DNA of 39,719 nt from an uncultured Dehalococcoidia bacterium (GCA_964443385.1 CAYUCO010000031.1:1-39719); one strand, 5' to 3'. Numbered from the stretch's first letter, positions 1-39,719 are shown. Numbers and translations: made by a program. Notes: generated by a model not told the origin, from the sequence alone.

Positions 1-882
1 CACATCTTCTGGATATTTTCTAGATTGATCCAATATTTTCTGGGCCACCCACCTGTTATTCGTATATGAAGATAACTTCCCTAAAGCACCTGTCTTAACT
101 TCTTTTTTCTGGAGGTGTTTCGCCAATAAAAGTAGTCGCAACTGGAGGGCAAACATAGTAAAAAATTGGGCGGTCATAATTCCCTCATATTGAAGTTTTT
201 GTATTACCTTCAAAAACTCCGTATTGTTCCCCAAAAATATAGAGTCGATAGCATCGAATATTTTTACTTCTCTGGAAAACAAATCTGAAACGACAGTGGC
301 CACGTCCTCCACTGTTATATGATTATCAGTGCAATATAATGATAGCTTATTTATCTCCCCATCCATTATCCATAAATTGCTTCCAACCACGTCTGCCAAC
401 AATTTTACGGCTGGGACAGATATGGTACATCCTTCAACTGTTGCCTTACGATTAATCCAATTAATAAGATTGTTACCTCTGATTGGAGGAAATGGTTTTA
501 CGTTTGCGGTTTCTGCCAATTGCCTTAACAACCTATTACGATCGTTTATATCCCCATCAATCAGGATTAAATCAGTGGTTTCGGGTATCTCTTTAACATA
601 ACTATCAAAGGATTTCCAATGATCCCGTTTAGCTGTTTTTCCACGGTTTACATCTACTCCACTGTCAAACAAAGACAACAAACCTTCCAATATTACGAGA
701 CGTTTAGATGCCATAAACGGCACGGTACTACACACTTCTTTTATTTGGGTCAAAGTTGAAGACGATGCATGGAATTTAGTTACATTAGCATTGAATATAT
801 CATCCTGCATTATCGAATTTTGCATCTCATACAATTCTTGCCTAATAGAAAAATCGTCAATGCCATACAATACGTGTATCAT
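1..882 (-). CDS. holA: DNA polymerase III delta subunit (runs off the window edge; 3' end missing)
   Basis: Manual translation from ATG at 882: MIHVLYGIDDFSIRQE...CSTVPFMASKRLVILEGL...ETTDLILIDG...; open to position 1. Typical HolA N-terminus and PF-x-x-x-x-RLV motif. Not in the supplied ORF track. Confidence 0.85.
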   Translation of the reverse strand, partial: MIHVLYGIDDFSIRQELYEMQNSIMQDDIFNANVTKFHASSSTLTQIKEVCSTVPFMASKRLVILEGLLSLFDSGVDVNRGKTAKRDHWKSFDSYVKEIPETTDLILIDGDINDRNRLLRQLAETANVKPFPPIRGNNLINWINRKATVEGCTISVPAVKLLADVVGSNLWIMDGEINKLSLYCTDNHITVEDVATVVSDLFSREVKIFDAIDSIFLGNNTEFLKVIQKLQYEGIMTAQFFTMFALQLRLLLLAKHLQKKEVKTGALGKLSSYTNNRWVAQKILDQSRKYPEDV

Positions 883-978
883 AATAAAACCAAACCACTT
901 TTCAGGTACAAAATTACTGTACTTAATGTATCATTAACGAGATCGTAGCGGAATACTTAAAACGCAAGTGGATATATT

Positions 979-1236
979 ATGAGCAGAGCTATTACATATA
1001 GGTTATTAATTTATGGTTTACTCACCTTATTATCTATAACGGCTTTCTTTAGGTTGATAATATTGGGAATAGTCATAGCGGGTTTCACGGGGATAATAAT
1101 AGCTGTAATAAAACTATCTCAGGGCAACTCCAAACAGGCAAAAGGAAAAGCATCTACCAATAAAAAAACGGGTAATGTTATAGAGGGTAGATACGAACTT
1201 ATTGATGAAGAAGATACTGACAAAAAAACACGATAG
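979..1236 (+). CDS. Small membrane protein, hypothetical
   Basis: 85 aa; about 35-residue hydrophobic N-terminal stretch, Lys-rich linker, C-terminal VIEGRYELIDE tail reminiscent of FxsA-like tails. Confidence 0.65.
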   Translation: MSRAITYRLLIYGLLTLLSITAFFRLIILGIVIAGFTGIIIAVIKLSQGNSKQAKGKASTNKKTGNVIEGRYELIDEEDTDKKTR

Positions 1237-1340
1237 ATTCTTATCCCTGTATATAAATTTGTGAAAACTACTATAATACCTGAACATTGTCGTATCTACA
1301 TTCCAAACGCGAGGAAATACCTTTGAAGGACATTAATTAA

Positions 1341-3665
1341 TTGGAACGAGAAATTGCAGGATACGAGATATTAGAAGTCCTTGGATCTAATAGTATCTCG
1401 TCAACGTACAAAGCCAATGATATCAAAAATGGAAATCAAGTAGTTGTTATCAAGGTGTTCCGTCCAAATTTATCTAGTTTTCCTCAAATTAATCTTGAAA
1501 TGAACCAACGCTCTGAATTGATCTCAAGCACAAGCCATCCTGGATTAGTTAATGTAATCACTCAGGGTGAAGAAAATGGAAGATTGTGGATAGTCACCGA
1601 ATATTGTGAGTATAAAACCCTAGAGACGATTCTGGACAATACGAATAGTTTATCGCAAATCATAGCTATCTTGAAGAATCTATCTGACACGATAGGTTTT
1701 TTTAACGACATGGGAATATATCACACTAATATAACTCCAAGCAATATATTCGTTAATACAATAACTTCTGCAGTCAAGATTAGCGATTTGGCTATAAGCG
1801 AGGCATTGAGAAACTCAACTGATAATACTTATATAGCTATAAACAGGCCTGAAACACCTTATATTGCACCCGAATCATTGAATAACCAGTCCTTAGGCTT
1901 TAGCTCAAACATATATTCAATAGGGGTTATAGCATACAGGTTAATAACAGGGGTACTACCTTACAAGTCATTAGACCATTCAGTGTCATACAGCCAAAAA
2001 ACTAGCTCTGCACCTAGAGGACCTAGTACACTAAATAGAACCCTGCCTAAAAAGATAGACTTCATATTTAACAAAGTTCTTTCCCCTCATCCACACATGC
2101 GCTATGAAAATATAAAATCATTCATTACTGACTTATTAGACCTGTCTTTAATTAATAATTCTGTTAATATGTCTAGCATGCAAAATGATGACGGGAAACA
2201 AATACCAATCCCTGGTCTGGAAAACGAAATATCAGGAGAAGACACTGTAGAGGCTGCAACCGTGATCAGGTGCAGAATATGCGGACATCAAAACAGTCCT
2301 GGGACAGAATGGTGTATGGGTTGTAGAAGCATGTTGGTGCGAGCCGGAGCAGGAGAAGACGAAGAGGTTGCATCGTCACAAGAACGAACTCTCAGGAAAG
2401 AAACTAGAGATAGGATCAGGAGAACACTCCTAGGAGGCATATCATTATGCTTCCTAGCTTTCTCTATAACTCAATTCTTGGACATAACTTTTCCTTTACC
2501 ACCTCCCACATCCAATATAAGTTCAATTTCCGAACCAGGTGAATGGGCAATGATCCATAGAGATTATTCTGGACTACATACTATTGAAACTGAAAACCTG
2601 TCTATAACTGGGAACATAAAGTGGGCTTTTAAAACCGCTGAACAAATAGTATCAACACCTGTCGTGAAGGGTGATATAGTCTATGTCAACTCTCAAGACA
2701 ATAGAATTTTAGCTCTAAATAAGGATTCAAGCTCTATAATATGGGAACGTCCTACAGAAATCCCGGTTGATTCCTCTCCAGCAGTAACCGACAACCTAGT
2801 TTTTATTGCCCTAAGGAACAACAAGGTTATAGCATTAGATAGGTACAATGGGGATGAAAAATGGCAATTTACGATGCCAGATAACCCAGATGCCCTTCCA
2901 CTTACTGGATCTCCTATCGTGAAAGATGGGGTTCTATACATTGGATCAGGCGATAATAAACTATATGCCTTGGATGCCTTGACTGGAGAACTAAAATGGG
3001 ACTATCTGACCAGAGATTGGCTAACAAACACACCTGCCATATCAAATAACCTTCTTGTTATTTCCTCGATGGACGGTAGGGTAACTATACACGATACAAA
3101 TACAGGCAAAAGGAGATTTTCCTTCCGTGGTCTGGGACCTCATATTATTGGATCCCCGAACATATCAGGTGACTCCATTTATGTGACTTACCGAAATGGA
3201 TATGTAATTTCAGTCAACTTACAAGAAGAAGAAGTGCTGTTTTTCAGTAGATATTACCGTCTTAGATTACAACTTTGGCTATGGGGCATGATGGATCACC
3301 CAGGCTTGCCTAAAGGTGTAAACTGGATACGGCCTATGGGAGGAACAATCTCCGAGACAACTTCGTCAGATGGTCAAAGAGTATACGTCTCGACACAAGA
3401 AGGACTATTACATGCCCTTAACAGTGAAACTGGTAAGAGGGAATGGCTATACGATGCAAGGCCCTCGAAAATATCCTCGTCTACTATAGTTAACGACACC
3501 TTATTGCTGACCGATGCTAAAGGTAAATTACACGCGGTTGATAAACATAATGGGGAACCTTTATGGCAAATGGAAGTTGCCGACGATATATCTTCAATTC
3601 CTGTAGTCGCAGATGGTGTAGTATATTTAGCTTCTAGAGATGGAACTTTATACGCCATTGAATAA
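1341..3665 (+). CDS. Ser/Thr kinase-like (probable pseudokinase) domain + zinc ribbon + transmembrane helix + PQQ-like/BamB-type beta-propeller
   Basis: Kinase subdomains VVIK, HPGLV, YHTNITPSNI, KISDLAI, YIAPE; CRIC...CMGC; hydrophobic LLGGISLCFLAFSITQFL; repeated SSP/LYALDAxTGxxKW propeller blades. TTG start after AAGGA. Confidence 0.85.
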   Translation: MEREIAGYEILEVLGSNSISSTYKANDIKNGNQVVVIKVFRPNLSSFPQINLEMNQRSELISSTSHPGLVNVITQGEENGRLWIVTEYCEYKTLETILDNTNSLSQIIAILKNLSDTIGFFNDMGIYHTNITPSNIFVNTITSAVKISDLAISEALRNSTDNTYIAINRPETPYIAPESLNNQSLGFSSNIYSIGVIAYRLITGVLPYKSLDHSVSYSQKTSSAPRGPSTLNRTLPKKIDFIFNKVLSPHPHMRYENIKSFITDLLDLSLINNSVNMSSMQNDDGKQIPIPGLENEISGEDTVEAATVIRCRICGHQNSPGTEWCMGCRSMLVRAGAGEDEEVASSQERTLRKETRDRIRRTLLGGISLCFLAFSITQFLDITFPLPPPTSNISSISEPGEWAMIHRDYSGLHTIETENLSITGNIKWAFKTAEQIVSTPVVKGDIVYVNSQDNRILALNKDSSSIIWERPTEIPVDSSPAVTDNLVFIALRNNKVIALDRYNGDEKWQFTMPDNPDALPLTGSPIVKDGVLYIGSGDNKLYALDALTGELKWDYLTRDWLTNTPAISNNLLVISSMDGRVTIHDTNTGKRRFSFRGLGPHIIGSPNISGDSIYVTYRNGYVISVNLQEEEVLFFSRYYRLRLQLWLWGMMDHPGLPKGVNWIRPMGGTISETTSSDGQRVYVSTQEGLLHALNSETGKREWLYDARPSKISSSTIVNDTLLLTDAKGKLHAVDKHNGEPLWQMEVADDISSIPVVADGVVYLASRDGTLYAIE

Positions 3666-3673
3666 GGTTTAAT

Positions 3674-4774
3674 GTGGAAATCGGAATAATAGGATTGCCT
3701 CAATGTGGAAAAACCACTGTTTTCGGTGCCCTGAGTGGTGGTGAATCCAGTGTTGCAAATGCTATGCTAAACACCAATAAGCCAAACTTGGGCGTGGCAA
3801 AAGTACAAGATCCTAGATTAAGTATTTTACACAATATGTTTAACCCGGCCAAAACAACACCAGCAGAAGTGAAGTACATTGACTTCCCAAAATCCCAAGA
3901 GGCCAACATTAAATCCAATGGCATATCCGGTGAATATTTGAACTACTTGCAACGTGCTGACGCATTATTACAAGTAGTGAGATCGTTTGAAGACCCTTCA
4001 GTTCCTCACATGGAGGGCTCAATAGATCCCTTTAGGGATATTAGCCTAATGGATCTGGAACTATCGTTTTCCGACCTAACAATTCTCGAACGCAGATTGG
4101 AAAAACTGGCCAACGAATTAAAGAGCACCAAATCCAACGACCGTGACATTAAACTCAAAGCACAGGTAGTACTTTCTAGAGACAAAAAGGACTTGGAACA
4201 AGAGATACCAATAAGAGAGCAGGATATCTCTGAAGAGGAACAGAAGATTCTGTCAAATTTCCAGTTCCTCACAGCTAAACCCATGTTGATAGTGTGGAAT
4301 ATCGGAGAAGACAATATAGATAAATCTCAAATTATAGAGGATGACTTGAGATCTCAATTCGCTCGCCCAGGTGTGGGAGTAGTAACATTGTCAGGGAAAA
4401 TAGAGATGGAATTAGGAATCATGGATGTGAATGAATCCAATGAATTTAGGGAATTTATGGGCATTGATGAACCTGCCCTCAATAAAGCCATACGCTCTTC
4501 ATATGAGTTATTAGGGCTAATTTCTTTCTTCACTGTAGGATCGGATGAAGTTAAAGCATGGACCATAGAGAAGGATATAGAAGCCTCAAAAGCTGCTGGT
4601 AAAATCCACACAGACATAGAGCGGGGATTCATCAGGGCGGAGGTCATATCTTATCAAAACTTATTGGACTCTGGGAGTTTAGCGGCTGGGAAAAAGAAAG
4701 GACTTGTAAAACTGGAAGGAAAATCTTACAGCGTAAGAGATGGGGACGTTATAAACTTTCTTTTTAATGTATGA
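3674..4774 (+). CDS. ychF: YchF/Ola1-family ATPase (divergent)
   Basis: GLPQCGKTT P-loop, FLTAKP, SFFTVGSDEVKAWT, AAGKIHTDIERGFIRAEV, EGKSYSVRDGDVINFLFNV C-terminus. Confidence 0.93.
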   Translation: MEIGIIGLPQCGKTTVFGALSGGESSVANAMLNTNKPNLGVAKVQDPRLSILHNMFNPAKTTPAEVKYIDFPKSQEANIKSNGISGEYLNYLQRADALLQVVRSFEDPSVPHMEGSIDPFRDISLMDLELSFSDLTILERRLEKLANELKSTKSNDRDIKLKAQVVLSRDKKDLEQEIPIREQDISEEEQKILSNFQFLTAKPMLIVWNIGEDNIDKSQIIEDDLRSQFARPGVGVVTLSGKIEMELGIMDVNESNEFREFMGIDEPALNKAIRSSYELLGLISFFTVGSDEVKAWTIEKDIEASKAAGKIHTDIERGFIRAEVISYQNLLDSGSLAAGKKKGLVKLEGKSYSVRDGDVINFLFNV

Positions 4775-5979
4775 TGATTAATCCGAAGATACAAGACGAT
4801 TCACTATCCATATATATTCACATACCTTTTTGCCAAACCAAATGTCCATATTGCGATTTCAACACTTATTCCGGCATAGAATCTCTTATTCCAGATTACG
4901 TAAAGGCAATAAATGCAGAAATACACTATTGGGGAGATTCACTAAATAATTTAAGTGTTAAAACTATATTCTTTGGTGGAGGTACTCCATCCTATCTACC
5001 AGAAGGTCATTTGGAATCTATACTCAACCAGGCATATAAGTTTTTCCAAATAGATGGCACTCCAGAGATTACAATAGAGTGTAATCCAAATGACATAGAC
5101 GCCACGAAACTATCATATCTGAGAAAAATAGGGATAAATCGTCTAAGCTTTGGAGTCCAAAGTTTAGACGATAATCTATTGACTATATTAGGCAGAAGGC
5201 ATTCCTCAGAAGAGGCTTTAATAGCAGTTTCCGAGGCACGAGAGACTGGATTCAAAAATATAAGCCTAGATTTCATGTACGGGCTACCTTGCCAAACCTT
5301 GTCACAATGGGAAGACACACTCAATCAAGCTATAGAGATAAACCCGGATCATTTATCTCTATATTGTCTTACTCTTGAACCAGGCACGCCTATGAAGCAG
5401 AGCGTTGAATCAGGCAACACACCATCACCAGACCAAGATCTAGCAGCAGATATGTACACAATGGCAAACAAAATCCTGGAAGATACAATTTACGACCAAT
5501 ACGAGATTTCAAATTGGTCTAAGCCCGGTTTAAAAAGTATCCATAATTTAACTTATTGGAGAAACCAACAATACATAGGAATGGGGCCAGGAGGTCACTC
5601 ATATTTACATAAAACAAGATTCAACAATATTAACTCCCCCAGACAATACATAAAAAGATTGAACAACGTAGACCCGAATAAGAATTATAATAAACATCTC
5701 CCCTCTGAAACAATTAACACTATGCCTACAGTGGAGAATATCGAATATATAGAATCCAAATTAGAGATGGCGGAAACCATAATGCTAGGACTCAGATTGT
5801 CAGAAGGAATCAGTGAGGAATCTTTCAATCAACGTTTCGGAATATCTATACATGATGTTTTTAAAGACTCTATTAATGAAGTTATAGATTTAGGTTTGAT
5901 GATAAACAAAAACGGCACATTGAAATTAACAGACAAAGGTAATCTGTTTTCGAATGAAGTATTCTTGAAATTTTTCTAG
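4771..5979 (+). CDS. hemW: Radical SAM heme chaperone HemW
   Basis: YIHIPFCQTKCPYCDFN (CxxxCxxC), FFGGGTPS, YEISNW, HNLTYW; ATGA overlap with the ychF stop. Confidence 0.92.
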   Translation: MMINPKIQDDSLSIYIHIPFCQTKCPYCDFNTYSGIESLIPDYVKAINAEIHYWGDSLNNLSVKTIFFGGGTPSYLPEGHLESILNQAYKFFQIDGTPEITIECNPNDIDATKLSYLRKIGINRLSFGVQSLDDNLLTILGRRHSSEEALIAVSEARETGFKNISLDFMYGLPCQTLSQWEDTLNQAIEINPDHLSLYCLTLEPGTPMKQSVESGNTPSPDQDLAADMYTMANKILEDTIYDQYEISNWSKPGLKSIHNLTYWRNQQYIGMGPGGHSYLHKTRFNNINSPRQYIKRLNNVDPNKNYNKHLPSETINTMPTVENIEYIESKLEMAETIMLGLRLSEGISEESFNQRFGISIHDVFKDSINEVIDLGLMINKNGTLKLTDKGNLFSNEVFLKFF

Positions 5980-6067
5980 ACGATGTTTTTGACTTATATT
6001 TGGCTTGATATACTCTACTATGATATCCTTTTCTTAGACCCAACGGATAATAAAGAGGTCGTAAAAA

Positions 6068-7276
6068 ATGTCACTAGATATACATAACGTTGTACAACAA
6101 ATCGAAGGTGCAACCAATCACATTAGAGAACAAAGCAAGTTCTATCACGAGCAACTCAACAAATCCTACGATACACTCCTTCGATCTGATACAACGAAAA
6201 TTGAAGCTAAAAGAATATCTAGTAATACTAATTTCCTTATTCCTGGAATATCCAAATCGCTTTCATCAAAATATAAATTGCCCGATCTACCTGAAAACCA
6301 CAGTGTGCTAGCCGTAGACGGATCCCACATAGATATAGACAGGCATTTGCCAATCCAATGTTGTTTAATAAACATAGGGAAAGTTCATATCCGATACGGG
6401 GATTCTCCTATTGCTGCTCTCAGTAATCATCCAAGGCTTTTCTCTGAGAAGGAAGATCTTCAACTGCACGAAACAAACGGCAACAGATATCAAACTTTAG
6501 AAGGGCCTCTATTAGGGGCATTACGAGCTGTTGAGGAAATGATCGCTTTGGCAGACTTGATGGAAGAAACTCGCAGTGACATCCCTTCTGTGGCCTTGAT
6601 AGATGGATCTCTGATACTTTGGAGTATAGTTGGTCAAACATACCCAGATTTTGTGAGACATAGACTGTTAGACGAGATGTTCCTACCAGCCCTAGAAAGA
6701 CTACATAAAATAAGCAAGGTTGTTCCTTTGGCTCTAGCTTCTTATATAAGTCTTCCACGAAGCAAAGAGGTTGCTAACGCCCTAAGGCTAGACAGCCATA
6801 ATTGCCCGTATCAAAATGCAAATTGTTCTATTCATTGTGGCTCATTAACAAATGGCGAAAGACCATGTGATGGATTCACAGAAATAATGGATAGAAATCT
6901 ATTCGATAAATTATTGGATGTCGGTGAAAGATCAGAATCATTTATGTCAACATCTTCAATAGTAGAAAGATTCTACGATTATCATAAAATCCATTTTTAT
7001 TACGTGCATGTGGGTAACGAAATATCCCGGGTAGAAGTTCCAGAATGGGTTCACTCCAACAAATATTTACTGGATCTAACCCATGCAGCAATTGTCAATC
7101 AATGCGAAAAAGGACGAGGCTATCCGGTAGCCTTGATGGAAGCGCACGAACAGGCAGTCGTTACAAACCATGACAGAGAAGAGTTCAGAAAAATTATTGA
7201 AGAGGCTTTAATGAGAAATAATTTACCCAATTATACTTCAGAAAAAAACAAGTCTAAGCGCATAAAATGGTTATAA
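6068..7276 (+). CDS. nurA: NurA-family nuclease
   Basis: AVDGS, LIDGSL and C-terminal GYPVALMEAHEQAVV motifs; adjacent to herA. Confidence 0.9.
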   Translation: MSLDIHNVVQQIEGATNHIREQSKFYHEQLNKSYDTLLRSDTTKIEAKRISSNTNFLIPGISKSLSSKYKLPDLPENHSVLAVDGSHIDIDRHLPIQCCLINIGKVHIRYGDSPIAALSNHPRLFSEKEDLQLHETNGNRYQTLEGPLLGALRAVEEMIALADLMEETRSDIPSVALIDGSLILWSIVGQTYPDFVRHRLLDEMFLPALERLHKISKVVPLALASYISLPRSKEVANALRLDSHNCPYQNANCSIHCGSLTNGERPCDGFTEIMDRNLFDKLLDVGERSESFMSTSSIVERFYDYHKIHFYYVHVGNEISRVEVPEWVHSNKYLLDLTHAAIVNQCEKGRGYPVALMEAHEQAVVTNHDREEFRKIIEEALMRNNLPNYTSEKNKSKRIKWL

Positions 7277-7323
7277 TGTAGTGAAAGAAAGCATGATTTT
7301 CCATACTACAACGGGGTTAAACA

Positions 7324-7902
7324 ATGGTTAGATTAGGTGACGTCATAGCAACATCAACCGGAACTTTCACAACTCAGTGTTATGAACTGTACTATTCTCC
7401 CAGACTGGGAGACTTAGTTAAAACCAATGGAGAATACCCCACATTCGGGGTGGTTTATAACATATATACAGGAGGGTTGGACCCAACAAGAAAACCAACC
7501 GCCAGAGGACAAAACGAAAAAGAAGAAGAAGACGTCTATAACAACAATCCACAATTGAAACACCTATTGCGCACAGAGTTTCAAGCAATTATTGTTGGAC
7601 ATAAAATGGAGTCTGAGATGCTTTATCACCTCCCACCTGTCCCACCTCCTATATATTCATTCGTTCACACTTGCGATGACGAAGACACAAAACCCATAAT
7701 ACTCAATATGTCTGTACTAAGGACCCTAGCCATATCAAACCTAGAGGCCGTTGAAGAAGTCATATCAGCATATATCAGGAATGGGTTCAAATACCAACTG
7801 GATAATACTGAATTCCTTAAAACTGTGGGAGTAAATCTGGTGTCTAACCTCCCTGGAGAATTGAAAAAGGTCGAATCTATATTGAAAAGGGTAACAAGAT
7901 GA
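7324..7902 (+). CDS. Stand-alone HAS-barrel domain protein
   Basis: LGDVIATSTGTFTTQCY..PRLGDLVK..FGVVYNI..LPPVPPPIYSFV beta-barrel pattern; lies between nurA and herA with an ATGA overlap to herA. Confidence 0.75.
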   Translation: MVRLGDVIATSTGTFTTQCYELYYSPRLGDLVKTNGEYPTFGVVYNIYTGGLDPTRKPTARGQNEKEEEDVYNNNPQLKHLLRTEFQAIIVGHKMESEMLYHLPPVPPPIYSFVHTCDDEDTKPIILNMSVLRTLAISNLEAVEEVISAYIRNGFKYQLDNTEFLKTVGVNLVSNLPGELKKVESILKRVTR

Positions 7903-9545
7903 CCCCAGATAACCCAGCTGGAGATTATTTGGGGCTCGTAATTGGAGGATCTTTAAATCAGGGCGTAGAAGTTCTTTTAGACTCAGAAGCGGACATAGAG
8001 AGTATAGGGGGTGGTCAGCCAGTAGTTATACAGGGAAGAAACATGAGATTTTTCGGTATAATAACTGACATAACCCTACAATCCACTGATCAATCTATCA
8101 AAACCAACCCCCCAGACCTTTCTGATCCAGTCATAGCCTCTATAGCATCCAAAGCTGCTATGTATGCAACTATACAAGTAATCACAACCTTGACCATAAG
8201 TGGCATGATTTCTGATAGTGAACCCCCAAAACCTGCTAAAAACATCCCTAATCATTTCTCTAAAGTATATCTTGCATCAGACGAAGATATAAACATGGTA
8301 TTCGGCTCAGAAGACCAAAGGCATTTTTGGATTGGGACACCTCCTGATTTGGAGTCCAGAGTAAGGCTCAACTTGGAAGAATTTGTCAAACGATCCAATG
8401 GTGTGTTCGGTAAGAGTGGAACTGGCAAAACATTCCTTACTAGATTGCTGTTGATAGGCATTGTGCAAAAAAATACCGCAGTCAACCTAGTATTCGATAT
8501 GGAAAACGAATATGGATGGGCAGGAACGTTTGAAGGACCAGGTAGTGTAAAAGGATTGAAAAACTTGTTCCCTTCTAAGGTGGCTGTCTTTTCTTTAGAC
8601 GAAAATTACTCTCGGAGACGACATATAACTCCAGACTACTTGGTGAAAATCGGATATAACGAGATAGAACCAGAAGACATAGAGATTCTCAGGGAAAATC
8701 TAAACCTGTCTGCTGTAGCTGCGGACGCTTGCTATACCCTACGAGATGTATACGGAAGGGACAATTGGATAAAAAAATTGATCGCATTGGATCGCGAGGC
8801 AATGCAAGAATTATCTAACAAGAATAACTTGAACATGATGGCTTTATCAACGTTACAAAACAGAATAAGAGGATTAACGCGTTTCAGTTTCCTGCAAGAG
8901 AACTCTACAGGGCAATTAGTGGAACAAATATTGCATAACATAGACGCAGGTAAACATATAGTATTGGAGTTCGGAGGATTCAAGGATAACTTGGATGCTT
9001 ACATATTAGTAACTAATCTTCTAACCAGGAGAATTCACAGTATGTATGCGGAAAGAGCTGATGCAGCAATGGGTGATGAATCCATAATGCCAAAACCGTT
9101 AGTTATAACTATAGAAGAGGCCCACAAATTCCTGAATCAAGGTATAGCCTCTCAAACTGTTTTTGGAACAATTGCAAGGGAAGATCGTAAAAGAAGGGTA
9201 ACCTTACTAGTAGTGGATCAAAGACCTAGTGGGATAGACGATGAAGTCATGAGTCAACTTGGAACGAAATTATCGTGTTTGCTGGACAACGAAAAAGATG
9301 TTGATTCAGTCATGTCCGGTGCAAGTGGATCTAGAGAGCTCAGATCTGTTCTCAGTAAACTTGAAAGCAAACAACAATCATTGATATTCGGTCATTCCGT
9401 ACCAATGCCGATAGTAGTTAAAGTTAGGGACTTTGGTACCCCAGAATCGTATTCTGCCCTAATGAGTCCTAGCATAAAACCAGATACCATTGAAACTCTA
9501 GGAGATCTGGAAAAAGACAGGGAGGATTTCTTCGGTAAAGAATAA
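7899..9545 (+). CDS. herA: HerA-family (DUF87) ATPase/helicase
   Basis: N-terminal HAS barrel, Walker A GKSGTGKT, FDMENEYG, Walker B ITIEEAH, IAREDRK, DQRPS. Confidence 0.9.
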   Translation: MTPDNPAGDYLGLVIGGSLNQGVEVLLDSEADIESIGGGQPVVIQGRNMRFFGIITDITLQSTDQSIKTNPPDLSDPVIASIASKAAMYATIQVITTLTISGMISDSEPPKPAKNIPNHFSKVYLASDEDINMVFGSEDQRHFWIGTPPDLESRVRLNLEEFVKRSNGVFGKSGTGKTFLTRLLLIGIVQKNTAVNLVFDMENEYGWAGTFEGPGSVKGLKNLFPSKVAVFSLDENYSRRRHITPDYLVKIGYNEIEPEDIEILRENLNLSAVAADACYTLRDVYGRDNWIKKLIALDREAMQELSNKNNLNMMALSTLQNRIRGLTRFSFLQENSTGQLVEQILHNIDAGKHIVLEFGGFKDNLDAYILVTNLLTRRIHSMYAERADAAMGDESIMPKPLVITIEEAHKFLNQGIASQTVFGTIAREDRKRRVTLLVVDQRPSGIDDEVMSQLGTKLSCLLDNEKDVDSVMSGASGSRELRSVLSKLESKQQSLIFGHSVPMPIVVKVRDFGTPESYSALMSPSIKPDTIETLGDLEKDREDFFGKE

Positions 9546-9612
9546 TTAGTTAATTCATTCTCGAAAATGCATTGGAAAATTTTCTGATCATACTGAAAAT
9601 CCATGGCTGTCA

Positions 9613-9621
9613 TGCTATAAT
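9613..9621 (+). promoter_or_regulatory. Extended -10 promoter element for the pur operon
   Basis: TGcTATAAT, a perfect TGnTATAAT, about 140 nt upstream of purD. Confidence 0.55.
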
Positions 9622-9762
9622 ATTAATCGATTATCGTGGGTCCTGTAACTTGCATTCGTTAGGTCTAAGTACCCACTCGGACTAGTGTTATATCTTGGTT
9701 GCAAACTAATATGCACCACTAGCAATACGTTTTATTTCTAACATATGTATAAGGACTCGTTT

Positions 9763-11028
9763 TTGAATATACTTGTAGTGGGGAATGGATCTCGAGAACA
9801 CGCGATAGCATGGAAATTGAGTCAAAGCTCCCTAGTTGAAAACATATACGTTGCTCCAGGAAACCCTGGAACTGCACAAATAGCAACAAATCTTTCTTTA
9901 GAACAAAACAACTTCGAGGCGTTATCGGATGCGGCTATAAAGTATGAAATCGACTTGACAATGATTGGCCCTGAAACGCCTCTTTCTCAAGGAATAGTTG
10001 ATCACTTCCAAATAAGGGGACTGAAAATATTCGGCCCAACCCAAAATGCCGCCAGAATAGAAAGCAGCAAAGTTTTCGCGAAGAATCTTATGAAGGAATA
10101 TGGTATACCAACAGGCGATTTTGCAGTTTTTCAATCCTTTGATAAAGCTAGATGTTACGTTCAAAAACAAAACTTACCTCTGGTTATAAAAGCAGACGGT
10201 CTTGCCGCTGGTAAAGGTGTAATAATTGCCCACACACAGGAGGAGGCAATAAAGGCACTTGAATCCTTCATGGTAGAAAAAGTGTTTGGTGAAGCAGGAC
10301 AATCCGTATTGATCGAAGAATTCTTGTCTGGCAGAGAAGTAAGCGTTTTCGCGTTTACTGATGGTGTGAACTGTTCAAGCCTGATAGCTGCTTGTGATTA
10401 CAAGAGAGCTTACGACGATGATTTAGGACCTAACACTGGTGGCATGGGTAGCTACAGCCCTCCTGCATTCTGGAACGAAGCCTTATCAAATGAAATCAGA
10501 TCAAAAATAATGCTACCCACAATAAAAGCATTAGAATCAGAAGGGTCAAAATACAAAGGCATATTGTATGGTGGAGTGATATTAACATCAGACGGACCAA
10601 AGGTTCTAGAGTTCAATTGTAGGTTTGGCGATCCAGAAACACAGGTAGTATTGCCACTTCTTGTTTCGGACATGCCTTCAATACTCACTGCAGTCATAGA
10701 TGAAAAACTTAATAATATTGAAATATCTTGGAGTGAAGAGTCTTGTGTTGGCATAGTAGTGACATCCGAGGGTTATCCTGCAACCTTTCATACTGGCTAC
10801 AAAATAGACGGATTAGACGACGTGGACGCAGAGGGAATAATTTTCCATGGAGGCACGAAAAATGCTGACCCACCCAATAAAGGTATAGTAACAAATGGAG
10901 GGAGAGTATTGACAGTAGTAAGTAAAGCTGATGACATGAATATTGCTAGATCAAAAGCATACCAAAATGTGGAAAACATTCAATTTGAAGGTGCATCATA
11001 TCGTAACGATATCGCATTAAATATTTGA
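9763..11028 (+). CDS. purD: Phosphoribosylamine-glycine ligase
   Basis: ILVVGNGSREHA, KADGLAAGKGV, GPNTGGMG, EFNCRFGDPETQ. Likely TTG start at 9763 behind AAGGA; alternative ATG at 9745. Confidence 0.97.
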   Translation: MNILVVGNGSREHAIAWKLSQSSLVENIYVAPGNPGTAQIATNLSLEQNNFEALSDAAIKYEIDLTMIGPETPLSQGIVDHFQIRGLKIFGPTQNAARIESSKVFAKNLMKEYGIPTGDFAVFQSFDKARCYVQKQNLPLVIKADGLAAGKGVIIAHTQEEAIKALESFMVEKVFGEAGQSVLIEEFLSGREVSVFAFTDGVNCSSLIAACDYKRAYDDDLGPNTGGMGSYSPPAFWNEALSNEIRSKIMLPTIKALESEGSKYKGILYGGVILTSDGPKVLEFNCRFGDPETQVVLPLLVSDMPSILTAVIDEKLNNIEISWSEESCVGIVVTSEGYPATFHTGYKIDGLDDVDAEGIIFHGGTKNADPPNKGIVTNGGRVLTVVSKADDMNIARSKAYQNVENIQFEGASYRNDIALNI

Positions 11029-11047
11029 TAAATTATAGGAGAGTACA

Positions 11048-11506
11048 ATGCCATTAGTAGGAATAGTGATAGGTAGTAAATCGGACCAAGATACAGCAGA
11101 TGAAACAGCCAAAGTGCTAGATAGCCTAGGTATAAGCTACGAATCATCCGTTATATCCGCACACAGAAAACCAGAGGAAACCAGAAATTATGGGAAAAAC
11201 GCAGCAAGCAGAGGTATTGAAGTAATAATCGCTGGGGCAGGTGGATCCGCAGCTTTACCTGGAGCTTTAGCATCTTGGACTACTCTGCCAATTATAGGAG
11301 TACCAATAGCCTCGAGCAATATGAATGGCGTGGATTCTCTGTATACGATTGCACAGATGCCACCTGGCATACCTGTCGCCTGTATGGCCATAGGATTATG
11401 GGGTGCCAGAAACGCCGCATACATGGCTGCAGCTATATTGAGCCTTAAGCATGACGATATAAAGAAATCCTATGAGAGCTATAGGCAAGATTTATCTGCT
11501 TCCTAA
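11048..11506 (+). CDS. purE: AIR carboxylase / N5-CAIR mutase
   Basis: IGSKSD, SAHRKP, IAGAGGSAALPG, PIIGVP, QMPPGIPVA. Confidence 0.96.
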   Translation: MPLVGIVIGSKSDQDTADETAKVLDSLGISYESSVISAHRKPEETRNYGKNAASRGIEVIIAGAGGSAALPGALASWTTLPIIGVPIASSNMNGVDSLYTIAQMPPGIPVACMAIGLWGARNAAYMAAAILSLKHDDIKKSYESYRQDLSAS

Positions 11507-11591
11507 ATTTGTGCCAGAAACAGTATTGTTCATTACATATGTAAAGGTTATGATTCTTCATGACTATTAATAGTTGATTTAGAGGTGCAAC

Positions 11592-12887
11592 TTGATAGAT
11601 AGATATGCTAGACCACAGATGAAAAAAGTGTGGTCAGAAGAAAACAAAAATGACAAGTGGCTTCAAGTAGAAATAGCGGTCTGTGAAGCTTGGACAGACA
11701 CGGGTGTTATACCCGTGGAAGATATGGAGAAACTCCGTAAGGCTCAGTACAACCCAGACAAAATTAACGAAATTTTTGAGCGTACCAGGCATGATATGAC
11801 AGCGTTTCTACAGTCTGTAACATATGGACTAGGAGAAGAAGGAAGATGGCTGCACATGGGTCTAACATCTCATGACGTCCAGGACACAGCTCAGAACCTG
11901 CAACTGGTAGAAGCATCAGATATAATAATCAACGATGTAGATAAACTTATCTCAGCAATAAAAAACCTGGCTTTAGAATATAGAGATACCCCGATAATGG
12001 GCAGAACCCATGGAGTGCACGCAGAACCTACTACTTTTGGTTTAAAAATGGCATTGTGGTGGGAAGAGATGAAAAGACATAGAGAAAGATTGTATAGCGC
12101 TAAAGATACGATCGCAGTGGGTAAGATATCTGGAGCTGTAGGAACATATGCCTCTGTCCCTCCGGAAATAGAAGTTAATGTATGCAAACAATTTGGCCTG
12201 AATCCCGCTCCAATCTCTAACCAGGTGATACAAAGAGACAGGCACGCTCAATTTGTTACTACTCTAGCATTGGTGGCAGCATCCTTGGAAAAATTCGCGA
12301 CTGAAATCAGGAGTTTACAGAGAACTGAAGTCAGGGAAGTTGAGGAACCATTTGGCCAAGGTCAAACTGGATCATCGGCAATGCCGCACAAAAAAAACCC
12401 CGAGCTTTCAGAACGAGTTTGTGGCTTGGCTAGACTTATACGAGGATACGCAATGACATCTCTAGAAAACGTGGCGCTCTGGCACGAAAGGGATATTAGC
12501 CACTCCTCTGCAGAGAGGTTAATATTACCAGACGCTTGTATGGCCTTAGACTACATTTTGAACATATTCACTGGAGTTATAGAGGGGTTACGGGTGTATC
12601 CTGACAGAATGTGGAGAAACATTGAGATGACAAAAGGGTTAGTCTTCTCCCAAAGATTATTGATAGCACTGCTCGAAACAGGTCTAAGCAGAGAAAGATC
12701 TTATGAAATAGTACAATCATGCGCTATGCGTTCTTGGGAAGAATCATCTGATTTCAGGGAAATCATACGCGAAATAGATGAGGTGAAGGAGAGACTTCCC
12801 GGGGATCAACTAGAAAACATATTTGATTATGGTCACTTCTCAAAACATGTATCAGATTCATACTCAAGATTAGGATTGGAAGGTTAA
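11592..12887 (+). CDS. purB: Adenylosuccinate lyase
   Basis: IDRY, GRTHGVHAEPTTFG, GSSAMPHKKNP, ERDISHSSAER; TTG start after GAGG. Confidence 0.97.
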   Translation: MIDRYARPQMKKVWSEENKNDKWLQVEIAVCEAWTDTGVIPVEDMEKLRKAQYNPDKINEIFERTRHDMTAFLQSVTYGLGEEGRWLHMGLTSHDVQDTAQNLQLVEASDIIINDVDKLISAIKNLALEYRDTPIMGRTHGVHAEPTTFGLKMALWWEEMKRHRERLYSAKDTIAVGKISGAVGTYASVPPEIEVNVCKQFGLNPAPISNQVIQRDRHAQFVTTLALVAASLEKFATEIRSLQRTEVREVEEPFGQGQTGSSAMPHKKNPELSERVCGLARLIRGYAMTSLENVALWHERDISHSSAERLILPDACMALDYILNIFTGVIEGLRVYPDRMWRNIEMTKGLVFSQRLLIALLETGLSRERSYEIVQSCAMRSWEESSDFREIIREIDEVKERLPGDQLENIFDYGHFSKHVSDSYSRLGLEG

Positions 12888-12889
12888 AA

Positions 12890-13798
12890 TTGACTAATAA
12901 CAATAACAAAAAGAACGCTCCAGAACCAATACACAGAGGCAAAGTAAGAGATACTTACGATATAGGAAATGGATACCTTCTAATGGTAGCGTCTGACAGA
13001 ATATCAGCCTACGACGTTGTTCTGCCAACCGTTATACCTTATAAAGGGTTGGTTCTGTCCAAACTTTCTGAGTATTGGTTTAATAATACCAACCACCTAA
13101 TACCAAATCACCTGATCTGCCTTGGAGATAATGAAACCGAGGTATCCAAAATAAATACTGTTGTACCACTCGATTTATTCCCCCCAGAAGTATTGTCGAA
13201 AGGAATGGTGGTAAAGAAAGCAAACAGGATAGACATTGAATGTGTAGTCCGAGGATATATAACTGGATCTGCTTGGTCGGAGTATCAAAAAACTGGAACA
13301 GTATCTGGCATTAAAATGCCTTCTGGCATGAAAGAAGGAGACCCTTTCCCAGAACCACTTTTTACTCCAACTACCAAGGCAGAAACAGGACACGACTTGC
13401 CAATGACCATGGACGAAGTTAGAGATATGGTTGGTTCTGAAATGGCAGATAGACTTGAGGCAGTAACAACAGAAATATATATGTATGCACATGATGAAAG
13501 TGAAATAAAAGGTATAATTGTAGCAGACACAAAAATGGAATTTGGTATCGTAGAATCAGAGTTAACATTAATAGACGAATTGATAACACCGGATTCAAGT
13601 AGATTCTGGGACAAAGAATTATACTCACCTGGAAAATCACAACCTAGTTTCGATAAACAATACGTAAGAGATTGGCTAACGGAATCTGGATGGGACAGAG
13701 AACCGCCAGGGCCTGAACTACCGGACGAAGTGGTAAACGAAACTTCTCAGCTTTACATAGAGGCCTACGAAAGAATAACTGGGAATTCTTGGTCGTAG
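12890..13798 (+). CDS. purC: SAICAR synthase
   Basis: GKVRDTY, SDRISAYD, ECVVRGYITGS, DTKMEFG, TPDSSRFW, DKQYVRDWL. Confidence 0.97.
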   Translation: MTNNNNKKNAPEPIHRGKVRDTYDIGNGYLLMVASDRISAYDVVLPTVIPYKGLVLSKLSEYWFNNTNHLIPNHLICLGDNETEVSKINTVVPLDLFPPEVLSKGMVVKKANRIDIECVVRGYITGSAWSEYQKTGTVSGIKMPSGMKEGDPFPEPLFTPTTKAETGHDLPMTMDEVRDMVGSEMADRLEAVTTEIYMYAHDESEIKGIIVADTKMEFGIVESELTLIDELITPDSSRFWDKELYSPGKSQPSFDKQYVRDWLTESGWDREPPGPELPDEVVNETSQLYIEAYERITGNSWS

Positions 13799-13819
13799 GC
13801 TACAGGAGAACAAACTTAA

Positions 13820-14476
13820 ATGGCAGCTAGAGAAAGAGACAGACGAAAAAGAGCTCACCGTAGATCCGAAGTAAGGGAAACTAGGCGAGAGAGACAGAGT
13901 AAACGAAAACGAATCAGGAGATATATCCTGGGTACAGTGACTGGTATTGGCGCGCTTATGATAATACTATCTTTGGTATTGCCGGGATCATTAGGAAACA
14001 TGAATTCTTCAGCAACAACTTCGTATGCAGAAGGAAGCCGTATCGATATTCAAAGTCCGATACTCGTAGATGAAAATGAGACTCACCCTGAGTACAACTC
14101 GTCGCCACCGACTTCAGGTTGGTATCAAGATATACCAGAGGAATCTATCATGTGGGGAGAAACAACGGAAGAATTAAAACCTGAGAAGCAAGTCGCCTAT
14201 CTCAGAAAAGGGGCGGTTCTAGTGCAATATAACTGTTTAGATCTAGAAACTACGGGAACTTTTGATGAGTGTACAGAACTGCGTGATAATCTTAGAATTA
14301 TTGTCAATAGATACCCAGAAGGAGTGGTTCAGGCACATAACGAGAACATAGAAACTCTGATTGCTCTTTCTTCATGGGGTTGGTTGGACACTTTAGACGA
14401 ATATGACGAGTTACGTATAGAAGATTTTATACAAATGCATTTAGATAAAGGACCTGCAAGTTTCAAACAACAGTAA
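13820..14476 (+). CDS. DUF3105-like membrane-anchored protein
   Basis: Arg-rich N-terminus, one TM helix, YNSSPPTSG, GAVLVQYNC, IALSSWG, final GP motif. Confidence 0.75.
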   Translation: MAARERDRRKRAHRRSEVRETRRERQSKRKRIRRYILGTVTGIGALMIILSLVLPGSLGNMNSSATTSYAEGSRIDIQSPILVDENETHPEYNSSPPTSGWYQDIPEESIMWGETTEELKPEKQVAYLRKGAVLVQYNCLDLETTGTFDECTELRDNLRIIVNRYPEGVVQAHNENIETLIALSSWGWLDTLDEYDELRIEDFIQMHLDKGPASFKQQ

Positions 14477-14499
14477 CGTTAGTAAAAGAAAGTTTATAC

Positions 14500-14751
14500 A
14501 TGTTTTTAGCAAAGATTTATGTAACTCTAAAACCAGCTGTTAATGATCCACAGGGTAAAACTGTACTCACAGGATTACAGAGCCTTGGTTTTTCTGAGAC
14601 AAAAGACGTAAGGATAGGAAAGTTCCTCGAAATAACCGTTGACTGTTCCAGTATTGAGAAGGCTAAAATATCGGTCGGGCAAATGTGTTCACAGCTACTA
14701 GCCAACCCAATCATAGAAAACTACACGTTCGAAGTAGAAGAGACCCATTAA
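14500..14751 (+). CDS. purS: FGAM synthase subunit PurS
   Basis: VTLKPAVNDPQG, VRIGK, LLANPIIENY. Confidence 0.96.
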   Translation: MFLAKIYVTLKPAVNDPQGKTVLTGLQSLGFSETKDVRIGKFLEITVDCSSIEKAKISVGQMCSQLLANPIIENYTFEVEETH

Positions 14752-14793
14752 TATCATAGTGCAAACAAAGCTTAGTAGGCGATATACACCGGT

Positions 14794-15393
14794 TTAGCTG
14801 CTTATAGTGCCTTTTGTACTTGGAACTTCCCCTGTTATGCGTGGGTCAATAGCAACTGCAGCTCTAATTGCCCTTGCCAGAGCCTTAAACAAAGCCTCAG
14901 CTTTATGGTGATCATTAGTGCCTTCCAAAACTTTGGCGTGTAAATTCACCTTTGCTTCTAAAGCAAACACCTCAAAGAAATGCCTGACTAAATCCGATGG
15001 CATGTCTCCTATAACAGAATCTTTGAAAACTGCCTTTACAACCGAATATGGGCGGCCTCCAATATCCATGGCTACATTAACCAAGGTTTCATCTAAGGGT
15101 AACGTGACACTACTCATTCGTACTATGCCTCTTCCCTCCCCCACAGCTTCTCTGAATGCCTGACCAAACACAATACCCACATCTTCAATCATGTGATGCC
15201 ATCCAGGGGACACATCACCTTTCGCTGTTACATTCAAATCTATCAGGCCATGGCGAGCTATCTGTTCCAACATGTGATTTAGCATGCCATTCGGCGTGTT
15301 TATATCAGATTTGCCGATACCGTCTAGATTCAATTCGATATCAACCTGAGTTTCTTTTGTATATCTCTGTACTTTAGATGCCCGGTCGTTCAC
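14794..15393 (-). CDS. hisB: Imidazoleglycerol-phosphate dehydratase (monofunctional)
   Basis: RYTKET, HHMIED, NDHHKAEALFKA, VPSTKG; no N-terminal HAD phosphatase domain. Confidence 0.96.
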   Translation of the reverse strand: MNDRASKVQRYTKETQVDIELNLDGIGKSDINTPNGMLNHMLEQIARHGLIDLNVTAKGDVSPGWHHMIEDVGIVFGQAFREAVGEGRGIVRMSSVTLPLDETLVNVAMDIGGRPYSVVKAVFKDSVIGDMPSDLVRHFFEVFALEAKVNLHAKVLEGTNDHHKAEALFKALARAIRAAVAIDPRITGEVPSTKGTISS

Positions 15394-15439
15394 AATCCTC
15401 TCCTGATATGATATTTAAGTCTCTACAACTTTGCGTTAA

Positions 15440-16528
15440 CTAATTACCTAATGTATCACGTATAACTTCGATTACAAGATCATTATGTTCTGGCCTACCT
15501 ACCGATATACGCAAACAATCTTTCAACACTAGCGAATCAAAGTATCTCACAAATATACCCCTACTAGCTAGTTTTTTATACAAGACTGTTGCAATTCCAT
15601 CATTAAATCTACACAAAATAAAATTGCCGTGGGATGGATATGGTACTACTCCGTCTGAAGACAACAGTGCAGCATAAAGTCTTTCTCTTTCCTCTATAAT
15701 TAAGTTCACATTACCCTGCAAATACGACATATCTTCAAGTGAAGTCATTAATGCTATCTGAGCAGCAATATTCAAATTGTAAGGATTCTTTATTTTCATA
15801 AGGAAGTTCACAATATTTGGGTCCATTACAGAGTACCCCACCCTCAAGCCAGCCAAACCAGCCCACTTGCTCAGGCTTCGAAGCACAACAAGATTTGCGT
15901 AGTCAGATACGAGCTCAATTGCACTCTCTCCACTAAATTCGTAATAAGTCTCGTCAACTACCACCAGAACATCATTCTTTAGTATCTTTATCAGTGTATC
16001 CAAAGAAATTATATTACCAGTAGGATTATTGGGAGATGTCAAAAAAATCACTTTTGTCCGATCAGTTATAGATCTGTTTATGGATTCTAGATCTATGCCA
16101 AAGTTTTGGTCTCTGGGAACGTCGATGAGTAAACCAGTATTTATATATGTGCTGAACGAATACATTCCAAAAGTTGGAGAACAGATCATTACTGAATCTC
16201 CCTTTTCAAGTGTACATCTTAATATCAGATCAATTAACTCATCGGCTCCAGCTCCGACTAATATATGACTTGCAGGAACACCCACATACGCGGATAGTGC
16301 CTCCCTTGCTACCTTCTGATTAGGATCAGGGTATATGTGATAATCTTTGAAATCATTCAAAGCTTTCTGTAATTTGGGTGATGGCCCATATGGATTCTCG
16401 TTAGCGTTAAGTTTTATAACGTTGTTAATCTCTATCCCAGAAGACAACGATAGAGTTTCCGGAGAATCAACTGCTTCATAAGGGGCTATTTTGATTAAAT
16501 CTCTGTTAAATAATTTATTAATATCCAA
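15440..16528 (-). CDS. hisC: Histidinol-phosphate aminotransferase
   Basis: KLNANENP, GADELI, SPNNPTG, DETYYEF, RSLSKWAGLAGLRVGY. Confidence 0.96.
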   Translation of the reverse strand: MDINKLFNRDLIKIAPYEAVDSPETLSLSSGIEINNVIKLNANENPYGPSPKLQKALNDFKDYHIYPDPNQKVAREALSAYVGVPASHILVGAGADELIDLILRCTLEKGDSVMICSPTFGMYSFSTYINTGLLIDVPRDQNFGIDLESINRSITDRTKVIFLTSPNNPTGNIISLDTLIKILKNDVLVVVDETYYEFSGESAIELVSDYANLVVLRSLSKWAGLAGLRVGYSVMDPNIVNFLMKIKNPYNLNIAAQIALMTSLEDMSYLQGNVNLIIEERERLYAALLSSDGVVPYPSHGNFILCRFNDGIATVLYKKLASRGIFVRYFDSLVLKDCLRISVGRPEHNDLVIEVIRDTLGN

Positions 16529-16550
16529 TATATTAACCCTAAAAGCATAT

Positions 16551-17873
16551 TCAATCTGGATTCACTCTTAGTTCAACTGCCTGAGCATGTGCATCAAAGC
16601 CTTCCAACTTAGCCAATGTCACGGCAGTTTCAGCTAATTCAGCTACCTTGTTCTGATTCAATGAAACTACCGGTGTTCTTCTTATGAATTGTGCAATCCC
16701 TAAAGATGAATTAAACCTAGCAGTACCACCAGTAGGCATAACGTGACTAGGTCCTGCTATATAATCCCCCATAACTTCAGGCGAATTTTCTCCTAAAAAT
16801 ATTCCCCCTGCATTACTTATACTATCAATTGAATTCCAGGGTTCCTCAATCATAAGGCACAGGTGTTCTGGAGCATATGCATTAGCTATTTCCAAAGCAT
16901 CATCTATAGTGTCTACGACTACAATAACACCTCGATTCTGAATGGACGCACTCGCTGTTTCCTTTTTTGACAAACTTTCCATTTGTTTGTCCATTGCCAA
17001 CATAATTTTGGTTACTAAAGATTCTGATGTGGTTATCAATACCGGTGTGGCCAACAAGTCGTGTTCTGCTTGTCCTAATAAATCCGCAGCACAGAGTCTA
17101 GGATCAGCAGTATCATCTGCAACAATTAAAGTTTCAGTAGGACCAGCTAATCCATCTATGCCAACTTGCCCATATACCATCTTTTTAGCTATAGTCACAA
17201 AAAGGTTTCCCGGACCACATATCATGTCTACTTTAGGTATAGTGTCTGTCCCATAAGCGAAAGCTGCTATTGCCTGTGCCCCACCAATGTTGAAAACCTG
17301 ATCAACATTGGCAACATGTGCGGCTGCTAAGACATGAGAGTTTATACCAGTTTGCCCGGTAGAGGGAGTTGCCAAAAAAACTTCTTTAACCCCTGCGACT
17401 CGGGCAGGTATAGCGGTCATTAGAACTGTGGACGGATAAGAAGCTCTTCCTCCAGGTATATATATTCCAACTTTCTCCACTGGCCTAATAACTTCCCCAT
17501 AACCCTGTGATTCATCAAACCAAGATTGAGGAACTGTATTCGCATGAAATTGTTCAACCCGTTGGGCAGAAATACGCAGAGCGTTGAATACTTCGGCATT
17601 CAAATCACTTATTTCCTCAAGGATTCGGTTTTTATCTAGGACCATATCTTGCAGATCTACACCATCTATCATTTTGGTATATCGCTTTAATGCCTCATCA
17701 CCATTCTTTGAAACTTCAGCCAATATTTCACTCACCACTTGATTTGGTGTCAATCTGCGTCCAAATATCTTTAATATACTTTCTTCTATACTGTTATTAG
17801 ACATTTGATCGGAGAAAAACAGTTCTCTAGAAAGAACTTCCAATCCGTCTTGAACTCCATAGATCACTTTCAA
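16551..17873 (-). CDS. hisD: Histidinol dehydrogenase
   Basis: YIPGGRASYPSTVLM, GGAQAIAA, GPGN, QAEHD, APEHL, GDYIAGPSHVMPT. Confidence 0.97.
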   Translation of the reverse strand: MKVIYGVQDGLEVLSRELFFSDQMSNNSIEESILKIFGRRLTPNQVVSEILAEVSKNGDEALKRYTKMIDGVDLQDMVLDKNRILEEISDLNAEVFNALRISAQRVEQFHANTVPQSWFDESQGYGEVIRPVEKVGIYIPGGRASYPSTVLMTAIPARVAGVKEVFLATPSTGQTGINSHVLAAAHVANVDQVFNIGGAQAIAAFAYGTDTIPKVDMICGPGNLFVTIAKKMVYGQVGIDGLAGPTETLIVADDTADPRLCAADLLGQAEHDLLATPVLITTSESLVTKIMLAMDKQMESLSKKETASASIQNRGVIVVVDTIDDALEIANAYAPEHLCLMIEEPWNSIDSISNAGGIFLGENSPEVMGDYIAGPSHVMPTGGTARFNSSLGIAQFIRRTPVVSLNQNKVAELAETAVTLAKLEGFDAHAQAVELRVNPD

Positions 17874-18634
17874 CCCAAATACTCCTCAGCAAAATTTATA
17901 ATCTGCAATATGTTTTTTTCTCTGTATAACTCTATATTTTCAGATGGAATAATTCTATATATACCACTCATACCATTATCAATTGAGTTTAAAAAATCAT
18001 CAACTATTATTTTAACTTTGGCGTAGGAATCATCAGTATGTCTTGATGCAACTCTTCTAGCCATAAATTCAAGTCTTCCCCAAGAAAATTTCCAATCCAA
18101 CATCCCCTCTATCCATGTTTTCCAATCAAAAAGAGTTTCCTCATCAATAAAATCTACTTTAACGTCCTTATCAGCATAGCTGATATCAGTTTTCAAAGTC
18201 CGTATATCACCTATAATGTCATTTTCCCTTCGATCCAGCTCCAGTTGAAGAGCTCTGTCCATAACGTCTCCGAATAATGCTTCTGGGTAAAAATCCCTAT
18301 TACCAAAATATGGTCTATAAAAATCCAATACCCATAACTCATCGGCAAGTAAGTGAGATGCGTACCCAACAATAAATGCCTTTGTAGAGTCATTCACATT
18401 TTTAGAGTCTGCTAAGGCAGGATGCGCATCAAACAACCCTTTTATCCCAGCCCCCCAATGCTGAAAATTCAAATCAACAAAATGAGTATCATCCCGTCGG
18501 TTCTTAGTTATTATTCTTATATCTGGAGAAACAGATCCCAGCAGAAAAGGTCCCAGATTTTTGTTTATTATTGGGTTATTTAGGCGTTCTGCAGCACCGC
18601 TGGCAATTCCAAGATGAGCTATAAGATTAGGCAT
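17870..18634 (-). CDS. Zinc-dependent phospholipase C / P1-nuclease-fold family protein
   Basis: N-terminal MPNLIAH, LGSVSPD, THF, GYASHLLADELW match the Zn_dep_PLPC-type metal-ligand pattern; no signal peptide. Confidence 0.75.
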   Translation of the reverse strand: MPNLIAHLGIASGAAERLNNPIINKNLGPFLLGSVSPDIRIITKNRRDDTHFVDLNFQHWGAGIKGLFDAHPALADSKNVNDSTKAFIVGYASHLLADELWVLDFYRPYFGNRDFYPEALFGDVMDRALQLELDRRENDIIGDIRTLKTDISYADKDVKVDFIDEETLFDWKTWIEGMLDWKFSWGRLEFMARRVASRHTDDSYAKVKIIVDDFLNSIDNGMSGIYRIIPSENIELYREKNILQIINFAEEYLG

Positions 18635-18642
18635 GTTTACTT

Positions 18643-19650
18643 TTATGCCAGACTAGATTTAGAAACAGAGTTAAGCAATTCCGCATAAGAAGTGGATCCT
18701 TCTTCAAAGACATAATGCTCCTGTGACACAGTCAGACTTCCACCGCCTATATTCCTGATATGATCTACGGTCTTTATAAGAATATCACGCGGCACAACCA
18801 TAGTCACAGCATACCAATTACTATTTTCATTATCATAAACTCTGGATATAGTCGGACCTTTTAGGCCAGTAACATCCGGTTCAGTCGCTAATTTTTTTGC
18901 TATTTCTTCGGGTGAATCACCTCGAACATTAGCGGTTATCCTGAAGAAATTTCTGGCCCTCATGTAAGCTTCGACATATTCTAGCAATATTCTTGCGGAC
19001 TGCATTGCATCAGTATCTTCGTGCAAAGTCCTCTTATTAACTATTATACAAGCCTGAGAAGCTAATATAGATCCATCATCTATGGTTTTTAAACGATTTT
19101 CTCGAATAGTATTTCCGCTTGAACTTATGTCAGCAATGATATCAGCGAATCCCATCGCTGGAGCTGCTTCCAAAGTGCCACTTGACTGAACTATGGAATA
19201 ATAGTTTACTCCATAAGCAAGTAGATGATCTTGAACTAACCTAGGGTACTTAGTAGCAATACGCAAATCTTGTCCGTTTTCTCGAAAATCAAAGGCTAAA
19301 TCAGCTAAATCATACATTGAATCTACGTCTATCCAAGAGTCTGGAACAGCTATTACTAGCTCGCAGCCTCCAAACCCTAGAGCTTCCACTACAACATTTG
19401 AGTCCCCGGAATCTGAACCCAATTCCAAAAATCTGTCTAGCCCAGTTATTCCTATATCCGCGCTACCCTCGTCCACTTTATAGGGTATATCTGCTGCCCT
19501 CTGAAAAAGGACACTAGTGTTATCCACGCCTTTAATGCTTCCAGTATAACGGCGTGGGCTGGAACGTATTACTGTCAGACCACTGTCATCTAGGAATTTT
19601 AGCGTGGAATTATATAATTCACCATCACTTGGAATTGCTATACGTAAAAT
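18643..19650 (-). CDS. hisG: ATP phosphoribosyltransferase, long form (ATT start)
   Basis: Frame extends 41 codons upstream of the track ORF to ATT TTA CGT ATA GCA ATT CCA (xLRIAIPSDG); ADIGITGLD, RIATKYP, GTLEAAPAMGFADII, and a C-terminal domain with GLKGPTIS. Confidence 0.93.
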   Translation of the reverse strand: MLRIAIPSDGELYNSTLKFLDDSGLTVIRSSPRRYTGSIKGVDNTSVLFQRAADIPYKVDEGSADIGITGLDRFLELGSDSGDSNVVVEALGFGGCELVIAVPDSWIDVDSMYDLADLAFDFRENGQDLRIATKYPRLVQDHLLAYGVNYYSIVQSSGTLEAAPAMGFADIIADISSSGNTIRENRLKTIDDGSILASQACIIVNKRTLHEDTDAMQSARILLEYVEAYMRARNFFRITANVRGDSPEEIAKKLATEPDVTGLKGPTISRVYDNENSNWYAVTMVVPRDILIKTVDHIRNIGGGSLTVSQEHYVFEEGSTSYAELLNSVSKSSLA

Positions 19651-19651
19651 G

Positions 19652-20848
19652 TTATCCTCCTAAACTTTTGACCATTGATTCCACATTATAGGCAAAACCC
19701 ATGGCCGATACATCTTCTTCGGCACCCAATGCTTTAATTAATCCATCATATCTACCGCCGCCGCACAAGATCAAATCTGCATTTACATCCAATATCTCAA
19801 AAACCATACCAGTATAATAGGCTATACCTCTGACTAAACCCAAGTCCAAAATCAATGAATCTACTATCATAGTGTCCCCAGAAGAGCAAATAGTGTCCAA
19901 TATTTTTTCAACAGGCCGCAAGAGATTTTTGTCCAGATCATACTCGTCAATCAATAATTGTATTTTGGGTAATGTTTCTTCGATCGGACCATGGATTTTT
20001 GACAAGTTTGAGATAAATTCCAATGCCTGTTCAATGGCGTTATGTGAGTCACCCCTTCTCAATTTGTATATGTACCTCTTTAAAATGTCCTCAGCAGATC
20101 TAGTTCCAAACACATTACTCAGTGAGTCTTTAAAGAGATCCTTAATTACAGCCAAAGCATTCTCGTCATAAATATCTTTTGCCAGTAATTGGTTCTCACC
20201 TGAGCTTGCTAGAGGATTAATAAGACCCAAAGAGATTGCTTCGTTTTTTAGTGAACTGACATTGGTAATGTCATTCTTTAATTTCAGTAACCCAGATATC
20301 ATAAAGGTCTGAGCTCTTTGAGAAAGACCCATTCCACTAAAGATGGAATGCAAAACGCCGACATCACCTAGCACTATACGCATATTACGAGAGTATAATC
20401 CTACGTTTGACAAACAACTCGATGCTAGTAAAACAGATTCCGCGTCTAGGATCGGATCACTTCCACCTAGGATCTCGGCTCCTATCTGATTAAATTGACC
20501 ATATATTTTCTTCTCATCATATCGGAACACTGGACCACTGTACTGAATTTTTACCGGTAAATTAAGATCGGATAAATGTTCTATATAATAGCGAATCACA
20601 GATGCTGTAAATTCTGGTCTGAGACTTACTTTATTGCCGCCAGGGTCGTCGAATGTATACATTCGACCTGCTAATTCACCACCAGATTTCCTCAAGAAGA
20701 GTTCAGCGGGTTGAACTATCGGAGTATCTATACTCAAATATCCCTGATCAGTTAACTGGGCCACGATTGAATCTTGTAATTCAACCCTAACCCGTAGCTG
20801 CTCAGGTGATTCATCTTTCATTCCTGGTAACTGTGGTATGGTAGACAT
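19652..20848 (-). CDS. hisZ: ATP phosphoribosyltransferase regulatory subunit
   Basis: HisRS-like catalytic core (LRPEFTASV, GPVFRY, QIGAE, RGIAYYTG, GGGRYDGL) with no anticodon-binding domain; directly upstream of hisG. Confidence 0.88.
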   Translation of the reverse strand: MSTIPQLPGMKDESPEQLRVRVELQDSIVAQLTDQGYLSIDTPIVQPAELFLRKSGGELAGRMYTFDDPGGNKVSLRPEFTASVIRYYIEHLSDLNLPVKIQYSGPVFRYDEKKIYGQFNQIGAEILGGSDPILDAESVLLASSCLSNVGLYSRNMRIVLGDVGVLHSIFSGMGLSQRAQTFMISGLLKLKNDITNVSSLKNEAISLGLINPLASSGENQLLAKDIYDENALAVIKDLFKDSLSNVFGTRSAEDILKRYIYKLRRGDSHNAIEQALEFISNLSKIHGPIEETLPKIQLLIDEYDLDKNLLRPVEKILDTICSSGDTMIVDSLILDLGLVRGIAYYTGMVFEILDVNADLILCGGGRYDGLIKALGAEEDVSAMGFAYNVESMVKSLGG

Positions 20849-20879
20849 TTTATAATCAAGCTTTCATTCTAATTCGGGT

Positions 20880-20908
20880 ATTCTACAATAACGAGTATAG
20901 TAATTCAA
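20880..20908 (-). promoter_or_regulatory. Sigma70-type promoter of the his operon
   Basis: TTGAAT-17 nt-TAGAAT on the minus strand, about 30 nt upstream of the hisZ ATG. Confidence 0.55.
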
Positions 20909-20951
20909 AACTCAAATAACTCGTATCCTTCAATGACCTGATTTATCTCTA

Positions 20952-20983
20952 ACTCTTTTTATCAAATCTGGATAAAAAGGAGT
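20952..20983 (-). terminator. Inverted repeat downstream of yggT, possible terminator
   Basis: ACTCTTTTTATC-7 nt-GATAAAAA(G)GAGT; no clear U-tract follows. Confidence 0.3.
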
Positions 20984-21030
20984 CTAATATATACCAGATC
21001 ACCAACAAGCGCAATATAGTAGATTAATTA

Positions 21031-21297
21031 TCAACCACTGAGTATTCTGCCAACGGTGCTAAGAACTATTATAGCGACCATAGGACTTAGATCTATCATA
21101 CCTATTCTGGCATATTTCCTAATAGGATACAAAATTGGCTCAGTTACCACTAACAGTGATTGATGTATTGTAACTATAACATTCTCATATTTAACTATCC
21201 CAGCCACCAATAGCCAATCTACTATTACTCTAGCGAATATTGCGAGCGTCAAGAAGAATATCAATGAATCTAACAGGGCTATGAATATTTCAATCAC
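21031..21297 (-). CDS. yggT: YggT family membrane protein
   Basis: VTEPILYPIRK and IDLSPMVA motifs; downstream of proC. Confidence 0.9.
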   Translation of the reverse strand: MIEIFIALLDSLIFFLTLAIFARVIVDWLLVAGIVKYENVIVTIHQSLLVVTEPILYPIRKYARIGMIDLSPMVAIIVLSTVGRILSG

Positions 21298-21321
21298 AAT
21301 TTTTAGAACCTTTATAAAACG

Positions 21322-22155
21322 TCATTGCTTTCCCAACAGCACGGCTTTGTTATATGCAGCTATAACAGCATTAAGTATAGCACTTCTGAAACCCTCTTCT
21401 TCCAATACCAAAACAGCCTCGGCAGTAGTACCTCCAGGCGAAGTTACCATAGCCCTCAAATCAGAGGGTTGTTTGTTGGTTTGGTCCACAAGTTCTATGC
21501 TACCTAGCACAGTCTGGATAGCCAATTTACTAGATATATCTCTAGATAGGCCGATATAGACTCCTGCATCTATCATCGCTTCCAAGAACATAAACACATA
21601 TGCTGGTCCGCTACCGCTCAAAGCAGTTGCCATATCTATGTATTTTTCATCGTCTACCAAAATTTCCAACCCCAAAGCTTGCAACATTTCACGGGCAAAA
21701 TCTATATATACGTCTGATACTGATTCAGTAACAGCCCAAACTGACATACCTTTACCAATTTGCGCCGGAGTGTTAGGCATAACCCGTATAACAGCGTCAT
21801 GTTCTAACGACTGTGTCAATGTATCTATACTAACACCAGCCACTATCGAGAGTATTACATGCTCCTTTGAAACAATACTGTTTAACTCTCTGGTCACTTG
21901 GTGTAACTGTTGCGGCTTCACAGCTAATACAATAACATTCAGCATTTTGGATTCATTTATGTCAAGTAATAATTTCTTGGTATCAGAGTATGAAGATATG
22001 TTATACACCGCAGACAGGTGTTCCCTGCGGCTTTCCACTGGTTCACTTACTAGTAGATTGTTGGGGTCGATTAATCCATTTGAAATTATACTTGATATTA
22101 TAGCTTCCGCCATATTACCGCCTCCTATAAAGGAGACTTTTACATTATCTTGCAT
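21322..22155 (-). CDS. proC: Pyrroline-5-carboxylate reductase
   Basis: FIGGGNMA, AVKPQ, RVMPNTP, TALSGSGPAY, VTSPGGTT. Confidence 0.97.
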   Translation of the reverse strand: MQDNVKVSFIGGGNMAEAIISSIISNGLIDPNNLLVSEPVESRREHLSAVYNISSYSDTKKLLLDINESKMLNVIVLAVKPQQLHQVTRELNSIVSKEHVILSIVAGVSIDTLTQSLEHDAVIRVMPNTPAQIGKGMSVWAVTESVSDVYIDFAREMLQALGLEILVDDEKYIDMATALSGSGPAYVFMFLEAMIDAGVYIGLSRDISSKLAIQTVLGSIELVDQTNKQPSDLRAMVTSPGGTTAEAVLVLEEEGFRSAILNAVIAAYNKAVLLGKQ

Positions 22156-22190
22156 ATTCTGATCCTTTTCCTACAATGCTTCACGCAATA

Positions 22191-23195
22191 TCACTCAGCG
22201 GGAAGATTACCAGTATTCGCAATTAAAGCAGTAGCCTCTAGGGTTTTGATCATACCAGTAGCATCTGCAATACCTTTTCCAGCAATATCAAATGCAGTGC
22301 CATGATCCACGGATGTTCTAGTAAATGGAAAACCCAGATTTATACTGATGCTACCTTCAAAATCTTTAACTTTTATAGGTATGTGACCTTGATCATGATA
22401 CAGTACAACCACCACGTCATAATTGTCATTTATGGCCTGCGGAAATACTGAGTCCGCTGGTATAGGCCCGGTCACATTTATGCCCAGTGCTAATGCATCA
22501 TTAACGGCTGGTACAATTTCCTCTATTTCTTCCCTACCTATTAAACCACCATCACCACCATGTGGATTGAGTGCAGCCACTGCAATACGGGGATCTGAAA
22601 AACCCCATTCCTTGAAACTATTATATGTGAGAACTATTTTGGCTAAAACATTTTCCCTTTTTACAAATTCAACTGCTTTTGCAAGGGATCTGTGAGTTGT
22701 AAGATGTACAACTCTTAAGTTACCAGCTGTCAACATTGTTGCAACTTCTTTAGCCCCACTAAGTTTTTGCAGCAGCTCCATATGACCTATGTCGTTGTAT
22801 CCTGCCAATTGTGCAGCTTCTTTATGTATTGGAGCGGTAGCGATAGCATCTATTTCTCTATCTAGAGCCATTCGCCCTGCCTCCAAAATCCATTCGACAC
22901 TTGCCCGACCACAATCAGCCGAAATTTTTCCATGTTCAACATTTTCTGGATTCAGGTTACCCATATCAAAAACGGATATGCGGTTACTCCTTGAGTCTTG
23001 TGCGGAAGAAACTTCCGTGAACTCTAGATCACATCCTAAATCTTTAGCTGTCTTGGATAACAAATGGAGGTTTCCAATTATTAATGGGTGGAAAGAATCA
23101 GTTAGCCAACGTTCATTTAATGCCTTTACTATAACCTCTGGCCCTATTCCTGCCGGATCTCCCATTGTTATGCCTATTACAGGTAAATTATCCAT
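22191..23195 (-). CDS. pdxA: 4-hydroxythreonine-4-phosphate dehydrogenase family (PdxA or PdxA2)
   Basis: ITMGDPAGIGPE, TAPIHKEA, LNPHGGD, YHDQGHIP, RTSVDHGTAFDIAGKG. Confidence 0.92.
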   Translation of the reverse strand: MDNLPVIGITMGDPAGIGPEVIVKALNERWLTDSFHPLIIGNLHLLSKTAKDLGCDLEFTEVSSAQDSRSNRISVFDMGNLNPENVEHGKISADCGRASVEWILEAGRMALDREIDAIATAPIHKEAAQLAGYNDIGHMELLQKLSGAKEVATMLTAGNLRVVHLTTHRSLAKAVEFVKRENVLAKIVLTYNSFKEWGFSDPRIAVAALNPHGGDGGLIGREEIEEIVPAVNDALALGINVTGPIPADSVFPQAINDNYDVVVVLYHDQGHIPIKVKDFEGSISINLGFPFTRTSVDHGTAFDIAGKGIADATGMIKTLEATALIANTGNLPAE

Positions 23196-23244
23196 TTAAC
23201 GACTCCATCTAGCCATTATAATAAAAAAATGTGTTACAATGCTA

Positions 23245-23415
23245 GGCGGCCCCAAAAAAGAGGCCGCCAGATTTGCACGCTCCCTCTAGCAAGAGCGCGG
23301 ATTAGGTTTATCCATAGACGCCAGGCGTCTATCCCGTATCACACCGATCTCACACGTATCAACGAGATCGGTGTGTTCATCACAAATTGATCCCCGTATC
23401 AATAGCTCGCTGTGA
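23245..23415 (-). ncRNA. Candidate structured RNA/repeat element of five stem-loops downstream of nrdJ
   Basis: Inverted repeats at 23245-23268, 23276-23299, 23314-23332, 23340-23375 and 23380-23415; three copies of CGTATCA; the stem mismatches are G-U pairs only on the minus strand. Confidence 0.45.
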
Positions 23416-23416
23416 C

Positions 23417-25891
23417 TTATCCACAACGAGAATACCCACAAGATGGACACATTTCACAGCCTTCTTGATAAACCAAGAAACCGTCACAGTCAGGACATGC
23501 TGACTTGCCAATTACTCCATTGCCATTAGTGTCGGATTTAAGTGGTAAACCTGGTTGTAAGGCATATGTAACAAAGTTGTTATCCTCATTATTGCTACCA
23601 GTATGTTTTTCCAAAACTAATGCCACGGCGTCTGGTCCTGAACGAACCAATTTTCCGTCATCCCACTGAGGGCAACACGTTATACCTCGAAGTTGTTCAA
23701 CCAACTCACTTGGTTCTATACCAGAACGTAAAGCCAAAGAAACCAGCCGTGATATGGCTTCATGTTGAGCAGAATCACAACCTCCGGCTTTCCCTAAATT
23801 GGAAAAGATTTCAAAAGGTTGACCTTCCCTAGAGTTTATAGTGATGTACATATTGCCGTGACCAGTCCTGACTTTTTCTGTAATCCCACTCACTTGAGAA
23901 GGTCTTGGAGCTGGTTTGTTTAATTGACTATCATGAATAGCATTATGCAAGTCATTGGCATCAATGGACACAGAATCTGCAGATTCTGTTTTTGCCGAAC
24001 CAGATGTTAAAACTTCAAGATTTCTACTCCCAGATCTATAAACAGTTATACCTTTGCATCCTAATTCCCAAGCCAACATATAGGCAGTTCTTACATCTTT
24101 TCTAGTAGCTGAATTGGGGAAATTTATAGTCTTAGATATAGCAGCATCAACGCTCTCTTGGAAAACAGCTTGCATCCTAACATGATATTCGGGTGATATA
24201 TCTCCAGCTGTAACAAAAATATCTTTAACAGAGCTTGGAACATCATCCCTATCTTGTATGGATCCACCATCAGCAAGGTATTCCATCAATTCGTCACTAT
24301 AAAACCCCTGTTCTCTTGCCATACGCTCAAAATTAGAGTCTATGTAGAGTAAACTTTCCCCTTCCAATATGTTGTGCTTGTGATAGCAGAGAGAAAAAAG
24401 TGGTTCTATGCCACTTGAGCAGCCAGCTATCATGGATATAGTACCCGTTGGTGCTACTGTAAGCCTACATGCATTACGCATAGGCCGTCCTTGTTTTTCA
24501 TATATGCTACCTTCGTATCCAGGGAACACACCCCGCTCTTCAGCTAAATCCTCAGATGTCGCATCTGCATGTTCCTTTACAAACCTCATGATTTCGCGGC
24601 CTAAGTCCAATCCTTCTTGAGAGTTATAGGCCACGTCCATCATCACCAACATATCAGCGAATCCCATCACACCAAGTCCGGTTTTGCGCGTAGTTTTCGT
24701 CATTTCTTCTATAGCCGGCACTGAGTATCTGTTTGCATCTATAACGTTGTCTAAGAACCTGGTTGTGATACTGGTCACCTCTGCCAAACGATCCCAATCT
24801 ACCTTGGATTCGCCTTCATCGAATAGAACAAATTTTGCGAGGTTGATTGAACCTAAATTACAAGACTCATAGGCAAGCAGAGGCTGTTCACCACACGGGT
24901 TAGTAGCTATCATTTCCCCTATATGTGGCGTCGGATTATCCTGGTTAACACGGTCCAGGAAAATTGTTCCTGGTTCTCCATTAAGCCAAGCCCCTTCTAT
25001 AATATTATCGAATATTTTTCCTGCATTCAGAGTCCCCAAAACTTCCCCGTTATGAGGATCCTTAAGTTCGTAATCCTCACCCTTGCTTACAGCTTGCATA
25101 AATAATTCACTGGCACCCACTGATACATTAAAATTGTGTATCTGCCCTTCTTGTGTTTTGCAAGTAATAAATTCCTCTATATCAGGGTGATGAACGTCCA
25201 TAACAGCCATATTCGCACCATCCCGTTTACCACCTTGAGTAACCAAAGTAGACACTGAAGACAAGTGTTTTAACACAGCTATCGGACCACATGCTTTACC
25301 ATGTGTTGTAGCTATAGGAGAGCCTTTTGGTCTTATTTTCGACAATGCAAACCCGGTTCCTCCACCGAATTTTTGAACCAGAGCGGCCTCTTTAGCGGTT
25401 TCCATTATACCTTCCATGCTGTCTTCTAATCCCATCACAAAACAGGCGGAAAGTGTTCCTGCACCTGTGCCCGCGTTCATAAGAGTAGGGGAATTTGGTA
25501 CGTACTCCAAACTAACCATGACGCTATAATATTTATCTTCCCAATAACTCACATCTGCTTCAGGGTTGTATAGTAGTTCTGTTTCAGCAATAGCTCTGGC
25601 TACTCTTCTGGATATATCACTCCAAGAATTCTCCACTGCATTGCCTTTACTATCTTTCATAAAATATCGTTTTTTCAATACGACCATCGCATTATCCGAT
25701 ATCCCAGTATCTACTATGTTGTCACCCGTCGATTCAGCAGTAGATCTAGATGCATCGAGTGATGCCGCTATTTTTTTTGCCACATTTGGGTCAGTTATAC
25801 CTGCTGCATTCAATGCAGTTAGCACATCGTTTAAATTTTTATCGCCCCTTTGAGAATCTCTGCCGTCTGTTTTTCCCCTAGTGATTGTCAT
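23417..25891 (-). CDS. nrdJ: Class II (adenosylcobalamin-dependent) ribonucleotide reductase
   Basis: [42 protein letters not shown]; C-terminal TSCPD-like domain and CPDC...[10 protein letters not shown] tail; no ATP cone and no beta-subunit gene nearby. Confidence 0.94.
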
Positions 25892-25953
25892 TTATGCCTC
25901 CAGGTAATCAAGTTTCACCAAACGTTTGAACTGTAGATGGCGTAATCCGCCAA

Positions 25954-26535
25954 CTATTTTTTTTCATCTCCAATACTTATGTTTACACCCAAACCAGCCC
26001 TAGGTTTTCTCAACCGTTTTTTGGTTGAGAAAACAGTCTCATCTATAAGAGGCAGTTGAGACGATGATTTATCTTCATCTGAGGAATGATAGGCTTTCTC
26101 CAATGCCTCTACCGCTTCCTTGAAACTCTCTACGTCTGCAAAATCTCTGTACACACTAGCAAACCTAATATATGCAACAGGATCCATAGTTCGTAGATGT
26201 TCAATAACCATTTCACCAATAGATACACTGGCGATTTCAGCTTTACCCGTGTCCTGCAATTGAATTTCTATGTCATGAACCAGTTTATCAATGGCTCCTG
26301 TAGGCAAAGGCCGTTTCACACAAGCCTTTTGAATGCTAGACATAAGTTTTTCTCTGTTGTATTCTTCTCGCCTGTTATCGCGTTTGGCCACCATAAGCGC
26401 ACTAGTTTGCACTCTTTCGTATGTCGTGAATCTAAGACCACATCTTATACATTCTCTTCTTCGTCTAACACCATCTGTGGCATCTCTTGAGTCAATAACC
26501 TTAGACTCACTATTATTACAATAAGGACAATGCAT
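25954..26535 (-). CDS. nrdR: Transcriptional repressor NrdR
   Basis: MHCPYC..KVIDSR..RRRRECIRCGLRFTTYE, ATP cone, VAYIRFASVYRDF. Confidence 0.97.
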   Translation of the reverse strand: MHCPYCNNSESKVIDSRDATDGVRRRRECIRCGLRFTTYERVQTSALMVAKRDNRREEYNREKLMSSIQKACVKRPLPTGAIDKLVHDIEIQLQDTGKAEIASVSIGEMVIEHLRTMDPVAYIRFASVYRDFADVESFKEAVEALEKAYHSSDEDKSSSQLPLIDETVFSTKKRLRKPRAGLGVNISIGDEKK

Positions 26536-26592
26536 TGAATCACAAACCTAGAAAAATTCCAGTAAAGCCTTCCTTAAGAAAATATATTGACA

Positions 26593-26622
26593 ATACTATC
26601 ATTGCAACATAACTACAGTCAA
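26593..26622 (-). promoter_or_regulatory. Putative promoter of nrdR-nrdJ
   Basis: TTGACT-18 nt-TAGTAT with a TG extension, minus strand. Confidence 0.45.
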
Positions 26623-26630
26623 GCTTTAGA

Positions 26631-26677
26631 ATACCGCATTTTGTGTGAATTATATTACAATACACAACATGTTGATG
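26631..26677. promoter_or_regulatory. Tandem NrdR boxes
   Basis: ATACCGCATTTTGTGT (26631-26646) and ACACAACATGTTGATG (26662-26677) resemble acaCwAtATaTwGtgt and start 31 bp apart, the canonical spacing; upstream of nrdR-nrdJ. Confidence 0.75.
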
Positions 26678-26722
26678 TTAAACGCAATGTATTCTATTAA
26701 TATTAATACTGATTAAATCCAG

Positions 26723-28234
26723 TCACAGACGCGCGAAAAGCGTCCTCGCAAATAAAATAGCTTCTTCTCTGGTAGATATTTCCCCCAATTTATGACTCTC
26801 CTCCAATTGCTCCAACAAAACCCCTATAGTTTTCCCCGGTCCTATACCAAGAATTTTCATTAAACCATGTCCATCTATCAAACGATCCTGCTTAACTTGG
26901 TTGTTAATGGCAAGAATATCTAATCCTCTTTTCATAATAAAACCTATGAGATCACAATGAACGCGCCAATCAGCCATCTCAAGCATATATTCCTTGGCAG
27001 CTAAATAATCCGCCAAATTCAAAAACAAAATATCGAATGCTACATCGTTCAGGTCTCTGTAATATCGGTACATTGCTTTGTCTGTTGGATAATTACCATC
27101 AGAGCTCATTTGTGTTGGTCTTAAATGGTGTTTGACCATTGTTGCTATATGATCCTTGCCGCTGTTACTAAACCTGAGTCTGTCTAAAATGGATTCTGCA
27201 ACCTCCGATCCTTTAAGATCGTGGCCAATAAATCGTATTCTTCCTGTATCATCAACCGTTTTAGTTGCCGGTTTTGATATGTCATGAAGCAATCCCGCCA
27301 CCTTAGCCATAGTTAATCTATTATGACCGTCACTTATTACCTCCGAAAAATATTCATACATATCAAATGACTGAGGTAATAAAGAGAACATTTGACCGTC
27401 TGGACAATCAACAATTTTTTCCAATTTAGCTGGTGTTTGCAAACAATGGTTAAATACATCCCAATAATGTTCTTTAGGTTGAATTGAACCTTTAGTAGTA
27501 TTTAATTCCGGTATTATCCTGCATAGTAATCCCGTATCATCCATCAAATTTAAACTATTTGAGATATTCTTCTGCTCAAATATTTTTAGAAATTCTTCTC
27601 GCACTCGCTCCATAGATACAGAAACTATTAGATGAGAGTTTTTAGATATACTATGTTTGGTACGCTCATCCAACGAAAATCCAAGTTGAGCAACCAGACG
27701 AACTGCCCTAACCAATCGAACTGGATCTTCTGTAAATGATTGATCCGATACCACTCTAAGTATTTGGGAAGACATATCAGACAAACCACTATAAATGTCT
27801 ATCAAATCGCCGTTTGATGGATTGCTTATAGCCGACAATGGCAAAGCCATGGCATCTATAGTGAAATCTCTGTGGGAAAGATCGTCTCGTATACCATTAG
27901 ACACAAATGACAAATCTATATGTTTGGGCAAGAGCGATAATTTTGTTTCATGTATTGGCAAAACAACCCTAGAGATCTTCCTGTCATAGTCTAAAACAAT
28001 GCACTTGCCACCAATCAAATCAGTTAGTTTATTGCCAATCTCAATTGGGTCATGGTCTATAGCAATATCTATGTCAAAACTGTATCTACTCATCAAAGAA
28101 TCTCTGAGAAAACCACCCACTATATAGGCGTTCACATTCTCTGATGAAAAAAAATCTCTAATAGGTGACAGAAATTGTATTGTCTGGTTGTCAAAATTTA
28201 GTTCAGGGGGTTTTGGTATTGAAGTGCCTGACAT
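26723..28234 (-). CDS. Class II tRNA nucleotidyltransferase with HD domain (probably CC-adding)
   Basis: YIVGGFLRD, DIDIA, HRDFTIDAMA, EDPVRLVRAVR, ERVREE, LLHDISK. Probable start ATG 28234 (TGATG overlap with the def stop) rather than 28282. Confidence 0.88.
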   Translation of the reverse strand: MSGTSIPKPPELNFDNQTIQFLSPIRDFFSSENVNAYIVGGFLRDSLMSRYSFDIDIAIDHDPIEIGNKLTDLIGGKCIVLDYDRKISRVVLPIHETKLSLLPKHIDLSFVSNGIRDDLSHRDFTIDAMALPLSAISNPSNGDLIDIYSGLSDMSSQILRVVSDQSFTEDPVRLVRAVRLVAQLGFSLDERTKHSISKNSHLIVSVSMERVREEFLKIFEQKNISNSLNLMDDTGLLCRIIPELNTTKGSIQPKEHYWDVFNHCLQTPAKLEKIVDCPDGQMFSLLPQSFDMYEYFSEVISDGHNRLTMAKVAGLLHDISKPATKTVDDTGRIRFIGHDLKGSEVAESILDRLRFSNSGKDHIATMVKHHLRPTQMSSDGNYPTDKAMYRYYRDLNDVAFDILFLNLADYLAAKEYMLEMADWRVHCDLIGFIMKRGLDILAINNQVKQDRLIDGHGLMKILGIGPGKTIGVLLEQLEESHKLGEISTREEAILFARTLFARL

Positions 28235-28737
28235 CAAATCGCCTCTGTTGTAGTTTCCACTTCGTCTCTTTCTAATTTCCAAAGATGTTCATGACTTGAA
28301 AGATGGTCGATATATAAAACACCATTTATATGGTCAATCTCATGTTCTAGTGCTTGAGCTAACAGCCCTTCCGCTCTTATCCTCAATGCCTTGCCTTTTC
28401 TGTCCAAAGCCTTAACCCTAACTTTTACTGATCTAGTTAGCTCTCCTCTGTATCCAGGTATACTTAAACAACCTTCATCGACTGTTCTTTCACCCTCGAC
28501 TTTTATAATTTCAGGATTGATAAGTACCCTTACTTCCTCTTCATCTGGTATCTCTATAACCACTACTCTAAGCAACACACCAACTTGATTACCTGCCAAA
28601 CCGACACCATTAGCATATCTCATGGTGTCGATCATATCTTCTATAAGATTTTGTAATGATTCATTAAATAGAGTAACTTTTTTTGCTTTTTCTCTTAATA
28701 CAGAATCTGGTAATGTTCGAATGTTTAAAACTGACAC
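28234..28737 (-). CDS. def: Peptide deformylase
   Basis: GVGLAGNQVG, EGCLS, HEIDHING. Confidence 0.97.
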   Translation of the reverse strand: MSVLNIRTLPDSVLREKAKKVTLFNESLQNLIEDMIDTMRYANGVGLAGNQVGVLLRVVVIEIPDEEEVRVLINPEIIKVEGERTVDEGCLSIPGYRGELTRSVKVRVKALDRKGKALRIRAEGLLAQALEHEIDHINGVLYIDHLSSHEHLWKLERDEVETTTEAI

Positions 28738-28808
28738 TGTCTACCCCCCAAACCTTGTGACCTTGCTGTGACTATTATATTATTCGTCAACAATTGTGTA
28801 AATCTAAA

Positions 28809-31244
28809 TCACGTTACAGAAGTAGGGTCAATTTCAACCATCCAGCCCACAGGCAAGTTAGTTTCGTCCATCAATCTTCTAGGCTCAATACCCTTCAAAA
28901 TAATGTGCCAACGATATCTCCCCCTGACTTTTGAAGGAAAAGCGGGTGCAGGGCCTAATACAGAAACATCTGTAATACCCATGACTTCCAGTTGCTGTCT
29001 AAACCGTTTACCCAAATATATAGCTTGTTGAGCACAAGCATCTTCACTCTTGTGGGAATACATTAATCTTATCAATTTACCAAATGGAGGAAGACCAAGC
29101 TCATACCTGTAAACAATTTCTTGTGAGTAAAACATGTCATAATCTTGTACAGCAGCGGAATGAACTGCGTAATTTGTTGGGGAGTAGGTTTGTATGATCA
29201 CTTTACCGCCCAAATCACTTCTACCCGTACGTCCTGAAACCTGACATAATAATTCAAAAACCCGTTCACCAGCTCTAAAATCCGGCAAAAACAGTCCTAT
29301 ATCCGCACACAAAACACCAACTAACGTGACCCTGGGGAAGTGTAGGCCTTTAGCAATCATTTGCGTACCAACCAATATTTGGGCGTGTCCTGTTGAGAAT
29401 GTATTCATTATTTCTGCGTGAGCATCTTTGTAAGAAGCAGCATCTCTATCCCATCGTAAAGTTTTTACTCCTGGAAATAATTCCTCTAACTCCTGCACTA
29501 CCCTTTGTGTGCCTAATCCTAAATACCTTATCCTATGACTATTACACTCTTTACATATGGCAGGGTGTTTGATCGTATAATTACATATGTGGCAAACAGC
29601 CGCATTAGATTCAGCATGATAATTCATTGACATATGACATCTGTTACATCTCAACACATTGCCACAATCTCGACATTGTATCTGACCACCACTACCTCTT
29701 CTGTTTATATAAAGTATTATTTGCTCGCCTGAAGCGATTTTGTTGCCTATATTAGATTGAAGGACAGAACTGAAAATGCTTCTATTACCTTGTTTCAATT
29801 CATCTCTAAGATCTACTATTTCCACTTGAGGAAGAGTCAATTCTAACGTTTGATTTCCTACAACTCCCCTAGACACACGGTTTTGTAGTGTCAATAATTT
29901 GTATTGGCCGGAGATTGCCCTGCTTTTGGAAACCACATCAGGAGTAGCGCTGCCAAGTACTACGACACTTCCTGTCAGATCCCCAATCTTTATAGCTACC
30001 TCTCTTGCATCATATCTAGGGGCAGTGTCTTTCTGTTTATAAGTCCACTCATGTTCCTCATCTATTATTATTAAACCTAAATTTGGTTGTGGTGAAAATA
30101 TTGAACCACGAGATCCGATTACAATTTTATACTTACCTTCCTTTATTCCCCACCATTGATCAAAACGTTCCCCCAAAGACAAACCACTATGCAATATGGC
30201 CACATCGTCAGGAAATCTACTAGCAAATCGTTCTATAGTCTGAGGTGTCAATGCTAATTCTGGAACCATCACTATAGCATGCTGACCCAAAGCAATAGCC
30301 CGATCTAACGCACGTAAATACACCTCCGTTTTCCCACTACCTGTAATACCTTGTAGCAAAAATACTTCAGGAGAGTTTGATGCAATCGCCTGACATATAT
30401 TGTCTACTGCGATCTCTTGATCATGATTGAGAATAGGTGGAATATCAGAGTCAAAGATTTTCGACTCGAGTGGATCTCTCTCCTCTCGAATCTGAATGAT
30501 ATTGAGCAACCCTTTATTCCTTAAACCACTCACTGCAGATTGCCCAAAACCATGCCTACACTCGCTTAAACTTACAGGACCCCCTGCAAGGATAAGATGC
30601 CGTAACAATGATTCCTGTTTTGGGGATTTCTTATGAAAAACATTTGATATATTGGCATTCTCCGGAACTAAATTCGTGAGTTCTATAAAGGAAATGTACT
30701 TTGGACCTACAGAAGGCTTTAACCATTCCCATGTTTCATATATTAGGCCGTCTTGCGTCATTTGTGACAGAACTTTCTCTGACCACATTCCCAAAGATTT
30801 CACCAATGTGTCTCGACGAATTTTCCCTCGTTTATTCAGAGTCTTGGTGATTCTTTGACGCTGTGTGTCACCTATTGTATCAATCCGCAGGGTTGGATCC
30901 GCAAGACGAACATACCTCTTACTTCTTATCATTGAACCTGGCGGCATCATCATAGCAGCTGAATCGAACAGGCCAGCCATATAGTAATGACTTAGCCAAC
31001 GTGCTAGTTCCAGACCATCTGTAGATAATAATGGATCAGGGTATACCAACCTCGTCAAAGGCCTAACGGTGTCCAGTTCTACAAAATCCGACGTGTCGAA
31101 AATTATTCCTATCAACGAACGAGGGCCGAAAGGTACTTCAACTATATGACCTTGCCTCGCGGGGACGTCGTCAGGAATCGAATAGGTGAAAGTTCTGGTG
31201 TTGGATGCGGGAGAATCTACTGCTACCTCGGCATATCTACACAT
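28809..31244 (-). CDS. priA: Primosomal protein N'
   Basis: GITGSGKTEVY, DEEHE, GSATP, four CxxC pairs, GTQMIAKGLHFP, PDFRAGER. Confidence 0.97.
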   Translation of the reverse strand: MCRYAEVAVDSPASNTRTFTYSIPDDVPARQGHIVEVPFGPRSLIGIIFDTSDFVELDTVRPLTRLVYPDPLLSTDGLELARWLSHYYMAGLFDSAAMMMPPGSMIRSKRYVRLADPTLRIDTIGDTQRQRITKTLNKRGKIRRDTLVKSLGMWSEKVLSQMTQDGLIYETWEWLKPSVGPKYISFIELTNLVPENANISNVFHKKSPKQESLLRHLILAGGPVSLSECRHGFGQSAVSGLRNKGLLNIIQIREERDPLESKIFDSDIPPILNHDQEIAVDNICQAIASNSPEVFLLQGITGSGKTEVYLRALDRAIALGQHAIVMVPELALTPQTIERFASRFPDDVAILHSGLSLGERFDQWWGIKEGKYKIVIGSRGSIFSPQPNLGLIIIDEEHEWTYKQKDTAPRYDAREVAIKIGDLTGSVVVLGSATPDVVSKSRAISGQYKLLTLQNRVSRGVVGNQTLELTLPQVEIVDLRDELKQGNRSIFSSVLQSNIGNKIASGEQIILYINRRGSGGQIQCRDCGNVLRCNRCHMSMNYHAESNAAVCHICNYTIKHPAICKECNSHRIRYLGLGTQRVVQELEELFPGVKTLRWDRDAASYKDAHAEIMNTFSTGHAQILVGTQMIAKGLHFPRVTLVGVLCADIGLFLPDFRAGERVFELLCQVSGRTGRSDLGGKVIIQTYSPTNYAVHSAAVQDYDMFYSQEIVYRYELGLPPFGKLIRLMYSHKSEDACAQQAIYLGKRFRQQLEVMGITDVSVLGPAPAFPSKVRGRYRWHIILKGIEPRRLMDETNLPVGWMVEIDPTSVT

Positions 31245-31291
31245 CTTTGGTCTTTAATAACAACCCAAAGATATGTGAGTATGAATCATTT

Positions 31292-31645
31292 TTATCTTCT
31301 AGATCGCCTTCTATCTTCCTTAATTCTAGCCGATTTGCCATATCTATCCCTGAGGTAATAAAGTCTTGCTCTGCGAACTCTACCATGCCGTACCAAATCA
31401 ACCGATTCTACTGTTGGAGAGTAATATGCGAAAGTTCTCTCAACTCCTACACCATACGAAACTCGTCTAACAGTGAAAGTAGAACCAACACCGTTCCCTC
31501 TCGTACGAATAACATCACCTTGAAAAGCCTGAAGTCGCTCTCTCTCCCCTTCTTTTATCTTTATAGTGACCTTCACTGTGTCCCCAGGAGAGAAATCCTG
31601 TATTTTTTCGTTCTTTTCAACTACAGCTATAGAGTTTAAGTCCAT
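31292..31645 (-). CDS. rplS: 50S ribosomal protein L19
   Basis: [43 protein letters not shown]. Confidence 0.98.
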
Positions 31646-31698
31646 CAGTTTATCCTTGTGTCATTTTGTCGTTCACCGGTACGTATTTTACGTCCAGT

Positions 31699-31727
31699 AT
31701 TCTACAACTCATCCCAGTCAATAACAA
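31699..31727 (-). promoter_or_regulatory. Putative promoter of rplS-priA
   Basis: TTGTTA-17 nt-TAGAAT; shares the 11-mer TTGTAGAATAC with the his promoter. Confidence 0.5.
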
Positions 31728-31845
31728 GAGCCAAAATAAGTTCTCATTTGCGAGAAGGGTAAGCAGGCCATCAACTCCACGCAGTAGTTATAAACGTAGA
31801 ATCAAAGGCTCCCGAAAACAAACCGTTTTATAACATACTGGGCGA

Positions 31846-32430
31846 TTAGTTCTGCAAACTACGTAAGTAGTGAACCAACTGCCATTGTTCTTCATCGGTA
31901 AGAAGTTTGTCAAACATAGGCATTGCCGAAGGGGATTCGTATTTATTGCCACCTGAATAGTAGGCTATACGACCTCCCAGCCCTATAAAACCCTTCAATT
32001 CCTTATCTGACGCCATTGCGGTAGCCGGTCCAGTAATATCAGCTGGTGGCAAACCACCATGCTTTATCAAGTAATCTTTAGCCGCCCCATCACCCTTGCC
32101 AGTCATACCATGACAAAAAGAGCAATTAACTTGATATAGACCTGAGCCTGCAGAAACAGTCTCTTCCGTTTGAGTTAACGAAGAATCACTAGAGACATTA
32201 AATACCCCGTCCGTTCCACCCTCATGCAACATGAAAGGAACCGATCCTTCAGCCGGATAAAGACGTGGGGGTTCCTGGCTCTTATATGATTGGGCATAAT
32301 GCATTTCACTGAATATTTCAATCTGATAGGTGCCTCTACCCCAAGGCATACAAGCGGACGAGATAAGTCCGACCAAAACCAACATCAATGCAAGTTTCAT
32401 TTTTTGTCTTTTGAATAACAATGTTTTCAT
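31846..32430 (-). CDS. actE: Alternative complex III monoheme cytochrome c lipoprotein
   Basis: Lipobox ISSAC, EMHYAQSYKSQE, CSFCH heme motif, AMP axial Met, WQLVHYLRSLQ. Confidence 0.85.
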   Translation of the reverse strand: MKTLLFKRQKMKLALMLVLVGLISSACMPWGRGTYQIEIFSEMHYAQSYKSQEPPRLYPAEGSVPFMLHEGGTDGVFNVSSDSSLTQTEETVSAGSGLYQVNCSFCHGMTGKGDGAAKDYLIKHGGLPPADITGPATAMASDKELKGFIGLGGRIAYYSGGNKYESPSAMPMFDKLLTDEEQWQLVHYLRSLQN

Positions 32431-32449
32431 AGTTTATATAACTCTTCAG

Positions 32450-32983
32450 TTATCCTCTTAAAGCCCGCCCTCTTTCATGAACTACTTCAAGAGCACTTCC
32501 CCTTATCAATGCTCTCTCCATATCGTCCAATTTTTCTTCCTCTGTAGTAACAAGTAATCCGATATATCCTTCGTTTATGCGGGCGTCGTATGGGTCTAAT
32601 CTCAATCTAGGTAATCTGGATTCGAAAATTATACCTATTATTGTAAAAAGCACAGCCCCCAAAAGGGTTCCTTCGTAACAGATGATCGTCATCGCAGGGA
32701 ACGCTAAAATTGGTTTCCCTCCCGTTACCATCGGGTAAGCCACCTGTGTTCCTGCAGTCAATACTAAAGCCATAGTAAGGCCCATCAATGCACCGATAAT
32801 CGGAAACACGTATATGTGGTGAACAGGATCCTTTTCACCAAATGCTCCTTCGGGATAAGGGCTGCCTGTCAGAACGTCAAAATCGTCCTGAGTGGCCCCT
32901 GCCTCCAGCAACACGTCGGTTGCATCAGCCGCAGAATCTGCGTTATCAAACAATCCCAATATACTTTTTCTGGCCAATTTCAA
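32450..32983 (-). CDS. actD: Alternative complex III subunit D (DUF3341)
   Basis: GLFD, SPYP, YPMVTGGKP, ICYEGTLL, LPRL..YDARI; two TM helices. Confidence 0.88.
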   Translation of the reverse strand: MKLARKSILGLFDNADSAADATDVLLEAGATQDDFDVLTGSPYPEGAFGEKDPVHHIYVFPIIGALMGLTMALVLTAGTQVAYPMVTGGKPILAFPAMTIICYEGTLLGAVLFTIIGIIFESRLPRLRLDPYDARINEGYIGLLVTTEEEKLDDMERALIRGSALEVVHERGRALRG

Positions 32984-32993
32984 CCTCCTCAGG

Positions 32994-34370
32994 TTACTCT
33001 TCCCGCATCACGGCAGGAACCATAACTTTTCCAATTTTAATTTCGTCGTGTAATATCATACCCTCTTTTGCATCGCCTATCGGTATTAAAGGCACCACTT
33101 TGGCGAACAGTAACACCAACATCGAGACCATCGCGAATGTAGCGGTTATAATTGTTACCTCCACAATACTTGGAGTGTATCCACCCCACGTGAAAACAAA
33201 TGCCTGTTTTCTCATCAAGCCAGGAACTATAATGATAAATCTTTCAAACCACATACCTACATTGACCAAAATAGTCGTAAATGCCATCAGCCACAGGTTT
33301 CGTCTCACACTCGGAATCAACCACATAGGAACCGGTATCAAGTAAGAAGTTATTAGGAAAGTTAAGAAGTACCATTTCCAAGGAGCTTCAAACACCTGCA
33401 ATTCCCTCAAAGCGACCTCGGGTCCTTCCAAGGCATAGAGGCCGAAGAAAAATTCCAAAGCAAAGAAGAACAACCAAGCCGTTGCAACTACGATAAGGAG
33501 CTTAGCCAATGAATCCATGTGCTCTCTTCTGATGTAGTTTTCCCAATGAAACATCCATCTCAGTATTATCATGACGGTAACAACTGCCGAAACACCTGAG
33601 TGGACTGCTCCGATCACAAAATAGGGAGCGAACACAGTACTGTGCCAAGCTTCCACTGACATTGCAGTTCCAAAGTCCCAAGAAACTATACTATGAACGG
33701 AAACGAATATAGGCAAGATTATGGCGGATAGCAATATACCCGCTATGATCTGCAATTTCCACTGCCTAACACTTCCTCTCCAACCCAAAGATAAGATGGA
33801 GTATATGATATGGGGTACACCGGTTGTTCTATCTCGTAACACAGCGAAATCCGGTATTAAGGCTATGTATACAAATAAAATACTACTAGTAAGATAGGTA
33901 AATACAGCAGACGGATCCCACACTAATGCCGATCTAACATTCGGATATATGCCCCTAGCCCAGTCGTACGGAAAGACCCAATATGCAACTCGCCACGGCC
34001 TTCCAGCATGAATAAGTGGCATTGTCATAGCTGTCATAAGAGAGAAAACCGTCAGTACCTCCGCTGCCCTAGTAGCTGGTCTTCTCCACTCCGCCTGCAC
34101 CAACCTAAGTATAGCTGACAACATAACTCCTGCGTGACTTATACCGATCCAAAACACGAAGTTAGTTATAAAGAAACCCCACATAACAGGCCTATTAAGG
34201 CCAGTTACTCCAAGGCCTCTATTAAACATGTAACCTGCAGCAGTAAAACCACACAGTACAACAAGTGCCAAGAACCCAACCAAAATCCAATACAATTTGG
34301 ACGATTCAAATATAGAACTAGTTAAATCTGTGTTTACCTGACTATCAGAAATTCGGACTCGTTCCTGCAT
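32994..34370 (-). CDS. actC: Alternative complex III quinol-oxidising NrfD/PsrC-family subunit
   Basis: NFVFWIGISHAG, RAAEVLTVF, HAGRPW, SALVWD, SVHSIVSWDF, WHSTVFAPYFV, GMWFERF. Confidence 0.88.
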   Translation of the reverse strand: MQERVRISDSQVNTDLTSSIFESSKLYWILVGFLALVVLCGFTAAGYMFNRGLGVTGLNRPVMWGFFITNFVFWIGISHAGVMLSAILRLVQAEWRRPATRAAEVLTVFSLMTAMTMPLIHAGRPWRVAYWVFPYDWARGIYPNVRSALVWDPSAVFTYLTSSILFVYIALIPDFAVLRDRTTGVPHIIYSILSLGWRGSVRQWKLQIIAGILLSAIILPIFVSVHSIVSWDFGTAMSVEAWHSTVFAPYFVIGAVHSGVSAVVTVMIILRWMFHWENYIRREHMDSLAKLLIVVATAWLFFFALEFFFGLYALEGPEVALRELQVFEAPWKWYFLTFLITSYLIPVPMWLIPSVRRNLWLMAFTTILVNVGMWFERFIIIVPGLMRKQAFVFTWGGYTPSIVEVTIITATFAMVSMLVLLFAKVVPLIPIGDAKEGMILHDEIKIGKVMVPAVMREE

Positions 34371-34425
34371 TATTTAACACTCCTGGCACATAGCATCCCA
34401 TATTTTTCATACATTTTAATCATAA

Positions 34426-35802
34426 TTATTCCGGTTTCGCCAATACTCGGATGTCCCGTTTCATGAATTTCCTGACCCTCTGCAACATCAATCCTTCTTT
34501 GATCTCCCATATGGAAATAATTGGGAATAGTCTTGTGCCTAGCATATAGGTTAACACAGCTCCAGATATGCCGCCTACTATAACCATAAAGTCAATCGGA
34601 CCAGGCGATGTGAAATCTGGCAAATTTTCTAAGACATGCAAGGTATGATCTTCCACAGAAAACCCAGCCACGTAATATCTCACTTGATTGAAGAAGGTGC
34701 CAATCAGGATTACTGTTGCCGCCAATGTCGGACCCCAAATCGTCTTTCTAACAACATTAACTACCAGAATAAGGAACGGTATCACAAAGCACATGGTAAA
34801 GGCCAAGAGAAACACCGTACTATAGGTTTCAAACATAATGTATTTCAATACCCCAATTTCCGCTGGCATTCTCCCATACCAATACGTGAAAAACGATGAC
34901 CACCAGAAGTAAAACCAGAGCAAACAGGTGGCCAATAATATCTTACTCAAAGCCCAAAATTGTTCCAATTCTAGATATTTGCCAAGACTACTAGTAGACC
35001 TCAAAATAAACATTGTCACAATTATCAAAGCAATCGAAGCCTGTATGCCATTTATAGCGTGGAAGGCAGGAAATATTGCGTCTTTCCAACCCGGAATCAA
35101 GGCCATGGCAAAATCTACACTTATAAGCATGTGGACAATTATTAGCATGAGGAAATAAAATCCACCCAGAAGACCTAATACTATTTTCTGCAACTGCCAA
35201 TGTTTTGGAGTTCCAAACCAATGTGGTATAAGGGGATGATAAGAAACATCTTCGTCAGATTTGCCGGAAACTTCCTTATCAGTAACTAAGTCTGGGAGAG
35301 AAGCGAAATATAGTATTGCCAACCCACAGATAACTAGACTTCCTAGCGCCATTGTGTCCCAGATATGGGGGGTGTTACCAGGCCATTCAAACCATAAACT
35401 TCTTCGACCTTCGATTGAAGGCAATACCCAAAGTAGAGGGACTAACATGGCGAAACTATAAACACCCACAATCGCGAACATCTCTGAAATTCTTGCTAAC
35501 GGGCGTCGCCAGTGGGATTTAGCCATTCGCAAAGCCACAGACACCAAAACCGCTGTCTGAGACAAACTAAACACATAGGCAAATGTAGCAGCATAATAAC
35601 CCCAGTTTGACTTGTTATCGAAACCATCCGAAACAAGCATAAACAGTCCAACTAATCCTACAACAAACAGTCCTCCGAGTATCATGGCAACTGTCCAAAA
35701 TTGATTACCCGGAGAGTGATGTCTCTCTAGGACGTCATTAGTTATCTCCTGGGCGGTCATATCAAGATATGACGGTGCTACTACGTGGTGGGATTCATGC
35801 AT
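34426..35802 (-). CDS. actF: Second NrfD-family membrane subunit, ActF-like
   Basis: Multi-pass; HWRRPLARISE and ISVDF, but lacks the HxGRPW/WD quinol-site motifs. Start likely ATG 35802 or 35808 rather than 35826. Confidence 0.7.
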   Translation of the reverse strand: MHESHHVVAPSYLDMTAQEITNDVLERHHSPGNQFWTVAMILGGLFVVGLVGLFMLVSDGFDNKSNWGYYAATFAYVFSLSQTAVLVSVALRMAKSHWRRPLARISEMFAIVGVYSFAMLVPLLWVLPSIEGRRSLWFEWPGNTPHIWDTMALGSLVICGLAILYFASLPDLVTDKEVSGKSDEDVSYHPLIPHWFGTPKHWQLQKIVLGLLGGFYFLMLIIVHMLISVDFAMALIPGWKDAIFPAFHAINGIQASIALIIVTMFILRSTSSLGKYLELEQFWALSKILLATCLLWFYFWWSSFFTYWYGRMPAEIGVLKYIMFETYSTVFLLAFTMCFVIPFLILVVNVVRKTIWGPTLAATVILIGTFFNQVRYYVAGFSVEDHTLHVLENLPDFTSPGPIDFMVIVGGISGAVLTYMLGTRLFPIISIWEIKEGLMLQRVRKFMKRDIRVLAKPE

Positions 35803-36562
35803 GAGCATCCACCTTATGTTCTGCATTAATATCTACTTTCTTCAAGTAAATCACGTTTGGCTGCGTTCCTAAGTCATCCAATAACTTATATCCTCTACCA
35901 CCGTCCACAAAATGTTTTTCTTTCAAACTAGATATTTTACTAGATGGATCATTCCAGTCACCAAAAATTAATGTATCAGTAGGACACGCTTGAACACATG
36001 CTGGTAAAAAGTTACCTTCTTTCAGGTTTTCGTCGGTAATTCTTTCGCCGCGCTGTCCTTCTATTACCCTTTCAGCTTTGCGCAATCTCTGGATATTGAA
36101 GGTACACTTTTCCATTATGCCCCTGCTCCTAACCGTAACGTCCGGGTTTAACTGATTCTTCAGAGATTCAGGCCATACCGGCTCCCAGAAATTGAAAAAT
36201 CTCACTTGATAGGAACAGTTGTTGGCGCAATATCGGGTACCAACACACCTGTTATACACCTGTACATTCATGCCCTGATTATTGTGATAAGTGGCATACA
36301 CAGGACAAACTGGTTCACAAGGAGCATTTTCACAATGTTGACACAGAATAGGTATAAATCTCGCTTTTATATTTGGAAACTCACCTTCCCAGTATCGCTC
36401 TACTCTTATCCACTCAATAGCCCTGCGTTGCCTGAACCTATCTTCTGTATTGAGTGGGATATTATTTTCCGCCTGGCAGGCGACAACACAGGCTTGACAA
36501 CCTGTACAGCGATCTATATCTATTACCATTCCCCACTTATGATTTATTGTCTCTGTAGCCAT
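35795..36562 (-). CDS. Fe-S subunit ActB2/QrcC-like
   Basis: CTGCQACVVAC, CQHCENAPCEPVCP, CVGTRYCANNC, NPDVTVRSRGIMEKCTF, PACVQACP. Confidence 0.9.
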   Translation of the reverse strand: MATETINHKWGMVIDIDRCTGCQACVVACQAENNIPLNTEDRFRQRRAIEWIRVERYWEGEFPNIKARFIPILCQHCENAPCEPVCPVYATYHNNQGMNVQVYNRCVGTRYCANNCSYQVRFFNFWEPVWPESLKNQLNPDVTVRSRGIMEKCTFNIQRLRKAERVIEGQRGERITDENLKEGNFLPACVQACPTDTLIFGDWNDPSSKISSLKEKHFVDGGRGYKLLDDLGTQPNVIYLKKVDINAEHKVDAHA

Positions 36563-36575
36563 TAAAAACTCCTAC

Positions 36576-38849
36576 TTAATGATGCGCTTCATGGTCGTGC
36601 GATTCAGGAGGAGCGATCTTTATAATCCTCTGTTCATCCACTTCAAACGCAGGAACATTTCCTTCGAATTTAGATATATCAATATGTCTACCAGTTTTTG
36701 ATATTGATACTTTATTAGCTGCCCAAGCCAGACTACCACTCCCTTTGTCTTCAACTTCAGACAACAAGGAGATAGTATTCACTCCTACATTTTCAGCATA
36801 TCTGCCAAATGAAACATGTCCTTGACCTATAGGCATTGATATAACCCATGGTGGCACACCCGGATGGATGTAAGCCGGGGCCTCTAAACTTCCAGCAGGT
36901 GATTCCACTGTAAGTATATCTCCTTGTATTATGTCAAGTTCCTCTGCTTTTTTGCTGTTTATTTCTACCCAAGTATTCCACACAACTGATGTAAGTGGAT
37001 CAGGAGCGGCCTGCAACCATGGCAAATGTGCAAGATTTCCATCTCCTAATGAGTTAGACAAAAACGGTATTAGATTGTATTCGCCTGTGCCAGCGAAAGA
37101 CATATCAGGCCAGGAGGTCTCCAATTCCTTAGATGACACTCCTTCAATCTTTGCCTCAGATTCAACATCCCACCAACCACCTCTCTGTAGAACTCCTTGC
37201 CGAAAAGCGTCAAAATCAGAAGATCTCACAGAACCTGCATTTTTAGACCACAACTCCCTGATACTTTCCTCTAATAATTCCTTAAACCCAGATCCTTCAG
37301 TTAAGCCTAACTTGGCATCCAATGCCAAACCCAAAACCCTACTGTAATAAATTAACTCATCTCCGAAGTTAACTGTTCCCTGATGGAATCGACCCACAAC
37401 AGGCTGTTGAATTCCTATAACCTGATAACCAGGACCAGGTTCTGGTACGTCGTCCCCCCAGTCTTCCAGGTAGTTACTTTCCGGTATAATAAGATCCGCT
37501 TTTTGAGTCGTTTCATCCATAAAGCTTGAATATGAGATAATGAATTCTGAGTTATCCAAGATATTTGAGAACCCCGCACTTGAAGGTAAACCATGAATTG
37601 GATTTACACCCCTTATCATCACAACTTTAGGCTGGTTTATATTCTTCCAATCTTGATATGAAGAAGGCATGCCAGCGCCCGATACGGAGTCACTATCTAA
37701 AACAGATATAGGCGGTGATGGATTGAAAATAACTCCACCTTCTTTGTTTAGATTATTAACCAACACATTAAGAGAGTATATGGCATCCAAGTTAAAGCTT
37801 CCATTAACGGAAGCTCCTGCAGATCCGCCACCAATTGCAAGTGGATGATGGCTATTCGCAAAGTCGTGGGCTATCTTTTCTATACGAGCACCATCTATGC
37901 CTGTAGCTTCAAACACTCCGGCACTGTTGTTAGAAAAAGCCTCCAAAGCTTGATGTCCTTTTCCGCCCGTAAGGTTATCAGAGGCTGCAGCATCACCTAA
38001 ACCATCCTTGATTATTACGTATATCATACTCATAGCCAGTATTCCTTCAGAACCCGGCTTCACAGGTAGCCACTCGTCTGCATTTGCAGCGCTCATTGAA
38101 AACCTGGGATCCACCTGAATGTGAACTCCCCTTTGTTCATGTCCTTGTCTAAATTCCCCATATGCCCTCGAGTGATTGGTGGGGGATACCCAACTGGATA
38201 AGAAATCCGCTCCAAAAGACATCAGATAAGTTGAGTGCTCTATATCAAATTTAGGCAATCTACTCTGACCAAACACTCTGTCCAAGGACTTTCTAAGGGC
38301 CACTTTATCTAGCGTTTCAAAAGCCATATGACTACCACCGAATCCACTAGAAAACTCGCTGGCAAGTACTGCCAGATGCCCTCTCAATGGTTGGGTTATC
38401 AATAAAGCACGATCATTTTGACCTTCGGAATTTAGAGAGTTAAGCTTGCTTAGAACAAGATTGTGTGCCTCTTCAAGAGAGACATTCCTAAATTCACCGT
38501 TCCTAGTATCCCTGTACATGGGTCCGCTGAGGCGGTCAGGATGATACAGAGCCTGTACTCCTGCTTCACTTCTGACACTGTGTTTCCCTTTGTTTATTGG
38601 ATAGTCGGGATTCCCTTCTATCTTCTTCGCCCTACCCTCGACCACCCTAACTATTATTCCACACGCTTCAGATTCCTGACGACATATGGTAGCGTACCAA
38701 TTATCTATACCATTAACCAAATCCTCTGGCATATTTACTGGACTTTCAACCTGCAGCTCCTGTTCTGGAGTGGTACATCCATTAAAAACCACTGCCCCCA
38801 TTGCAGATACGCCTGACCATTTCAAAAATTGTCTTCTAGTTATGCCCAT
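36576..38849 (-). CDS. Molybdopterin-oxidoreductase-fold subunit ActB1/QrcB-like (probably cofactor-less)
   Basis: Tat signal TRRQFLK followed by lipobox-like FNGC; KIEGNPDYP, LYHPDRL, LEDWGD, QQPVV, PWLQAAPDPLT, GQGH. Confidence 0.88.
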   Translation of the reverse strand: MGITRRQFLKWSGVSAMGAVVFNGCTTPEQELQVESPVNMPEDLVNGIDNWYATICRQESEACGIIVRVVEGRAKKIEGNPDYPINKGKHSVRSEAGVQALYHPDRLSGPMYRDTRNGEFRNVSLEEAHNLVLSKLNSLNSEGQNDRALLITQPLRGHLAVLASEFSSGFGGSHMAFETLDKVALRKSLDRVFGQSRLPKFDIEHSTYLMSFGADFLSSWVSPTNHSRAYGEFRQGHEQRGVHIQVDPRFSMSAANADEWLPVKPGSEGILAMSMIYVIIKDGLGDAAASDNLTGGKGHQALEAFSNNSAGVFEATGIDGARIEKIAHDFANSHHPLAIGGGSAGASVNGSFNLDAIYSLNVLVNNLNKEGGVIFNPSPPISVLDSDSVSGAGMPSSYQDWKNINQPKVVMIRGVNPIHGLPSSAGFSNILDNSEFIISYSSFMDETTQKADLIIPESNYLEDWGDDVPEPGPGYQVIGIQQPVVGRFHQGTVNFGDELIYYSRVLGLALDAKLGLTEGSGFKELLEESIRELWSKNAGSVRSSDFDAFRQGVLQRGGWWDVESEAKIEGVSSKELETSWPDMSFAGTGEYNLIPFLSNSLGDGNLAHLPWLQAAPDPLTSVVWNTWVEINSKKAEELDIIQGDILTVESPAGSLEAPAYIHPGVPPWVISMPIGQGHVSFGRYAENVGVNTISLLSEVEDKGSGSLAWAANKVSISKTGRHIDISKFEGNVPAFEVDEQRIIKIAPPESHDHEAHH

Positions 38850-38867
38850 TTCTTTAAATACTCATCC

Positions 38868-39536
38868 TTAATAATGACATGTTGTACAATCCGTCGGAGC
38901 ACCATTGTCCCTATGACAATCCACACAGTCGCCCATCTTCAAACTTCTCACCTGTTTGACCTCTGCCATATTACCCACATCTCCGTGACAGACTGCACAC
39001 ACGTTAGCAGCCACCACAGCCTGCTCACCTGAAGGCATAGTATTGCCAGATTCAGTGAAATATCTTATGTGCGCTTCATGTACGAATCTTACATGATCCG
39101 GTAATCTGTGAATTCTCTCCCAAACCACTGGAGCCTTGTTTTCCCAAGCTTTAATCAACAAGGCAACTTCCGGCAAATCCTCATCGGAATTGATAACCTT
39201 GTGACAATATACACACTGCTCCACTGGAGGAATTCCGGCAGATTCTCCTTTGTCAACATTCCTATGACAAAACGTACAATCTAGACCCAGACCATGCATT
39301 TCGTTACCTTCTCCATCCAATTTAGGGGTTCCATCTGATAACAAGAGGACACCTGATCCTGCATGTGTCGTATGAGGGTAATCAATAGGTTGCTCAGGGG
39401 AACCACCAAAAGGTCCAACTTCAAATGGTGTAGACCACCAGGCTCTAGCGACAAACAACACCAATGCCAAGGTAACCAGACCGCCTGCGGCCAGTCCTCC
39501 CAGCACGGTAAATAATATTATTAGTTTCTTAAGCAT
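38868..39536 (-). CDS. actA: Pentaheme cytochrome c ActA/QrcA-like
   Basis: N-terminal TM, EQPIDYPHTTHAG, five CxxCH (CTFCH, CVYCH, CAVCH, CVDCH, CTTCH), LPDHVRFVHEAH. Confidence 0.9.
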   Translation of the reverse strand: MLKKLIILFTVLGGLAAGGLVTLALVLFVARAWWSTPFEVGPFGGSPEQPIDYPHTTHAGSGVLLLSDGTPKLDGEGNEMHGLGLDCTFCHRNVDKGESAGIPPVEQCVYCHKVINSDEDLPEVALLIKAWENKAPVVWERIHRLPDHVRFVHEAHIRYFTESGNTMPSGEQAVVAANVCAVCHGDVGNMAEVKQVRSLKMGDCVDCHRDNGAPTDCTTCHY

Positions 39537-39565
39537 TATATTTATTATTGATAAGCCCTATAGGT

Positions 39566-39718
39566 TTAGATCCAAGACCTATCCCAAATCACCGTCAGAG
39601 TATCTAACTTCGAAGCTATTATTATCAAGTTAAGTGCAACGAGAGACAAGAAACCTAAAGCTCCTATGTAGAACATGCGTCTTGCCTTGTTTACACTCTG
39701 AGGTATGTGACCCGTACT
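39566..39718 (-). CDS. C-terminal fragment of a membrane protein (5' part outside the window)
   Basis: Open frame ...STGHIPQSVNKARRMFYIGALGFLSLVALNLIIIASKLDTLTVIWDRSWI* with one TM helix, ending 29 nt before actA. Confidence 0.5.
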   Translation of the reverse strand, partial: STGHIPQSVNKARRMFYIGALGFLSLVALNLIIIASKLDTLTVIWDRSWI

Positions 39719-39719
39719 T

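Follow-up and report, generated by a model that had tools for sequence, protein, structure and literature searches.

What is the short, hairpin-rich stretch that separates nrdJ from pdxA in this uncultured Dehalococcoidia bacterium, and to which of its two neighbours does it belong? The window (the whole stretch of DNA that was analyzed, 39,719 nt) carries on its minus strand, in this order, nrdR (25954-26535), nrdJ (23417-25891), an intergenic region of 221 nt (23196-23416), pdxA (22191-23195), proC, yggT, hisZ and hisG. The host genome has a size of 1.25 Mb in 142 contigs (89.5% complete, 40.5% G+C); the nearest named relatives of its PdxA come from Dehalococcoidia bacterium assemblies (49-55% identity), and matching DNA is present in seawater and marine plankton metagenome runs, which suggests a marine lineage. 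An earlier note on this DNA had described the 170 nt after the nrdJ stop codon as richer in G+C than the flanks, which is indeed the case (0.51 at 23250-23399 vs 0.39-0.46 alongside and 0.405 genome-wide), and had proposed five hairpins with phased TGATACG heptamers at this place, either as a noncoding RNA or as an array of protein-binding sites.

Extent and fold of the element

Positions 23229-23381 of the minus strand were shown to form a single-copy, family-specific structured RNA of approximately 152 nt, which is built from five hairpins in tandem (A, B, B', C and D). The parts of the locus are listed below in the direction of transcription, with pairing statistics taken from A3, an alignment of 26 sequences to the covariance model.

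23417..25891, minus strand: nrdJ, B12-dependent ribonucleotide reductase, the upstream gene here (NF006417, 1016.9 bits, above cut-off)
23377..23416, minus strand: first hairpin of the earlier note, outside the conserved element (z -1.0; 28/200 shuffles as good; 70-75% identity in the genus)
23335-23341, 23355-23361 and 23395-23401, minus strand: TGATACG heptamers (CGTATCA on the plus strand), in the A-B linker, in the loop of A and as a third copy, respectively
23229..23381, minus strand: whole conserved element, 153 nt (covariance model R1, 124.1 bits, E 4.5e-36, the sole match in the host genome)
23340..23375, minus strand: hairpin A, with a CACACCG..CGGUGUG base and a variable inner stem and loop (7/10 model pairs compensatory)
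23314..23332, minus strand: hairpin B, (U)AGACGC-loop-GCGUCU(A) (4/7 pairs compensatory)
23299..23313, minus strand: hairpin B', GGAU..AUCC, small (present in the minimum free energy fold)
23277..23298, minus strand: hairpin C, GCGCUC..GAGCGU, with a nearly invariant closing G-U pair and followed by a conserved GUGCA (5/7 pairs compensatory, 98.9% of cells paired)
23245..23268, minus strand: hairpin D, GGCGGCCUC-UUUUUU-GGGGCCGCC, of terminator type with a 9-bp stem (5/9 pairs compensatory, 99.1% of cells paired)
22191..23195, minus strand: pdxA, the constant downstream gene (TIGR00557, 321.6 bits, above cut-off), located 3' of the element in 26/26 loci

The predicted folding energy is -69.5 kcal/mol (z -6.0) for the core (23229-23381) and -84.0 kcal/mol (z -4.9) for the entire intergenic region, and in both cases none of 200 shuffled sequences was as good. 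All inverted repeats and heptamers of the earlier note were found again where it had placed them. They include a perfect inverted repeat of 12 bp (23340-23351/23364-23375), a palindrome of 9 bp (23314-23322/23324-23332), the GGCGGCC/GGCCGCC arms (23245-23251/23262-23268) and, also within the intergenic region, the CGCGCTCTT/GGGAGCGTG stem and the ATTGAT-ACGGGG-ATCAAT hairpin. Its count of five hairpins needs revision, since four of them belong to the conserved element, whereas the first is not conserved and the small B' had been missed. The identity of the first-hairpin stretch within the genus equals the neutral level of third codon positions, and its counterparts in two congeneric species do not fold (z +0.8 and +1.3).

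The phased heptamers fared worse. TGATACG occurs five times in the window (3.4 expected) and 89 times in the genome, where no enrichment was detected. Both congeners have TGATTCG in place of the copy at 23395, the other two copies are kept in the genus only, and none of the three is kept outside it. The proposal that they represent protein-binding motifs or a helically phased DNA array was not supported, as they are genus-specific, and one of them, which lies in an unconserved hairpin, has been lost even among congeners. The conserved unit is therefore A-B-B'-C-D (23229-23381) together with the promoter block that follows it, and it excludes both the first hairpin and the phased heptamers.

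Several further structures were considered. A GCA/UGU helix closing hairpin D, which was predicted by RNAalifold and is also present in the minimum free energy fold, did not exceed shuffled alignments (91-106 of 500 reach it); 24-25 of the 26 sequences preserve three of its four pairs. A helix that would close the element by pairing UAAUA (before A) with UAUUG (after D) was rejected because, on inspection of the alignment by eye, it breaks in genera g6 and g4. A coding role was likewise dismissed: two ORFs of 53 and 54 amino acids overlap the element, and 1-nt indels between congeners, located inside A and the loop of D, rule them out.

Conservation, covariation and distribution

Sequence identities were compared over approximately 3.2 kb of aligned flanks between the host and two congeneric species. 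The core (23245-23376) is about 95% identical within the genus, as compared to 73-82% for the third codon positions in nrdJ and pdxA, 97-98% at first and second codon positions and 96-98% in the 49 nt before pdxA. Through a BLAST match, the same arrangement was found between nrdJ and pdxA of a GC-rich genus, and the stems of A-C are conserved in sequence across genomes of 40% to 65% G+C, whereas the loops vary. Conserved unpaired runs are only 3-6 nt long, GUGCA and GAU being among them.

Two alignments were used to evaluate the fold. A2 is a model-free MAFFT alignment of 16 loci from the second BLAST round, in which the length of the element is nearly constant (151-156 nt). Hairpins A, B, C and D were recovered from it by RNAalifold. 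Once B' is included, pairing reaches 97.3% of 589 cells, and compensatory changes are seen in 9 of 37 pairs. The observed values were out of reach of all 500 shuffled alignments on four of the five measures, the exception being the measure of further pair types, which 219/500 reached, and pairing fell to 30-50% when partners were slid by 1-3 columns. In A3, pairing extends to 94.7% of 943 cells, compensatory changes affect 22 of 37 pairs and 0/500 shuffles reach any of the five measures, figures that lean towards structure because this alignment was fitted to the model, so that the model-free A2 stands beside it. Compensatory changes can be followed across genera, for example from CACACCG/CGGUGUG to CGCGCCG/CGGCGCG in hairpin A, and hairpin B' reads GGAU/AUCC in genus g1 vs CGAU/AUCG elsewhere. 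Of all helices, B' is the weakest, with 73% of its cells paired in A3. In hairpin B, A-U pairs have changed to G-U at internal positions in two lineages, which would be mismatches on the opposite strand.

This asymmetry extends to the whole element. G-U combinations were found in 71 cells of 16 pair columns in A3, whereas A-C combinations were found in 4 cells of 3 columns, implying that the fold is read on the sense strand of nrdJ and pdxA. On that strand 94.7% of cells pair vs 87.6% on the other, and minimum energies are better by 10-15 kcal/mol in AT-rich genera and neutral in GC-rich ones. A conserved RNA structure under RNA-level selection on the minus strand is thus supported by the aligned relatives, in agreement with the earlier note, which had pointed to G-U pairs that exist on this strand only. 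Both conservation and covariation, which that note had named as the check on its reading, are present in the family genomes (26 sequences).

With regard to distribution, covariance model R1 identified the element in 25 of the 29 genomes that represent one Dehalococcoidia family, once per genome with the exception of G041, which has two syntenic loci on two contigs. The family genomes without it are G008 (62% complete), G009 (55%), G010 (86%; its contig with pdxA breaks off at the gene) and G011 (96%). In the host genome it is single copy by BLAST (self match only), by 11-mers (scattered single words only, at chance level) and by the model, which removes the possibility, raised in the earlier note, of a dispersed repeat of the REP/MITE type. 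The genome sets searched outside the family are samples, and the absence holds for those genomes only: 146 other genomes of the order yielded nothing beyond weak full-length matches (≤29 bits) and matches confined to hairpin D; 150 other genomes of the class, searched with a second model (R2), gave one 26.9-bit match corresponding to a plain terminator hairpin; 80 pdxA loci of other taxa gave no model match; and 10 Dehalococcoidia loci searched with filters off, 8 of which have nrdJ upstream of pdxA, gave a best score of 9.7 bits on the wrong strand. None of the eight weak full-length loci of the order that were checked lies near pdxA or nrdJ. A pattern scan of metagenomes identified seven true elements among 48 matches, including two new sequences, with the same synteny wherever flanks were read. 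A likeness in the pdxA 5' UTR of locus L061 (ATCGAT..CCACGGAGCG, resembling the B'-C region of g6) was set aside, as it has no model support and a shared 10-mer is near chance given the number of comparisons.

No known RNA family accounts for the element. A search of the whole window against Rfam 15 at gathering thresholds returned no match, and at E≤10 only two chance-level matches to the psbA 3' UTR family were returned for 23100-23520, both inside nrdJ, which agrees with the earlier note in that no known family was recognized; in the portions of the literature covered by our search, no description of the element was found either. Two housekeeping RNAs were also considered and rejected. The 6S RNA model (RF00013) has no match in any of five family genomes and detects only 5 of 14 control genomes, so 6S RNA is simply undetected in these genomes, and covariation supports five local hairpins rather than a rod with a central bubble. 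As for SRP RNA, RF00169 matches elsewhere in four of five family genomes; it was not found in the host genome at its 89.5% completeness.

Upstream genes, hairpin D and the probable pdxA promoter

The position directly after nrdJ, emphasized in the earlier note, is true for this genome, whereas across the family the element is tied to the pdxA side. A full ORF encoding a basic protein of 90 amino acids, which ends in ..EPLMGY, is located just before hairpin A in 14/26 loci (with about 210 extra nt in between in G021), and remnants of it were detected in 2/26. The remaining 10/26 loci, comprising the whole host genus and most of g6, have no trace of it, and A is preceded by nrdJ or by a 1.5-kb insert (G014). 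This ORF belongs to no Pfam family and was not found in the host genome; its relatives fall into 39 clusters, all unnamed or hypothetical, whose sources name Chloroflexi or Dehalococcoidia. A co-directional stop codon lies shortly upstream of A in the loci read, and no conserved promoter before A was seen by eye. The element is therefore kept independently of the gene that precedes it and is never separated from the pdxA promoter block.

At its downstream end, the element runs into a block that resembles a promoter, the parts of which are listed here.

23232..23240, minus strand: conserved block ATTGTAACA (ATTGTAcCA in relatives; reverse complement TGnTACAAT), candidate -35 box of pdxA, nearly invariant (25/26 loci)
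23215..23220, minus strand: TATAAT, likely -10 box of pdxA, exact in 24/26 loci
23193..23214, minus strand: short 5' UTR with GGAG (23203-23206) and the pdxA start codon (23193-23195), 96-98% identity in the genus

The ATTGTAcCA block follows the element within 5-7 nt, with pdxA downstream, in 26/26 loci. The spacer between block and TATAAT is 17 nt in 20 loci, 18 nt in one and 13 nt in three, the last being all loci of the host genus; two of the 26 loci, both of genus g4, have no exact TATAAT. Compared with the TTGACA consensus, TTGTAC matches at 3/6 positions. Block plus TATAAT is unique in each of three genomes searched (genera g6 and g5). The 5' UTR between TATAAT and pdxA ranges from 30 to 270 nt across loci, and its extra length in g5 is due to copies of a REP-like hairpin, CCCGTACTTGATACGGG, which is present in 36-47 copies per g5 genome, in six copies in G007 and in none in the host genome. 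A fold that would sequester the pdxA Shine-Dalgarno sequence received no RNAalifold consensus among 17 sequences of this UTR. In genome G011, a clean deletion has removed the ORF, the element and the ATTGTAcCA block, leaving TATAAT, the UTR and pdxA; because this genome is 96% complete and keeps pdxA, the element is dispensable in at least one lineage.

The core of hairpin D, GGCCCCG..CGGGGCC, recurs with extended stems after genes in other families of the order and is followed there by T-runs, which makes it the usual intrinsic terminator of this clade. In genera g5 and g10, the sequences after D are UUUUCUAUU and UUUCAUAUU, a U-rich tail when judged by eye. The window has no such U-tract after D, the tail being UAGCAUUGU, and a scan of 22900-23700 calls no terminator, as the earlier note had anticipated when it remarked that its last hairpin lacks an adjacent U-tract; terminator-like sites in the whole window are not enriched over shuffled sequences (15 vs 12.7 and 16 vs 12.4). 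In other Dehalococcoidia, the order is nrdJ, a strong terminator hairpin, a TGnTATAAT-like box and pdxA (by eye), and these spacers support the assignment of D as a terminator and of TATAAT as the pdxA -10 box.

Three RNA libraries (X18-X20) were available as contigs only, compared at ≥90% likeness, and gave scattered short pieces over nrdR, nrdJ and pdxA. In one library, a contig of 172 nt runs unbroken from 23194 to 23366 and spans D and the promoter-like block, although such contigs show neither strand nor ends. It differs from the window at seven positions and by one gap, which points to a close relative as its source, and carry-over of DNA is possible; should the contig be RNA, some transcripts pass D.

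Possible functions and comparison with known systems

The explanation that we put first, tentatively and with rather more doubt than confidence, is a cis-acting 3'-terminal or intercistronic RNA that terminates transcription from upstream at the pdxA promoter and insulates pdxA-proC-yggT. The element would be transcribed as the tail of the co-directional upstream gene, which would ancestrally have been the 90-aa ORF and would here be nrdJ, and D would end this transcript a few bases before the pdxA -35/-10 block. In this way, read-through from the NrdR-controlled nrd unit would be stopped, the promoter of pdxA-proC-yggT would be insulated, and a compact, nuclease-resistant 3' end would be left. 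A plain terminator or insulator leaves the sequence-level conservation of A-C unexplained; as these hairpins are conserved far beyond the needs of a terminator, they probably offer a surface that a protein or some other partner recognizes. The missing U-tract, the 13-nt spacer in the host genus, the 3/6 match of TTGTAC, the RNA-library contig that crosses D and the loss in G011 count against the cis-acting explanation.

The location at the 3' end of a coding unit and the terminator-type hairpin at its own end would, as far as position goes, also suit a trans-acting 3'-UTR-derived sRNA, in which about 150 nt (A-D) would come from the upstream mRNA, share its terminator and act elsewhere by base pairing or protein binding. 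The value of the element does not hang on the upstream gene, as it is retained where that gene has been replaced or lost; it is also single copy and strongly conserved in sequence, including the unpaired GUGCA and GAU. However, neither an own promoter nor a discrete transcript was seen, conserved unpaired stretches of 3-6 nt are too short for a clear seed, and unbroken adjacency to the pdxA promoter in 26/26 loci would be needless for an RNA acting in trans, so that we regard an sRNA as rather unlikely. The same constant linkage to pdxA under a varying upstream gene would be natural for a conditional attenuator or riboswitch-like leader of pdxA-proC-yggT, in which A-C would sense a ligand (e.g., a B6 vitamer) or a protein and decide on termination at D. 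The arrangement of sensor-like covarying hairpins, terminator hairpin, variable spacer and co-oriented biosynthetic gene is consistent with this, as is, weakly, the RNA-library contig that bridges D and the promoter block; folding of transcripts cut before the 3' arm of D predicts, in several genera, a helix around B-B'-C between a GGG in the A-B linker and the CCC in the 5' arm of D, which may be an anti-terminator, and a riboswitch for pyridoxal phosphate is, according to passages of a review, yet to be found (PMC9971707). Nevertheless, the linker GGG is absent in genera g3 and g4. The invariant TATAAT between D and pdxA implies that pdxA probably has its own promoter, and this box, downstream of the element, is the only promoter-like one, none being conserved upstream of A. 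The element also has no multi-helix junction with conserved unpaired nucleotides (its stems are conserved and its loops vary), occurs once per genome and at no other B6 genes, and is dispensed with by G011. An attenuator is accordingly considered improbable, and its most specific version, in which A-C would be a sensor of a B6 compound (or of a B6-responsive protein) that sets nrd read-through past D into pdxA-proC-yggT, is a long shot.

The remaining possibilities turn on strand, on DNA and on copy number. The reverse complement of the promoter block, TGnTACAAT, could be read as an extended -10 box driving a plus-strand transcript from D into the end of the upstream gene, and it is kept in 25/26 loci, including the host genus, where the TATAAT spacing is broken, and locus L160 of g4, which has no exact TATAAT (by eye). 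The pairing signal, however, lies on the other strand (71 G-U vs 4 A-C cells; 94.7% vs 87.6% paired), the sense strand folds better by 10-15 kcal/mol in AT-rich genera, and there is no evident terminator for such an RNA, which makes an antisense transcript very improbable. An array of palindromic operators or of phased heptamers, bound by a regulator of nrdJ or pdxA, would explain why arms are conserved, spacers vary and the element is located directly upstream of a promoter. Yet the four palindromes are unlike one another, A, C and D have loops whose lengths vary by as much as tens of bases, asymmetries are almost all G-T on one strand and the heptamers are not conserved, so a DNA-level element is hardly credible. 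Finally, TTGATACGGGG in the unconserved first hairpin is identical to half of the REP-like CCCGTACTTGATACGGG of genus g5, and only this hairpin could be a relic of a dispersed repeat of the REP/MITE type. For the core, such an origin is refuted by a single copy in the host genome and by single-copy, syntenic occurrence in 25 genomes, and the REP-like hairpin has no copy in the host genome; the chance that a repeat or its remnant explains the element is next to nil.

Dehalococcoidia, most of them uncultured, are abundant in the ocean and the subsurface, and hardly any regulatory RNA has been described from them. The candidate RNA family presented here has good covariation and is located where the nrd unit ends against the promoter of a vitamin B6 gene, and controls already exist among natural variants that have lost the upstream ORF, carry insertions on one side or the other or, in one case, lack the element through a clean deletion. 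If it is no more than a terminator with stabilizing hairpins, the element would still be a useful annotation marker for the family. If a B6-dependent attenuator were true, it would be the first RNA sensor tied to the synthesis of pyridoxal phosphate, confined to one Dehalococcoidia family, and binding of a B6 vitamer by A-C would fill a gap in the list of riboswitch ligands that parts of the same review acknowledge (PMC9971707).

Among known systems, the intrinsic terminators of Dehalococcoidia are similar to the element in that D shares their GGCCCCG..CGGGGCC core, follows a co-directional stop codon and has a U-rich tail in g5 and g10; unlike them, it has four further conserved, covarying hairpins before D and no U-tract in the window, and to our knowledge ordinary terminators are not conserved in sequence across genera. 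Some 3'-UTR-derived sRNAs share the terminator of their parent mRNA, such as CpxQ and SroC of enterobacteria. Similar to these, the element is located at the 3' end of a coding unit, has a terminator hairpin and is conserved above neighboring synonymous sites, whereas it belongs to a different phylum and is strictly adjacent to the next promoter. Intercistronic attenuators may use a terminator as expression platform, as the PyrR attenuators of the Bacillus pyr operon do; riboswitches and PyrR attenuators resemble the element in having a structured domain, a terminator hairpin and a biosynthetic gene, and in being intercistronic within a co-directional cluster, and differ from it in that the element lacks a junction with conserved unpaired nucleotides, has a TATAAT between terminator and gene, and matches nothing in Rfam. 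A parallel in kind is offered by candidate structured RNA motifs discovered by comparative genomics, which, in the portions of the survey consulted, are likewise intergenic, supported by covariation and restricted to narrow lineages (Weinberg et al. 2017, PMC5737381); the main text of that survey of 224 motifs makes no mention of pdxA, nrdJ, Chloroflexi or pyridoxal. The element is a new RNA motif of this familiar kind, predicted by sequence comparison and narrow in its distribution.

Natural rearrangements and a small ORF at the nrdJ-pdxA junction

Several genomes of the Dehalococcoidia family that carries the element, the conserved RNA of hairpins A-B-B'-C-D, were found to be rearranged between nrdJ and pdxA, among them genome G011, which shows a natural deletion.

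L167:2490-2580, minus strand: clean natural deletion in G011

This deletion takes out the element together with the small ORF described below and the block ATTGTAcCA (candidate -35 of pdxA), leaving a nrdJ-pdxA gap of ~70 nt in which TATAAT and the UTR are retained. In G014 (L027 / L038), a 1.5-kb insertion carrying co-directional ORFs, one of which shows a HELGH motif by eye, lies between nrdJ and the element. G020 (L030 / L148) has a partial tandem duplication upstream of the element, in which hairpins A and B occur a second time, along with a stray 3' arm from hairpin C (GGGAGCGTGCA); the duplicated part is directly joined to GTAATAC and hairpin A. Two separate nrdJ-sORF-element-pdxA loci (L156 and L162), on two contigs and with differing protein identities, were detected in G041, which reflects either a true duplication or a second strain in a bin with 5% contamination.

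The small ORF occupies the position between nrdJ and the element in the majority of genera.

L143:1222-1494, plus strand: 90-aa ORF, with relatives at 14 of the 26 family loci

Its product is conserved and strongly basic, ends C-terminally in ..EPLMGY, matched no Pfam family and could be a partner of the element RNA. The relatives form 39 clusters, all hypothetical, to which their sources give the name Chloroflexi or Dehalococcoidia; the ORF was not found in the window's own genome, G000.

REP-like and other hairpins, and searches for known RNAs

A REP-like hairpin, CCCGTACTTGATACGGG, was observed in genus g5.

L040:1700-1860: REP-like hairpin CCCGTACTTGATACGGG (genomes G006, G019 and G013)

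It is present in 36-47 copies per genome in g5, including copies within the pdxA 5' UTR of several of these genomes, in 6 copies in G007 and in none in G000. Half of it, TTGATACGGGG, is identical in sequence to the loop region (23391-23401) of the non-conserved first hairpin of the window.

The window holds further inverted repeats: one at 5138-5172 (17-nt arms, 94% complementarity, 1 nt between arms) and one at 5331-5363 (perfect 12-nt arms, 9 nt between arms), both strong, and overlapping AT-rich palindromes at 26688-26721 in the spacer upstream of nrdR, which we take to be possible NrdR boxes.

In a Dehalococcoidia assembly that does not belong to the family, the 5' region of pdxA (L061:1380-1500) has ATCGAT..CCACGGAGCG in common with B'-C as found in genus g6. 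The fold of this region is strong, at -54 kcal/mol for 128 nt; its candidacy as an element homologue was unsupported by the covariance model.

Among five family genomes searched (G000, G002, G007, G022 and G019), none matched the Rfam 6S RNA model (RF00013), and SRP RNA was found in all except G000.

A promoter-like block on the opposite strand

The reverse complement of the ATTGTAcCA block (window 23232-23240 and homologous sites) reads TGnTACAAT, which is retained even at loci where its spacing to TATAAT is broken, and which resembles an extended -10 box directed away from pdxA.
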